Part shown: in pieces, positions 1-37,190 of the stretch
Layout: each line of letters begins with the position of its first letter
Numbering within the stretch: the first letter of the stretch is position 1
Source: a virus
Length of the DNA: 37,190 bases
IMG/VR virus record: IMGVR_UViG_3300045594_000115
Coordinates: 1-37,190 of that record
Strand: one strand, 5' to 3'
Notes under the pieces: generated by a model
The model's input: only the letters and a program-made list of their open reading frames with translations
Databases searched by the model: none
What the model was told of the DNA's origin: nothing
Program-made: the position numbers and the translations under genes

Positions 1-23
1 GACCGGTTTTGATTGAATAAATA
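1..23. repeat. 23-bp terminal overlap (gaccggttttgattgaataaata), identical to 37168..37190
   Basis: Direct comparison of the first and last 23 bases of the window. Consistent with circularisation overlap of an assembly. Confidence 0.95.
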
Positions 24-112
24 GTTGTTGGATTTTTATACCCAGCAACTCTGGAAAGTTTCCTGATACTGTAGCCTTTTTTGTTCATAATTTTTTCGAT
101 GATGTACCACAT
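1..112 (-). CDS. Small XRE-family HTH protein, N-terminal part (gene wraps the window junction; C-terminal part at 37064..37190; 71 aa in total)
   Basis: ATG at 112 is preceded by GAAGGAG. Translation is MWYIIEKIMNKKGYSIRKLSRVAGYKNPTTIYSIKTG..., continuing in frame (after removing the 23-bp overlap) as QSKDPSFSTMIRIADALGVSLDELRPDKQGEKKA*. This is a typical HTH_XRE pattern. Confidence 0.75.
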   Translation of the reverse strand, partial: MWYIIEKIMNKKGYSIRKLSRVAGYKNPTTIYSIKTG

Positions 113-150
113 ATTGATTCTCCTTCGATCTAATGTACGATATGTTGTTT

Positions 151-179
151 TTGTCAATGCACTATCGTATGCTTAACAT
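151..179 (+). promoter_or_regulatory. Candidate sigma-A promoter for the zinc-ribbon gene (-35 TTGTCA, 17-bp spacer, -10 TAACAT)
   Basis: Hexamers read at 151..156 and 174..179. The same TGTCAA read on the other strand is a perfect TTGACA -35 facing the XRE gene. Confidence 0.4.
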
Positions 180-196
180 GTACGAGCGCTAGTACA
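179..196. promoter_or_regulatory. 18-bp near-perfect palindrome TGTACGAGCGCTAGTACA (candidate operator)
   Basis: 16 of 18 positions are self-complementary. It starts at the last base of the putative -10 of the plus-strand promoter (position 179) and covers the predicted transcription start. It uses the same TGTAC/GTACA half-sites as the cI/cro intergenic region. Confidence 0.5.
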
Positions 197-227
197 CCCG
201 TAACTATCATGTTAGGAGGTGAATATC

Positions 228-452
228 ATGGCCAAAAAGTTTAATTTGGGGTCAAAATCTGATATGCGCCGGTTTATGCGTGCAATTGAAGAAGAAGCAA
301 AAGACAAGGCGTCCGATGCTATCATCAATCATTCTTATGATTTTGAATGCCCAAAGTGTGGGACGAAATTTATGGTCCGTGTTGGTTCGCCAAATGTGTG
401 TCCTAAATGCGGCACTTCTGTGAACCTGAAGTTTGATAAAGATTCCATCTAG
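228..452 (+). CDS. Small zinc-ribbon protein (two CPKCG motifs), 74 aa
   Basis: AGGAGG lies 8 nt upstream of the ATG at 228 (the ORF track starts at GTG 219). Motifs are ...FECPKCGTKF...NVCPKCGTSV.... It is one of very few plus-strand genes outside the lysogeny module. Confidence 0.7.
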   Translation: MAKKFNLGSKSDMRRFMRAIEEEAKDKASDAIINHSYDFECPKCGTKFMVRVGSPNVCPKCGTSVNLKFDKDSI

Positions 453-604
453 TCGTCAATCTTCGCTTTCGGCTCAAATCTTTGTATTTCATCGAGTGTT
501 TTTTCTAACTGTCTGGCCAAGTTTTCGGCTTGGCTAAGCAACTTTTTTAAATCTTTAGCATTCGTAAAATTCACGTGTTTTGTAATCACTTTTCGGTCAT
601 TCAT
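449..604 (-). CDS. Hypothetical protein, 51 aa (below the ORF-track cutoff)
   Basis: The ATG at 604 overlaps the TGA of the upstream gene (ATGA) and GGAGG lies 7 nt upstream. Translation is MNDRKVITKHVNFTNAKDLKKLLSQAENLARQLEKTLDEIQRFEPKAKIDD*. Its stop overlaps the convergent zinc-ribbon stop. Confidence 0.5.
   Translation of the reverse strand: MNDRKVITKHVNFTNAKDLKKLLSQAENLARQLEKTLDEIQRFEPKAKIDD
516..548 (+). terminator. Weak candidate terminator after the zinc-ribbon gene
   Basis: GCCAAG-N7-CTTGGC hairpin with a T6 run 8 nt further downstream. It lies inside the small minus-strand ORF, so this is doubtful. Confidence 0.25.
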
Positions 605-933
605 GCTTTTGCCTCCTGTTTAATTAATGGCGTTTCTGAGAAGTCCAGTGCTGCGAAGTGCTTAGCTAGTTTAATTAAATTAAGCAAGCTACCCGAAACT
701 TCGCCGTCAGCACAGATACTATCTGACGCTTCATGAATCATGCGTGTATTTGCCTGAACAATGCCTCCAACGAGCACGATGATGTCTTGCCACTGTGCTT
801 CGGTAACGTCTAGGCAACCACTGTCATAATCACGTTCGATGTCCGCTACTGTTTGATTCAAGGCCGTTTCGTATGCTCGCAGCCGCTTATCCAAGCGTTG
901 CAAATATCTATTCGTCATTTCTTCTGCTGTCAC
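601..933 (-). CDS. Hypothetical early protein, 110 aa
   Basis: GTG start overlaps the upstream stop (GTGA) and AAGGGGG RBS is present. It is part of a tightly coupled operon. Confidence 0.65.
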   Translation of the reverse strand: MTAEEMTNRYLQRLDKRLRAYETALNQTVADIERDYDSGCLDVTEAQWQDIIVLVGGIVQANTRMIHEASDSICADGEVSGSLLNLIKLAKHFAALDFSETPLIKQEAKA

Positions 934-1712
934 ATTCTTTTCCCCCTTACGTCGGTTAGTTTTTCAAAATTTAAGGTGCAATCTTTTGATTTTGGAATAA
1001 TTCGGCTGATTAGTTTGCTGTTGTACATGCGTTCAAGCTCACTCATCTCGTTGTTGGTTGTGATGATCGTTGATAGACGAGGCATGTTGCTTTCAAAATC
1101 AAGACGAGCATTCGCAATGCGGTACATCAGCTCTTGCATGTCACGTCTAACCGGCTTGATGTCGAGCTTCATTCCGCCCTCGGTTCCGAAGTCGTCCAGC
1201 AGCAGCACGTCAGCTTCTTTCATTGCCCGCTCAATGCCCGCTAAACGCTTACGAACGTCTGGTGCATCATATTGCAAGCCCATTAGGTTGCTCAGCTCTG
1301 CTGTTGAGATAAACAGCCCTGACTGGCCTTCATCGCGCAAGCTGGTTAGCATTGCTAAAGCAAGTGATGTCTTGCCTGTTCCACGAGGGCCGAACAAAAT
1401 CACGTTTTCAGGCGTTTTTTGCATTTGCTTTGCCAGCTTGTATGCTCGGTTTCCCAGATCTCTTGATTTCTGCATATCCGTCTGCATTTCAGGCAGCCAT
1501 TTGTCGAACGTAAACTTAGCCGGAACGTTTCCGGGGAAGACTGAGTAGCGATAAATGGCACGTGCCTTTTTACGGTTCAGAGTAGCCATAGAGCGTTCGT
1601 AGAAGCGGTGCTCGATCTCGGCCTGAGTTGGCAGCTTGCTAACGTCCATTCCTCGCTTTTCGATTATTTTTTGCACGTCCGCATGTGTGAATAGGCCCTT
1701 AGTCGACTCCAT
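930..1712 (-). CDS. DnaC/IstB-like AAA+ helicase loader
   Basis: Walker A GPRGTGKTSLA and Walker B LLLDDFG. It sits immediately downstream of the DnaD-like gene. Confidence 0.85.
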   Translation of the reverse strand: MESTKGLFTHADVQKIIEKRGMDVSKLPTQAEIEHRFYERSMATLNRKKARAIYRYSVFPGNVPAKFTFDKWLPEMQTDMQKSRDLGNRAYKLAKQMQKTPENVILFGPRGTGKTSLALAMLTSLRDEGQSGLFISTAELSNLMGLQYDAPDVRKRLAGIERAMKEADVLLLDDFGTEGGMKLDIKPVRRDMQELMYRIANARLDFESNMPRLSTIITTNNEMSELERMYNSKLISRIIPKSKDCTLNFEKLTDVRGKRM

Positions 1713-2469
1713 ATCCCCAGTTCTCCTTTACTTCTTTGCGGTCTGGTTGCTTTTCCGGCGTCTTAGTATCGTATTCGTTTCGCCAACCGTGACCGGTGAA
1801 CCAGTTACCAGCGGTCGTTACAAAGCCTTCTTGCTTGTTGTTTAGCTTGATATAGGCTTTGTATTCAGCAATCTTTGCCAGCACCTGATCCTTAGTCGTT
1901 TCACCAGATTCAACGGCCTGTACATAAGCTTCCTGAGATTTGGCATAGTTGCCTTGTTTCTTTGGGTAGGCTGGCCACACTTCAGTTGCAAACTCTTCAG
2001 GCAGGCTCAACACACTCCCGTCCCCCTTGGGGGATTTAGGGGGTGTTTTAGTCTTACTCAAGTCATTCTCGGTAATACTAAAGAACCGTTCCGCATTCTG
2101 TTCCGCAGGTTGCCCCGCATTCTGTTCCGTTTTTTCTCTCAAGCTGTTCCGTTTTTCTGATAATGGACGTCCATCTGGGCTCAAAGGAACAATTTTATAA
2201 ATGGGACTATCCTCATTTTTCTTGCCCTTCACGTACATGAGAAGCTCTTGCTGTACAAGCACGTTTCTTGCTTTTGATAGTCCGTCATCAGACTTAATGC
2301 CAGTGAGAGACTTAAGATAGTCATTCTGGAGGCGGAAGGAAGCATCTAGTAATCCGCTATCGTTCGCGTAGTCTAGTAACTCGCGATACAGACAAGCTTG
2401 ATTAACGGTGAGTTTCTTTACCGCTACCTTGAACTGACGAAATGCTCGTCGCTGGTTGAAATAGTTCAT
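1699..2469 (-). CDS. Replication initiation / replisome organizer protein (DnaD-like)
   Basis: N-terminal winged-helix-like region (LYRELLDYAN...) and synteny directly upstream of the DnaC-like loader. GGAGGTG RBS. Confidence 0.65.
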   Translation of the reverse strand: MNYFNQRRAFRQFKVAVKKLTVNQACLYRELLDYANDSGLLDASFRLQNDYLKSLTGIKSDDGLSKARNVLVQQELLMYVKGKKNEDSPIYKIVPLSPDGRPLSEKRNSLREKTEQNAGQPAEQNAERFFSITENDLSKTKTPPKSPKGDGSVLSLPEEFATEVWPAYPKKQGNYAKSQEAYVQAVESGETTKDQVLAKIAEYKAYIKLNNKQEGFVTTAGNWFTGHGWRNEYDTKTPEKQPDRKEVKENWGYGVD

Positions 2470-2538
2470 TCGAAGATCACCTCCGTTTTAATGGGCCTCA
2501 CACCCATCCGTATGGTTACGCCATATCGTCCAAGGTTT

Positions 2539-3102
2539 TTAAAATGGAAGATCGTCATCGCTAATGTTAACGGGTTTACCTGAACCGCCAGCAAATGGAT
2601 CAGGAGCTGTTTGTTGGCTCGGTTTAGTAAAAGGAGTGACGTTACTTGATTGCTGTGCTGATGAAACATCTGGACGCCGGACACCATTTGGCTGGCTTGG
2701 CTCGTTCAACAATTTGTGATATCCCTTTACCGTCAAATAAATCTTTCCATTTGTGTTTGGATCATCCCAATCAACATCAATCGTGAGAAGTTTGTTTAAG
2801 ATTGATGCCGCAAACTGACCAACCGAGTCAAAGTTAGTGCCGTCTGTTGCTCCTAAGGCAACCGCCAAAGTGTTGAACCGTTTGATTGACCCATCAAGGT
2901 CTTCATTGCTCCAAGTGATGTTTTGATAGCGAATTTGTCCGCCTTTGTATTTACCATCTTGAACTTCGTAATCTACGGTGATGTAATCATTTCCCTGCTT
3001 CGAATGGTGCATGTCAGCACGGACAATTTTGACGTTATAGCGTCCTGCTTCTTCAACATACTTACCAAAAACATTGTTGTGATCGACTGTGAATAATGGC
3101 AT
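2539..3102 (-). CDS. DUF669-type single-strand-binding-like protein with acidic DDDLPF tail
   Basis: The start was moved to the ATG at 3102 (MPLFTVDH...) because AGGAAGG lies 9 nt upstream. The C-terminus ...NISDDDLPF mimics an SSB tail. It follows the Sak4-like ATPase, as in many siphoviruses. Confidence 0.7.
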   Translation of the reverse strand: MPLFTVDHNNVFGKYVEEAGRYNVKIVRADMHHSKQGNDYITVDYEVQDGKYKGGQIRYQNITWSNEDLDGSIKRFNTLAVALGATDGTNFDSVGQFAASILNKLLTIDVDWDDPNTNGKIYLTVKGYHKLLNEPSQPNGVRRPDVSSAQQSSNVTPFTKPSQQTAPDPFAGGSGKPVNISDDDLPF

Positions 3103-3103
3103 T

Positions 3104-3781
3104 TTAGTTACCTTCCTTTTCATTGGTTGTTGGTTTTTGATTTAAGAGTTCATCGGCTTTGATCAAAGTTCGATCGTCCAAACGATTCTTGGCATGATTT
3201 CCCTGCTCTGGATCAAGATCAATCATGCGTTGGCCTTCCTTCTTATAAAGACGACCCACAAGATCGAACGAAGCTGTGAAGGCGTTGAATGTTTTGGCAT
3301 TCATATCTGCTTCAAAACGACCGTTCTCTCCGATACCAGAGGCACCGTTGTCGATTTGATGTGCTGTCGCATAGATGGTGACGCCACTATTTCTAAGCAT
3401 TGTTCCTAGTTGGCGAAACCACAGTTGCAATTTTTGATAGTTCTGGCGGCCGTCCTTAGAAGCGTTGTCGATATTCTCAAGGACAAGGTTTTGAAGTGAT
3501 GTCATGTTGTCTAACGCAATAGCATCGTATTTATGACTATTAATCGCGTGCTGTAGCCACTTGCTGACGGTTGCTTGAATTGTTGTAAAATCCGCCTCCT
3601 CAACAATTGCCGTGTCCATCTGATCATCGGGTTTGATGACATTCGTTGACTGGTCAAAACTGAACAGAAATTTTTTGCCAGGAAATTGTTTAAAGAGACT
3701 CGTTTTCCCAGTACCACCGTCTCCATATATGAAGTACATATTTGGCATTCTAGGTAGCTTCCCGCTTTCGTAGAATTTCAT
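3104..3781 (-). CDS. Sak4-like RecA-family ATPase (AAA_24)
   Basis: P-loop YGDGGTGKTS near the N-terminus. ATGA overlap with the upstream gene. Synteny with the Gp157-like and DUF669 genes. Confidence 0.8.
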   Translation of the reverse strand: MKFYESGKLPRMPNMYFIYGDGGTGKTSLFKQFPGKKFLFSFDQSTNVIKPDDQMDTAIVEEADFTTIQATVSKWLQHAINSHKYDAIALDNMTSLQNLVLENIDNASKDGRQNYQKLQLWFRQLGTMLRNSGVTIYATAHQIDNGASGIGENGRFEADMNAKTFNAFTASFDLVGRLYKKEGQRMIDLDPEQGNHAKNRLDDRTLIKADELLNQKPTTNEKEGN

Positions 3782-4398
3782 GACAACGCCTCCGTCATTT
3801 GAATTGGCTTAATGTGTGGTGTTTCAGTTCCTGCCGGATCGACATGCATGCCAGGAATTGGTTGGCCATCTTCATCAATGACCTTGTCACCCGCCACAGT
3901 TACTTGCTTCTTAAGTTCTGACACAAGGACTTTTTCGGTTCGCTTGATGACTTGGGTTTGTTCAGATTCGTTCCAATTAGATTTAATGAAGTTTAAAACC
4001 TGTGTTTCATCGGAAATTGCTGGTGTTGCCTTACGTTTAACCGTGAAGCTGACCTTGCCATATGGTGTGTCAAGCTTGAATTTGGGGTCATGCTTCCGAT
4101 TGTTCGCAACATAGGCAAGCACTTCATGCTCAAGATAATTGCGTCGTGACTGACGAGCCTCAAGTGAGTGTTGAAGCCATTCGTTGAGTTGGTCGATGTT
4201 GGCTTGCACCACCTTCCGAGCTTCGGCATCTTCCTTGTTCAATTCACCTAACTTGCGCATTGCCCAAGTAGCTGATCCTAGATCGTGAACAGTATGCGTT
4301 TGGGCTTCCCCAAACTGTTTGATTTCGTCTAATGCCTTGCTATATTCGTCTTCTAGGGCCGGATTCAAAACCGGTGCTGTTTCTGTTGTATTCATCAT
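3778..4398 (-). CDS. Siphovirus Gp157-like / Gam-like early protein
   Basis: Assigned by position upstream of the Sak4-like ATPase and a coiled-coil-rich 206-aa sequence. The family call is from memory of synteny, not an alignment. Confidence 0.45.
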   Translation of the reverse strand: MMNTTETAPVLNPALEDEYSKALDEIKQFGEAQTHTVHDLGSATWAMRKLGELNKEDAEARKVVQANIDQLNEWLQHSLEARQSRRNYLEHEVLAYVANNRKHDPKFKLDTPYGKVSFTVKRKATPAISDETQVLNFIKSNWNESEQTQVIKRTEKVLVSELKKQVTVAGDKVIDEDGQPIPGMHVDPAGTETPHIKPIQMTEALS

Positions 4399-4598
4399 GA
4401 TTTCTCCTCCTGATCATCAGCAGCAATCGCTACACCACTAAGCTCTTCCAAGATGTATTTACGAATCTCTTTTGGATCATCTTTGATGTTGTCACCCTCG
4501 GGGCCAACATTGGTGATGACACTTTCACCAAAAGGAATTGGTTTTCCGCTCCAATCAAGCATGGTCATCAACCGCCTTCCGTGATAAACTTGATACAT
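4395..4598 (-). CDS. Hypothetical protein, 57 to 67 aa; start uncertain
   Basis: An internal ATG near 4568 (MTMLDWSG...) has a GGAAGG RBS, whereas the 4598 ATG has none. Confidence 0.5.
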   Translation of the reverse strand: MYQVYHGRRLMTMLDWSGKPIPFGESVITNVGPEGDNIKDDPKEIRKYILEELSGVAIAADDQEEKS

Positions 4599-4782
4599 AA
4601 TAATATTCGTTCAGTTCTCTATTTCCCGTAGTTGCCGCTACGGGATTTTTTTGTGCGCATTTGTTGAGCATCCGTTGACTAAGTTCGAACATCCAAAGCC
4701 AACCGCTATCTCCGTGGCTCTTGTAAATCACGTTCTCGGCTTGATCATGAATGTCTTGCCAATATGCCTTCGTATCACGCAT
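4555..4782 (-). CDS. Hypothetical protein, 75 aa (trimmed from the 173-aa track ORF)
   Basis: AGGAGG lies 7 nt upstream of the ATG at 4782 (MRDTKAYWQD...). The upstream part of track ORF 4555..5076 overlaps better-supported genes. Confidence 0.5.
   Translation of the reverse strand: MRDTKAYWQDIHDQAENVIYKSHGDSGWLWMFELSQRMLNKCAQKNPVAATTGNRELNEYYYVSSLSRKAVDDHA
4625..4652 (+). terminator. Plus-strand-oriented intrinsic terminator (CCCGTAG-ttgccg-CTACGGG-A-TTTTTTT)
   Basis: A perfect 7-bp stem followed by T7 on the plus strand. There is no U-tract in the minus direction. Confidence 0.5.
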
Positions 4783-4793
4783 AGTTCTTCCTC

Positions 4794-4922
4794 CTAACGT
4801 GTCCATTGTTTCCAACCTCCTACTGCTGTGGCGCCGATCATGATGCCAGCCAGAGCTACAAGAAGATATTTCCAAAAGGCTGATGTTGGATCGAACAGCA
4901 CTGACATGATTGCTTCTAGCAT
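4794..4922 (-). CDS. Small membrane protein, 42 aa
   Basis: GGAGGA lies 7 nt upstream of the ATG. Translation MLEAIMSVLFDPTSAFWKYLLVALAGIMIGATAVGGWKQWTR* has one clear TM segment. Confidence 0.5.
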   Translation of the reverse strand: MLEAIMSVLFDPTSAFWKYLLVALAGIMIGATAVGGWKQWTR

Positions 4923-4924
4923 TG

Positions 4925-5251
4925 TTAGTCCTCCGTATATGTTTCCATGAACTTGTCAACTGCCTTTGAGTACCAACGGTCACGAGACTTGTCGCTCTTC
5001 TTGCGACCATCATTGCCAGATTCGTATCGTGGCATGCCTGATTGATATGCAATACGTTCAAAAGCGTCGGTACCAAGTGACAGCTTCAGCTTTGCACTTA
5101 ACTCGCCCTTGTTCATTCCGTGGCCAGGCAAAGCATCTTCAACAGCTTTGTTTACCATCGCCTGAACCACTGGCTTAAGATTGTCTGCAAGATGAACCGC
5201 AATGAGTTCTGCAAGCTTGTCGTCCTCATTAACTTTCACCGCTACATCCAT
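4925..5251 (-). CDS. Hypothetical early protein, 108 aa (possibly DUF771/excisionase-like)
   Basis: Assigned by position after the Cro/HTH genes and a C-terminal ...RWYSKAVDKFME motif reminiscent of DUF771. Weak call. Confidence 0.4.
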   Translation of the reverse strand: MDVAVKVNEDDKLAELIAVHLADNLKPVVQAMVNKAVEDALPGHGMNKGELSAKLKLSLGTDAFERIAYQSGMPRYESGNDGRKKSDKSRDRWYSKAVDKFMETYTED

Positions 5252-5715
5252 GCTTTCACCTTCTCTACTGGTCTGGTTTGGGACTTTAGTGATCCGATTA
5301 GACTTTCCAGACTTTCAACTAGTGATTCGCCTGAATCGATGTATGATCTGATCTTGCTAACATCGGTTGGTGTGAAGTGATCACGTCCTTTAGACATCGC
5401 TGGCTCTGCTCGTTCTCTAGCCTCTTCAAATTTCTTTTGGGCCATTTTTTCGTGGAGATAAACAACGTATGGATCGTCAGTATCAAGATCATCAGCGAAT
5501 ACTCTTAATCCAGTCTGATATTCGATCACCGCGTTAAGAAATCGATCATTGCCAATTGCAAGTGCCATGGGAATCAACTTATCGTCCGGTATGCCTCTTG
5601 CTTCCCAATTGCTGACAGCGGCTTGCGTAACGTGCATTTTCGCAGCTAAACTCTTGCGGGTTAGGCCCTCTTCTTGAAGACCTCTTGAAAGTTCCTGAAA
5701 GATGTTAATTGCCAT
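5242..5715 (-). CDS. XRE-family HTH regulator, 157 aa
   Basis: AAAGGAGG RBS before the ATG at 5715. The sequence LTRKSLAAKMHVTQAAVSNWEARG is a classical HTH_3 motif. Confidence 0.75.
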   Translation of the reverse strand: MAINIFQELSRGLQEEGLTRKSLAAKMHVTQAAVSNWEARGIPDDKLIPMALAIGNDRFLNAVIEYQTGLRVFADDLDTDDPYVVYLHEKMAQKKFEEARERAEPAMSKGRDHFTPTDVSKIRSYIDSGESLVESLESLIGSLKSQTRPVEKVKAWM

Positions 5716-5777
5716 AACCACACCTCCTTTAAATGTGTACCGCCGATATAGTAGTTTCACGGCGATATATGCGATGA

Positions 5778-5936
5778 TTAAGCTGTAGCAAGGTAATCAA
5801 TCATTTCGTTCCTTGCACGTTCCCTTTCAGCACTGATTGCCATTTCGAGCATGTCATCGTCCATGGTTTCCCAAAAAGCTTTGGGCTTATCATCGCGGTA
5901 GCTCATCAGCGCTTCGATCATTTGCTGTCGATTCAT
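5778..5936 (-). CDS. Hypothetical protein, 52 aa (below the ORF-track cutoff)
   Basis: AGGAGG lies 7 nt upstream. The ATG overlaps the cro-like stop (ATGA). Translation begins MNRQQMIEALMSYRDDKPKAFWETMDDDMLEMAISAERERARNEMIDYLATA*. Confidence 0.55.
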   Translation of the reverse strand: MNRQQMIEALMSYRDDKPKAFWETMDDDMLEMAISAERERARNEMIDYLATA

Positions 5937-6175
5937 TTGACTGCCTCCTCTCGCTGGGCGTGAATGTGTTTACTTGTACTAATAGTATTATAGGTTCCAT
6001 ACAAAAGATCGTTTGGCGTTGTATTAAGTGCTGCTGCCAGAGCAATCAATGTTTTTGTAGAGCCATCTCGCCGTCCGTTCTCGATTGACTGAATCATAGA
6101 GACAGATAGATGAACACGGTTTGCTAGCTCTTCTTGACTCATTCCAGATCGAACTCGAGCCTGCTTTAACTTCAT
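5933..6175 (-). CDS. Cro-like XRE HTH repressor, first gene of the early lytic operon
   Basis: The start was moved to the ATG at 6175 (AAAGGAGG RBS). The sequence MSQEELANRVHLSVSMIQSIENGRR is an HTH motif. It is divergent from the CI-like gene. Confidence 0.8.
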   Translation of the reverse strand: MKLKQARVRSGMSQEELANRVHLSVSMIQSIENGRRDGSTKTLIALAAALNTTPNDLLYGTYNTISTSKHIHAQREEAVK

Positions 6176-6195
6176 GTTATGACCTCCTTTGCTTA

Positions 6196-6210
6196 TGTAC
6201 ATATAGTACA
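6196..6210. promoter_or_regulatory. Operator-like palindrome TGTAC-ATATA-GTACA, with further TGTACA hexamers at 6220 and 6239 and AGTACA at 6275
   Basis: The repeats were read directly. They overlap the -10 and +1 of the leftward promoter. Confidence 0.55.
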
Positions 6211-6231
6211 GTTACTAACTGTACATGTCAA
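6203..6231 (-). promoter_or_regulatory. Early lytic promoter (minus strand: -35 TTGACA, 17 bp, -10 TACTAT)
   Basis: Perfect -35 at 6226..6231 (plus-strand tgtcaa) and -10 at 6203..6208. Confidence 0.6.
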
Positions 6232-6260
6232 CTCTTTTTGTACATATTTTTTGATATTTA

Positions 6261-6289
6261 TAGCCATTACTAAGAGTACAACATATAAT
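6261..6289 (+). promoter_or_regulatory. Candidate repressor promoter (-35 TAGCCA, 17 bp, -10 TATAAT)
   Basis: Perfect TATAAT at 6284..6289, 21 nt upstream of the CI-like ATG. GGAGGTG RBS at 6299. Confidence 0.5.
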
Positions 6290-6310
6290 ACTAATCGTGG
6301 AGGTGCTTAT

Positions 6311-6745
6311 ATGACTACTGGAGAACGTATCGCAAGCTTGCGTAAAGAGCACTCAATGACTCAACCAATGCTTGCAGAAAAAATGAACGTGAGCCAAAGC
6401 ACTGTCACTAGCTGGGAAAATGATAGACGCGGTGTAAGCAACGAAGACCTAAGAAAAATGTCTAAATTATTTGATGTTTCTATTGACTATCTTCTTGGAA
6501 ACTCAGATAAACGCCACTACTATTCATTGACAGACAAGGACTACAAAGATGTTGAAGCCATTCTGAACGATGCTATGAATGGCATTACTGGGAAAACTGG
6601 AGTTAATTATTTCAAAAATGGGGGTGAACTTACGGATGAAGACCGTGCTTTGTTAGAAGCCTCAATGAGACAGACAATCATTTTGGCCAAAGAACTAGCA
6701 AAAAAGAAGTTCACCCCCAAAAAGTATCGCGGTAGCGAAGAGTGA
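6311..6745 (+). CDS. CI-like / ImmR-like XRE repressor, 144 aa
   Basis: The sequence MTQPMLAEKMNVSQSTVTSWENDRRG is an HTH motif. It is divergent from the cro-like gene and followed by an ImmA-type protease. Confidence 0.85.
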   Translation: MTTGERIASLRKEHSMTQPMLAEKMNVSQSTVTSWENDRRGVSNEDLRKMSKLFDVSIDYLLGNSDKRHYYSLTDKDYKDVEAILNDAMNGITGKTGVNYFKNGGELTDEDRALLEASMRQTIILAKELAKKKFTPKKYRGSEE

Positions 6746-6763
6746 CTTGGGGGGTGACTTCTA

Positions 6764-7204
6764 TTGGGATATTCGGAAAGTGAAGCGCTAGCTGCTGCTG
6801 ATCATATGTCTAATCGATACGGAACTAGTGACCCTTTTAAGCTGGCTAAACGTGACGGTGTTTCTATTCGTCGAAAGGACCTAGGCAACAATATACTGGG
6901 ATATAGCATGCAAATTAGCCGTATGCCAATGATAGTATTGTCCTTGTCGCTTAACGATTGTCAGGCAACAGCGGTTTGTGCCCATGAGCTTGGTCATTGC
7001 AAAATGCATCGAGGGCTAGACACCAACTTTTTTAGCAGAGTGGGAGCTGAGCCTATGGTTGGTGACAATGAGTATCAAGCAAACTGTTTTATGTTTGAGC
7101 TTGTTTTCGGCGATCAGGAAGTTTCTCCTATGAATTACAATGCTGTTCTGGATCAGTATGAACTACCCCATTGGATGTGGCGCTACTTTGAAGTTATACA
7201 TTGA
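6764..7204 (+). CDS. immA: ImmA/IrrE-family zinc metallopeptidase
   Basis: HEXXH motif (AHELGHCKMH) and its position immediately downstream of the repressor. TTG start after a GGGGGGTG RBS. Confidence 0.8.
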   Translation: MGYSESEALAAADHMSNRYGTSDPFKLAKRDGVSIRRKDLGNNILGYSMQISRMPMIVLSLSLNDCQATAVCAHELGHCKMHRGLDTNFFSRVGAEPMVGDNEYQANCFMFELVFGDQEVSPMNYNAVLDQYELPHWMWRYFEVIH

Positions 7205-7234
7205 GTCACAAATAATATTGACGGAGGATTAAAA

Positions 7235-7804
7235 ATGGGTCACGAAACACGAAGATCTCATCGAGAGATTAAAAAACCTTTTTGGAAAAGTTGGAAGTTT
7301 TGGACAGTATTTGTCGTCATTGTTCTAATGGTCGCCGGCATTTCAAGCTGTGTCAACGAGTTCAAAAAAGAATCAGCTTCACCGTCTACAAGAATATACA
7401 AGCTGAATAGTGACAGATCAGTAAAGGCGATGTTGAAACATTACAATCCCCAAATAAAATACGAAAGCATTTCCGGGGTTTATGCCAACTCTGATGGATC
7501 TAAAACTGTTGGGCTAAATATCAAAGAGTCCGGAAGCGACCTATCGGACAAAATGGCAATGAGAAATGCAGGGAATGATGTTTTGAAAACTTGGGACGCC
7601 TTCAAAAAATCAAAGGGTACGAATTTTGCAAACATTGCGATAATGGTCACCTATCCAACAAACAATGGACAAATACCGATAATCAAGGTCCAAATTAGTG
7701 GGAATAAGTTGAAATCGTTTAACAAAAGCAGCTCTTCGTCATCGAGCGTTCCAAGTATCGCTACGAAATATTGGCAGCGAAATGACATGCCCGCTCTTAA
7801 ATAA
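7235..7804 (+). CDS. Predicted lipoprotein (lysogeny-module moron; superinfection-exclusion candidate)
   Basis: Basic n-region, hydrophobic core and lipobox ...VLMVAGISS-C. GGAGGA RBS. Ser7 run near the C-terminus. Confidence 0.7.
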   Translation: MGHETRRSHREIKKPFWKSWKFWTVFVVIVLMVAGISSCVNEFKKESASPSTRIYKLNSDRSVKAMLKHYNPQIKYESISGVYANSDGSKTVGLNIKESGSDLSDKMAMRNAGNDVLKTWDAFKKSKGTNFANIAIMVTYPTNNGQIPIIKVQISGNKLKSFNKSSSSSSSVPSIATKYWQRNDMPALK

Positions 7805-7816
7805 TCCAATTAAAAC

Positions 7817-7840
7817 GCCCTTACCTGGGGCTTTTATTTT
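7817..7840 (+). terminator. Weak intrinsic terminator after the lipoprotein gene
   Basis: GCCC-N7-GGGC followed by TTTTATTTT. Confidence 0.4.
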
Positions 7841-7897
7841 AAAGGTAAAACGAACATATGTTTGAATTTTAACCAAAAAACTACACATAGAAAGGAT

Positions 7898-9112
7898 ATG
7901 AAAGCTGTGCGTAAATGGAAAGAAGTTCCTCACCATCCTAATGTTTATAGGTATGAAACACGACGCGGTACTCGATATGGTATTCGTCGTGGATTTAAAA
8001 ATAGTGTAGGAAAGCGCGATGAATACACAAGGTCTGGATTTACAAATTGGCACGATGCAGAAGGCGAATTAAAACGATTTGAAGCATCTTTAGTTACGGG
8101 TGGCATTAATCCTATAACTCACCGCGGTGTTACCTTGAATGCTTATTTTGCTGCCTTGGTGAAGAACCGTGAGGAGCTCGGCGTTTGGAGGCCAGCTACA
8201 GTTATTCAAAAAAAGACATATTATAGAAAGCACCTACAAGAAAGATTCGGGAACCGCCCAATGAGCAAAATATCAAGATCAGAATATCAGCAGTTTATTG
8301 ATGAGAAGATCAAATCAGGTTTGGCTCAAACCACCATGCGTACACTTAACTCAGTCATGCAGATCATCATGAACGATGCTGAGCACAACGATATTATCCG
8401 TAAGAACATGCTCAGAGGCATCCTCATAAATGGTGCCAAACCGCCTAAAGATGTTTCTATTACCGATGAAGACTATGCAAAGTTTATGGACACTGCCCAG
8501 AAACTATTGAATAAGTATCAGCTTACAATGCTGTATCTTTTGACTCTTGGTGAGCGGCGTGAAGAACTCGCTGGCCTCCAATTTCGTTCATTTAAACGAG
8601 GAACAACCGAAGGCAAGACATACTATGAAATCACTTATTACGTTGGCAGAACGCCGCAGCAGCCATTAGGCGGTCCCTTAAAAACTCCTAGCAGCTATCG
8701 CAAAAATTATGTTACGGGCCCAATTATTGAGTACATTGACTATTCCCTTCAGTATGCTAAGAACATTTTGACACGTACTCATCGTGAAATTGGGCCAGAG
8801 ACATTCATATATCTGAATGAGAAAACTGGGATGCCAGTTCATCCGAGCAACATCAACCGAAATCTGTTTCAGCGTGTTAAAGATGCAACTGGAATTGAGC
8901 TTCGTCCGCATATGTTGCGTCACTATTTTGCAACCCAAGCACTTCAGGACGGTTTGCCTCAAATGTCCGTCATGCACTGGTTAGGTCACAAAAACATCGA
9001 CATGACAAACGACTATACCAGACCGACACGAGAGGGCAGCCTGAAAGTTATTAATGGCATGGGCCCAATCTTGTTTAAAAACGGTACCGCCGGCCCTGAC
9101 GGTACAAAATGA
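7898..9112 (+). CDS. int: Tyrosine integrase
   Basis: C-terminal catalytic signature ...LRPHMLRHYFAT...HWLGHKNIDMTNDYTRP (R, HxxR, H, Y). The ATG at 7898 with a GAAAGGA RBS is preferred over the 7862 TTG. Confidence 0.9.
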   Translation: MKAVRKWKEVPHHPNVYRYETRRGTRYGIRRGFKNSVGKRDEYTRSGFTNWHDAEGELKRFEASLVTGGINPITHRGVTLNAYFAALVKNREELGVWRPATVIQKKTYYRKHLQERFGNRPMSKISRSEYQQFIDEKIKSGLAQTTMRTLNSVMQIIMNDAEHNDIIRKNMLRGILINGAKPPKDVSITDEDYAKFMDTAQKLLNKYQLTMLYLLTLGERREELAGLQFRSFKRGTTEGKTYYEITYYVGRTPQQPLGGPLKTPSSYRKNYVTGPIIEYIDYSLQYAKNILTRTHREIGPETFIYLNEKTGMPVHPSNINRNLFQRVKDATGIELRPHMLRHYFATQALQDGLPQMSVMHWLGHKNIDMTNDYTRPTREGSLKVINGMGPILFKNGTAGPDGTK

Positions 9113-9122
9113 TTTTGTACCG
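9100..9122. repeat. 23-bp perfect palindrome CGGTACAAAAT-G-ATTTTGTACCG spanning the int stop codon
   Basis: Read directly. Its arms contain the TTGTACCG motif, which recurs at 9127..9134 and 9310..9317. Confidence 0.7.
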
Positions 9123-9397
9123 CCGCTTGTACCGTCATGTTGTCTCAAACGATCCGAATATATCCAAAACGAAATCAAAAAAGCATCCCGTCCTTCACGC
9201 AAAAACCGTGATAGAACGAGATGCTTTCGTTTCATTAGCAGCAAAGGCTATTTGAGGGTAGTAACATCACTCTTTGATACGCAAGGAATATTAAACGAAT
9301 GTACCATATTTGTACCGGAAACCCATGAAAACTACGCTTTCAACGCAAAAAAAGCCCTCCACCCGCGTTAGCGAGCAGAGGACTTTTTGTAATGTAC
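9113..9397. other. Probable attP region (non-coding gap between int and the endolysin)
   Basis: Canonical position downstream of int. It contains repeated TTGTACCG motifs (candidate arm-type sites). The core site cannot be defined without a host sequence. Confidence 0.5.
9347..9388. terminator. Bidirectional terminator between the convergent int and lysin genes
   Basis: A7-GCCCTC...GAGGAC-T5 hairpin (one mismatch) flanked by an A-run and a T-run. Confidence 0.5.
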
Positions 9398-10450
9398 TTA
9401 AAACGGATTGATCGAACTAATGCTGATTTGCAAACGATCAAGCGGTTCTCCAAACATGCCAGCGTATGTGTCTGTGTACTGTGGCAAACTCGTGCCATCA
9501 TCACATACAACGCCGAGCCAGCCAGCCCGTTCTGTCGTCTGACTGCGGTAATACGCTTGCTGGTACGGCTCACCAGCAGGAGTAAGAAAGATGATTTGGA
9601 CTCCATCAATCGCTTCACCAGTAATACCGGCACAACCATTAACCAGATCGTTGCGATCGCCTTTGGTAACCCAATCTAGCCAGCCACTTTTAACTGTGTG
9701 GACGCGATACTTGATGCTCCCGTGATCAACACTGATGGTCAGATAATCATGCTGGTGATTAGGATTGCCGGCAAAGCCATTCGAACCACTGCCAAAGTTT
9801 GTCACCTCATCAAGCCAACTGCCACCGAGCAAGTGCAAACCGTAACTAACGTTCACATTACCAGATACAGCTGCTTGCGGACGCACGCTTTTTGCTGCTG
9901 GTACAAACGTAGATGCATCTACGGTAGCTGTCCCATTAGCCAGATCTGCCGCCAATTTCTCCTTCGTAATACCCCATCGAGCCAGATACCCATATGGATC
10001 AGTATGATCGCCCCAAATATGCTGCGTTACCCACAAATGGGACTTGATGCCAGGCGTTCCAGCACCGCCAGCGTCCAAACTAGTTGGAATGCCATATCGA
10101 GCAGCCATATCACGTGCAAGCTCAATATAGACGGCATAATCCTTTTTGAAAGTTTCGGGATCACTAGCATGACCCAATTCAATTTGGACCGGGCTGTTTG
10201 CATTTGCCACTGTCCCTGCGCCCCACTGAACATAGCCAGGTTCACCAACTTGATAAACCTGACCGCCATCGCCTACAACAAATGCCGTATAAGCAACTTC
10301 AGCAGCAATATTGTTTTTGAAGTAAGCGGCATTTGCACGCGCGCCAGATTCGGCACCTACATCATGTAGGATAATGTAAAGTCGATTAGCCACTTGCGAT
10401 GAGCCTTCATTCGCACCCAAAGCAAATTCTTTGTTAATTGTATAACTCAT
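9398..10450 (-). CDS. Endolysin: N-acetylmuramoyl-L-alanine amidase (amidase_2/PGRP-like) with three ChW-like cell-wall-binding repeats
   Basis: The N-terminal region ...LYIILHDVGAESGARANAAYF... looks amidase_2-like. The C-terminal repeats are Y(G/R)xH...GWLDxV...G..G..(I/L)..(I/L).I. It lies directly after the holin. Confidence 0.8.
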   Translation of the reverse strand: MSYTINKEFALGANEGSSQVANRLYIILHDVGAESGARANAAYFKNNIAAEVAYTAFVVGDGGQVYQVGEPGYVQWGAGTVANANSPVQIELGHASDPETFKKDYAVYIELARDMAARYGIPTSLDAGGAGTPGIKSHLWVTQHIWGDHTDPYGYLARWGITKEKLAADLANGTATVDASTFVPAAKSVRPQAAVSGNVNVSYGLHLLGGSWLDEVTNFGSGSNGFAGNPNHQHDYLTISVDHGSIKYRVHTVKSGWLDWVTKGDRNDLVNGCAGITGEAIDGVQIIFLTPAGEPYQQAYYRSQTTERAGWLGVVCDDGTSLPQYTDTYAGMFGEPLDRLQISISSINPF

Positions 10451-10451
10451 A

Positions 10452-10724
10452 CTATTTTACCTCCTCGTTGGGCTTAACAATTTGATAAACGCCAACGGAT
10501 GCAAGTCCTGACAGCATTCCTGCCAGCGCATAAGCACCGATTAAGTGGAGATGGCAAAAAGCCATCGCCCAAACGCAAGCCAGTAAAATACCCGTTCCAA
10601 TTGATAGAACGGGTAGCAGTTTGCCCTCTGCAGGTGTATATCGTTTGAAGATCTCGGTGAAACCAGTAGTGATCGGTGCGATTACAAATGCAATGGCTAG
10701 TACCTGAAGTAGTTCATTTTGCAT
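10452..10724 (-). CDS. Holin (phi-LC3/LL-H-like), 90 aa
   Basis: Multiple TM segments and a charged C-terminal tail (KPNEEVK). It lies immediately upstream of the endolysin. Confidence 0.8.
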   Translation of the reverse strand: MQNELLQVLAIAFVIAPITTGFTEIFKRYTPAEGKLLPVLSIGTGILLACVWAMAFCHLHLIGAYALAGMLSGLASVGVYQIVKPNEEVK

Positions 10725-10965
10725 GTCTTAGTTCCTCCAGTTCTCTTATTAACTGTACGTTTTTGTTTTTCAGCTCTTCATTTTCTTCTCGGAGCCTATC
10801 GTTGTCTTTATTCACCCTGTCCAGCAAATCCATAGCCTCATCATGTTTGTTCTTACGTTTACCCTCATGGTAGGTCAGATAAGCAACAAGCGTTGAAACG
10901 ATGGTTGCAATGTATGGAGTAGAATCGACAATGAACTTAGTTATCGCTGCTGTCACGGCTGTCAC
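10714..10965 (-). CDS. Membrane-anchored coiled-coil protein of the lysis cassette
   Basis: N-terminal TM segment followed by a charged heptad-like region (DRLREENEELKNKNVQLIRELEELR). Confidence 0.6.
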   Translation of the reverse strand: MTAVTAAITKFIVDSTPYIATIVSTLVAYLTYHEGKRKNKHDEAMDLLDRVNKDNDRLREENEELKNKNVQLIRELEELRHAK

Positions 10966-11329
10966 TCCTTCGTGCCAGAATCAGCACGAAGGCTGTTATG
11001 ATCGCATTGCTGATCCAACTTGAGTAGATTCCAGTTGAGATTGAGGTCAGGAATTGCAGTATTGTCAAGAACGACATTAAAAAGCTGGTAGTCGTAAGCA
11101 ACAGACGATTGGTCACCGCTAACTGTGTTTCCCATAGCACCCAACCCCCAATCCCGAGTCCATCAATGACAAACAAAAACCCCACAATGTCATCGTTTAA
11201 CCAGTCAGAGTAATGTGGGGGCCAGATGAAATAATGGTCATTGATAATCAGAAACAAGCCAATGGCAACCATGCCAATGGCGAGTGCTGCGTGTGTCGGG
11301 TGATCTCTGATTTTATTTAGCATTGTCAT
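10937..11329 (-). CDS. Polytopic membrane protein (lysis-cassette accessory); start uncertain
   Basis: About 4 TM segments. The ATGs at 11329 and 11323 follow GGAAGGAAG. Confidence 0.55.
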   Translation of the reverse strand: MTMLNKIRDHPTHAALAIGMVAIGLFLIINDHYFIWPPHYSDWLNDDIVGFLFVIDGLGIGGWVLWETQLAVTNRLLLTTTSFLMSFLTILQFLTSISTGIYSSWISNAIITAFVLILARRSDSRDSSDN

Positions 11330-11449
11330 CACTTCCTTCCACAAAAATACCGATAGTTATCGCTGCCTAAGACTGCGAAAATCGCAATCACTCCAAAAAT
11401 TGTTATTACTGCCAATCAATCCATACATAATTAATTTAAATGCAATAAA

Positions 11450-11477
11450 AATAGCAATCCATAATAAGATTGCTATT
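11450..11477 (-). terminator. 10-bp perfect AT-rich hairpin (AATAGCAATC-N8-GATTGCTATT) followed by TTTATT on the minus strand
   Basis: It lies 47 nt downstream of the receptor-binding protein stop. Alternatively it sits inside a possible 51-aa TTG-initiated membrane ORF. Confidence 0.35.
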
Positions 11478-11523
11478 GGTGTTGCGTATTTTAATCCTCT
11501 GAACAATTCTATTTAAATCCCTC

Positions 11524-14103
11524 CTAAGGCTGATTTAAATCGTTAACTTTAATGCTTGTAAATCTAATGTCCGCCTTCCAGTTATTTTCAGTCGCTGACC
11601 CTTGAAGTCCGTTGTATGCCCGATTAATATTCCGGCAATTTAGTAGGTGTATTTCGTCGAAAGTGTCCGTCTGATCCGCTGTTGACACGGTGTCCATTCT
11701 AAAATTCTTACCATTAAAATTACAATTTACCATTTTTAGAATCGCGGGCGGTCTAACAAACTCTACCGTATCCATCTGCCAACGGTTATTATGCCCCGCA
11801 GTCGCGTCTGGCACGGATTCTACTACGTCCCATTTGCAATTTTCAATCGTTACAGATTCACCTGAACTAATCCCCATGCCCAAGGGCGCGCCATTAAAAC
11901 CGGTAACACGCGGATTTCCGCCCCACTTAAATACACAATTACTAATTAACAACTCGTTGCCCGCGCCTCTACCAGAGCTTTCAATATGCAGACAGTACCG
12001 ACAATTCTTCACATCAAAAGTGAAGCCTTTAATCTGAGTAGTGCGCGGGCAACTAGCCAAATGAAACAAAGCACGCTGCATTGCCTGATCACCGCTTAAT
12101 GTTTGACCATCTTCAAGCTCCGCTGCGCCGTCCCAACGCAATACGTAGTTTTCGGGGTGCTCGACATCAGTAGATTCGAAAAACACATATGGCTTGGGCT
12201 TGATTCCTAACCACCCGGTAGCGGTCGTGTTTGACGGCCACTTTGCGGACCAATCGTCATAAGTCCCTGGGTGGACTAGGATTAAAAACTGGTTTGTAGC
12301 GCTCGAGCCTGTGATGCTGTCATGCGCGCTGATAATGTTATCGAATTTATTAACGCCCCACCCAACTACGCTCTCATCGTAGGACGGACTCACCTCTAAA
12401 GTCTCAGAGATATTTCTTGACACGCCCAGCTTATCCTTAACCTCATTTGGCAGCTGATCGTACAAGACCTTAGCGCCGTAAGTCTCATAATCCAATACGC
12501 CAGACGATTGCGAGACCATAATTCTGTCAAAGTTACCATTAGATTCAGAAACTAGCATGTAACCGTCGTAATCGTCAGGCGCTGTTACGGTTACTGGATT
12601 GCTCCCTCCGCTAATATAATCGCCGCCGTCTTTATAGAAGGCGTAGAACACAACTTTGTCGAAACTGTAATCTAATCCTTTTATAAACTTAATCTTGTGG
12701 CTGACCGAATAATCGGGCTGGTCTGTTAATTCGCCAGTATCTGGAATGACGCGCTTCCCAACTTGATTATCAGCACTTTCATAATTGAATAAGTTGGCTG
12801 ATGGCTTTCCATAGATGAGTTTTTCGGGATTTTCAGGAATGTTTTCAAGAACACTGGTGACATCTTTATCAAGTTGTGCCATTCCTGTCTTATTGTCGTA
12901 GGATTCATAATCTAACAAAACTTTCCCAAAATTAATGTTAAGGCGCCCTTTGTCTGTTTTGCTGATTGCTGAAATCCTGAAATAACTAGCATCTGGCGGA
13001 ACATCCGTAGTAATTGTGGCATTGCTAGCATTGGTAATAACGCTGACTCGCTTAAGCGATTTGTCGGCAAATTCGATAAAAGTGCATGTGCTAATCGTCA
13101 CATTCGACTCGCCACGGCAATAAATCCAATCAGAGGTTAAGTAATCATCATTATCGCTCAATATAAGGGTTGGATTTGTATCAATCACGCGCCCGATAAG
13201 CACCCTATTTTTGTCAAAAAGATTATTAGATTTGCGCGCAACGCCAGGTACGAAGGTTAAGGTCTCTTGCCTGATCTCATCACGCTTAATCTTAATGTCC
13301 TCTATTGACTCATCTGCAATGCCAACGCTCTGATATACGCCTGCATCTGTCCATACATTATTTGCCCAAATATACTTGTGCCCGTTATCGGCCGCTACCA
13401 TGACCCCGTTTTTACCGCTTGGATATTTAGCTTTGATTGATGTGAAATTGGCGAAAGTCTCGGGTAACGCAACAATCCCAGACAATGAATTGTCCGTATA
13501 GTTTTTGGCATTATACAATGCATTACTGTCACCCGAGTCTGCGTATTTCTCGGCACTTGATAGGGTGGCTGCGTCTTTACTATCAGTCTCGGATTTATTG
13601 TAGAAATCTCCCTGATTATATGCATTCAAAACAGTTTTAATGTCGGTATTCATGTCATCGATTTTTTTCTGAAGGGAGTTGAGTGTGCCATCAATGATCG
13701 TGACGTAATCATCAGCTTGTGCCTGTGTGATGTCGATTGCTTTCTTGATGATGAAGGCCACATCAAATGTCGACTCCGAACCGGAAGAATCTGAGAAGCT
13801 AAAGTAGGCAGTTGTAATTTTTCCCGGTACAGAAGATAGCGCGTTTGGAACCTGATAAGTGAATTCACCACCGGATTCATCAATAACATTGAAGCCAGTA
13901 CTATCAGCGATGACCGCTTGGCCATCAGCAGTGTTCGCTTTGAACATTGGTGTAAGGCCACTAAGAGAGACAGGAACGCCATTGTCCATCAGCGTGGCAT
14001 CAATCACCACAGCACCTGTCTTATCCCCTTGCCGCAAATATACAGGCTCAGGTGCGATTGTGTTCTTTGAATCAAGAGTTACTTTGTACGTTCTGATTGC
14101 CAT
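11524..14103 (-). CDS. Receptor-binding / baseplate upper protein (BppU-like N-terminus, C-terminal beta-helix-like domain)
   Basis: The N-terminus MAIRTYKVTLDSKNT...LRQGDKTGAVVIDATL... is typical of BppU (DUF2479). The C-terminus has five spaced xNCxF/W rungs (KNCRYC, SNCVFK, ENCKWD, VNCNFN, LNCRNI). Confidence 0.75.
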   Translation of the reverse strand: MAIRTYKVTLDSKNTIAPEPVYLRQGDKTGAVVIDATLMDNGVPVSLSGLTPMFKANTADGQAVIADSTGFNVIDESGGEFTYQVPNALSSVPGKITTAYFSFSDSSGSESTFDVAFIIKKAIDITQAQADDYVTIIDGTLNSLQKKIDDMNTDIKTVLNAYNQGDFYNKSETDSKDAATLSSAEKYADSGDSNALYNAKNYTDNSLSGIVALPETFANFTSIKAKYPSGKNGVMVAADNGHKYIWANNVWTDAGVYQSVGIADESIEDIKIKRDEIRQETLTFVPGVARKSNNLFDKNRVLIGRVIDTNPTLILSDNDDYLTSDWIYCRGESNVTISTCTFIEFADKSLKRVSVITNASNATITTDVPPDASYFRISAISKTDKGRLNINFGKVLLDYESYDNKTGMAQLDKDVTSVLENIPENPEKLIYGKPSANLFNYESADNQVGKRVIPDTGELTDQPDYSVSHKIKFIKGLDYSFDKVVFYAFYKDGGDYISGGSNPVTVTAPDDYDGYMLVSESNGNFDRIMVSQSSGVLDYETYGAKVLYDQLPNEVKDKLGVSRNISETLEVSPSYDESVVGWGVNKFDNIISAHDSITGSSATNQFLILVHPGTYDDWSAKWPSNTTATGWLGIKPKPYVFFESTDVEHPENYVLRWDGAAELEDGQTLSGDQAMQRALFHLASCPRTTQIKGFTFDVKNCRYCLHIESSGRGAGNELLISNCVFKWGGNPRVTGFNGAPLGMGISSGESVTIENCKWDVVESVPDATAGHNNRWQMDTVEFVRPPAILKMVNCNFNGKNFRMDTVSTADQTDTFDEIHLLNCRNINRAYNGLQGSATENNWKADIRFTSIKVNDLNQP

Positions 14104-16162
14104 TAGGTATCAGTCCCTCCATTTTTTCCAAATCTTCATAGGTATCTTTTGTATCAACGAGGCGCTGATCCTCAAACCCTCGGCGCTTGCCCTTCAGTTC
14201 CCAGCCAAACGCTGAATCAGGTCTGTCTGAAGAAACGATAAAGTAGTCCTTGCCACGTTCAGAAACCCAAAAATGCGCGTCACTGTATGCTGTCAAGAAC
14301 ACTTGATAAGGCTTATCCGTGTTAATCAAATCAAAAACGAGCGGATCAATGTCCACTCGCACTGTTTTGTCATCGCCGGTTTTGCTCTCACCAATATCCC
14401 CGACATAGTTTTCTGCAAGCTCGTATGCAGGAGTAGCACGAATACCATCACGGGTAACTTGTGCGGCGTTCTTCGATCCGCTGTAAACGTAGAAATCTCC
14501 CCAGACGCTCGTCTTGCCTACTGTTACTTGAAACTGAGCATTTTGACCACCGTTAGCACTCACGTTGAACTTCGAGTCATGATATATCCACATTCCGCCA
14601 TCTTGCTTACTGACAAGCGGAGACATCAGTGAACCGTACAAGCAATATTGGCGGTTGTCAGGAGTTGAGGTTTCCGGTATCTTGAAAATTGGCAAACTCA
14701 TGCCATTAGTTCCGACTTGGTCGATACTGAAGTTTGAACCGAGCTGATTCCATATTGCGAACCCGTTAGGAATACCGGTGTCACTGTTTACCGTAGCGGT
14801 TAGCGAACCGAACTCGTGATCGCCTTTGACAACCCTCAGTGTGCCACTGGCAAGTGTTAGGGCATAGCCGCTCTTACTCTCAGTCTTAAAGCCAACCCCT
14901 GAGATGAGATTGCCAAATATTCGGTCAGCAACAACACCATCAGCAGTGATGGCACTCTTGAATGTTTGGCCTCCGTCTGTTGATACGCCAACGCCAGCAC
15001 TATTGAGAATCACAACCTTGTTTGCGTCTGACTTGTCAACAGCGATAATTCCTTGATCAGTGAAACTAAGTTCTGTTCGTGCGGCAAGAATATTATTAGT
15101 AGCCAATTGCACTTGTGATGTTAGCCATTCATTAGGTACTGGTATCTTGCCAGCGGCTACGTTAGATAGTGTTGATTGTGATGTCTTCTGCTGTTCAGCA
15201 AATGACAGGCTACCACATTCAACTTCCGTTTTGGTTCGTGTGCCGCGAATGTCGTAGTCGCTGGTTACTTTAATGATCCGAACCTTGTCACTGAAGTTAA
15301 GGTTCTCATCAATCACCGTAATGTAGTCACCGGGATTTGCCATTGCATATTTGTAGCCGACAGATTGCAAGTCAACAAGGTTTAGGGTGAGTGAGATTGC
15401 CCAACTCTTATCAACTTTTTCTTTCACAGCAGCAAGCAAGTTGTCAGCAATTGTGTACCGCTCATCAGCAACAGGAACTGCTTCAATTGCGCCAAACTTT
15501 GGATAGTAGTAATCATATAGCGGAGACTTATACTCTACCTTCAAGCGTTCGCTCGTGGTGTCGTCAGGTTTGCTGTATGCACCATACCCGCGCCCATAGG
15601 TAGCAAAGCTTGTGTTGTCTGTCTGAATTTCCGCTGTATCAAGATTGAACTTTTTGCGAACGATGGTAGACAAATCAGAGCCCATTGCTGGGACGACATG
15701 AACTACTGTGCCTTCAACAGAGAACTCAACGTTTGCTTGATCGATGATGCCGTTGAATAGCGACAGACGGTCACTCATGCCCCAGTCTTGCTTTTCAAAA
15801 GCTGCGACTGAGGCTGTATTGTCATACGTGTACCCAGTGCCAGCAAATAAAGCATCAAGATAAGTTGCAAACGGGTGCGACCCATTCCAAGTTTCGTAGA
15901 AACCAGTCTTGCTCATTTTGTAGAAGAACGCCTGAACGGCGCTGAACGCAACGGTGTTCTTTTTGTCGTTCTTCGTGTATGTGACAACAACATAGTCCTC
16001 ACCAAGAAAAGAGAGCGTCCAGCCTTTGGCAATGTTGCTCTTAACATCTTGGCCAAAATAGATTGTCCCAGATAATGACTTCTCACCATTCACCGCATCG
16101 GTTTTCTCAATCTCGCACTGGGCCTGATATTCATTATTCTCAACGTCTGTGAATGTAATCAA
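14072..16162 (-). CDS. Tail-associated lysin / tail endopeptidase-family protein (Tal)
   Basis: Position after Dit, size of 696 aa, and an N-terminal region typical of the prophage tail endopeptidase family. TTG start 8 nt after AGGAGG. Confidence 0.75.
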   Translation of the reverse strand: MITFTDVENNEYQAQCEIEKTDAVNGEKSLSGTIYFGQDVKSNIAKGWTLSFLGEDYVVVTYTKNDKKNTVAFSAVQAFFYKMSKTGFYETWNGSHPFATYLDALFAGTGYTYDNTASVAAFEKQDWGMSDRLSLFNGIIDQANVEFSVEGTVVHVVPAMGSDLSTIVRKKFNLDTAEIQTDNTSFATYGRGYGAYSKPDDTTSERLKVEYKSPLYDYYYPKFGAIEAVPVADERYTIADNLLAAVKEKVDKSWAISLTLNLVDLQSVGYKYAMANPGDYITVIDENLNFSDKVRIIKVTSDYDIRGTRTKTEVECGSLSFAEQQKTSQSTLSNVAAGKIPVPNEWLTSQVQLATNNILAARTELSFTDQGIIAVDKSDANKVVILNSAGVGVSTDGGQTFKSAITADGVVADRIFGNLISGVGFKTESKSGYALTLASGTLRVVKGDHEFGSLTATVNSDTGIPNGFAIWNQLGSNFSIDQVGTNGMSLPIFKIPETSTPDNRQYCLYGSLMSPLVSKQDGGMWIYHDSKFNVSANGGQNAQFQVTVGKTSVWGDFYVYSGSKNAAQVTRDGIRATPAYELAENYVGDIGESKTGDDKTVRVDIDPLVFDLINTDKPYQVFLTAYSDAHFWVSERGKDYFIVSSDRPDSAFGWELKGKRRGFEDQRLVDTKDTYEDLEKMEGLIPNGNQNVQSNS

Positions 16163-16174
16163 TAATCACGCCTC

Positions 16175-16993
16175 CTATGCGTATAGATTTTGGAAACCAA
16201 ATATTTTGACGGTGACAGGAACATTGCAGGTGATCTTATTCGGCTTGTCCGGTTGCAAAATAAAATAGGCTTTGTTCGTCTTGCTAACGATACTTAGCCC
16301 ATTTTGTGTGTAACTAAATCCGTTCAGTAAGATCACATCACCAGCGGCAACGGTGTTGCTAGAGGTTAGCTCAGTATCATCGATTTTGAACGACAATGAA
16401 GATGCCGACCCGGTTGCAGTTAGCTGAACGGTGAACCCTTGTTCGAGCTGATTGCATGGGACAGTTCCTCGGTATGGGACGTTGCTGCTAACATCAATAT
16501 CATCCGGTGGTGTTTCACCGTAAGGCAACTTCATCGTCTTGAATTCGGCAGTTAGCTTATACAAGAGTGTCCCATTGACATTGCCAACTAGCTCCATCTC
16601 AGGGGCTTCCGTATAGACTAGGAACCGCTTGTGTGACGGATAGTCGTTCAGCTTATCGTAGTAACCGCCAGACGTCTCACCCGGCCGTTCCATGGCCACG
16701 CTGGGCGTTGTTTTGAGCTGTGTAATGTAATAACCGTCAGGATCGGAAAGTAGTGCATACAGCTTCTCACGAAGCGCTTCTTCCTCGTCCATGTCATCTG
16801 CCCGATAGTATCCAGTAATATCAATCGTTTTGTCTGTATGCCAGCCTCCAAAATCAATATTGCCGTTCCGCTGATCAAGTTGCATATTGTTTCTAGTGAC
16901 TGATGGTGCCGATTCCTCAAATTCAGTTATTAGCACCTTGTATTGGCTTAGGTAGTATCGGCTACCATCTAGCTTTTCAACTAATAGATCCAT
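16175..16993 (-). CDS. Distal tail protein (Dit)
   Basis: 272 aa, located between the tape measure and Tal. Canonical synteny. Confidence 0.75.
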   Translation of the reverse strand: MDLLVEKLDGSRYYLSQYKVLITEFEESAPSVTRNNMQLDQRNGNIDFGGWHTDKTIDITGYYRADDMDEEEALREKLYALLSDPDGYYITQLKTTPSVAMERPGETSGGYYDKLNDYPSHKRFLVYTEAPEMELVGNVNGTLLYKLTAEFKTMKLPYGETPPDDIDVSSNVPYRGTVPCNQLEQGFTVQLTATGSASSLSFKIDDTELTSSNTVAAGDVILLNGFSYTQNGLSIVSKTNKAYFILQPDKPNKITCNVPVTVKIFGFQNLYA

Positions 16994-16996
16994 ATA

Positions 16997-19900
16997 CTAC
17001 CCTCCAATCGGTCGGAAATAGCTACTAACGGCTGCGTCATTGGCGTCTGCTTCCTTTACCATACTGTTGATTCCGTTCTTATCGACGTTGTTTTGAACGT
17101 AGATGTTTGGCGTTACTCGTTCGCTTGCATCAATTGACTGAGTGACGTCTCCAGAGCTGAACTGCGCGCCCGCGTTTGACAAGTTGCTGATGTTTGCCGA
17201 CATATTGTCAGAAATATCGCTTGCCATGCCAGAAACCGTCTTCTGAACAGCCCCGAATGAATTTTGCAGTCCTTGATTCAAGCCACCCATGATTGCATTA
17301 CCAGCAGGAATTAACAGCTTGGCATCATAGCTAATAGGCCCTTTGTGCTTGCGAATCCAAGAAGCAATCCCACCGACAAAGTCCTGAACCTTACCCCATG
17401 CTGCCTTCAAGCCGCTAAAGAAGCTGTCCATGATAGCACGTCCAGCATCTAGCAAATTGAAGTGCATTAATGCATTGAAGCCTTTTTTGATACCATTGAC
17501 GACATTTGAGACGATATTAGTAAACCCATTCCAAATGTTTCTGGCTCCATTGACAATGTTAGTAGCAGCGTTTATTACGGTTGACTTGATGTTGTTCCAT
17601 GCTGACGAGAAGAATGAAGTGATACCATTCCACAACCCAGAGAAGAATCCTGGCAAAGCATTCCAAATGTTTTTAGCTGTGCTTACGGTGCCATTCCACA
17701 ACCCAGATAGAAATGAAACGACACTATTCCAAATAGACTCAGCGGTGGAGACAATGCCATTCCACAAGCCACTGAAGAATGAACCGAGGGCGTTCCATAT
17801 TGCAGAAGCGCCCGAAACAATGCCATTCCAGACTGCTTCGATAACAGACGTGAATAGATTCCATGCCGTTTGGGCATAGGTAACAATGCCGTTCCAAATA
17901 CCGCTAAAGAATTGAACTAATCCCGTCCAAATTTGACCAGCGGCAGAGACAATGTTGTTCCAAATCAATTGAAGGTCTGAACTCAGGTTATTCCAGCCGC
18001 CACTAATGAAGTCAAGAATGATTAGAATTGGCCCCATAATTACTGACTTAAGCAGGTTCCAAACACCTTTTGCGATATTAACAATTCCGTTCCAAATCGA
18101 AGTTAGAGCTGGTCCGAAAGTATTCCAGATGTTAGTTGCCACGGATACAATGCCTTGCCATAGTCCCGAGAAAAATGAGCTGATTCCTCCCCAAACAGAA
18201 GTGGCAATATTGACAATGCCATTCCAGATTCCAGAAAGAAATGATGTTAGCCCATTCCAAGCACTCGTGGCACCATTAACAATGCCAGTCCATAAATTGC
18301 TGAAGAATGTAGTCACTGAATTCCAACCGTTTTGAACTCCCTTAGCGGCATTACTGAAAGTTTGAGTTATACCGTTCCACAACCCGCTGAAGAATGAAGC
18401 CAGACCATTCCACATACTCTTGAGTCCCGAAACAAATTCAGACCAAATCTTTTGGCCAGTTTTTGTTTTAGTAAAGAAATAGGTGAGACCCGCAACGAAT
18501 GCAGCAATTCCAGCAATCAAAAGTACCCATGGATTTATACCCAAGATAAATCCAAACGCTTTCCATACACCGCCGGCCGTTTTTACGATAGTCCCGAAGT
18601 TAGTGATAACGGATATAACGCCTCTAATAGGGCCAATCATTTTAGAAAAAACACCGAGAACGCTTGAAAATCCGCCAATGGCTAATCCAATTACTTTGAA
18701 AGCACCGACAGCACCAAAAATTTCCGCTGCAAATGATTTAACGATGTCGTTAGCAAACGCTGCTTTAACAATAGCTGCGATTGGCTTCAAAACAGCCACC
18801 ACTCCGCTTATAGCGACCTTAACACCGTCAAAAATTGCTTTCCATGGTAGATTAGCAATAAAGTCCCCAACGGCAGTCATCGCTTCCATTGCGGCTATTC
18901 CGAAATCTGTAACAGCTTTTTTGATTCCGTCAAATATTCCCGACATTTTCCCGTTACCAAATGCCGAATTAAAAGCATCTCCGACCTTTTGAGCAATACC
19001 AATTAGATTGACAAACGCAACATTGGCCAAACTACCAACTAGGCTCCAAATGGTTTGCAAAACGGACCCGACTCCTTGGAGAACGGAACTGAGTCCATTC
19101 ATCGAGTCGCCCTTCCCCAAGTTGCCTAGTTGTGTCTTGATGTTCAAGACCAATGCCGAAAATGGAGAAAAGAATTTTCCGATTGATGATATAACAGAAT
19201 CAAAATTAATAGCGCCAATCTTATCAATGATTCCATTAATGGCGCCAATAGCGATTTTAGACATTTCTTGCCATGCAGGTTGGAGCTTGTTCGCAAGAGT
19301 TTCCTTGAGACCATCCATGGCCTGACCGATGGTCTTGTAACTGGTGGCCATATTTTGGAAGGCTTTACTATTACCAACTTTAGAAACAGCATCGAAGAAG
19401 TCGGTGGTCTTAACCTTCCCATCTTGTATATTCTTGATGAGTTCTCCAACACTCATGCCCATCTGCTTTGCGACTGCGGCCATACCGGCTGGTGTCTGCT
19501 CAAGCATGAGGCGGAAGTCTTGCCATTGAATTGTAGGTTTGGCCGCCGCCTGTACGCTCTGTTGCATCAGGGTCTTCATGGCCTGTTGCGGGTTGTCAGT
19601 TGCTGCTGCCAGCCCGCCCATGCCTTTCACCAAGTTTCCGACCCCTTTCACCCCCACCGCAGCAAACTGCGAGTAAGCAGAAGCCATGTCGGAAGCAGAG
19701 TATACGGTCTGCTGGGCATATTTTTGCAGTGACTTTTCAACCGTATTAATTTGTCCCGGAGTTTTGCCGAGAAACTTCATATTACCTTCGAACGTCTGCC
19801 AAGCGGCGCTTGAATCGTTCAGTTCGGTGTACATGCCGCGAATGCCGTTACCGATTGCGGACATTGCTGAAGAGCCCACCTTGGCAGCCACGCCGAAGAG

Positions 19901-20047
19901 CGCCCCCATCTTGAGAAAACCGCCGCCGACTTTTTGGCCCATGCTAGATGCTGAATCCGTGCCAGCTTTTACGGATGAAGACAGTTTCCCCATGGCTGCT
20001 TGGAATGGCGCTATGTTTGCTGTGAATGTTGCGACTACGTTTGCCAT
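16997..20047 (-). CDS. Tape measure protein
   Basis: 1016 aa, Gly/Ala/Ser-rich with hydrophobic segments and WNGIV repeats. It follows the G/GT chaperones. Confidence 0.9.
17500..18430. repeat. Tandem 66-bp (22-aa) repeats inside the tape measure gene, with Trp every 11 residues
   Basis: CCATTCCACAACCC recurs at 17625, 17691 and 17757 (period 66). The protein motif (F)[17 protein letters not shown] is repeated more than 10 times. Confidence 0.8.
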
Positions 20048-20502
20048 TAGCTACCACCTCCAAATGCGGCATTGAGTTTCTTAATCATTTCGACATCAGG
20101 CTTTCTTTCTCGATTGCCACTGCGTTTGAGTACCTTTTGTTCGGCTTTGTCAATGTTCTTGTAGCCAACCTTGACTGACCGTTTAGGATTCTTTGCATTC
20201 TGAATGTTGGCAATGTTGACAGCAAGCTCCATCAGATCGCGCCGCATATCAACATCACGCAAAAAAGACCCTTCCAGCATTGAACGGGCTTCCCACATGT
20301 ACAAATCGAATGGCATATTGGGATCATATATCCCATGCCGAGCAAAATCGGTTAAGAGAGACTCTTCTTCATTGCGTCCAGGGTATCCTTGGTCGCTGCT
20401 TCTTGAATCTTCTCTTCGGCTGTCTTGTTCTTCTTGTCCGTCAATGCTTTCCCGTATTTTTCGGTCAAGTTCAGCCAACGTTGTGCTGCGTGTTTGAAAA
20501 AA
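20047..20502 (-). CDS. Tail assembly chaperone, T segment (expressed as a G-T fusion by -1 frameshift)
   Basis: The -1 frame is open from the slippery site through 20047. Its stop overlaps the tape measure ATG (TAATG). Confidence 0.6.
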
Positions 20503-20792
20503 CCAGATTCATGAAGCTCCTGCTCAACTTCTTTGAACAGTTCCTGCGACTTACCGTCTTCTTCGGCCTTGTCGAGTGCGTCCATGATGTCATCATCTGT
20601 GTATGACTTCGGTAACAGCACGCGTAATGCTTTGAATAATGCCATATCATCATCAGTCACGAATGCCAGCCAGATTGAGCTTGCACCATCGTTGGCACCT
20701 TCAGCGGAGCTGTACAGTTTGTTAGCGCGGAACAACGCACGGAAATTGAACTTTGCTTCTACAGGTTGATCTTTTACTTGAATTTCTAACAT
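20352..20792 (-). CDS. Tail assembly chaperone G
   Basis: 146 aa, located between the major tail protein and the tape measure. It overlaps the -1 frame ORF. Confidence 0.75.
   Translation of the reverse strand: MLEIQVKDQPVEAKFNFRALFRANKLYSSAEGANDGASSIWLAFVTDDDMALFKALRVLLPKSYTDDDIMDALDKAEEDGKSQELFKEVEQELHESGFFKHAAQRWLNLTEKYGKALTDKKNKTAEEKIQEAATKDTLDAMKKSLS
20496..20502 (-). promoter_or_regulatory. Candidate -1 programmed frameshift heptamer U UUU UUC
   Basis: In the G frame the codons are GGT TTT TTC (an X XXY YYZ pattern). The -1 frame then reads [15 protein letters not shown]... with no stops. Confidence 0.55.
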
Positions 20793-20855
20793 GAATATCC
20801 TCCTGAATTGTCGTCTCAGATCGGCCGTAGCCTACTCGTCTCTGTGTGTGACTAA

Positions 20856-21488
20856 TTAAGCGTGAGAAGTGGTTGTGGTGGTTGACGTTGCAGATCCATC
20901 TGCAAACTCGCCGGCTTTTTCGCCAGGGCGTTCGAATGCGTAGAGCTGATGTAGCATTGCAACTTGTGCATCAGAAAGAGGGAACGTTCCCGGCGTGCCA
21001 TCTTCGTTTTTGTCAGCAAGTTTGCCGATAATGTTTAAAGTGAAGTCAATCTCGGAGAAGCTATCTTCGTCTGAGATGTCGGCACTATCAACAACACCAT
21101 AACCAAACATTGCCGGATAAGCTTTGTGGTCACCTTCTACAACGGCCAGACGTTCATCGACAATGACACGCCATACTTTGACCTGTCGGCCTTCGTGCTT
21201 GGCGTCAATGATGATTTCATGTGCTTTATCGCCCGGAACCATGTAAGTTGTAAGCTCAATGCTGTCTTCGTTGGTGGATGCGGCAATGACACGACCCATC
21301 TTGGTTTGCTCATCAAGAGAATCACCTTCAATGTTTGTGTCGCCGGACTCTTGGTGAGCTGGCAAGATTGCAGGACTGCCAATTGGTGCCACTGCTGGGT
21401 TAGTTGATTGGATGAAGTACCAAACATCTTTACCACGATATGGGGTGTCTTTTACAAATTCGATTCCGTTGTTTACTGGAATTGCCAT
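20856..21488 (-). CDS. Major tail (tube) protein with a Thr-rich C-terminal tag
   Basis: Position upstream of the chaperones and size of 210 aa. It ends ...DGSATSTTTTTSHA*. Confidence 0.8.
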   Translation of the reverse strand: MAIPVNNGIEFVKDTPYRGKDVWYFIQSTNPAVAPIGSPAILPAHQESGDTNIEGDSLDEQTKMGRVIAASTNEDSIELTTYMVPGDKAHEIIIDAKHEGRQVKVWRVIVDERLAVVEGDHKAYPAMFGYGVVDSADISDEDSFSEIDFTLNIIGKLADKNEDGTPGTFPLSDAQVAMLHQLYAFERPGEKAGEFADGSATSTTTTTSHA

Positions 21489-21490
21489 AA

Positions 21491-21856
21491 TTAATAGTCT
21501 CCTTCTAAAGTAATGAGAAGCATACAGCGACGCAATGGTGTGCTATCGCCCATGCTTGTGTCGATTGAATTAGATGCCGTTAATGACTGCCATCGTGTCA
21601 CTTTGCTAAGCGACCATTTCACCTTGCGAACGAAGTCCTCCCATTCAGCCGGTGGAGTGTCGATACTGTCGTAGATGTCGATCTGCTGGCCAACGCTCGA
21701 AAGTGTCCCTGTCTTGGATGACATGTCAGCATCAACGTGAACATTCACAAAAACTAATGGTAATGTGCTCTTAGCGTTTGGCTGAACGAATACAGTATTT
21801 AGCCCGTCAGCTGTCAATTGTGTTTGAACATCTTCGTACCATTGAGAGAGTGTCAT
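21491..21856 (-). CDS. Tail terminator / tail-to-head joining protein (assigned by position)
   Basis: 121 aa, located directly upstream of the major tail protein in an SPP1-like gene order. Confidence 0.55.
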   Translation of the reverse strand: MTLSQWYEDVQTQLTADGLNTVFVQPNAKSTLPLVFVNVHVDADMSSKTGTLSSVGQQIDIYDSIDTPPAEWEDFVRKVKWSLSKVTRWQSLTASNSIDTSMGDSTPLRRCMLLITLEGDY

Positions 21857-22227
21857 TTGAACGTGGCTGCCTCCTTCAACTTGTCAATTGTCGTTTTAAT
21901 GAACAACGATTGTGCCGCTGAAACGGCCGGACGAATGAATGGCTCGGCTGACATTTTGTAGGTGCCAAATTCAACAAAGGAAGAATAATCAGCCTTGGCA
22001 TTAACACTTCCAGTCACAGATGTAGCTGTCTTCTTAACTGGCTCAACACTAATGTTGTTTGCCATGTATCCGGTTCTTTTTGGTGCCACCTGTTTTGCTG
22101 TTGCTTGTACCTGACCGGTAGTGACCTTCATCGCTGATGATGCGGCTTCAATAGTCGCTTCCGCTGTCGTGCCTAGTTCTTCCATCAATTTATCGAGTCC
22201 AGACCATGTGACATTGGTATTAGCCAT
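21853..22227 (-). CDS. HK97 gp10-like tail component
   Basis: The sequence ...KRTGYMANNISVEP...ADYSSFVEFGTYKMSAEPFIRPA resembles the HK97 gp10 family. The start was moved to the ATG at 22227, which follows GGAGGTG. Confidence 0.65.
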   Translation of the reverse strand: MANTNVTWSGLDKLMEELGTTAEATIEAASSAMKVTTGQVQATAKQVAPKRTGYMANNISVEPVKKTATSVTGSVNAKADYSSFVEFGTYKMSAEPFIRPAVSAAQSLFIKTTIDKLKEAATFK

Positions 22228-22516
22228 TGCTTGCACCTCCAGACACGATAAACACGGTTGACTTGCGATTCACAAAAGTCTTGTTGATTGTCAATTTGAC
22301 ACCATCAAGCTCAATCTCGTTCACAGGCAGTGCGGGATTCTTTACGTAAATCTCGTAGGCCATGGTGTTCACAAGTCCGTATACAGACAACTCTTGTGCA
22401 CTGGTGATTGGGATTGTCAGGCAAGTGACTGTCTCGCGCGTCTCTGTTGGCCTGTCATGCAATGGATCAGCCGGTGGTAACTTCCTGATGAGGGTGATTC
22501 GATTGTTGTATCTCAT
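22220..22516 (-). CDS. Head closure / head-tail adaptor protein
   Basis: 98 aa. Synteny after the gp6-like connector. TAATG overlap with the upstream gene. Confidence 0.65.
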   Translation of the reverse strand: MRYNNRITLIRKLPPADPLHDRPTETRETVTCLTIPITSAQELSVYGLVNTMAYEIYVKNPALPVNEIELDGVKLTINKTFVNRKSTVFIVSGGASNG

Positions 22517-22878
22517 TACACAAACCTCATTCCCGGTCTTCGGCTTTGTGATGACTCACGATAGACGTCAAGGCCGTCAGCATATTTAGACAGATCAATG
22601 GTTTCCCATGTATTTGATACATTGCCCTCACCGCTGGCCGTTTTGCCTTCGTCACCAAGGCGGTTATACATCTTTACCACAACGTCCTTGATTACCCATG
22701 TGACCGCATCCGGAACAGTCTGGTTAACTACACCGTCTTGGTTGATATAAGCCAGCACGCGAGCATTCACGTCATTAATAAGGTCGTTTAGCAAGTCATC
22801 TTGCAGCGTATCGGTCAAACCGATGCGAAGTTTCACACTTTTCAAAACATCTGCATTAGTATCTGAATCAGCCATCAT
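22516..22878 (-). CDS. gp6-like head-tail connector protein
   Basis: MMADSDTNADVLKSVKLRIGLTDTLQDDLLNDLIND... is a typical connector N-terminus. The ATG overlaps the stop of the GT-like ORF (ATGA). Confidence 0.7.
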   Translation of the reverse strand: MMADSDTNADVLKSVKLRIGLTDTLQDDLLNDLINDVNARVLAYINQDGVVNQTVPDAVTWVIKDVVVKMYNRLGDEGKTASGEGNVSNTWETIDLSKYADGLDVYRESSQSRRPGMRFV

Positions 22879-23753
22879 TTCACCGCCTTTACTGCTTGCA
22901 CATACTTGTATGAGCACTTCGACTTGTCGACGAAACTCAAATCATCTTCAAATGGCGTGTGATTAACGTACTTGCCTTTGAAGAACAAGCGTTTGTCATT
23001 CACTGTCACGCCAGCATTGTGCATGATCTTGGTTTCATTCCATCGCTTGACTGGATCAGTAGCCCAACAAAAATCGAGCTCATCACTGATGACGGGCCCG
23101 ATGTTGAAGTACATCATGTTCCAAAGTTGCGACCACATTTCTGCGGTCCATTTCTGAATATTGCTGTCGACTGTCTGCAAATATTGCCACAGTCGGTTGC
23201 TGTCGGCATACACCTTGCGCCAGTATTCTACTGACGGGTGACTGATGATCCACTGGGCACCACCGGAGTTGTGATTGATCGTTTCAAGCGAGGCCAACGT
23301 GACTCCGACAATGTCAGCCATGCGTTTCAGGATATCTTCTCCGTGTTCGCACTGCTTGATATAGTCAACGCTGATGTAGCTCAACGTGTTGCTGCACAAC
23401 CAACGATCAGTCTTTGCTTTCAGCTTGCGGAAGTCAGGCCGTTTTCGGAAGATGACATCGCTATCGAAATAGAAATAGTCCTTGTTCTCACGCTCAGGAT
23501 CTTCTGCAAGATATTGCCACCAAAGCCAAGGCTTCACAGATGGAATATATTGCTTGTCTGAGCGCTTGTCCGTGTACGTGTGTACTTCTACTCCATATTT
23601 GATTGCAAGCGTTTCTGGCACCTTAGAATCATGCATAGTGAAGAGCAAAACGACATCTTTCATGTCAAACCCGACACTTTGCAGATTGGTTAGGCAGACT
23701 TCCAACTCCCACTCAAAACGCTTAATGGCAGGTTGACACAAAATAAGCTTCAT
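22875..23753 (-). CDS. Putative GT-A-fold (DxD) glycosyltransferase embedded in the head-tail operon
   Basis: GGAGGA RBS before the ATG at 23753. An N-terminal beta-strand MKLILCQP is followed by YFYFDSDVIF, which resembles the YLDxDxxV motif of nucleotide-sugar transferases. The fold call is not verified by alignment. Confidence 0.5.
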   Translation of the reverse strand: MKLILCQPAIKRFEWELEVCLTNLQSVGFDMKDVVLLFTMHDSKVPETLAIKYGVEVHTYTDKRSDKQYIPSVKPWLWWQYLAEDPERENKDYFYFDSDVIFRKRPDFRKLKAKTDRWLCSNTLSYISVDYIKQCEHGEDILKRMADIVGVTLASLETINHNSGGAQWIISHPSVEYWRKVYADSNRLWQYLQTVDSNIQKWTAEMWSQLWNMMYFNIGPVISDELDFCWATDPVKRWNETKIMHNAGVTVNDKRLFFKGKYVNHTPFEDDLSFVDKSKCSYKYVQAVKAVK

Positions 23754-23821
23754 TCTGTCCTCCAATCAGCCGCCCGGTTTCCCGTACTGTCCTATTTCGA
23801 TAGGCGACTTAGATCAATTAA

Positions 23822-24739
23822 TTAAGCGTGTGAAGTTGTCGTTGTGGTAGATGGTGCCACAGTCGAAGTCGTAGTAGTTGCTGACGTGCCGGCAGTGAAG
23901 ATTGCCTGACGGTTGTCATCGCTGATCCACTGGCCTGCCTTACCGGCACCTTGCAAAGCAACGCCTGCAAAGTTCTCGGATTGAATCGTCCGAACAACGT
24001 TGATGCCAGTGAATGCACGGCCAATGTTGTCAGGCGAGAAGATGATGGCCTTGCCAGCCATGTAACGGGTAGGCGTCTTGGTAACAACGATGTCACGGAA
24101 GCGAACAATGCCGTTTTCATCAATGTTCACAGCGGAACCTTTGTAGCTGGTTACCAATGTGTGGTCGATGATTGCGTTGTAGACTTCGGCAGTAACGTAT
24201 GCACGAACCGGGACAACAACTTCAAGATTCGTGTAGCGTTCTGATGCTGCTTCGAATACCTTGTTGACATCTTCAACACCGCCCAAGTCAGCGGCCGCAC
24301 TTGCAACCAAGTAAGCACCCAATTTGCCGTTGAACAGACGTGTCTTAGCTTGTGCTTGCAAGTTCAGGCGGTCAGCAACAGCAGAGTTCAAGTCTGTGTT
24401 GACAGTGAACTGATCAATGCCTTCGTTGAAGCTCCAATTGAAGTCGTACGGTACATCAATGTCGCTGTATACGATCTCTTTCATTGGCCCAAAGCGGTTA
24501 GAATTGCTGGTGCCAGAGCCAAACGCAACGTTAGGGTCAGTGTTGTAGTTGCCAACAGCAACGGGCACATCATTTGCCTTAACACTGAACGCAATCGCGT
24601 TGTTTTGAATGCCATCGAGTGCTTGCAAATCACCAAATGTCGGTGTGAATGTGCTTTGCACGCCGAAGACGGTTTGCATCATTGCAATGAACTGTTTCTG
24701 ATAGAGACGTACTGGTAAATTGTTGTTTTCTGTAGCCAT
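23822..24739 (-). CDS. Major capsid protein with a Thr-rich C-terminal tag
   Basis: 305 aa, located directly after the scaffold gene. It ends ...SATTTTSTVAPSTTTTTSHA*. Confidence 0.85.
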   Translation of the reverse strand: MATENNNLPVRLYQKQFIAMMQTVFGVQSTFTPTFGDLQALDGIQNNAIAFSVKANDVPVAVGNYNTDPNVAFGSGTSNSNRFGPMKEIVYSDIDVPYDFNWSFNEGIDQFTVNTDLNSAVADRLNLQAQAKTRLFNGKLGAYLVASAAADLGGVEDVNKVFEAASERYTNLEVVVPVRAYVTAEVYNAIIDHTLVTSYKGSAVNIDENGIVRFRDIVVTKTPTRYMAGKAIIFSPDNIGRAFTGINVVRTIQSENFAGVALQGAGKAGQWISDDNRQAIFTAGTSATTTTSTVAPSTTTTTSHA

Positions 24740-24752
24740 AACTAGCTACCTC

Positions 24753-25304
24753 CTATTTTTTCTTGTATTGTGACATGATTTTCTTGAATGGATCGTCGGC
24801 ACCATCAAGGGCAGAAGCGCCATTCTTAGGTGGGTCGGTTTGCAGCTTGGATTCCACCTGCTTATTGACCGTTTCCTGAATTGTCTTTTGAATGTTCTCA
24901 ACAGCCGTCTTGATCTTGTCAGCATCACCCAACGCTACTAAAGAGTCGGCAAAATCAGTCGGCAGTCCTTTGTCAACGAGTAATGACTTCGTGCTTGTCG
25001 ACAACTCGCGCTGATTGAGTTCAGCCTCACGCTTATCTAGTTCTGCCTGTCGCTGTTTCTCAAGCTCTTTAGCCTTTTCATCTTCGGTCATCTTAGCAAG
25101 CCTAGCGCCTTCACTCTTTGCGTCCTCAAGTGCCTTGGCTTGTTCCTCTTGCCACTTAGCCTTGGCTGTTTCAAGCGCCTTAGCTGCACGCTTATCGGCC
25201 TCACTGTCAAGCTGAGACTGCGTATATGTGGTAGGTGCCTGAGTAGTCGTTTCAGTTGTCAGAGTTGATTCAGTTTCTTCCTTAGTTTGTGTTTCTTCTG
25301 CCAT
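24753..25304 (-). CDS. Scaffolding protein
   Basis: Highly charged E/K/A-rich coiled coil of 183 aa, located upstream of the capsid gene. Confidence 0.75.
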   Translation of the reverse strand: MAEETQTKEETESTLTTETTTQAPTTYTQSQLDSEADKRAAKALETAKAKWQEEQAKALEDAKSEGARLAKMTEDEKAKELEKQRQAELDKREAELNQRELSTSTKSLLVDKGLPTDFADSLVALGDADKIKTAVENIQKTIQETVNKQVESKLQTDPPKNGASALDGADDPFKKIMSQYKKK

Positions 25305-25453
25305 GATGGTTCCTCCTGTTTAGCCAAAAACGAATAGACGTGCTTAACGACCCCAGCCACGCCACAAGGCCCAGCCACGGTCACACGTCCATCACTTCAC
25401 GCTTATTTTTGAGTAGTTTAGGGACTTGCTCAGGTCACGATACTATTTTCTAA

Positions 25454-25663
25454 TTAATCGCCAGAATGGTAGTTTGCTGTTAAGACGTTGGTAGCAATTT
25501 TATGTGCTTCATCTTCGTCTGCACCGTTCTCAACTGCACGATCATGAACCGTCATGTATAAATCGGTTGCCATTTTGTAATACTGCTCTTCCTCATCGTC
25601 CATAATGAGCCCCTCTATCGCAAAGCTTGTGTATTTTCCAATGTCAATCTTTTTGTCTGCCAT
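25454..25663 (-). CDS. Acidic hypothetical protein, 69 aa
   Basis: GGAGGGAG RBS. Located between the head morphogenesis and scaffold genes. Confidence 0.6.
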   Translation of the reverse strand: MADKKIDIGKYTSFAIEGLIMDDEEEQYYKMATDLYMTVHDRAVENGADEDEAHKIATNVLTANYHSGD

Positions 25664-25672
25664 GGCTCCCTC

Positions 25673-26485
25673 CTAATCAACGTCAACTTCATCGCCAGAA
25701 GCATAAGCGGCCCATGAGCAAAGGCAGTTAGGGTGAGCTGGAATCATGCCCTCGGCTTGTTTCAACGTGTAAACATCACCGTTGTGTTGCTTGCAGATGT
25801 CGCACGCGCCTGAGTTGATAACCCACACGACTTTCTTATATCCAGCATCACGAGCGTTAACGATACTTTGATGAGCCATGACACGGTCGCTTTCGGTTCT
25901 GATAATGCGGTCCGACTGATACTTCATGACACCAAATTCCTTGCGAAGCGCTGGGCTTTGTGTGATTGGGTTGCTGTGTGTCAGCAGCGCATTCTTCATC
26001 ATTTTTTTGAGGTCATTACGTAATGCGTCTTGATTTGACCAGATACGATCGCTCCATGTTGCACCATCGAACATCTTATTGATTGCTGATAAATCCGCTT
26101 TGATATGCTTGCCGTAAATTGATGATCCAAGCTTGGCTGTTTCTTCAACAAGATTGCCTAGCGATGATCCAATGTACCGAACTACCGAAATAGCCACGGC
26201 AGTTGAGTATACATAGGCAGCATATGACAGCAGTTCATCGTTGTTAGCAACTGATTTATGCTGAACGCCTGCTGACTGAGCATCTCGATCAAGCTGTTCT
26301 TTCAACTCGGGATCGTAATACCGCGAATCATCAGCGTGTGTGTAGTCTTCGTGTTTCTCATTGAACGCATACCAGAACGCCATGAAAGCTGCTGTATATT
26401 TGGCAACATCAATTGCTATCTGGCGGTGTTGCTTGTCTTGCTTGTCCGCGAACGCCTTGATCCGTTCCTTCGGTGTCTGTGTCAT
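25673..26485 (-). CDS. Minor head / head morphogenesis protein (SPP1 gp7 / Mu F-like)
   Basis: C-terminal signature ...CDICKQHNGDVYTL...IPAHPNCLCSW. It follows the portal gene. Confidence 0.85.
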   Translation of the reverse strand: MTQTPKERIKAFADKQDKQHRQIAIDVAKYTAAFMAFWYAFNEKHEDYTHADDSRYYDPELKEQLDRDAQSAGVQHKSVANNDELLSYAAYVYSTAVAISVVRYIGSSLGNLVEETAKLGSSIYGKHIKADLSAINKMFDGATWSDRIWSNQDALRNDLKKMMKNALLTHSNPITQSPALRKEFGVMKYQSDRIIRTESDRVMAHQSIVNARDAGYKKVVWVINSGACDICKQHNGDVYTLKQAEGMIPAHPNCLCSWAAYASGDEVDVD

Positions 26486-27929
26486 TGTTCGTCAAATCCT
26501 CACTGTAATCGCTGTCTTCCCGTTGTTTGGCAATCATATCGGTAATCTCTTGCGGATCAGTGACACCCGGTGCAAATCTGTAGAGATATTCTTGTGGCAG
26601 TGTCGCACCAGCAGCAACAAGCGCCTGAATTTGTGTGATATCGTCGGTTGGCAAATTGTCTCGGAAGGTGAACTGAATCGTATTAGGGTCTGTCTTCATT
26701 CCGCCTGACACGCTTTGATCCAATGCATAGATGATTGAATATCGCTGATACAATGACTTCTCAAACATTCTCCGTTTGATTGCCGCTAATTCGACAGTGC
26801 CAAGCAGCTTGTACTTCATTGCAACGCCAGAAACATTGTCTGCAAAGTTACTGTCAGTCAGGTCCGGTGTGTGGCTGAACTTGTGAATGTCTTCGGCAAC
26901 ACGTTTCTTATACGCTTCAGTGCCACTGACGTCATACTCTTTGTTGATGTATTTTGCGTCAACGCTCGTCTGTTGGCCGTTTGCCATCATTCGAGACTTG
27001 AGCAGCAGCATGTTGGCGTCTTTTTGTTCTTTGATAAGCTCTAGTTTGTCCTGTGCTAGCTTTTTCATTGCCTCAGGGTCGTTAGGGTCAACACCACTCA
27101 TAAGCGTGCTACCGTTGAATAAGGCATCAATGTCGCCTGTGATGACCAGCAATGCATCATTCAAGTCCGTCATGTAGTTAGCGGTATCAGACTGTGCCGA
27201 ATCGTACAGGTCAATCAGTGAGATCACATGTTCGAAGTCACCTGTTCGGAACCGGTTATTGTCATACTCGACAACGGGAAACACGCGAATGATCTCGCTG
27301 TGATCCAAATACATTGCACCGCCAACCGTGGTCGGCTTATAAATGTCATGCTCTGTTGCAGTCCATGTTTCGGGGATGATGTCGATGATTGTCTTGTTAT
27401 TCTCGTCAACCAATTCTACTGAATGATAGCGAACAGCCATGATTGGTTGCGGATCAACGTCAAGCGAGTAGATTACGAACGTGTCAAGCGGATCTAAGCG
27501 CACGCAATGCTCGATTGAGTCGCTACCGTAGTAAACGTACTCGTATGCACGTCCATAGCGCGTCATGTCTAGGAACAGATCATAGTTGAGCGCGTCTAGG
27601 TCGTTCACGCGTGTGATTTGATCAAGCCGTTTGTCATCTTTGTCAAGCTTCACATTAACCGGATTACCAACGGAATATGCTGTCTGGAAATCAGCAATGT
27701 ACTTACCGAATGAATGAACGGATCGATGGTCTGACTTGCCAGTTTCAATACGCCGTGACTGTGGCTGCAGAATGCCTTCGTTCTGGCCCTTGTAATATCG
27801 ATCAAGCTTTTTCAGCCGTGGAAGCTGATATTCGTGGTGGTGGAAAATGAACTTCATAATCCGATCCGGAGTGAGGTTCGTAATGTCTTCTTGATACAGT
27901 AAGTTTGATTCTTCAAATGGGTCCATCAT
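26409..27929 (-). CDS. Portal protein (SPP1 gp6-like)
   Basis: 506 aa, located immediately downstream of TerL. Confidence 0.9.
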   Translation of the reverse strand: MMDPFEESNLLYQEDITNLTPDRIMKFIFHHHEYQLPRLKKLDRYYKGQNEGILQPQSRRIETGKSDHRSVHSFGKYIADFQTAYSVGNPVNVKLDKDDKRLDQITRVNDLDALNYDLFLDMTRYGRAYEYVYYGSDSIEHCVRLDPLDTFVIYSLDVDPQPIMAVRYHSVELVDENNKTIIDIIPETWTATEHDIYKPTTVGGAMYLDHSEIIRVFPVVEYDNNRFRTGDFEHVISLIDLYDSAQSDTANYMTDLNDALLVITGDIDALFNGSTLMSGVDPNDPEAMKKLAQDKLELIKEQKDANMLLLKSRMMANGQQTSVDAKYINKEYDVSGTEAYKKRVAEDIHKFSHTPDLTDSNFADNVSGVAMKYKLLGTVELAAIKRRMFEKSLYQRYSIIYALDQSVSGGMKTDPNTIQFTFRDNLPTDDITQIQALVAAGATLPQEYLYRFAPGVTDPQEITDMIAKQREDSDYSEDLTNNDTDTEGTDQGVRGQARQATPPDSN

Positions 27930-27930
27930 G

Positions 27931-29229
27931 TCACCCCAATCCTAGATTTTTGATTGTCTGAATACGTTCTTGGTTGCTCATGTAATGGCCGGCAGTTCTG
28001 AACATGAACGGTTCCATCGCATACCGTAATGCATCAATCGCGTGGTTATTCGCGTCGACTGGCGTGTTCGTCCAGTTGTCAAACTTGTCTTTGGAGTAAA
28101 CGTAGGTATTGAACTCTTCTAGCAGTCCCTTGACGCGGGGATGAACAACAAAATGGTAAGACTGCATATACTGAATTCCTTGTGAGACGCTGTCTTTGCC
28201 CTTGCCAGCACCTATGATGTTCGGCACACCATATACACCTGACAGTTCGGATATGAGCCTCTGCTCGGCGCTGTCGGCCGTTATCTGCAAGCCATAGCCT
28301 TTGTGTTGTCCAATAGCCTCAGCAATCTGCTGTGTCAGCATTCCTTGCTGGTAGAACTCATCGTAGATATACACGACTCTGCTCTGCTGATCGATTGCCA
28401 TAAACTCCCCTGCTGTCGGGTCATGTTTGAAACCGAAGTCAAGGCCAACCGCTTTTGGCAACCCAGCAATGTCTTCCATGCTGAAATCACGCTGCTCGAA
28501 AAGTCCATCGAACACAAGGCCTTCTGCAATGCCCCAGTCACCATATACGGCAACACGGGCACGGTTAGGATTGCGCTTGATCATGTCTTTTAGGCTTGCA
28601 ATGTAATCATCGTCAAGATATGGGTTGTCCTTGTACGTGGTCGTGAACGATTTAGAGCGTGGGTTCTTTGTGTCTTCATCAAAAAACTCACGCTTAAGCC
28701 AATGCTGATCACTCCACGGGTTGAATGTGATGATCGACTGGTAATAGCCATCAGGATCGTTGATCGCGCCACGCATGGTTTCTTCAACGGTCTTGAATGC
28801 GTCTAGTGACTTAAGCTCATACGCTTCTTCCCACCATGCACGAGCGAGCACGCCGGTAGTTGGTTGCAATGAAGTAACGGCCAGTGGTTTGTCCATGCCA
28901 CGAAAAAACACCTTCTGGCCGGTTGGCTTAAAGGTGATTTCTAGGGGTGACAGTGTGAACTTGAATAGATCATAAACGCCTAGCCGGTTTGCTGCTTGCT
29001 GGATAGTTGAATATGTCGAATCCTTGTTCGTATATGCGTATTGACGAAGCACGATCCAATTGACATAAGGGTGCAAGATGATTTGCATAATCACATCCTC
29101 GGCAACAGAAAACGACTTGCGCGATCCACGACTGCCTTTGTATGTCAGGTAGCGTGTTCTGTCATTGTACAGTGGCGCATAGGCTTTGGGGACGATTGAA
29201 TCCAGATCAATGTTGATTTGCACTGTCAT
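27931..29229 (-). CDS. terL: Terminase large subunit (PBSX-like, headful type)
   Basis: N-terminal ATPase motif YKGSRGSRKSF. 432 aa. It overlaps the TerS end. Confidence 0.9.
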   Translation of the reverse strand: MTVQINIDLDSIVPKAYAPLYNDRTRYLTYKGSRGSRKSFSVAEDVIMQIILHPYVNWIVLRQYAYTNKDSTYSTIQQAANRLGVYDLFKFTLSPLEITFKPTGQKVFFRGMDKPLAVTSLQPTTGVLARAWWEEAYELKSLDAFKTVEETMRGAINDPDGYYQSIITFNPWSDQHWLKREFFDEDTKNPRSKSFTTTYKDNPYLDDDYIASLKDMIKRNPNRARVAVYGDWGIAEGLVFDGLFEQRDFSMEDIAGLPKAVGLDFGFKHDPTAGEFMAIDQQSRVVYIYDEFYQQGMLTQQIAEAIGQHKGYGLQITADSAEQRLISELSGVYGVPNIIGAGKGKDSVSQGIQYMQSYHFVVHPRVKGLLEEFNTYVYSKDKFDNWTNTPVDANNHAIDALRYAMEPFMFRTAGHYMSNQERIQTIKNLGLG

Positions 29230-29722
29230 CGCCTCCGTCTTGCTGAATTGGCTTGATGTTGATTGTGATGTTGCTTGTATCTTCGCTGGTCTCGCGTTTG
29301 GCTTTAGCCGCCATGATGTCCGCTTCGGCTTCTAACTTCTTGATCTGAGCTCCCAGCATACGATCATCAGCGGGGTAACGCTTTAGTAACTCCTTGCCAG
29401 CAGACATGCGGTCTTTGATACTTGGATCGTTTTCAACAGCATCTGCACCGTCTGGAGTACTAACTATAATTGTTTCTTTTGCCTCTCCACGAAGCACTGT
29501 GGTGAAGTATTGAAGCACCTCAGCAGCCTTGGCAATCTTGTCAGATTCGAGGCGTTTCATGCGTTCGTCGATGGCAGCTTTAATGTTAGGTTTTGTTAGG
29601 TTTTCTGCACCGACAAATCTAGCCGTTCTTTTGCTGTATCCTGCTTCTAGTGCCGCTTTGGTAGCATTGCTATCAGCAATATAAGAGTCAACGAACTTCT
29701 TCTGTTTTGCTGTCAGTTTCAT
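29207..29722 (-). CDS. terS: Terminase small subunit (Terminase_2 / P27-like)
   Basis: MKLTAKQKKFVDSYIADSNATKAALEAGYSKRTARFVGAENLTKPNI is the classical TerS HTH N-terminus. Confidence 0.85.
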   Translation of the reverse strand: MKLTAKQKKFVDSYIADSNATKAALEAGYSKRTARFVGAENLTKPNIKAAIDERMKRLESDKIAKAAEVLQYFTTVLRGEAKETIIVSTPDGADAVENDPSIKDRMSAGKELLKRYPADDRMLGAQIKKLEAEADIMAAKAKRETSEDTSNITINIKPIQQDGGDDSANQH

Positions 29723-29853
29723 CACATATCACCACACCTCCCGCGCTTTTTCTTGTCTTCCTTAGCCTTCTTCTTTTGGCGCTCTTCTCTTGACAACTTC
29801 TCGATGATGTATTTTTCTGTTCCGCAGACGTAACCGTATCCGACTCGTTTCAT
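29722..29853 (-). CDS. Possible small basic protein, 43 aa
   Basis: It fills the gap between the phosphoesterase and terS, and its stop overlaps the terS start. The RBS is weak. Confidence 0.3.
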   Translation of the reverse strand: MKRVGYGYVCGTEKYIIEKLSREERQKKKAKEDKKKRGRCGDM

Positions 29854-29857
29854 TCCA

Positions 29858-31075
29858 TTAGTTGAGTTCATAAGTACACCTCAATCGCGTGTCGTCATAA
29901 ACGAACGCATACAGCAGATGTTTGCCCGTGGTGAAGCCATTCTTAATCTCATAGGGATCATTTGGCTTTGCTGTTCCAAGCTGGCGCCACATAATGCCAC
30001 GATCATCTTTAAACCGCTCGCTATGATAGTGGCCGGAGTGAAGCTCGTATGTTTTTGCCATATTGAATATTTTTTTGTACTCAAATGGAAAAAGTCCTGT
30101 CAGCTTGTCCTTGGCTACATCTCCGTGGGCGAGCATAATGCCAACATGCCCTAGCAAGTATGCACAGCGCCAGTCGGTTGCCGGATTACTATCATTGAGA
30201 TCAACGTGCACTTGTGGATAGCGATCTATCAGCGCATAAAGAAAAGCGTATTCGAGATCACCTGAATGGTTACCGAACACGCTCTTGATTGAGACGCGAT
30301 TGCTATATTCAATTGCCAGCGGAACAATTTGATCAAACAGCTTCACTGCATCATGGAATGCCTGACGCATGTTTGCGTGATCTAGTTGTGTCCCTCTAAC
30401 CGTTTGTGTTGCATGAATCTGATCACTATGGAATAGATCTCCCAATTGCTCGATCACAATCTCGTTGTAGCCGTCCATGATGATCTCTCTAAGTTGACTC
30501 ACCATGTCTTTTAGATCGGCGAATGTTGTCCAGCCAAAATGCAGGTCAGGCAATGGGATGACTAAGTTGCGATCGCCCGATTTCTTCATGCCGTAATTGA
30601 CCGGAATTATTTTTTCATTGAACGCTTCAGCCATTTCACTTATCGATAAGCCTTGTTTCGGCTTTACGCGAATATGAATGCTGTACTGCGGAACTGTGCC
30701 GTCTTCGGTACTATGCTGCTCATACACTTTGTAGTCGCCTAAGACCATCTCGAACTTATCAGGATCGTATCCACACAACTCCATCAAAGTTCGTGGGTCT
30801 TTATTTGGCTCATGCTTGAGTCTCATTAAGGCCGTGACTGTTTGGCTACCATCAGCATTAAGAGCTACTTTTCTGTCAGCGGATGGCGTCTCCCTATTTG
30901 TTCCGTCTGAATCGTATTCATTCTTCAGTGGTTTTTGGAACTCGATGCCAAGCCGTCTTGCTTTACCTTGAAGAGCGTCATAGCTAATCCCGAGCTTGTC
31001 TGCCGTCTCACGTCTGGTAAAGCCTTCAGAGGCGAGCTTCCTAATTCCACTGATTTGTTCATCTGTCCATTGCAT
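29858..31075 (-). CDS. HTH-fused calcineurin-like metallophosphoesterase, 405 aa
   Basis: N-terminal HTH (GFTRRETADKLGISYDALQGKARRLGI). The phosphoesterase motifs appear in order: PDLHFG (DxH), GDLFHSD, GNHS, HGD, GHYH. GGAGGCG RBS. Confidence 0.75.
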   Translation of the reverse strand: MQWTDEQISGIRKLASEGFTRRETADKLGISYDALQGKARRLGIEFQKPLKNEYDSDGTNRETPSADRKVALNADGSQTVTALMRLKHEPNKDPRTLMELCGYDPDKFEMVLGDYKVYEQHSTEDGTVPQYSIHIRVKPKQGLSISEMAEAFNEKIIPVNYGMKKSGDRNLVIPLPDLHFGWTTFADLKDMVSQLREIIMDGYNEIVIEQLGDLFHSDQIHATQTVRGTQLDHANMRQAFHDAVKLFDQIVPLAIEYSNRVSIKSVFGNHSGDLEYAFLYALIDRYPQVHVDLNDSNPATDWRCAYLLGHVGIMLAHGDVAKDKLTGLFPFEYKKIFNMAKTYELHSGHYHSERFKDDRGIMWRQLGTAKPNDPYEIKNGFTTGKHLLYAFVYDDTRLRCTYELN

Positions 31076-31096
31076 CTACTCGCCTCCGTAAATATT

Positions 31097-31129
31097 TATA
31101 AAAATAGCACCCCACATGAAGTGAAGTGC
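31097..31129 (-). terminator. Intrinsic terminator closing the non-coding RNA locus (minus strand)
   Basis: Minus strand GCACUUCAC-UUCAU-GUGGGGUGC (9 bp including 2 G.U pairs) followed by UAUUUUUAU. Confidence 0.6.
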
Positions 31130-31173
31130 CATAGTACGGTGCCTACTCCTAGGGTTTACCAGACTTGGTCCAA

Positions 31174-31257
31174 TATCGCTGGTCGGGATTTGCACCCGAC
31201 ATGATGTGCACGCTACCATCTACGTGTCCTAGCGTCTACCTATTCCGCCACAGCGAT
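31174..31257 (-). ncRNA. tRNA-like element B (class II tRNA-like 5' half, acceptor and T-arm; no canonical anticodon arm)
   Basis: The minus-strand RNA has a perfect 7-bp acceptor AUCGCUG/CAGCGAU. It has U8, a D-arm GCGG-AAUAGGUAG-ACGC (A14, G18G19 as in Leu/Ser/Tyr tRNAs) and a T-arm GUCGGG-UGCAAAU-CCCGAC (6 bp). The 84-nt length fits class II. No 5-bp/7-nt anticodon hairpin can be drawn in the central 30 nt, and no CCA is encoded. Confidence 0.45.
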
Positions 31258-31321
31258 TTGCTCGCTCTCCCAGTGTCAGATGGGGTCATCGCAAGCTGTG
31301 TCCGGTCGCTAAACTGGACAA

Positions 31322-31385
31322 TGTGGCATGCGGGAATCGAACCCGCCTGACTATCACAGCCAGTCCATTTGCCACGCCTTGCCAC
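31322..31385 (-). ncRNA. tRNA-like element A (acceptor, anticodon-like hairpin and canonical T-arm; D-arm missing)
   Basis: The minus-strand RNA has a T-arm GCGGG-UUCGAUU-CCCGC (textbook T-loop) and a 3' acceptor AUGCCAC pairing with either of two tandem GUGGCAA copies. A hairpin CUGGC-UGUGAUA-GUCAG abuts the T-arm with no variable loop. At 54 to 64 nt it is too short for a cloverleaf. Confidence 0.4.
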
Positions 31386-31484
31386 AGTTTTATCATCACT
31401 GAGGCTCGGAGTAAAAATGCGGTGTCTTAGGTTTCTCACCTTTGGCACAATACCATCATATGACGGAAATACGGTTGAAAGGTC

Positions 31485-31922
31485 TCACAAAGGTCTCATC
31501 TCGATTTCAACCAATGGGCAAATCTCAGCGAATGCGATTAGCGCCTCTCGTTTTGTTCGATAATACTGGGCTTTTGATAAAAACAGCTTGTCCATTATTT
31601 GCTGGTCACTATATCGTTTGGTTAAGTAAGAACTTGTTAGTATAAGCCGATGATTCGCTGAATCCAGAGATTCGATAGCACCTTCACAGCACGCTATATA
31701 GTACAGCTCGTCAGCGTGCGATATCACCTTTTCCTCAGCTTTGTTGCCATAGCTAGGTGACTTGGGCATGCCGTCCATCACGGGACTTCTGAGCGCTATT
31801 TTGGTGCGTTGAGCGAGCCGCTTGTGATGCCAGTAGTTCCCCAAGACCTCTTTGGCGTTTTCAATTGTTTTGTCATGATCAATTGGGCTAAAATATCTCG
31901 TTGCTCGCACCACTGCGTCCAC
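31485..31922 (-). CDS. arpU: ArpU-family late transcriptional regulator
   Basis: 145 aa, located at the early/late boundary upstream of the packaging genes. The sequence pattern ...ENAKEVLGNYWHHKRLA...YYRTKREALIAFAE is typical of ArpU/RinA-like regulators. Confidence 0.75.
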   Translation of the reverse strand: MDAVVRATRYFSPIDHDKTIENAKEVLGNYWHHKRLAQRTKIALRSPVMDGMPKSPSYGNKAEEKVISHADELYYIACCEGAIESLDSANHRLILTSSYLTKRYSDQQIMDKLFLSKAQYYRTKREALIAFAEICPLVEIEMRPL

Positions 31923-31957
31923 TCCTCATGGTATTATTTGGTTGGGTTTGTAGGATA

Positions 31958-31982
31958 AGCGTGCCGTGATGGTGCGCTTTTT
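31958..31982 (+). terminator. Plus-strand-oriented intrinsic terminator (AGCGTGCC-gtgat-GGTGCGCT-TTTT)
   Basis: 8-bp stem (2 G.T pairs) followed by a T-run on the plus strand only. It lies in the gap upstream of arpU. Confidence 0.45.
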
Positions 31983-31984
31983 GT

Positions 31985-32134
31985 CTACCCAAACGCGGCC
32001 TTCCAGAGTATTTTTACAACCCAGCACCCCACAAGAATGAAAACCGCTGTCAAGAATGCACAGCCCACGAAACAGCCGCCAAATATCCCAACCTGTGCTA
32101 TCCTTTCTGGTTTTGACTGATGCTCATTCGTCAT
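31985..32134 (-). CDS. Small membrane protein, 49 aa (below the ORF-track cutoff)
   Basis: ATG at 32134 after GAGGAG. Translation is MTNEHQSKPERIAQVGIFGGCFVGCAFLTAVFILVGCWVVKILWKAAFG*. Confidence 0.45.
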   Translation of the reverse strand: MTNEHQSKPERIAQVGIFGGCFVGCAFLTAVFILVGCWVVKILWKAAFG

Positions 32135-32438
32135 GACTCTCCTCTTCTAGATAGCCATGTTTAACTAGATCATCAAGTTCTTCCCAAGAAGTAACGTCCA
32201 ATGAACCCTGATTAAGATTCGTATAGGCTTGACCATCTACTTTGTCTAAATTAGCGACCTCCGGAGTGTCATCATACAAAAGAACTTGTCCTTTTTCGAT
32301 AATTTGCATGCTTAAGCCCTCTAATCCACTACCAAGGCTTCTAATTGCCCCGTTGCCAGTGTATTCAATAGCGCGAATTAACTTGCCCTTAACGCTTGAA
32401 TCACCATCTAATACTTTATACAATTTGCTAGTTCTCAT
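32124..32438 (-). CDS. Hypothetical acidic protein, 104 aa
   Basis: The start was moved to the ATG at 32438 (MRTSKLYKV...) after a GGGAGGAAAAG RBS. Confidence 0.65.
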   Translation of the reverse strand: MRTSKLYKVLDGDSSVKGKLIRAIEYTGNGAIRSLGSGLEGLSMQIIEKGQVLLYDDTPEVANLDKVDGQAYTNLNQGSLDVTSWEELDDLVKHGYLEEESHDE

Positions 32439-32496
32439 TGCTTTTCCTCCCTGATTGAATATGATATATCCCAAAGTACAAACATTATGGCCTCCG

Positions 32497-32528
32497 GCGC
32501 GTCCTTCATCAGACGCGCTTTTTTATTT
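32497..32528 (+). terminator. Plus-strand-oriented intrinsic terminator (GCGCGTC-cttcatca-GACGCGC-TTTTTTATTT)
   Basis: Perfect 7-bp GC-rich stem followed by T6 on the plus strand. On the minus strand the hairpin is followed by CGGAGGCC, with no U-tract. Confidence 0.6.
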
Positions 32529-32532
32529 GCAA

Positions 32533-32607
32533 TCATTTTCCTCTTTTCCAGTTAGCCCACATCCACATTGCAACACCTGCGATTAGCAACATGACGGCAA
32601 TCATCAT
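32533..32607 (-). CDS. Possible 24-aa hydrophobic peptide
   Basis: The ATG overlaps the stop of the preceding small ORF. Translation is MMIAVMLLIAGVAMWMWANWKRGK*. It is very short, so confidence is low. Confidence 0.25.
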   Translation of the reverse strand: MMIAVMLLIAGVAMWMWANWKRGK

Positions 32608-32732
32608 TTCTGCTTATTTACCCAATGAAGGAATGCCAGCAGAATTGCCGCAAGGACACCACATATGATGATCAAATTCATGTTCAGCGCTGATGGAGAC
32701 ATATTCCATATGTTGTTTATCATCTGTTTCAT
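32604..32732 (-). CDS. Small membrane protein, 42 aa
   Basis: The ATG overlaps the upstream stop (ATGA). GGGAGGGAAGG RBS. Translation is MKQMINNIWNMSPSALNMNLIIICGVLAAILLAFLHWVNKQK*. Confidence 0.4.
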   Translation of the reverse strand: MKQMINNIWNMSPSALNMNLIIICGVLAAILLAFLHWVNKQK

Positions 32733-32911
32733 TGCCTTCCCTCCCTGATTGCATCAGCGATGTCCCAAAGTTCAATCAATATTGCAAGTATCATTAGGAA
32801 AATAAACGTTTTGTAAAAACCGAATTTCATATATTTTTCAGGTAAGAATGAAGACACCAGAGCTAATACGAAACCAACCCATGACATGAAACGGTAAGGC
32901 CTTATTTTCAT
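32729..32911 (-). CDS. Small two-TM membrane protein, 60 aa
   Basis: Hydrophobic segments FVLALVSSFL and TFIFLMILAILIELW. Coupled to the yopX-like stop. Confidence 0.6.
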   Translation of the reverse strand: MKIRPYRFMSWVGFVLALVSSFLPEKYMKFGFYKTFIFLMILAILIELWDIADAIREGRQ

Positions 32912-33288
32912 TACTCTTCCTCCAGCATCTCCGTATTCTCAAAGATGTTGCCGATGACTTCTAGAATTGGCGGATAATCTAGGACTATATCATCATCAAG
33001 CATGAACATACTGCCGTGAAACTCAACGATGCCTGTAGCTTCTGACCCGCGATAATCTGGCTCATCTCGATCTGGTTCCTGATCATATGCATGAACGATA
33101 TCGCCTTCGTAGATTGATCGTCCGTTCTTGTCTTTAAGTCCGGTGTACTGACACCAAACGTAGTCATCGGGATCAAACATATCCCAGTCATCACAACAAA
33201 CCATATTTTCCACAAGGCCGTCTTCGTCCTTTATGAACCATTTATGATTCTTGCTGTCCCAAAGCCTGAACTTAATCTCTCGTTTCAT
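32911..33288 (-). CDS. YopX-family protein
   Basis: MKREIKFRLWD...QYTGLKDKNGRSIYEGDIV...EVIGNIFENTEMLE is the hallmark YopX pattern. Confidence 0.85.
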   Translation of the reverse strand: MKREIKFRLWDSKNHKWFIKDEDGLVENMVCCDDWDMFDPDDYVWCQYTGLKDKNGRSIYEGDIVHAYDQEPDRDEPDYRGSEATGIVEFHGSMFMLDDDIVLDYPPILEVIGNIFENTEMLEEE

Positions 33289-33509
33289 TTCTCCGCCTCC
33301 ACATCTTCAAAATGAACCTGATCAAGATAAGCTTTATGCAGTTGGCCGTTGTATTCGACCACCGCAACAGGCTCCATGACTTTACCAGCAGAATGACCAC
33401 CGATTAATGGACTTTCGCCCACAACCTTTGCTACCTGAAACACGCCATAAAACTTTGCTGGAGTTTCCTTGTCTCCGCTGACTACATAGCACTTTCGAGT
33501 CATGTTCAT
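33285..33509 (-). CDS. Hypothetical protein, 74 aa
   Basis: ORF in the coupled early operon (ATGA overlaps at both ends). Confidence 0.6.
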   Translation of the reverse strand: MNMTRKCYVVSGDKETPAKFYGVFQVAKVVGESPLIGGHSAGKVMEPVAVVEYNGQLHKAYLDQVHFEDVEAEK

Positions 33510-33829
33510 TTCTCTGCCTCCACTTTCACAATTTCTCCGGTTTCCTCAACACTCCAGACGCCTAGCACCCATGCACGGGCGAAGACTGAATCGTTGCCAT
33601 GATCGAATCCCTTTCCCCAAAGCCATTCCGAGATACAACCAGCATTCTCAATCCCAGATGTCAGAGACATGTGCCCCCTGTTAGCCTTGATATATTCGCC
33701 TACCGCTTTCGGAATAACCGGCAGATTATCTGGAAACGCGGCGTCATATCTGGCACGCCATTGTTCTGAACCGTGTGACATGTCAGCCATTAATGCGTTG
33801 AACACGTCTTGCTTCTTCTCATTGCTCAT
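33506..33829 (-). CDS. Hypothetical protein, 107 aa (DUF1642-like C-terminus)
   Basis: The start was moved to the ATG at 33829 after GGAGGTG. The sequence ...VIPKAVGEYIK...ARAWVLGVWSVEE resembles DUF1642 phage proteins. Confidence 0.55.
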   Translation of the reverse strand: MSNEKKQDVFNALMADMSHGSEQWRARYDAAFPDNLPVIPKAVGEYIKANRGHMSLTSGIENAGCISEWLWGKGFDHGNDSVFARAWVLGVWSVEETGEIVKVEAEK

Positions 33830-34032
33830 AGCACACACCTCCAGCCGGTAGTTTCGAACATTGCATAGGAATCGTCAGGGTTCTTCTTTTTTAAGTAATT
33901 GAGTTGAAGAACTGCTCGCTCACGGTTGAAGTAGATAGGCGATACACGGTGTGCATTCCCAAAATCAGACACCTTGGCAACGAAGTAACAAGCTCTCCCG
34001 CCACTTTTTAGGTTCACTTCTTGTTTATTCAT
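33826..34032 (-). CDS. Hypothetical protein, 68 aa
   Basis: ORF in the coupled early operon. Confidence 0.55.
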   Translation of the reverse strand: MNKQEVNLKSGGRACYFVAKVSDFGNAHRVSPIYFNRERAVLQLNYLKKKNPDDSYAMFETTGWRCVL

Positions 34033-34240
34033 CGTCAGTCACCTCGTACGGATACATGTCTTCGCCATCGTAATAAACATTCATGGCAATTGTTTCTGCC
34101 TCTGCCTCACTCTTGAAGCGATAAAGAGGATCTCCCATTGTTACCGCGAAGTCTCCAATAACGGCCTTGTGGCGCTTAGACAAGTTGTCAAAGTAATAGT
34201 CAATGATACCGGCTTCTTCGCCTCTAACAACCCATGCCAT
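34025..34240 (-). CDS. Hypothetical protein, 71 aa
   Basis: ORF in the coupled early operon. Confidence 0.55.
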   Translation of the reverse strand: MAWVVRGEEAGIIDYYFDNLSKRHKAVIGDFAVTMGDPLYRFKSEAEAETIAMNVYYDGEDMYPYEVTDDE

Positions 34241-34799
34241 CGTCAGTCACCTCCAAGGGCTTAATTGCCTTTACCCATGATGGTGCATCGTCGATGTCCG
34301 ACTGGGTGACGGTGTATCCGTGTTTGACGGCATCGTCAGTGTCTAAAGCAATTGCGTCAGGCCGCCAGTTTCCAGTTCCTTTGACTGCGTAATATTGAGC
34401 ATTTCCGTGCATCTGATAGTTGTGGTAGTCAGTTCCGGGCATTGGCAGCACGTACCGCTTAGGTTTCTCGACCGTCCAGCCGTTGACGAAAGCTTCAATG
34501 AGCAGCCTTTCCTCGCAGTCATGAGAATTAGTATAGTTAGAAATATAACTTGCCGGATATGTTGCATCACGTGCCCCTTCAACGATTTCAGCTTGTTCCT
34601 TGCTTAGCACTACCTTTTCAGGCTCCTCAATCAAAGTGACAACGTGGGCGCCCTGCTCATCAGCCACTAGTTCAGCCTGGTCCTTACTAGTCGTTGTGGG
34701 ACAATCTGAGCTGTACAATGCCCAGAAACCGGAACTATCCAAAAAGTCCCAGTATATGCCTTCATCGTTCTTTACCGCGTACAGTTTTTCTTCGCTCAT
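34224..34799 (-). CDS. DUF1642-like phage protein, 191 aa
   Basis: The sequence ...VVLSKEQAEIVEGAR...LLIEAFVNGWTVEKPKRYVLP matches the pattern recalled for DUF1642 proteins of lactic-acid-bacterial phages. Confidence 0.55.
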   Translation of the reverse strand: MSEEKLYAVKNDEGIYWDFLDSSGFWALYSSDCPTTTSKDQAELVADEQGAHVVTLIEEPEKVVLSKEQAEIVEGARDATYPASYISNYTNSHDCEERLLIEAFVNGWTVEKPKRYVLPMPGTDYHNYQMHGNAQYYAVKGTGNWRPDAIALDTDDAVKHGYTVTQSDIDDAPSWVKAIKPLEVTDDGMGC

Positions 34800-35038
34800 T
34801 TTTCGTCCTCTTTCCCGTAAATGAAATGCAGAATGTCTAGTGCGTATGCAATGGCTTCCGGTGCCTTTCCTATCACAGTAGCTCGGTAGAAAGCTTTTGC
34901 TCGTTCATAGGATATTGGCTCATTGGTCTTACTGATGGGAACGAGCTTGTAGTCTCGCCCATTAAGCATGACGCCTACAACCTTGCCAGTGTCTCTGCTG
35001 ACGTAGATGTCATCGAACGTGTCGTCTCCTGTTTTCAT
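34796..35038 (-). CDS. Hypothetical protein, 80 aa
   Basis: ORF in the coupled early operon (ATGA overlaps). Confidence 0.55.
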   Translation of the reverse strand: MKTGDDTFDDIYVSRDTGKVVGVMLNGRDYKLVPISKTNEPISYERAKAFYRATVIGKAPEAIAYALDILHFIYGKEDEK

Positions 35039-35736
35039 TGGTCGGTCTCCTTTCCCACTGCTAATTTCTCAATGGCTTCGTTATATCTTGCGGGTATCTC
35101 TGTTGATTCAATGTGATTTTGTTCAGGTTCTAGCCATTGTCGAATATCAAATTCTTGTTCAACGTCTTTGCTGTGCGGCATCACATTCACTGTACTGAAA
35201 TGCAAATAGTCGTCTTCATCGTTTTGAATGAAATATACTTGTCTAGCAGCACGTGTCAGACTGTCACCATGAACAATTGTTGCGTTCATGCCGCGAATGG
35301 CACAATTGAATATCAAAAACGGCAACGTGCTATCGCCAAGCTCTTCTAAATGGTAAAAATACATGCTTGGCCGGTAGTCCCATGGCTTGTGCTTCAAACG
35401 GTCTTGTTGCCATCGTTGAATCATCATTGATCCAGTACCAGCGGCAACCTCGTAATACTCGCTACTGTCATTCGATCCAACGAGCATGTTCACTAGCTTG
35501 CTAATGCTTTCAGGGGTGAAATCTTGTTTCTTGTCTTTGCGATCAGCTTGAACACTCATGAAATATTGTGAGAACCAGTCATGTGATACGTCTGTACTGA
35601 CATCTAGGAATTGCTTAAAAAGCTCGTTACGCTTTTGCTGATCCATGACAATGTTCATCAATGCTGTTGGCGCCTGCTGTGCCTCACGAACACCTAACAG
35701 TTTGTGAACGACATCTGCTGTGAATTTGGTCATCAT
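35035..35736 (-). CDS. HsdM-like SAM-methyltransferase-fold protein without an evident catalytic (N/D)PP(F/Y) motif
   Basis: DFTPESISKLVNMLVG (motif X-like), YEVAAGTGSMMIQ (motif I), YHLEEL (motif II-like) and HGDSL are present. No NPPF/NPPY/DPPY follows, and the protein ends about 70 aa later. Confidence 0.55.
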   Translation of the reverse strand: MMTKFTADVVHKLLGVREAQQAPTALMNIVMDQQKRNELFKQFLDVSTDVSHDWFSQYFMSVQADRKDKKQDFTPESISKLVNMLVGSNDSSEYYEVAAGTGSMMIQRWQQDRLKHKPWDYRPSMYFYHLEELGDSTLPFLIFNCAIRGMNATIVHGDSLTRAARQVYFIQNDEDDYLHFSTVNVMPHSKDVEQEFDIRQWLEPEQNHIESTEIPARYNEAIEKLAVGKETDQ

Positions 35737-35747
35737 TTAAATGCCTC

Positions 35748-36212
35748 TCATTTCGCGCTGACTGACTTCACAGCCTGATCGGAATAGTCCTTGATGCTCT
35801 GTACGTCTTTGATTGCCTGTGATAAGTCATTGTTTGCCTGTTTGGCGGCTTCTAACTGTGATGTAAGTTCATTGATGGTCTGCTGCTTAGCATTGACCTC
35901 AGCCTGTTTCTGAGCGACTGCTTGCTGGCCTTCAACGATCTTTTGCTGAATCTGGGCGTCCTTGCTTGCCATGTCGTTGTCGTATTGCCGTTTGAGTGCC
36001 GCATACTGTGCCTGCGCATCAGACAACTGATGTTGCAAATCGGACAAGCTAGATTGTGAAGCGTTGATCTTAGCCGTCAGCTTGTCGATATTGTTTTTGG
36101 TCTCCACGATGTTCTGGTGACCTTGCCAAACATTGTCGGCAATCGCGGTTGCACCAGCACCAAACATAAGTCCTGCTAAAACAGTTACTGTAAATGTCAA
36201 TTTTTTATTCAT
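35748..36212 (-). CDS. Secreted Q/A-rich coiled-coil protein, 154 aa
   Basis: The start was moved to the ATG at 36212 (AAGGAGAAAAAA RBS). Signal peptide MNKKLTFTVTVLAGLMFGAGATAIA-DN, followed by a heptad-like Q/A/K-rich sequence. Confidence 0.7.
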   Translation of the reverse strand: MNKKLTFTVTVLAGLMFGAGATAIADNVWQGHQNIVETKNNIDKLTAKINASQSSLSDLQHQLSDAQAQYAALKRQYDNDMASKDAQIQQKIVEGQQAVAQKQAEVNAKQQTINELTSQLEAAKQANNDLSQAIKDVQSIKDYSDQAVKSVSAK

Positions 36213-36231
36213 GATTTTTTCTCCTTTTTCT

Positions 36232-36615
36232 TCAAAGTTGTTCTTCCGTGAATAGCCCTGTGTGATAGTCATATCTAGCAATCGTGACCGGTATCTTGTA
36301 CCTGATCATGAACAGCAGCATTTTCTGCTTAGAATCACGAGTCAGTGTGGCATTCCCACCTTTGACGTCCACCGCTTTCGTTAGCTTGCCATTTTCGTAA
36401 AAGCAGAAATCTGGAGTGTATCTTCGTGCTGAATATCGCTTGCCGTTTATCACGAAAGCCGAAATAATCTCGAAATGTTCCTGCATCGTGATCTTCTGTG
36501 GCTTGTTGCGTATCAGCATGTAGTAGGCGCCCTCTGCTTTGCTTGCAAATCGAATGCCATCAATTACGACTGGCTGCGCATTGTACTTGCCTCTGCGTCT
36601 CTTGCGAATAACCAT
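36232..36615 (-). CDS. DUF1064-family protein (putative resolvase/endonuclease-like)
   Basis: The sequence ...KYNAQPVVIDGIRFASKAEGAYYMLI...YTPDFCFYENGKLTKAVDVKG fits the DUF1064 pattern. Confidence 0.7.
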   Translation of the reverse strand: MVIRKRRRGKYNAQPVVIDGIRFASKAEGAYYMLIRNKPQKITMQEHFEIISAFVINGKRYSARRYTPDFCFYENGKLTKAVDVKGGNATLTRDSKQKMLLFMIRYKIPVTIARYDYHTGLFTEEQL

Positions 36616-36617
36616 GG

Positions 36618-37067
36618 CTAACGACTCACGATCTCTTCATGGCCGTTGTTGCGGCGGGGCAACTTGATCTCAAACTCGCTTGCCACTCGCTTCACGAATG
36701 TTGTTGACTTTCCAATCCGTTTGGCCACATCAATCAGTGTGTCGCATTGTGAGGCTGCTTCTGCAATTCCGCACGCGTATTTGGCACGGGCTTCTTTTCG
36801 CTTCTTTGAAATCTTTGTGAGTCCATTGTTGACTGAAGTCTTCAAAGTATCGCTGTCATCAACACCGGCTACCGCACGTTTCTCAACAATCGATTTCTTT
36901 GATACAACGATCAGGTTATTGAACTCTTGCTTCTCCATTTTTGAGAATGCTTCGCTTTCAGAGATGTCTAGAATTGCTGAGTTTTCGTAGCGTTTAAGCA
37001 GTTCCGCCTTGAAATCGCGCCACACTTTGTCGCCTTGCTTGTATAAACGTACCGTTACTTGTTTCAT
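36618..37067 (-). CDS. Hypothetical early protein, 149 aa, with a C-terminal HTH-like segment
   Basis: The ATG overlaps the stop of the junction-spanning XRE gene (ATGA). The sequence is ...CDTLIDVAKRIGKSTTFVKRVASEF.... Confidence 0.6.
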   Translation of the reverse strand: MKQVTVRLYKQGDKVWRDFKAELLKRYENSAILDISESEAFSKMEKQEFNNLIVVSKKSIVEKRAVAGVDDSDTLKTSVNNGLTKISKKRKEARAKYACGIAEAASQCDTLIDVAKRIGKSTTFVKRVASEFEIKLPRRNNGHEEIVSR

Positions 37068-37190
37068 GCTTTCTTCTCTCCTTGCTTATCAGGCCTCAGT
37101 TCGTCAAGGCTAACGCCTAGAGCATCCGCAATTCGGATCATCGTTGAAAATGACGGATCTTTGCTTTGACCGGTTTTGATTGAATAAATA
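37064..37190 (-). CDS. Small XRE-family HTH protein, C-terminal part (N-terminal part at 1..112)
   Basis: It is in frame with 1..112 once the 23-bp overlap is collapsed. It ends ...MIRIADALGVSLDELRPDKQGEKKA*. Confidence 0.75.
   Translation of the reverse strand, partial: IYSIKTGQSKDPSFSTMIRIADALGVSLDELRPDKQGEKKA

Follow-up and report, generated by a model that had tools for sequence, protein, structure and literature searches.

Virion proteins of the mycobacteriophages Che8, Corndog and Myrna are glycosylated by phage enzymes, according to two articles that cite Freeman et al. 2023 (PMC12363180, PMC12691614). The locus described here resembles that system in pairing an enzyme with tails on abundant virion proteins, and two of its features are present: capsid and tail-tube subunits that are extended at the C-terminus by hydroxyl-rich residues, and a phage-encoded glycosyltransferase (predicted, with a GT-A fold) in the structural operon. 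The mycobacteriophage O-glycans are reportedly attached to C-terminal extensions of these two kinds of subunit, and in Che8 there are several glycosylation enzymes, encoded away from the structural genes. Here there is a single enzyme in the window, where no methyl- or acyltransferase genes were found; the tags are near-homopolymeric Thr runs, the hosts are Bacillota and not Actinomycetota, and glycosylation is predicted. The enzyme family, the tag and the host phylum therefore all differ from those of mycobacteriophage virion glycosylation. A tblastn search with the enzyme against 50,697 phage records (E ≤1e-5) returned 77 matches with none in Mycobacterium phages, so the likeness to the Che8, Corndog and Myrna enzymes is one of working and not of family membership.

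A second comparison is with the cytoplasmic O-glycosylation systems of Gram-positive bacteria, including those for serine-rich-repeat (SRR) adhesins (GtfA/GtfB with GT8 extenders) and for Ala/Ser/Thr-rich lactobacillar domains, since here too a soluble enzyme would act, inside the cell and with nucleotide sugars, on a disordered hydroxyl-rich stretch. The initiating enzymes for serine-rich-repeat proteins are GT-B (GT4) and act on exported adhesins that carry hundreds of repeats, whereas the tails here, of 5–10 Thr, lie at the very end of virion proteins.

Threonine-rich tags on the capsid and tail proteins

The window is the whole stretch of 37,190 nucleotides of viral DNA that was analysed (IMG/VR record IMGVR_UViG_3300045594_000115), from a Lacticaseibacillus phage, and its relevant features are as follows.

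23822..24739, minus strand: major capsid protein, 305 aa, predicted 32.8 kDa (phrog_840 major head protein, PHROGs 3.7e-120, residues 4–286)
23825..23887, minus strand: Thr-rich tag at the capsid C-terminus, TSATTTTSTVAPSTTTTTSHA, with 15 Ser/Thr; its final nine residues, STTTTTSHA, are encoded by 23825..23851
22875..23753, minus strand: candidate protein O-glycosyltransferase, 292 aa, phrog_4417 ('prophage pi2 protein 34'), from predicted fold and conserved residues
22516..22878, minus strand: head-tail adaptor (PF05135, 8e-13; phrog_132)
20856..21488, minus strand: major tail (tube) protein, 210 aa, predicted 22.7 kDa (phrog_238 major tail protein, 2.4e-47)
20859..20897, minus strand: Thr-rich tag at the tail-protein C-terminus, GSATSTTTTTSHA, with 9 Ser/Thr; its final nine residues are encoded by 20859..20885

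The capsid protein, which is 94.7% identical to its R3.3 homologue, ends ...TSATTTTSTVAPSTTTTTSHA*, and the tail protein, which also matches TIGR02126 of the TP901-1 family (6.9e-22; residues 15–155), ends ...GSATSTTTTTSHA*. Both tags reach past the family profiles, with the final 19 capsid residues outside phrog_840. A preliminary description of this DNA reported that the final nine residues are identical, and the translations of both ORFs agree, STTTTTSHA being common to the two. It also gave two codon strings with five synonymous differences; the differences are real, but the strings were swapped between the proteins, which is immaterial. The capsid tag is encoded by TCT ACC ACA ACG ACA ACT TCA CAC GCT and the tail-protein tag by TCA ACC ACC ACA ACC ACT TCT CAC GCT, and the five differing positions are all third positions. 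Six frames were scanned, giving 403 segments of 40 aa or more between stops, and T5 runs were found in only two real genes, those for the capsid and tail proteins; in each the run stops three residues short of the stop codon. The earlier statement that this tail is on no other virion ORF in the window is thereby confirmed. Because the Thr frequency is 6.7%, only ~0.015 such runs would be expected in the ~11,000 coding residues. The tag observation is thus confirmed as correct and far above chance.

The endings that follow the Thr run also match within other phages. Capsid and tail endings are the same in 19 of 31 phages, compared with 3.1 by a shuffle that ignores phage relatedness. Within shared suffixes 94 of 191 codons differ, versus 123.6 expected if they were independent, and synonymous divergence of shared suffixes is near-saturated in 19 other phages; in prophage L241 the capsid and tail tags are identical at all 12 of 12 codons. 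The earlier proposal that identity is held at the peptide level therefore extends beyond this phage, as endings match though their codons have diverged. The casei-group phages count against a tight relationship between enzyme and ending. Near-identical enzymes there accompany differing and mismatched endings, so the ending is not a strict recognition element, and concordance is weakly above shuffle (p ~0.02, with relatedness again ignored). What stands of the STTTTTSHA nonamer as the tag is the Thr run, which is the universal element; the exact ...SHA is the commonest casei-group ending, with mismatches in that group.

The candidate glycosyltransferase

The ORF between the two tagged genes has an ATG start and a ribosome binding site, GGAGGA. 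Its stop codon (22877..22875) overlaps the ATG of the adaptor gene (22878..22876) in the sequence ATGA, and no terminator-like sites were found on the minus strand from the capsid gene to the adaptor, which together place the enzyme gene inside the late structural operon. The product matches phrog_4417 over its full length (1.1e-148; residues 5–296 of a 296-aa TTG-start ORF, equivalent to 1–292 of the 292-aa protein), a family annotated in PHROGs as "unknown function" and comprising 872 clusters at 50% identity in a library of 1.84 billion proteins. Pfam, NCBIfam and PDB sequence searches with the enzyme gave no match, a Pfam search of 40 family members at E values up to 10 gave no family, including Glyco_transf_8, and a profile search of the family against PDB sequences gave nothing relevant.

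An AlphaFold model of the enzyme (pLDDT 96.7, pTM 0.93) supports its assignment by predicted fold as a GT-A, GT8-like glycosyltransferase. Foldseek comparison with the PDB identified the UGGT catalytic domain (4e-8), glycogenin, LgtC and GT6/GT8 enzymes, the best 50 matches being all GT24, GT8 or GT6 (probability 1.00, TM 0.42–0.54), and the BFVD matches are GT8-like viral proteins. The structural similarity is moderate (E 4e-8 to 4e-6, identity 10–13%, TM ~0.5), which counts against the assignment and, with the absence of a Pfam match, distinguishes phrog_4417 from GT8-type enzymes. The retaining GT-A enzymes of GT8, GT24 and GT6 share with it a DxD and an invariant His. In the window enzyme the motif is DSD (residues 97–99), within FYFDSDVIF behind a hydrophobic strand; D97 is present in 154 of 155 diverse homologues, and D99, H245 and K259 are each in 155 of 155. 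The metal ligands of LgtC (D103, D105, H244) have the same arrangement as this DxD and H245, and the DxD and downstream His would be metal ligands here as well. Retention of such residues in at least 154 of 155 members argues for catalysis. The preliminary description of a DxD glycosyltransferase-like gene between the tagged genes is in keeping with the predicted fold and the conserved DxD and His. We note that two of the structural matches, glycogenin and UGGT, have protein substrates. The enzyme is a soluble protein, with no transmembrane segment predicted. Some family members are fused to GT2 or Glyco_transf_7C domains, and the presence of a second glycosyltransferase domain in such members suggests that the family works in sugar chemistry.

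Distribution of the enzyme and tags

A survey for co-occurrence of the enzyme and the tags, as suggested at the outset, was strongly positive in both near and very distant phages. Both genes were within range at 68 IMG/VR loci, and at 66 of these the capsid and tail proteins are both tagged, against a background of 140 tagged ORFs among 1,665 on the same strand. Of 51 loci drawn from separate bacterial species, 46 have tagged virion ORFs no more than 4 kb from the enzyme gene and on its strand, compared with none of 629 opposite-strand ORFs; a 47th locus has TTTS-repeat tails. The remaining four are Bacteroidota homologues beside which no tagged neighbour was found, and these count against a universal association. 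Nine divergent phages (phiFL1A, 1706, bIL285, VPE25, SA2, phiCTP1, Iacchus, LP65 and 521B) have enzymes that are 25–65% identical, and Thr-rich C-termini on virion proteins encoded next to the enzyme gene or elsewhere in its structural module. Tagging varies between phages, a further point against, in that bIL285, VPE25 and SA2 have a tagged tail protein and an untagged capsid protein, and tags also occur on decoration-type proteins (phrog_14018 and Ig-domain proteins). Tagging of capsid and tail together thus holds in the window, but in some phages it is the tail protein alone, or other virion proteins, that are tagged.

All of the 120 closest capsid clusters carry tags, and 40 different tails occur among them. 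When viral contigs were scanned for eight consecutive ACN codons, 7 of 120 stretches held the enzyme family, and in all seven a Thr-run ORF adjoins the enzyme gene, at a distance of no more than ~50 bases in five; the family was found on ~253 of 2.9 million viral contigs. The pattern is repeated at more than 100 loci, and the hosts range from Clostridium to Staphylococcus to Lactococcus. As read from sequence, the module of an enzyme and two tagged proteins is found again in phages that infect many Gram-positive bacteria. In genome papers on phages carrying it we found no mention of the module and no glycan data for virion proteins.

Tagged relatives without an enzyme were one outcome raised against the proposal, and the enzyme-less relatives that we checked lack both tags. 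One natural control is the comparison of CL1, which has no enzyme, with R9.1: the capsid proteins are 96.7% identical over 337 aa and the tail proteins 90.9% over 186 aa, and only R9.1 has tags. In Silenus, ATCC8014 and phiJL-1, also enzyme-less, the capsid proteins are 72–75% identical, untagged, and end ...AIFTA[ST]PKA, and the tail proteins are 73–77% identical and untagged. The structural regions read in these three phages and in WC29P3 contain neither Thr-run tags nor the enzyme gene. When the whole genomes of Silenus, CL1 and ATCC8014 were searched, neither a family member (best E >1) nor a T5 run in any frame was found. No tags were found in J-1, whose capsid protein is lengthened by a joined CDS. 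In the relatives examined, tags are therefore absent where the enzyme is absent, and this is so in two unrelated capsid/tail lineages. The slot of the enzyme gene is filled by an Ig-like (Big_2) ORF in CL1 (CL1_9), ATCC8014 (gp07), phiJL-1 (ORF64b) and WC29P3 (WC29P3_00020).

A proposed O-glycosylation module and its alternatives

We propose, with a probability of about 0.74, that the soluble GT-A-fold enzyme of the late operon and the poly-Thr tails on the two most abundant virion proteins form an O-glycosylation module. Every part of the earlier interpretation that computation could probe held up. Late in infection the enzyme would draw on a host nucleotide-sugar and, acting in the cytoplasm ahead of assembly or while it proceeds, O-glycosylate Thr (perhaps Ser) hydroxyls in the flexible tails. 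Thousands of short glycans would come to cover the capsid and tail, each capsid subunit having at most 15 sites and each tail subunit 9. We infer the transfer reaction, the donor sugar, the modified residues, the surface exposure of the tails and the benefit. Our best guess for the last is surface decoration, which might shield or hydrate the particle or let it adhere weakly to surfaces of the host or the environment, because an Ig-like decoration gene fills the same slot in enzyme-less relatives. The Ig-like domains of tailed phages, which are on or beside the C-termini of capsid and tail-tube proteins, probably also share the display site, but are folded protein domains, whereas here there would be an enzyme and a short acceptor tail. 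The module suggests that there are sugar-coated virions outside the mycobacteriophages. A Thr-directed modification other than glycosylation may be involved instead.

It is unlikely that a host Ser/Thr O-glycosylation system performs the first transfer and leaves the phage enzyme just to lengthen or modify the glycan. Lactobacilli do O-glycosylate Ala/Ser/Thr-rich regions in their own proteins, and the GT8 enzymes of serine-rich-repeat adhesin pathways are extenders, both of which fit such a role. However, the enzyme-less phages CL1 and J-1 of the same host group have no tags at all, which is unexpected if host enzymes could already use the tails, and the host range of the module favours a self-sufficient enzyme.

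We give a little less credence to a model in which the tails are unmodified hydrophilic 'hairs' or spacers, the enzyme targets host cell-wall polymers, teichoic acids or phage DNA, and the two are linked by inheritance of a mobile cassette. Phage glycosyltransferases that act on host polymers or DNA are well known, the enzyme gene behaves like a mobile cassette in being 77–88% identical in nucleotide sequence between Pleetrevirus and Coetzeevirus structural modules that are otherwise unrelated, and sugar on the tails is something that we infer. However, the tags are in other genes, ~1 kb upstream and 2.3 kb downstream, so a single cassette transfer cannot carry them, and yet tags and enzyme have been gained or lost jointly in two unrelated capsid/tail lineages. 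The presence of the enzyme in strictly lytic phages argues against lysogenic conversion; moreover, it has no membrane segment, and its gene is near Thr-tailed virion genes with no consistent placement with replication genes.

The shared tail could in principle be a signal for assembly, chaperone docking or processing, perhaps cut off as the particle matures, with the GT-A-fold protein a non-catalytic or otherwise catalytic assembly factor, but we consider this improbable. Matching endings within a phage would suit a common binding partner, and in models of TP901-1 the C-termini of tail tube proteins touch adjacent subunits (PMC10747895). Close relatives nonetheless assemble without tails or enzyme, the residues of metal- and nucleotide-sugar-binding type are conserved, and the tags extend to decoration-type proteins. 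Functionless chance low-complexity sequence or a recent DNA copy is rejected, for while ACN-repeat DNA could spread by slippage or conversion and the L241 tags match at every codon, the T5 expectation, the species-level survey and the codon divergence here and elsewhere all speak against it.

It is somewhat more probable than not that phrog_4417 is a large unannotated family of protein Thr O-glycosyltransferases, which with genetically encoded C-terminal poly-Thr 'glyco-tags' sugar-coats the capsids, tails and decoration proteins of Bacillota siphophages and myophages, with tag endings co-evolving in each phage and relatives of the enzyme recruited into RiPP-like peptide pathways. The glyco-tag system would then span dairy, gut, Enterococcus and Staphylococcus phages, and the enzyme and tag pair would be a portable minimal cytoplasmic glycosylation system. 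The peptide connection recalls the glycosylated RiPPs (glycocins), whose transferases SunS and GccA are GT2; the phage members, in contrast, have no recognition domain and would act, if at all, on full-size proteins. One family member, P0155, carries a fused PqqD domain for peptide recognition and lies inside a RiPP-like cluster, with Thr/Pro-rich precursor peptides of 38–49 aa, a second PqqD and an ABC exporter nearby.

The window and its Thr-rich tags

The 37.2 kb window spans the complete genome of a temperate Lacticaseibacillus casei group siphophage. Its nearest relative is phage R3.3 (Coetzeevirus), with 88% nucleotide identity across 20000-26000. Gene identities were assigned using PHROGs.

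Features of the window assigned with PHROGs
7862..9112, + strand, integrase
16997..20047, - strand, tape measure
20856..21488, - strand, major tail protein
22516..22878, - strand, adaptor
22875..23753, - strand, 292-aa gene (phrog_4417)
23822..24739, - strand, major capsid protein

The order on the - strand is endolysin, tail tip genes, tape measure, chaperone pair, major tail protein, terminator, Neck1, minor head protein, adaptor, the 292-aa gene, capsid, scaffold, minor head protein, portal and terminases. The window has no sugar-related gene other than 22875..23753, and a scan of the window for promoters and terminators gave no signal exceeding the shuffle level. Two overlapping ORFs (window 20047..20792, - strand), namely 20352..20792, a phrog_183 tail chaperone, and 20047..20478, have the tape measure gene downstream and resemble the frameshift pair that tail assembly chaperones usually form.

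The preliminary description had reported that the capsid and major tail proteins share the C-terminus STTTTTSHA, and this is confirmed, with five synonymous differences in the coding DNA. Among real ORFs a T5 run is present in these two only, ending three residues before the stop in both, where ~0.015 such runs are expected in the window from its Thr content of 6.7%. The family profiles end before both tails begin, and the predicted unmodified masses are 32,802 Da for the capsid protein and 22,748 Da for the tail protein. A programmed frameshift or extension ORF beyond the tags was rejected; the capsid stop is followed after 68 nt by the start codon of the 292-aa gene.

The product of 22875..23753 matches phrog_4417 at 1.1e-148, a family of 872 clusters at 50% identity that is annotated as 'unknown function' and named 'prophage pi2 protein 34' in some records. 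There are no matches in Pfam, NCBIfam, or the PDB by either phmmer or profile search, and none in Pfam for 40 family members at E values up to 10. The fold was identified by structure prediction only, using AlphaFold with 40 homologues as input (pLDDT 96.7, pTM 0.93). The top PDB structural matches of the model are retaining GT-A glycosyltransferases, all at probability 1.00, and include the UGGT catalytic domain (4e-8), glycogenin, a GT8 protein of Anaerococcus, LgtC and the blood-group GT6 enzymes; its viral structural matches are also GT8-like. The motif FYFDSDVIF is, as read from the sequence, a classic strand-plus-DxD, and across 155 diverse family members D99, H245 and K259 are invariant and D97 is kept in 154. 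The earlier proposal that the gene between the tagged proteins is glycosyltransferase-like with a DxD motif thus agrees with both the predicted GT-A fold and the conservation of D97 and D99. The enzyme has no membrane segment, its stop codon shares the sequence ATGA with the start of the adaptor gene, and between it and the capsid gene there is no terminator-like site; it is therefore predicted to be a late, cytoplasmic and probably metal-dependent nucleotide-sugar transferase, with putative catalytic roles for its conserved residues.

Co-occurrence of the enzyme and the tags

In 84 close-relative loci (four GenBank phages and 80 from IMG/VR), nearly all Thr-tagged ORFs encode capsid or tail proteins. 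Where both genes are in range (68 loci), both proteins are tagged in 66, and tags are carried by only 140 of the 1,665 ORFs that are on the same strand and at least 70 aa long. The gene for this enzyme (77-88% nucleotide identity) is also present in Pleetrevirus phages R9.1, iLp84 and PLE3. There the capsid proteins (347-350 aa) and tail proteins (200 aa) are of families other than those in the window, yet matched tags are again present on both (...TTTTTTSHV in R9.1; ...TTTTTTTSK in iLp84 and PLE3). Further afield, Enterococcus phiFL1A has a capsid ending in ...TTTTTTTQG and a tail protein ending in ...TTTTTTTQASSK, and the capsid and tail protein of Lactococcus 1706 have the common ending ...TTTTTTTTTHHD. 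The tag is on the tail protein only in bIL285, VPE25 and Staphylococcus SA2, on one head protein and the tail tube in Clostridium phiCTP1, and on two small proteins adjoining the enzyme gene in the L. plantarum myovirus Iacchus. In LP65 and 521B, with enzymes 25-32% identical, Thr-rich repeats end adjacent virion proteins, and one of these, LP65 orf51, adjoins the enzyme gene and is annotated as an MS-verified structural protein.

A species-level scan of GTDB representatives gave 55 enzyme loci, of which the 51 of at least 5 kb were counted. Most of the 55 are in Bacillota prophages, and others come from Chitinophaga, Elizabethkingia and a Saccharimonadales MAG. C-terminally Thr-tagged ORFs lie within 4 kb of the enzyme and on its strand at 46 of the 51 loci, and none of the 629 ORFs on the opposite strand is tagged. 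A 47th locus (S. aureus) has TTTS-repeat tags that fall below the strict filter, and the four loci with no Thr-rich tails are all from Bacteroidota. Sampling from the tag side, with 120 viral-contig stretches picked solely by eight consecutive ACN codons, yielded the enzyme family in seven; a Thr-run ORF adjoins the enzyme gene in all seven (within ~50 bases in five), and ~253 of 2.9 million viral contigs were found with the family. The survey for co-occurrence that the preliminary description proposed is thus positive both among close relatives and at the species level.

In Bacillaceae prophages a third Thr-tagged protein of ~105 aa, phrog_749 (unknown function), is encoded just after the capsid gene (L245:1861-2178, L258:1872-2207), and its ending (e.g. 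...TTTEAV or ...TTTVI) sometimes differs from the common capsid and tail ending. Two short IMG/VR contigs (L136 and L184, 5-6 kb) each have two virion ORFs with matched Thr-run tags (...TTTTTTTTTAP and ...TTTTTTAP; ...TTTTTTTAAP and ...TTTTTTAA) and no phrog_4417 on the contig, and the same tag logic may be present in other phage groups, possibly with a different enzyme.

Relatives lacking the enzyme provide natural controls. Phages Silenus, ATCC8014 and phiJL-1 have capsid and tail proteins 65-75% and 73-77% identical to those of the window, respectively, but their capsids end in ...AIFTA[ST]PKA at the exact point where the window capsid tail starts, and their tail proteins have no Thr run. 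The capsids of CL1 and R9.1 are 96.7% identical (337 aa) and their tail proteins 90.9% (186 aa); CL1, unlike R9.1, lacks the enzyme and both tags, and the tags are also absent from J-1. The preliminary description had named tags in relatives without such an enzyme as evidence that would count against its reading, and six-frame searches of the whole genomes of Silenus, CL1 and ATCC8014 revealed neither a family member (best E >1) nor a T5 run in any frame. Because the enzyme and tags have been gained or lost together in two unrelated structural lineages, with the tags in genes apart from the cassette, we regard this as the strongest argument that they form a functional unit. The 120 closest clusters in a capsid-homologue search (P0271-P0390, at least 90% identical) are all tagged, with no untagged relative among them, and have 40 distinct 21-residue tails with a last Thr run of 5 to 7 residues; evolution of the capsid tail may be quicker than that of the core.

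In the enzyme-less relatives the slot equivalent to 22875..23753, between the capsid gene and the adaptor, is occupied by a small Big_2 Ig-like ORF, and the two genes look like alternative surface-decoration cassettes.

Big_2 Ig-like ORFs in the equivalent slot
L216:6747-6926
L093:5688-5915
L094:5939-6133
L095:5848-6153

Separately, the capsid protein of 'Aeromonas phage AS1' (PV831789.1, 38.2 kb) is 73.7% identical to that of the window and its tail protein 72.6%, as in the L. plantarum Coetzeevirus phages, and its host label looks doubtful.

Matching of tag endings within a phage

The exact identity of the window nonamers was rejected as a signal. Casei-group endings are diverse (SHA, SHV, SHG, SK, HG, KK, QA and others), with SHA the commonest; mismatched capsid and tail pairs occur, and concordance is weakly above shuffle (p ~0.02, kinship ignored), so the identity in the window is largely a lineage consensus. 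A within-phage match is clear only in the phylogenetically broad set, in which capsid and tail agree in all residues that follow the Thr run in 19 of 31 species-level prophages vs 3.1 by shuffle (p <1e-5, kinship ignored), including rare endings such as KG, AAV, SGAGA and EAQ. A recent DNA copy as the origin of the matched tags was rejected by codon comparison with one exception, the Anaerorhabdus MAG prophage L241, in which the capsid and tail tags (TTSTTTTTTTKG) differ at 0 of 12 codons, unlike every other phage examined, and where the tag was apparently copied from one gene to the other recently. In the common suffixes of 20 phages 94 of 191 codons differ, against 123.6 expected under independent codon choice, and the earlier claim that identity is held at the peptide level therefore mostly stands. 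The matched endings may derive from enzyme recognition of the C-terminal end, from a common binding partner, or from occasional conversion followed by selection.

Predicted glycosylation and its wider context

The tags are a real feature, and their interpretation as sites of O-glycosylation is supported to the limit of computation. We estimate a probability of about three in four that the enzyme modifies the tails, with glycosylation predicted from sequence, predicted fold and comparison. The late-expressed soluble enzyme would move sugar from a host nucleotide-sugar onto Thr hydroxyls of the disordered tails, with up to 15 candidate Ser/Thr sites per capsid subunit and nine per tail subunit. 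A T=7 head has ~415 subunits and the tail perhaps ~230, judging from general knowledge and tape-measure length, and at these copy numbers a particle could carry several thousand sugars. Mucin-like Thr-rich small proteins of phrog_14018 accompany the enzyme in siphophages and myophages, and these, together with the Ig-like decoration gene in the same slot, make surface decoration a likely role, with shielding, stability or adhesion as candidate benefits. The phrog_14018 proteins (labelled 'major tail protein') consist chiefly of Thr runs (L003:5887-6264, iLp84 gp8; L091:19610-19996, Iacchus gp072; L232:3630-3998), and their genes immediately precede that of the enzyme in a siphophage, a myophage and a Lentibacillus prophage, as a two-gene cassette crossing morphotypes.

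Passages in PMC12363180, PMC12691614, PMC12582341 and PMC13313380, citing Freeman et al. 2023, describe natural glycosylation of tailed-phage virions in mycobacteriophages. Our full-text literature search found such reports for mycobacteriophages only and none for Bacillota phages, and the genome papers of 521B and the L. plantarum myophages make no mention of virion glycosylation. By analogy, the module of the window would work in a similar way, but it is not a member of that system: no sequence relative of the enzyme was detected in any Mycobacterium phage, and the two differ in enzyme family, type of tag, placement of the genes and phylum of the host. If the tails are glycosylated, virion glycosylation would be widespread among phages of Gram-positive bacteria rather than a mycobacteriophage curiosity, with the trait spread by a mobile one-enzyme module, and a function would be assigned to phrog_4417. 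It would also matter for the immunogenicity, clearance and mucosal behaviour of relatives of therapeutic candidates (Enterococcus VPE25-like, Staphylococcus SA2-like) and for how stable dairy phages (1706, P335-type, casei-group) are and how they adsorb, give a reason why C-terminal peptides may escape bottom-up proteomics, and supply cytoplasmic glycoengineering with a very small enzyme-plus-tag pair.

Some family members are fused to GT2 or Glyco_transf_7C, radical-SAM/SPASM, methyltransferase, or PqqD peptide-recognition domains, and a T10-run protein is encoded two genes upstream of a radical-SAM-fused member. Around the PqqD-fused member (L220-L223:6001-7191) lies a bacterial RiPP-like cluster that includes three or four precursor peptides of 38-49 aa with Thr/Pro-rich ends (pattern MVKAYKKPEFKTV.F..EDVITTS.G.ETPAPP...), as well as a ScmC-like gene, a GT52 gene, an ABC exporter and a further PqqD. 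The surroundings of these fused members suit an enzyme acting on Thr of peptides or proteins, and the cluster is possibly an undescribed glycosylated peptide pathway.

Follow-up and report, generated by a model that had tools for sequence, protein, structure and literature searches.

The stretch of viral DNA analysed here, referred to as the window, comprises the 37,190 nucleotides of IMG/VR record IMGVR_UViG_3300045594_000115. On its minus strand lies a gene for a protein of 292 residues (22875..23753, ATG start, TGA stop) which, from a fold model, a family match and residue conservation, is predicted to encode a GT-A-fold glycosyltransferase of the family PHROG 4417. Upstream of it, on the same strand, is the major capsid protein gene (23822..24739; 305 aa; PHROG 840, E 4e-120), and downstream are the head-tail adaptor gene (22516..22878; PHROG 132) and the gene for the major tail (tube) protein (20856..21488; 210 aa; PHROG 238), likewise on the minus strand. 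Capsid and tail-tube proteins, both assigned through profile matches, are the putative first and second substrates of the enzyme, and the adaptor gene is context outside the system proposed below.

The signals for translation can be read directly from the sequence. A ribosome-binding site, GGAGG (23759..23763, minus strand), stands 5 nt upstream of the ATG, and because of this placement a TTG at 23765, four codons upstream, is unlikely to serve as an alternative start. At the other end of the gene, the stop codon TGA (22877-22875) shares bases with an in-frame ATG of the adaptor gene (22878-22876), forming an ATGA overlap (22875..22878, minus strand) that indicates translational coupling; the PHROG 132 match in the adaptor starts at residue 15, one residue beyond the position of this ATG. 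In the interval that separates the capsid gene from the enzyme reading frame, the minus strand showed nothing resembling a promoter or a terminator, and the 68-nt spacer between them has no significant RNA structure (z = -0.17), so that an attenuator or terminator at this point was rejected. The enzyme gene is co-transcribed and translationally coupled with the structural genes. The original prediction had placed an open reading frame with a strong ribosome-binding site between the capsid and connector genes, its stop overlapping the connector ATG and its expression tied to that of the late structural genes; all of this was borne out, with the addition of the strand, which had not been given. 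It had further held that the protein is without a transmembrane segment, and we agree, because hydropathy (Kyte-Doolittle, 19-residue span) reaches a maximum of only 1.09.

Poly-Thr tracts in the window are confined to the major capsid and major tail proteins, both of which carry a Ser/Thr-rich C-terminal extension and end in STTTTTSHA. The capsid tail, GTSATTTTSTVAPSTTTTTSHA, is encoded at 23825..23890 and the tail-tube tail, SATSTTTTTSHA, at 20859..20894 (both minus strand); the last 9 residues of the latter are identical to those of the capsid tail. Between the two genes, the codons for STTTTTSHA show 5 synonymous and 0 non-synonymous differences.

Sequence searches place the enzyme in a large and poorly annotated family. 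The match to PHROG 4417 covers the full length of the protein (E 1.1e-148), aligning residues 1-292 with positions 1-292 of the 293 in the profile, and the annotation of this family reads “unknown function” and also “prophage pi2 protein 34”. One database contains 556 homologues at E<=1e-3, and a second one 874 cluster representatives at 50% identity, which takes the reading frame far from a chance occurrence. Matches were also obtained by tblastn in 77 of 50,697 phage records (E<=1e-3), and the hosts of the family include Lacticaseibacillus, Enterococcus, Lactococcus, Staphylococcus, Clostridium and Listeria, together with those of Bacillaceae phages. Neither Pfam (E<=10) nor NCBIfam returned a significant match for the protein, and neither holds a model of PHROG 4417. 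Searches of PDB sequences with phmmer and two profiles gave nothing significant; matches to SKA1 and geminin were judged spurious. Among 76 relatives, none matched the Pfam family Glyco_transf_8 (PF01501) at E<=1, while weak matches were seen to HPAT (hydroxyproline O-arabinosyltransferase, PF23452; 4/76, best E 1.3e-4) and DUF6492 (PF20102; 2/76, best E 2.8e-4). Scores for these two families stayed below the curated cut-off (20.5 bits for P0224, where 22.9 is needed), the window protein itself had no match, and a rescan of the 10 most divergent relatives against Pfam yielded a single sub-threshold match to DUF6492. Some family members are fused to further domains, namely Glycos_transf_2, Glyco_transf_7C, a GT25-like domain and Methyltransf_24. 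Our search of the literature found neither work on the PHROG 4417 family nor any account of virion glycosylation in phages of Firmicutes.

Structure prediction was more informative about the nature of the protein. The AlphaFold2 model (pLDDT 97, pTM 0.93) consists of a single Rossmann-like α/β/α domain of the GT-A type, and a Foldseek search of the PDB with this model returned 321 matches at E<=1e-3, the best 50 of which are all GT-A glycosyltransferases, mainly of the UGGT/GT24, glycogenin/GT8 and ABO/GT6 types. The top match is the catalytic domain of UGGT (E 3e-8, probability 1.0); others include glycogenin, ABO GTA/GTB, alpha-3-GalT and WbbM (E about 1e-8 to 1e-6). In a viral structure library the best three matches are uncharacterized, and the named ones below them are mostly GT8-type or other viral glycosyltransferases. 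The protein as modelled has a GT-A glycosyltransferase fold, closest among solved structures to retaining enzymes of the GT24, GT8 and GT6 types. A protease or decoration fold was considered and rejected, the fold search having given GT-A enzymes instead.

Conservation also picks out candidate active-site residues. The motif YFYFDSDVIF, said in the original prediction to resemble the DxD motif of GT-A enzymes, spans residues 93-102, and D97-S98-D99 comes after the β-strand formed by residues 92-95. An alignment of 76 sequences (31-48% identity) shows no variation at D99, H245 or K259 and conservation of at least 90% at D97 and Q167, so that the reading of this motif as DxD stands. A conserved His downstream of the DxD motif is part of the metal sites of GT8 enzymes, and the conserved D97, D99 and H245 may form such a site. 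The protein had been described as GT8/GT2-like, which holds in part: GT8 enzymes are among its nearest folds, but at the level of sequence it is a member of neither GT8 nor GT2 and has no Pfam match.

We now turn to the association between the enzyme and the tails. Each of the 87 other enzyme-bearing loci examined has at least one poly-Thr open reading frame on the same strand, and in 84 of the 87 at most 150 nt lie between the end of a gene for a poly-Thr tail and the start of the enzyme gene, though these loci are not phylogenetically independent and may represent perhaps 10-15 independent structural lineages. The Thr run lies at most 6 residues from the C-terminus in 162 of the 178 poly-Thr reading frames at these loci. 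Its carriers mostly belong to at least 10 unrelated PHROG families of capsid, tail-tube or small decoration-like proteins: PHROGs 840, 29, 10, 544 and 909 among the capsid proteins, PHROGs 238, 88, 117 and 2645 among the tail-tube proteins, and PHROG 14018/341 among the small proteins. Enzyme and poly-Thr occur together in phiFL1A, VPE25, bIL285, 1706, phiCTP1, SA2, Iacchus and R9.1; in Iacchus the enzyme gene lies near replication genes and is flanked by two small poly-Thr proteins.

In seven related phages, the enzyme and the tails are absent together. Silenus, ATCC8014-B1 and phiJL-1 belong to the same genus as the window phage (capsid 65-75% identical), and across their whole genomes the enzyme is missing and no real gene encodes poly-Thr. 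The capsid proteins of these three phages lack the tail and end in ...AIFTASPKA, the exact point where the tail of the window protein starts. Enzyme and tails are both absent also from the structural modules of WC29P3, PBC1, A25 and TMW 1.591 P1. The original prediction had suggested that, if the protein is a glycosyltransferase, its substrates would be proteins assembling at the same time, with STTTTTSHA peptides to be assayed, and the comparison of genomes strongly supports co-assembling virion proteins, and specifically their STTTTTSHA ends, as substrates through co-occurrence, adjacency and the enzyme-less relatives.

Two further observations concern the distribution of the tag. Some poly-Thr carriers, such as the protease/scaffold of VPE25 and SA2, are not surface-exposed in mature virions, which counts against the function proposed below. 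In the reverse direction, 120 (ACN)8-containing pieces of viral contigs, which are short and come from all environments, include 6 that carry the family; because the other 114 have no family member nearby, the poly-Thr tag is not exclusive to PHROG 4417.

Taken together, we consider it probable that the function at this locus is the O-glycosylation of poly-Thr tags on virion proteins, with the 292-residue protein as candidate enzyme and the tails as candidate acceptors. The glycosyltransferase interpretation of the original prediction is upheld in this sense, the roles of enzyme and acceptor remaining predicted. In our proposal, a soluble, cytoplasmic and probably metal-dependent GT-A glycosyltransferase would be produced together with the late structural proteins and would transfer sugar from a host nucleotide-sugar to the hydroxyls of Thr (and Ser) in the C-terminal tails of the capsid protein and the tail-tube protein, so that the head and tail of the virion would bear short mucin-like glycopeptide tags. 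Catalysis by the protein is predicted, and the tails are putative acceptors. Since the nearest structural neighbours of the model are retaining enzymes, a retaining mechanism may be expected and therefore an α linkage, and we suggest that the enzyme initiates the glycan, as opposed to lengthening an existing one. As a benefit to the phage, the glycans could shield the virion from proteases or antibodies, add to its colloidal stability, or mediate adhesion. With somewhat less confidence, we favour the broader view that a single enzyme (PHROG 4417) paired with a single tag (the C-terminal poly-Thr run) makes up a self-contained system, by which Firmicutes phages would give an O-glycan coat to their heads and tails. 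This system appears to move as a cassette between unrelated structural modules, the tag having been gained independently by at least 10 capsid, tail-tube or decoration families.

Comparable systems are known. According to two papers (PMC12363180 and PMC11600133, both citing Freeman et al. 2023), mycobacteriophages use their own glycosyltransferases to modify capsid and tail-tube proteins, examples being Che8 gp110, Corndog gp38 and Myrna. Shared with these is a phage-encoded glycosyltransferase with capsid and tail-tube targets, which are presumed here from sequence and model. The differences are that the mycobacteriophages have a cluster of two or three glycosyltransferases and an O-methyltransferase, whereas a single gene stands here in the structural operon beside its presumed substrate, and that the presumed acceptor is a very regular poly-Thr tag in phages of Firmicutes. 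For both kinds of mycobacteriophage subunit, capsid and tail-tube, Freeman et al. 2023 reportedly described O-linked glycans located at the C-termini. No Mycobacterium phage is among the organism names of the 77 tblastn records (E<=1e-3), and the search thus gave no sign of homology; the proposed function most likely parallels mycobacteriophage virion glycosylation via an unrelated enzyme family. With the GT8, GT24 and GT6 enzymes (glycogenin, the UGGT catalytic domain, ABO GTA/GTB) the protein shares the fold, the DxD motif after a β-strand and the downstream His, and proteins are substrates of glycogenin and UGGT as well; however, TM-scores between these solved enzymes and the model are only about 0.5, sequence identity is about 10%, and matches to Glyco_transf_8 or to PDB sequences are lacking. 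Dense O-glycosylation of disordered Thr/Ser runs, giving a bottlebrush-like structure, is the work of mucin-type ppGalNAc-transferases (GT27) and of the glycosylation of serine-rich-repeat adhesins in Gram-positive bacteria. By analogy the tails may be modified in a similar way, although the enzyme families differ and those systems serve the secretory pathway or exported adhesins as opposed to cytoplasmic virion proteins. Finally, chlorovirus PBCV-1 encodes glycosyltransferases that glycosylate its major capsid protein without host machinery (reviews PMC5408694 and PMC9614988), but PBCV-1 is a giant virus of eukaryotes that employs several enzymes and whose N-linked glycans are atypical.

Other explanations have to be weighed against O-glycosylation of the tags by this enzyme. 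It is unlikely, in our view, that the enzyme only extends a glycan on the virion tails after a host system, such as an O-GlcNAc transferase of the GtfA/GtfB type, has added the first sugar. Enzymes with GT8 domains do extend O-GlcNAc on the serine-rich (repeat) adhesins of streptococci, and lactobacilli attach O-glycans to their own proteins at Ala/Ser/Thr-rich domains; both facts speak for such an extension, as do the GT8-type enzymes among the nearest folds and the single glycosyltransferase gene in the window. Yet the many host genera would all need a common initiating enzyme acting on cytoplasmic phage proteins, and the cassette-like mobility is better explained by a self-sufficient pair of enzyme and tag. 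Modification of an envelope glycopolymer of the host (wall teichoic acid, lipoteichoic acid or a precursor of cell-wall polysaccharide), with the poly-Thr tails as unrelated linkers, appears less likely still. It would block receptors and thereby exclude superinfection, or reduce the loss of progeny on debris, comparable to prophage TarP or seroconversion of the Gtr type; teichoic acids are known targets of some phage-encoded GT-A enzymes, and the window phage is temperate, with an integrase. Against it stands the position of the gene, embedded in and coupled to the late structural operon, with neither promoter nor terminator to itself, rather than set apart as the independent, lysogeny-expressed moron of TarP-like or Gtr-like enzymes, as well as the occurrence of the family in 1706 and in the Herelleviridae member Iacchus, reported as virulent and presumed so here. 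The protein has neither a membrane segment nor a flippase or other partner gene among the large reading frames scanned in the window, and modification of an envelope polymer would not account for the co-occurrence, the adjacency or the lack of tails in relatives without the enzyme.

Phage DNA glycosyltransferases are well known (bioRxiv 10.1101/2023.12.21.572611), and the position of the Iacchus gene near replication genes would suit an enzyme that glycosylates hypermodified bases in phage DNA, or a small molecule, rather than protein. We regard this as very improbable: no gene for base hydroxymethylation or hypermodification is among the 10 large reading frames scanned against Pfam, the enzyme gene is part of the structural module in nearly all phages examined, and even in Iacchus small poly-Thr proteins stand on both sides of it. 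Just as little credence is given to a catalytically dead GT-A-fold protein that acts as an assembly chaperone or minor structural component. Such a role would fit a gene positioned among those for head completion, but the (near) invariance of the DxD aspartates, His245 and Lys259 at 31-48% identity is the pattern of an active site and not of a scaffold, and the fusions with further glycosyltransferase and methyltransferase domains suggest enzymology.

To our knowledge, glycosylation of phage virions has been shown experimentally for mycobacteriophages only, and Freeman et al. in 2023 reportedly saw little evidence for it in the wider phage population. The enzyme family described here is large and unannotated (874 clusters at 50% identity; 77 phage records in GenBank), and it reaches Enterococcus phage VPE25, dairy phages of Lactococcus and Lactobacillus, large siphoviruses of Staphylococcus and phages of Clostridium, with presumed substrates whose poly-Thr tails make them readable straight from the genome. 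Should it be confirmed, the proposed function would provide a role for PHROG 4417, change the interpretation of structural proteomics and cryo-EM for these phages, bear on how immunogenic and how stable therapeutic and dairy phages are, and offer a compact tool of enzyme plus tag for protein glyco-engineering in Gram-positive hosts. If the broader view of enzyme and tag holds, virion glycosylation would be common rather than a peculiarity of mycobacteriophages, and the pair would provide a ready, portable means of glycosylating any protein through the addition of ~10 residues.

The 292-aa enzyme gene occupies positions 22875-23753 of the minus strand, with an ATG start and a TGA stop, between the capsid and connector genes, where the original prediction had placed it: the major capsid protein (23822-24739, PHROG 840) is encoded upstream and the head-tail adaptor (PHROG 132) downstream. 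The minus-strand order runs from the large terminase subunit and portal (both assigned by position) through a minor head protein, a small ORF, the scaffold, the capsid protein, the enzyme, the adaptor, a PHROG 348 "minor head protein" ORF (22220-22516), Neck1, the tail terminator, the major tail protein (20856-21488, PHROG 238) and a chaperone to the tape measure (by position). The strong ribosome-binding site is GGAGG (minus strand, 23759-23763), 5 nt ahead of the ATG, and the stop codon (TGA, 22877-22875) overlaps the in-frame ATG of the adaptor gene (22878-22876) in an ATGA at 22878-22875; the PHROG 132 match starts one residue past this ATG. Between the capsid gene and the enzyme ORF, the minus strand has neither a promoter-like nor a terminator-like site, and the 68-nt spacer shows no significant RNA structure (z = -0.17). 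As had been proposed, the protein lacks a transmembrane segment (its hydropathy peaks at 1.09). The window covers what is essentially an entire temperate siphovirus, whose genes include those for an integrase, an amidase and a Mu Gam-like protein; Pfam scans of 10 large ORFs turned up none related to sugars.

Searches of the enzyme against Pfam, NCBIfam and PDB sequences gave no match, and its sole family match was PHROG 4417 ("unknown function"; full-length, E 1e-148), on which we found nothing in the literature. One search returned 556 family proteins at E<=1e-3, another 874 representatives of 50%-identity clusters. Members occur in 77 GenBank phage records, every one annotated as hypothetical, with host genera including Lacticaseibacillus, Lactobacillus, Enterococcus, Staphylococcus, Lactococcus and Clostridium. 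AlphaFold2, supplied with 38 homologues, gave a very confident model (pLDDT 97, pTM 0.93), for which Foldseek found 321 matches in the PDB at E<=1e-3, of which the best 50 were all GT-A glycosyltransferases, the fold originally suspected. Matches include the UGGT catalytic domain (GT24; E 3e-8, probability 1.0), glycogenin (GT8), ABO GTA/GTB and alpha-3-GalT (GT6), and WbbM, with TM-scores to PDB GT-A enzymes of about 0.5. In a viral structure library, ranks 1-3 were uncharacterized, the first two being close relatives, including LP65 Orf49; named matches further down were mostly GT8-type or other glycosyltransferases.

In an alignment of 76 family sequences (31-48% identity), Y69, D99, Y131, G165, W202, M206, H245 and K259 are invariant, and D97 and Q167 are at least 90% conserved. 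The DSD (D97-D99) of YFYFDSDVIF is therefore the conserved DxD of the family, as first read; in the model it is placed after strand 92-95, and a DxD right after such a strand is the usual position in GT-A enzymes. In GT8 enzymes, an invariant downstream His serves as third metal ligand, a part that H245 may play here. The proposed likeness to GT8 holds for the fold, GT8 being among the nearest PDB structures; by sequence, the enzyme belongs to none of GT8, GT2 and HPAT. The last, a Pfam family of peptide O-arabinosyltransferases, appears with DUF6492 in weak, sub-threshold matches of a few relatives. Judged from the model, the enzyme represents a previously unclassified GT-A family, structurally closest to retaining enzymes, and its structural neighbours suggest that it would itself retain configuration. 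Several longer members (P0160, P0170, P0177, P0221, P0250, P0267) carry fused second domains (Glycos_transf_2 (GT2), Glyco_transf_7C, GT25-like, Methyltransf_24 or radical-SAM/SPASM), a hint that in some phages the modification of glycans or peptides is more elaborate and takes several steps.

Across the whole window, poly-Thr is carried by two ORFs only, the major capsid protein, ending in ...GTSATTTTSTVAPSTTTTTSHA, and the major tail protein, ending in ...SATSTTTTTSHA. The nine residues STTTTTSHA common to both (coding ends 23825-23851 and 20859-20885) differ between the genes by five synonymous and no non-synonymous changes, so the conservation acts on the peptide. The two tails of one phage often share the final two or three residues that follow the Thr run, the proteins themselves being unrelated (SHA/SHA, SHV/SHV, HHD/HHD, TQA/TQA, TSK/TSK; in the window and in L219 = R9.1, L084 = 1706, L077 and L062), which suggests either that these residues serve in recognition or that the tails have undergone gene conversion with each other.

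We examined 87 further enzyme-bearing loci (80 IMG/VR contigs plus phiFL1A, VPE25, bIL285, 1706, phiCTP1, Iacchus and SA2) for same-strand ORFs of at least 80 aa with a run of at least five Ser/Thr including at least four Thr. All 87 held at least one; the run lay within 6 residues of the C-terminus in 162 of 178 such ORFs, and in 84 of the 87 loci the enzyme gene starts no more than 150 nt from the stop codon of a poly-Thr gene. The carriers belong to several families: capsid proteins (PHROGs 840, 29, 10, 544, 909), tail-tube proteins (PHROGs 238, 88, 117, 2645), small proteins (PHROG 14018/341) and occasionally a protease/scaffold or portal C-terminus. Capsid-side and tail-tube ends are, respectively, ...TTTTTKPTTTTTTTQG and ...SSTTTTTTTQASSK in phiFL1A, ...TTTTTTTTTHHD and ...TTTTTTTTTTHHD in 1706, ...TTTTTVAPTTTTSTSQG (small head protein gp11) and ...APITTTTTTV in phiCTP1, and ...TTTTTTTSHV and ...TTTTTTTTTSHV in R9.1.

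Other carriers were also seen. The phiCTP1 portal protein (L085, 2356-3945) ends in Thr-rich runs, ...TTTSTTEPITTTTTTMNNNEED, and the tag is thus not confined to capsid and tail-tube proteins. In SA2 (L091), the major tail protein may be extended by a frameshift into a very Thr-rich 90-aa ORF (14658-14930) that overlaps the 3' end of its gene. Internal runs occur in the protease/scaffold proteins of SA2 (9874-10983) and VPE25 (L082, 6119-7297), which would not be expected to lie on the surface of the mature virion. In the Lactobacillus myovirus Iacchus (Herelleviridae; L090, 18955-22669), the enzyme gene is found away from the main structural block. Ahead of it are encoded two small poly-Thr proteins, of which one (PHROG 14018) has six Thr-rich repeats, and after it a structural protein with a glycerophosphodiester-phosphodiesterase domain. 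Three environmental IMG/VR contigs (L147 3204-9407, L182 7132-12111, L194 3265-8265) encode 1659-2067 aa proteins directly upstream of the enzyme, in which runs of at least seven Thr occur some 80 residues short of the C-terminus; large proteins resembling fibres or adhesins may thus also be served by the family.

R3.3, the closest relative of the window, is a Coetzeevirus, and so are Silenus, ATCC8014-B1 and phiJL-1, whose capsid proteins share 65-75% identity with that of the window. The complete genomes of these three contain neither an enzyme homologue nor poly-Thr in real genes (the one match is a 62-aa antisense ORF), and their capsid proteins end in ...AIFTASPKA, the exact point where the window's 22-residue tail starts. 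The structural modules of WC29P3, PBC1, A25 and TMW 1.591 P1 were likewise negative for both. A homologous capsid protein occurs in 147 phage records; among those listed, only R3.3 is also among the listed enzyme matches. The raw contrast of 87 to 0 overstates independence because the loci are phylogenetically related; on a fair count, roughly 10-15 independent structural lineages have the pairing and about four lack it. In the reverse direction, 6 of 120 sampled viral fragments with eight consecutive ACN codons hold the enzyme; poly-Thr is not exclusive to the PHROG 4417 family, and other poly-Thr proteins may be served by other enzymes, or none. The gene appears to behave as a mobile cassette, judging by R9.1, iLp84 and PLE3, whose nucleotide identity to the window is 77-88% and confined to the enzyme gene (22870-23850); the capsid and adaptor genes on either side of it are not related to the window's, and their own capsid and tail-tube proteins still have poly-Thr tails.

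The fold, the conserved catalytic-type residues, the operon coupling and the pattern of co-occurrence, adjacency and loss support the original prediction, on the basis of structure prediction and comparative genomics. Its suggestion that co-assembling virion proteins are the substrates is favoured by the pairing in all 87 loci, the adjacency in 84 and the tail loss in enzyme-less relatives. We consider it probable that a soluble, late-expressed GT-A enzyme O-glycosylates the poly-Thr tags of capsid and tail-tube subunits. Catalysis would draw on a host nucleotide-sugar through the DxD/His site, with the poly-Thr tags as putative acceptors on which the enzyme would initiate glycosylation. That it instead extends a host-initiated glycan is unlikely, and modification of a host wall polymer somewhat more so: the latter is hard to square with the gene's place in the late operon, the occurrence of the family in virulent phages and the correlation with the tails. 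Glycosylation of DNA or a small molecule seems very improbable, as does a non-catalytic role.

The nearest known system to O-glycosylation of such tags is mycobacteriophage virion glycosylation, which follows the same logic. There, glycans are reportedly found at the C-termini of capsid and tail-tube subunits, and little evidence is said to exist for glycosylation across the broader phage population. The enzyme family differs, the organism names counted for the tblastn matches including no Mycobacterium phage, as do the host phylum, the arrangement (one gene adjoining that of its putative substrate within the structural operon) and the putative acceptor, a regular poly-Thr tag. According to passages in PMC12363180, PMC11600133 and PMC10568470, the glycosyltransferases Che8 gp110, Corndog gp38 and that of Myrna are phage-encoded and modify capsid and tail-tube proteins, and the glycosylation lowers antibody recognition (citing Freeman et al., 2023). 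In the phages studied here, the outcome would be mucin-like glycopeptide tags on head and tail, presumably of benefit to the phage.

Follow-up and report, generated by a model that had tools for sequence, protein, structure and literature searches.

Organization of the locus

The window, i.e. the whole stretch of 37,190 nt of viral DNA that was analyzed, contains a stretch of 410 nt between arpU and the first late gene. The arpU product is 66–98% identical to ArpU proteins of L. casei-group phages. In the product of the first late gene, a GcrA-like HTH is joined to a 'DNA repair exonuclease' PHROG. A role of this gene in tRNA repair was considered and rejected, because nothing connects its product to tRNA. 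The locus is located far from the integrase-side genes. For the coordinates of all features see Table 1.

Table 1. Features at the boundary between arpU and the late genes, in window coordinates
Feature	Positions	Strand	Remarks
arpU, late-gene activator (ArpU/Ltr family)	31485..31922	-	PHROG 248 'transcriptional activator', E = 2e-45; Pfam DUF1492
Putative ArpU boxes	31478..31509	-	TGAGACC at 31498..31492 and 31487..31481; degenerate TGAAATC at 31509..31503; 11-nt phasing
Late promoter core (predicted)	31447..31460	-	TATGAT-GG-TATTGT, two -10-like hexamers 2 nt apart; all L. casei-group loci
Conserved leader block, ~200 nt	31259..31460	-	Hairpins 1 and 2, Element A, hairpins 4 and 5
Hairpin 1	31448..31422	-	Part of leader block
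Hairpin 2	31409..31377	-	Part of leader block
Element A, 54-nt D-armless mini tRNA-like RNA	31322..31375	-	Direct reading; T-arm exact Rfam match
Hairpin 4	31320..31299	-	Part of leader block
Hairpin 5	31296..31260	-	Part of leader block
Element B, 84-nt member of tRNA-Leu-like scaffold family	31174..31257	-	Family recovered from viral contigs
Hairpin 6 (AGUCUGG..CCGUACU)	31133..31165	-	Minimum-free-energy fold; part of 3' module
Intrinsic terminator	31099..31132	-	12-bp stem (31132..31104) and U-tract; terminator scan; kept in most relatives
GGAGG ribosome-binding site, first late gene	31087..31083	-	ATG at 31075

The original prediction described the stretch as ORF-free. Taken literally this is incorrect, since ORFs of 47–89 aa overlap it; none of them, however, is kept as a reading frame in relatives, and a conserved protein-coding frame across the region was not found. 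A protein-coding reading (the 70-aa ORF at 31448..31236 and others) was rejected because relatives carry indels of 1, 2 and 155 nt inside. The 70-aa ORF is interrupted in relatives by inserts of 155–223 nt, and the linker of Element A shows indels of 1–2 nt among them (a 2-nt insert in JNU_P9). These indels and inserts establish the stretch as non-coding. Changes from G-U to A-U or G-C in the stems of the conserved-block alignment are consistent with the minus strand only, and the fold z-score is -2.6 for the minus strand vs. -1.1 for the plus strand. The minus strand is therefore the RNA strand, as originally predicted. Direct reading of this strand located the two tRNA-like elements described before at 31385 to 31322 (A) and 31257 to 31174 (B). 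An attP or integration site was also rejected, as an exact 26-mer of A occurs only within prophage copies of the same locus in Lacticaseibacillus genomes.

Putative ArpU boxes, predicted promoter and terminator

The 3' end of arpU overlaps the putative activator boxes. Other arpU lineages have different repeats in the same place (TGCAACA three times, GCGAAC four times or TGGGAA three times), and the repeat sequence co-varies with the C-terminal HTH of ArpU across lineages. In phiFL2A, TTGGCGG is found three times at the corresponding position. Three 7-nt direct repeats immediately distal to arpU of phiFL2A are required for activation and binding by ArpU (PMC3753634). The lineage-specific direct repeats at the 5' edge of the stretch are likely to be ArpU boxes. 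Together, the repeats at 31509..31481 and the terminator stem at 31132..31104 match the description of Ltr/ArpU-dependent late promoter regions (PMC3753634).

The minus strand reads TGGTATTGT at 31455..31447, within the predicted promoter core, and transcription is predicted to start around 31446..31440. The same layout after the repeats recurs in L. reuteri LR1 (TATTAT-GG-TATTGT), phiFL2A, phig1e and a Latilactobacillus phage. Our promoter assignment is based on the phased repeats that co-vary with the HTH, on the matching layout in phiFL2A and on the core common with LR1. A promoter at the 5' edge and a terminator at the 3' end had been proposed before; the conserved core and the terminator scan bear out both, the promoter as a prediction. 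The GTGGCAA repeats further downstream are unlikely to be the ArpU operator, since the upstream lineage-specific repeats fit better.

At the 3' end of the stretch, hairpin 6 belongs to a module common to CL2, J-1, Lrm1, JNU_P9, R24.2 and Lc-Nu. The end of the terminator is about 15 nt away from the ribosome-binding site of the first late gene. This leaves little room for a separate late promoter and would fit read-through of the terminator. A terminator inside a leader would need read-through or antitermination.

Conserved leader block and Element A

The leader block is present in 95 of 95 L. casei-group loci extending past arpU and is 92–97% identical among 47 GenBank phages. Its RNAalifold consensus contains 51 pairs with only 3 broken cells. 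Since the identity of the block (94–95%) is close to that of the neighboring 5' part of arpU (about 96%), conservation alone is no proof of constraint. We also looked for distant homologues of the block by way of ArpU. Searches from a single protein or from an alignment returned close relatives only, and a word-indexed protein search gave matches confined to Lacticaseibacillus. A tblastn search of GenBank phages reached distant ArpU phages, from which the block is absent.

Element A comprises an acceptor GUGGCA(A)/(A)UGCCAC, a linker AUGGA, a 5-bp/7-nt hairpin, a T-arm and a discriminator A, followed by UUG. It contains neither a D-arm nor a variable region. Of the local Rfam matches, only that to the canonical T-arm GCGGG-UUCGAUU-CCCGC (31346..31330; tmRNA/tRNA T-arm) is significant. 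This T-arm adjoins the hairpin CUGGC-UGUGAUA-GUCAG (31363..31347), whose loop has G33 and U37 and is thus no canonical anticodon loop. The 3' acceptor strand AUGCCAC is located at 31329..31323 and the discriminator at 31322; the acceptor forms 6 bp together with an A-A apposition at 7:66. Two copies of GTGGCAA are found 10 nt apart (31385..31379 and 31375..31369). The upstream copy pairs within another hairpin (GCCUCAG..CUGUGGC), of which it forms the 3' strand; Element A proper therefore starts at 31375 and not at 31385 as originally predicted, while the T-arm, the hairpin, the 3' acceptor strand and the missing D-arm were described correctly.

Three loci (L031, L100 and L151) have, at the site of A, a 52-nt RNA that is built alike but not homologous to it. 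We counted 22 variants of A across the loci, mostly with single-sided changes, and eight loci with a C-A mismatch in the T-stem. This variation is too slight to prove the structure by covariation, and the fold of A is a predicted one.

Element B and its family

The acceptor of Element B is formed by AUCGCUG (31257..31251), perfectly paired with CAGCGAU (31181..31175), and is followed by the discriminator A at 31174. Between the acceptor strands lie UG, the D-arm GCGG-AAUAGGUAGA-CGC with A14, A15, G18G19 and A20a, a short variable arm, AUG and the T-arm GUCGGG-UGCAAAU-CCCGAC (31200..31182). The T-loop is of the U-G-N-R-A type with G55. With an apparent 6-bp T-stem, the stack of acceptor and T-arm would have a length of 7+6 = 13 bp rather than 12, and the extra G-C pair never varies. 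Coordinates, length, acceptor, D-arm and T-stem agree with the original prediction. The center of the element had been assigned CGCUA/UAGCG closing a 14-nt loop as its best fold; it forms instead, according to the predicted structure, a 5-bp hairpin CACGU-AGAUGGUA-GCGUG with an 8-nt loop, 5 nt from the D-arm, which is the only central hairpin.

Element B is one of a family of RNAs found in more than 100 viral contigs, which is not in Rfam 15. A search with the T-arm pattern gave 133 matches, 101 of which have the D-arm motif upstream. In 89 of these 101 the acceptor shows 7/7 pairs, although its 5' strand was set solely by the D-arm motif. The family core reads acc7-UG-G[CU]GG-AA(U/A/C)AGGUA(G/A)A-CGC ... 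AUG-YNNGG-UGCAAAU-CCNNR-C-acc7'-N, with acceptor, D-stem and T-stem paired, and Element B of the window fits every position. Among 35 distinct cores 96.4% of the cells are paired (30–42% in slid controls), 112 cells are compensated, and 11 of 16 pairs changed on both sides, with a covariation score of 0.586 vs. 0.171 after shuffling. The core spans very different phages, of Enterococcus as well as of Lacticaseibacillus. It keeps A14, A15, G18G19, A20a, U54:A58 and C56, and also A73 in about two thirds of the cores (U or C in about a third). The arm replacing the anticodon and variable region is swapped wholesale and hypervariable, with a length of about 0–155 nt. In phiFL2A, for example, the anticodon and variable region are deleted, which leaves a copy of 52 nt.

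Members of the family are also found within arrays of ordinary tRNAs, and others follow activator genes of the ArpU or RinA type; the neighbors are ordinary late genes. The member in the window, with arpU on one side and the first late gene on the other, is encoded on the strand of these flanking genes. In one phage contig (L124) a member is located 13 nt from a ROOL RNA. ARAGORN rejected 54 of 55 family sequences. The D-arm motif, the 7/7 acceptors, the covariation and the context of tRNA arrays and activator genes establish Element B as a member of a real RNA family. Judged from the contigs, this family appears to be widespread in tRNA islands of many phages, the identified ones being phages of Firmicutes.

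Neither the ArpU-box and promoter architecture nor the large B family was part of the original prediction, which also lacked the other tRNA-like modules and the few ordinary tRNAs of related phages. A literature search of incomplete coverage returned no earlier description of Elements A and B.

A probable tRNA island largely overlooked by tRNA finders

ARAGORN and Rfam covariance models had been named as checks in the original prediction. ARAGORN found 0 tRNA genes and no tmRNA in the window, and no Rfam family, including tRNA, tmRNA, ROOL and GOLLD, matched the window at gathering thresholds. With RF00005 (gathering threshold 29 bits) there was no match in the window, and at E <= 10 over 30900..31700 only the T-arm of A was listed. 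We rejected tmRNA (RF00023; only 17 nt of T-arm matched, 17 bits vs. a gathering threshold of 47) and mascRNA-menRNA (RF01684; 16 bits for A, E = 3.1, vs. 42.5). Plastid-ycf2, mir-73 and sau-6072 scored below threshold, through chance similarity to the T-arm or the terminator. ROOL (RF03087) and GOLLD gave no covariance-model match in the window, in 16 GenBank relatives and in 5 distant ArpU phages; the same method does recover the ROOL of L124 (260 bits). The earlier suggestion of a ROOL/GOLLD-type RNA is therefore apt for the tRNA-island niche, where a B family member neighbors ROOL, but does not apply to the elements or the region themselves. Neither A nor B is a four-arm cloverleaf with a 5-bp anticodon stem, a 7-nt loop, U33 and a purine at position 37.

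A scan for acceptor + T-arm modules returned exactly two matches on the minus strand of the 37-kb window, A and B. In related loci there were 143 sense matches in 100 kb of the region vs. 2 in 322 kb outside; the controls gave 4 antisense matches and 2 in shuffled sequence. This enrichment places A and B above chance. The two modules are thus real and, with ARAGORN and Rfam negative, not ordinary tRNAs, as had been proposed.

At least 12 families of such modules occur at this locus. RF00005-positive tRNAs are found at the same spot in A2, Lrm1, CL2 and phiAT3 and also in distant ArpU phages. Only about 14 of the 95 L. casei-group loci yield a tRNA call by ARAGORN, with an undetermined anticodon in roughly half of these calls, and only one tRNA at the locus among relatives is fully canonical (tRNA-Ile of L101). 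Many modules have 'anticodon' loops of 4–6 nt, and other islands contain minihelices of 43–48 nt. Among relatives, the variable part of the island shows rapid turnover. Phages with the same block have intergenic lengths of 278–1087 nt and differ in their terminators. The conserved block ends exactly at the start of the next tRNA-like structure (TLS). Inserts begin exactly after the discriminator of A, and most of them end with another TLS and an A.

Of 62 distinct modules, 37 continue into UUG and not one has an encoded CCA. The lack of an encoded CCA in A and B had been noted correctly in the original prediction but counted as aberrant; it is normal in at least part of the host order. In Streptococcus and Lactococcus all tRNA genes are CCA-less and RNase Z-processed, and in lactic acid bacteria the RNase Z cut in CCA-less precursors falls right behind the discriminator (PMC8549757).

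Phage tRNA islands are commonly surveyed with tRNA finders, and codon usage is the usual explanation offered for them. At the loci studied here, a large part of what the islands contain is invisible to these programs and unable to decode, and the annotation and interpretation of islands should change accordingly.

Proposed mechanism and alternative explanations

Most likely, to judge from its sequence features, the 410-nt stretch belongs to a siphophage of Lacticaseibacillus (L. casei group), in which it is transcribed as the untranslated 5' leader of the late operon under ArpU control and doubles as a tRNA island. We propose the following mechanism. ArpU would bind the phased repeats at the 3' end of arpU and thereby fire the promoter core at 31460..31447. 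From there the transcript would pass through the structured block and Element A, then through two hairpins, Element B and one more hairpin, before it meets the intrinsic terminator just upstream of the first late gene. A and B are tRNA-shaped but non-decoding. Both retain the features by which the CCA-adding enzyme, RNase P and RNase Z recognize a tRNA: a T-arm with its T-loop on which the acceptor helix is stacked, and a discriminator A that is followed by a UUG trailer and not by an encoded CCA. In place of an anticodon domain, A has a non-canonical hairpin and B the hypervariable arm. Excision of A and B by host RNase P and RNase Z would then cut the leader at defined points (punctuation) and set free stable small RNAs of tRNA shape as well as the structured segments that separate them.

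The acceptor/T-arm stack, the missing CCA and the U after the discriminator are RNase P/RNase Z substrate determinants present in A and B, and processing by these enzymes is the minimal function that we favor. Punctuation does not explain the hypervariability of the arm of B and the tRNA-Leu identity nucleotides in its D-loop. As a whole, the account of a late leader and tRNA island from which host tRNA-processing enzymes excise A and B seems to us about evenly balanced between right and wrong.

Alternatively, once excised and supplied with CCA, A and/or B would mimic tRNAs and act in trans. This is compatible with processing but assigns the function to the RNA that is set free, and we regard it as possible but doubtful. 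Candidate partners are LeuRS, a tRNA-targeting defense nuclease, a toxin modifying acceptor ends or a non-ribosomal user of aminoacyl-tRNA; in B, function or evasion would lie in the hypervariable arm, which evolves fast. For E. coli LeuRS, A73 and the D/T tertiary core are required but the anticodon and the variable arm are not, and E. coli tRNA-Leu without both arms is still charged (review PMC9976931). The core nucleotides kept by the B family are in line with this, as is their retention across very different phages with wholesale replacement of the arm. Charged tRNA-like RNAs with non-translational roles exist, e.g. B. cereus tRNA-Other and the irregular tRNA polycistrons (PMC5389517), and one family member adjoins ROOL, an RNA with a cage that has been proposed to hold phage tRNAs. 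On the other hand, B has G55 instead of U55, and the G18:U55 contact is reported to be important for leucylation (PMC9976931); about a third of the cores lack A73, no partner gene is consistently linked to the family, and A has no recognizable identity set. In a more specific form, which we hold with still more reserve, B would represent an unrecognized, widespread class of natural phage 'tRNA scaffolds' acting in trans, in which a tRNA-Leu-type core presents a fast-evolving arm. The core would mature in the manner of a tRNA, CCA tail included, and the 13-bp stack and the GUGC T-loop would bar it from the ribosome. Its role could be that of a decoy or inhibitor of tRNA-directed defenses, a leucylated non-ribosomal adaptor, or cargo or partner of a ROOL/GOLLD cage, with A and the 43–48-nt minihelices as minimal members of the same strategy.

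Decaying tRNA pseudogenes, i.e. remnants of a phage tRNA cluster with no present function, had been among the original interpretations and now fit poorly. The better tRNAs of some relatives, the short 'anticodon' loops of many modules, the fast turnover of the variable part and the T-stem mismatch in eight copies of A would be expected from decay. Decay, however, should hit all arms, whereas acceptor and T-arm are intact in at least 12 module families and the anticodon region alone is lost. Moreover, the compensated pairs of the B core, in more than 30 distinct sequences from phages of two host genera, and the presence of A in essentially all related loci, with a structural analogue in the three that lost it, make this explanation improbable. 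We consider it equally improbable that the leader is a cis-acting regulator whose block, perhaps with A, modifies RNA polymerase or switches structure to allow read-through of the terminator at 31132..31104. This would be akin to put or Q-type antitermination or to attenuation, with the tRNA-likeness incidental or used for sensing. Lambdoid Q proteins use sigma-dependent promoter-proximal pause sites, which the tandem -10-like hexamers recall. The terminator close to the first late gene with no obvious promoter after it, and the block kept in all relatives, would also fit, and Ltr phages have a terminator within the ltr-terS intergenic region (PMC3753634). Against this, a conserved alternative pairing between block and terminator was not found: the sole candidate, GUGCC/GGCAC, has 5 bp and is absent in phages without the 3' module. 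The same block is combined with different terminators and widely different intergenic lengths, and the B family, with members inside plain tRNA arrays, would be left unexplained. Finally, the signal might act as DNA, with the GTGGCAA pair as a protein-binding site or the block as a recombination linker between modules. A perfect 7-nt direct repeat one helical turn apart and the position of the block between two mosaic segments, as a possible homology patch, would suit this. It is nevertheless very improbable: GTGGCAA is invariant across lineages, whereas the upstream repeats co-vary with the HTH of ArpU; L031 and L100 lack the second copy and yet have a new acceptor/hairpin/T-arm RNA there; and a 17/17 T-arm between pairing acceptor strands is unexpected for a protein-binding site.

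Comparison with known systems

Like other phage tRNA islands of Lactobacillales phages, the locus carries tRNA-type genes, presumably co-transcribed, between regulatory/replication and packaging genes. It differs from them in that A and B of the window cannot decode, lack a 7-nt anticodon loop with U33 and are not called by ARAGORN or Rfam. ROOL and GOLLD lie near tRNA islands (PMC5737381, PMC12286853). One member of the B family likewise adjoins ROOL, whereas the window and the 16 GenBank relatives that were covered contain neither ROOL nor GOLLD. The B family is a well-supported and easily searchable RNA class in this niche and may help with the problem of ROOL/GOLLD function.

The mascRNA of MALAT1, the tRNA-miRNA units of murine gammaherpesvirus-68 and the tRNA punctuation of mitochondria are tRNA-like processing handles. 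As in these cases, A and B are tRNA-shaped elements in what would be a longer transcript, with a non-translational role, and the acceptor/T-arm half, sufficient for RNase P and RNase Z in the known cases, would be so here; A and B differ in belonging to a bacterial phage and in that their processing is inferred. The resemblance of A to mascRNA is one of shape and weak, with a score far below the threshold and no homology. C4 RNA of P1/P7 and CI RNA of P4 are RNase P-matured phage regulatory RNAs. They resemble A and B as small phage RNAs cut from a leader by host tRNA-processing enzymes (proposed for A and B), but they are antisense RNAs with known targets and show no homology to A and B.

A minimalist tRNA-Leu was reportedly described by Larkin et al. 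in 2002, and engineered tRNA scaffolds are said to have been developed by Ponchon and Dardel. Element B is similar in that acceptor, D-arm and T-arm are intact and the anticodon and variable region are deleted (phiFL2A) or replaced by a structured insert; it differs in being natural and phage-encoded and in having G55 for U55 and an apparent 6-bp T-stem. If B is indeed a natural tRNA scaffold, or A and B are RNase P/RNase Z punctuation, they would provide off-the-shelf parts for expressing RNAs in lactic acid bacteria.

Some non-canonical bacterial tRNA-like RNAs sit in phage tRNA clusters (PMC5389517; PMC9976931). Allo-tRNAs, irregular tRNA polycistrons, B. cereus tRNA-Other and the non-proteinogenic staphylococcal tRNA-Gly share with A and B a tRNA shape with altered arms or T-loops that is kept from or unsuited to decoding. 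They retain an anticodon arm, whereas A and B have no canonical one. In the staphylococcal cell-wall tRNA-Gly, GUGC takes the place of GT-psi-C, and the same GUGC is found in B.

Organization of the locus

By BLAST, 47 phages in GenBank share the region; they are phages of Lacticaseibacillus casei, paracasei and rhamnosus, with A2, J-1, PL-1, Lc-Nu, phiAT3, Lrm1, CL1/CL2, BH1 and T25 among them, and carry it between arpU and the late genes in every case. The first ~226 nt past arpU are 92–97% identical among these relatives; beyond them the sequence becomes mosaic, and the intergenic regions measure 278 to 1087 nt. The conserved block was present in 95 of 95 loci extending past arpU. We conclude that a conserved sense-strand unit without coding function lies here, flanked by a promoter layout of the activator-dependent type and by a terminator. 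tRNA-shaped modules make up this unit, and in them the acceptor/T half is under selection and the anticodon domain is not.

A 70-aa open reading frame spanning Element A is interrupted in relatives by 1–2-nt indels in the Element A linker, by a 2-nt insert in phage JNU_P9 and by inserts of 155–223 nt located exactly 3' of the Element A discriminator. Because these three kinds of indel fall inside it, no reading frame is conserved across Element A, and the protein-coding reading was rejected. Stem substitutions in the conserved block change G-U to A-U or G-C on the minus strand. Compared with shuffled sequences, the fold gave z = -2.6 for the minus strand and z = -1.1 for the plus strand. The locus is thus non-coding and read on the minus strand, as originally predicted; Elements A and B also read as described there. 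For details see the table.

Features of the locus and corresponding layouts in other phages
Feature	Position	Strand	Sequence	Basis or remark
Element A T-arm	31346..31330	-	GCGGG-UUCGAUU-CCCGC	sequence read directly
Element A hairpin	31363..31347	-	CUGGC-UGUGAUA-GUCAG	sequence read directly; adjoins T-arm without gap
Element A 3' strand	31329..31323	-	(A)UGCCAC	discriminator A at 31322
Two repeat copies	31385..31379 and 31375..31369	-	GTGGCAA	repeat search
Element B acceptor	31257..31251 with 31181..31175	-		sequence read directly; perfect 7 bp
Element B T-arm		-	GUCGGG-UGCAAAU-CCCGAC	sequence read directly; discriminator A at 31174
Phased repeats	31509..31481	-	TGAGACC	repeat search; 11-nt phasing
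Promoter core	31460..31447	-	TAT(G/T)AT-(G/T)G-TATTGT	~20 nt past repeats; conserved in all L. casei-group loci
Intrinsic terminator	31132..31104	-		terminator scan
phiFL2A layout			TTGGCGG x3; core TAATAT-AG-TAATAT	
L. reuteri LR1 layout			TGGCGGT x4; core TATTAT-GG-TATTGT	
phig1e layout			ATCGTAG x3; core TAAATT-AG-TATTAT	
Latilactobacillus phage layout			core TATAAT-AG-TAGTAT	

Probable late promoter and terminator

ArpU of the Enterococcus phage phiFL2A activates late transcription and needs three 7-nt direct repeats directly distal to arpU; a terminator is located in the ltr-terS intergenic region (Quiles-Puchalt et al., PMC3753634). At the same place as the TGAGACC repeats, other L. casei-group arpU lineages carry phased TGCAACA (three copies), GCGAAC (four) or TGGGAA (three). 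The ArpU proteins of these phages (window gene 31485..31922, minus strand) have the N-terminal ~90 residues in common, and their lineage-specific C-terminal HTH co-varies with the repeat sequence at the gene end, the pattern expected of cognate operators. Since repeats and conserved core match the layout in phiFL2A and other distant phages, we place a putative ArpU-dependent late promoter, with an inferred start site, at the 5' edge of the conserved block, within a few bases of the -10 element originally called. The tandem -10-like hexamers could represent a promoter and a sigma-dependent pause element.

The layout 3' of arpU is common to several genera: three to four direct 7-nt repeats with 11-nt phasing, ~20 nt, and two -10-like hexamers 2 nt apart (window 31447..31509, minus strand; loci L102:2397-2470, L103:2412-2520, L104:2409-2480 and L105:2412-2470).

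The terminator was found at the 3' end of the locus, as predicted. The first late gene has its ribosome-binding site ~15 nt past the end of this terminator, so the late genes would have to be reached by read-through. The whole stretch would accordingly constitute the late leader. Three related loci (L008, i.e. R29.1; L031:1720-1790; L100:3720-3800) show an alternative leader end with another terminator bracketed by CACCUCA...UGAGGUG; this arrangement allows an anti-SD on the upstream side of the terminator hairpin to pair, across it, with the Shine-Dalgarno sequence belonging to the first late gene.

Detection of tRNA-like modules

Over the whole window ARAGORN called neither a tRNA nor a tmRNA, and Rfam gave no match at gathering thresholds; at E <= 10 the sole meaningful Rfam match was the 17-nt T-arm of Element A. 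Neither element is thus scored as an ordinary tRNA, and neither qualifies as a tRNA, tmRNA, ROOL/GOLLD or mascRNA. No description of either family was found in Rfam 15 or in the literature searched, the coverage of which was incomplete.

A scan for acceptor plus T-arm yielded exactly two matches on the minus strand of the window, Elements A and B. Across the related loci it gave 143 sense matches inside islands (100 kb) against 2 outside (322 kb), 4 antisense matches in whole loci (422 kb) and 2 in shuffled islands (100 kb), counts that are not independent because the scanned sequences are related. Three loose matches on the plus strand of the window, antisense to coding sequence (858..995, 20004..20048 and 27833..27930), are most likely due to chance.

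Element A

Element A is a D-armless, mini tRNA-like RNA of 54–56 nt. A 6-bp acceptor with an A-A (or A-G) apposition at 7:66 is followed by a 5–7-nt linker, a 5-bp/7-nt hairpin and, the variable region being absent, a canonical T-arm. The upstream GTGGCAA copy lies outside Element A and forms part of another hairpin, GCCNNNG..CUGUGGC; the 5' strand of this hairpin differs among related loci, with pairing mostly kept. The loop of hairpin 2 (31398..31388, minus strand) contains UGAUGA (UGAUGAUAAAA), invariant in all relatives and resembling a box-C or k-turn-type motif.

Element A is absent from three related loci (L031, L100, L151), its position being taken by a 52-nt RNA that has the same architecture without being homologous. 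Even in this RNA the purine-purine apposition is preserved ahead of the 3' acceptor strand; a further D-armless analogue is present in L. reuteri LR1. Among 22 variants of Element A covariation is weak: one T-stem pair occurs as C-G, U-G and U-A, and as C-A in 8 loci. The identity of the conserved block equals that of the adjacent 5' part of arpU. The case for Element A therefore rests on its tRNA-likeness, retention across mosaic genomes, indel pattern and replacement by analogues.

Element B and its family

After its acceptor, Element B has U8 and then a D-arm in which A14 and G18G19 are present. Within the L. casei group the acceptor, D-arm and T-arm of Element B are constant, and the 29–59-nt centre is wholly unlike between phages; the arm in the window is a deletion derivative of that in L151. 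The phiFL2A copy measures 52 nt, lacks the centre, has an identical T-loop (UGCAAAU) and shows compensated acceptor and T-stem changes.

An IMG/VR scan with GGTGCAAATCCNNNCCAG gave matches in at least 120 contigs. The acceptor pairing was assessed without being assumed, the 5' strand being simply the 7 nt before the D-arm motif. Among the matches listed, this motif lies within 190 nt upstream in 101 of 133 raw matches, and the 7 nt before it pair with the 7 nt after the T-arm at 7/7 positions in 89 of these 101 and at 6/7 in 11; family members measure 52 to 213 nt. In 35 distinct cores, with filler in place of the variable arm, 96.4% of cells are paired against 30–42% with slid partners, 11 of 16 pairs show both-sided changes, and 112 compensated cells were observed against 28 expected. 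Two T-stem G-C pairs and three acceptor positions are fixed by the search pattern and hence uninformative on structure; the extra sixth T-stem pair does not vary. The covariation score was 0.586 against 0.171 for shuffled sequences, the observed value being reached in 0 of 500 shuffles. Covariation, the check proposed with the original prediction, is strong in Element B and weak within Element A.

ARAGORN rejects 54 of 55 family members, and only one reaches the Rfam tRNA threshold (29.8 bits). The modules lie 3' of ArpU- or RinA-type activator genes and 5' of the same GcrA-like exonuclease, HNH and terminase genes; some occur within arrays of ordinary tRNAs. In locus L124 a ROOL RNA (667-1248, 260 bits) is followed after 13 nt by an Element B-type module (1262-1385); ROOL was absent from the 12 other Element B-containing loci scanned, where tRNAs were present. 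The first late gene of the window (29858..31075, minus strand) has as its product a fusion of an N-terminal, GcrA-like HTH and PHROG 704 'DNA repair exonuclease', and this protein recurs 3' of Element B-type modules in the RinA-type phages L150 and L196.

A tRNA island of mostly non-decoding modules

RF00005 and/or ARAGORN make tRNA-like calls with odd anticodon loops at the equivalent position in A2, Lrm1, CL2 and phiAT3. Among ~95 loci (GenBank phages and IMG/VR contigs fetched via ArpU), ARAGORN calls something in about 14, around half being 'tRNA-???' whose anticodons have 2 or 4 nt. The acceptor plus T-arm scan yields at least 12 sequence families in which the 7-bp acceptor and T-arm stay intact and the middle is aberrant, missing or hypervariable; L031 and L100 carry a tRNA with a D-arm whose anticodon arm is fully absent. 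Islands with the Element B family also hold recurrent acceptor/T-arm minihelices of 43–48 nt, devoid of both D-arm and anticodon arm (for example GCCACUAGGACGUUUCUGUUAAGGACGGUGCGAGACCGUCCGGUGGCG; L110:773-820, L107, L133 and more than 30 other IMG/VR contigs; L154:3826-3868). More distant ArpU phages have long arpU-downstream regions with tRNAs within.

CCA is encoded in none of 62 distinct modules, and UUG comes next in 37. In Streptococcus and Lactococcus, CCA-less tRNA genes with RNase Z cleavage right after the discriminator are the rule (PMC8549757). The borders of the modules fall where tRNA-like structures (TLS) have their ends: inserts start right after the Element A discriminator, most finish with another TLS and an A, and the end of the conserved block is the exact start of the next TLS. 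The site 31322|31321 is an insertion hot spot (L004, L008, L014, L021, L050, L071, L082, L083). Its inserts are structured, measure 155–223 nt and in most cases close with a further tRNA-like module; that of L050 measures 1.4 kb and has a methyltransferase-like ORF.

Proposed function

The nearest known parallels are phage tRNA islands (the niche of ROOL/GOLLD), processing handles that resemble tRNAs (mascRNA, tRNA-miRNA units of herpesviruses, punctuation in mitochondria), engineered tRNA scaffolds and minimalist tRNA-Leu, and irregular tRNA-like RNAs of bacteria. The functional roles given here for Elements A and B are proposals. With moderate confidence we propose that RNase P, RNase Z and the CCA-adding enzyme act on the modules. 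Once the modules are excised, the leader would be left in defined segments, and tRNA-shaped RNAs, stable but non-decoding, would be released.

The main rival, possible but rather doubtful, places the function in the released RNAs. Element B retains the tRNA-Leu identity set used by E. coli LeuRS, which needs neither the anticodon nor the variable arm (PMC9976931). The hypervariability of the arm in Element B points to either an arms race or a cargo role. However, Element B has G55, and A73 is missing in a third of copies. Compared with processing and with released RNAs, other explanations fit less well: it is improbable that the modules are pure pseudogenes, equally so that the stretch is a cis antitermination leader, and a DNA-level site is the least credible of all.

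Modules of the GCAACCG type that are nearly identical carry different calls, tRNA-Leu(UAA) in A2 (L002:1719-1789) and tRNA-Val(UAC) in L030:3166-3236. They differ by one base, located in the non-canonical anticodon loop, and published annotations of phages that contain calls of this kind need to be read with caution.
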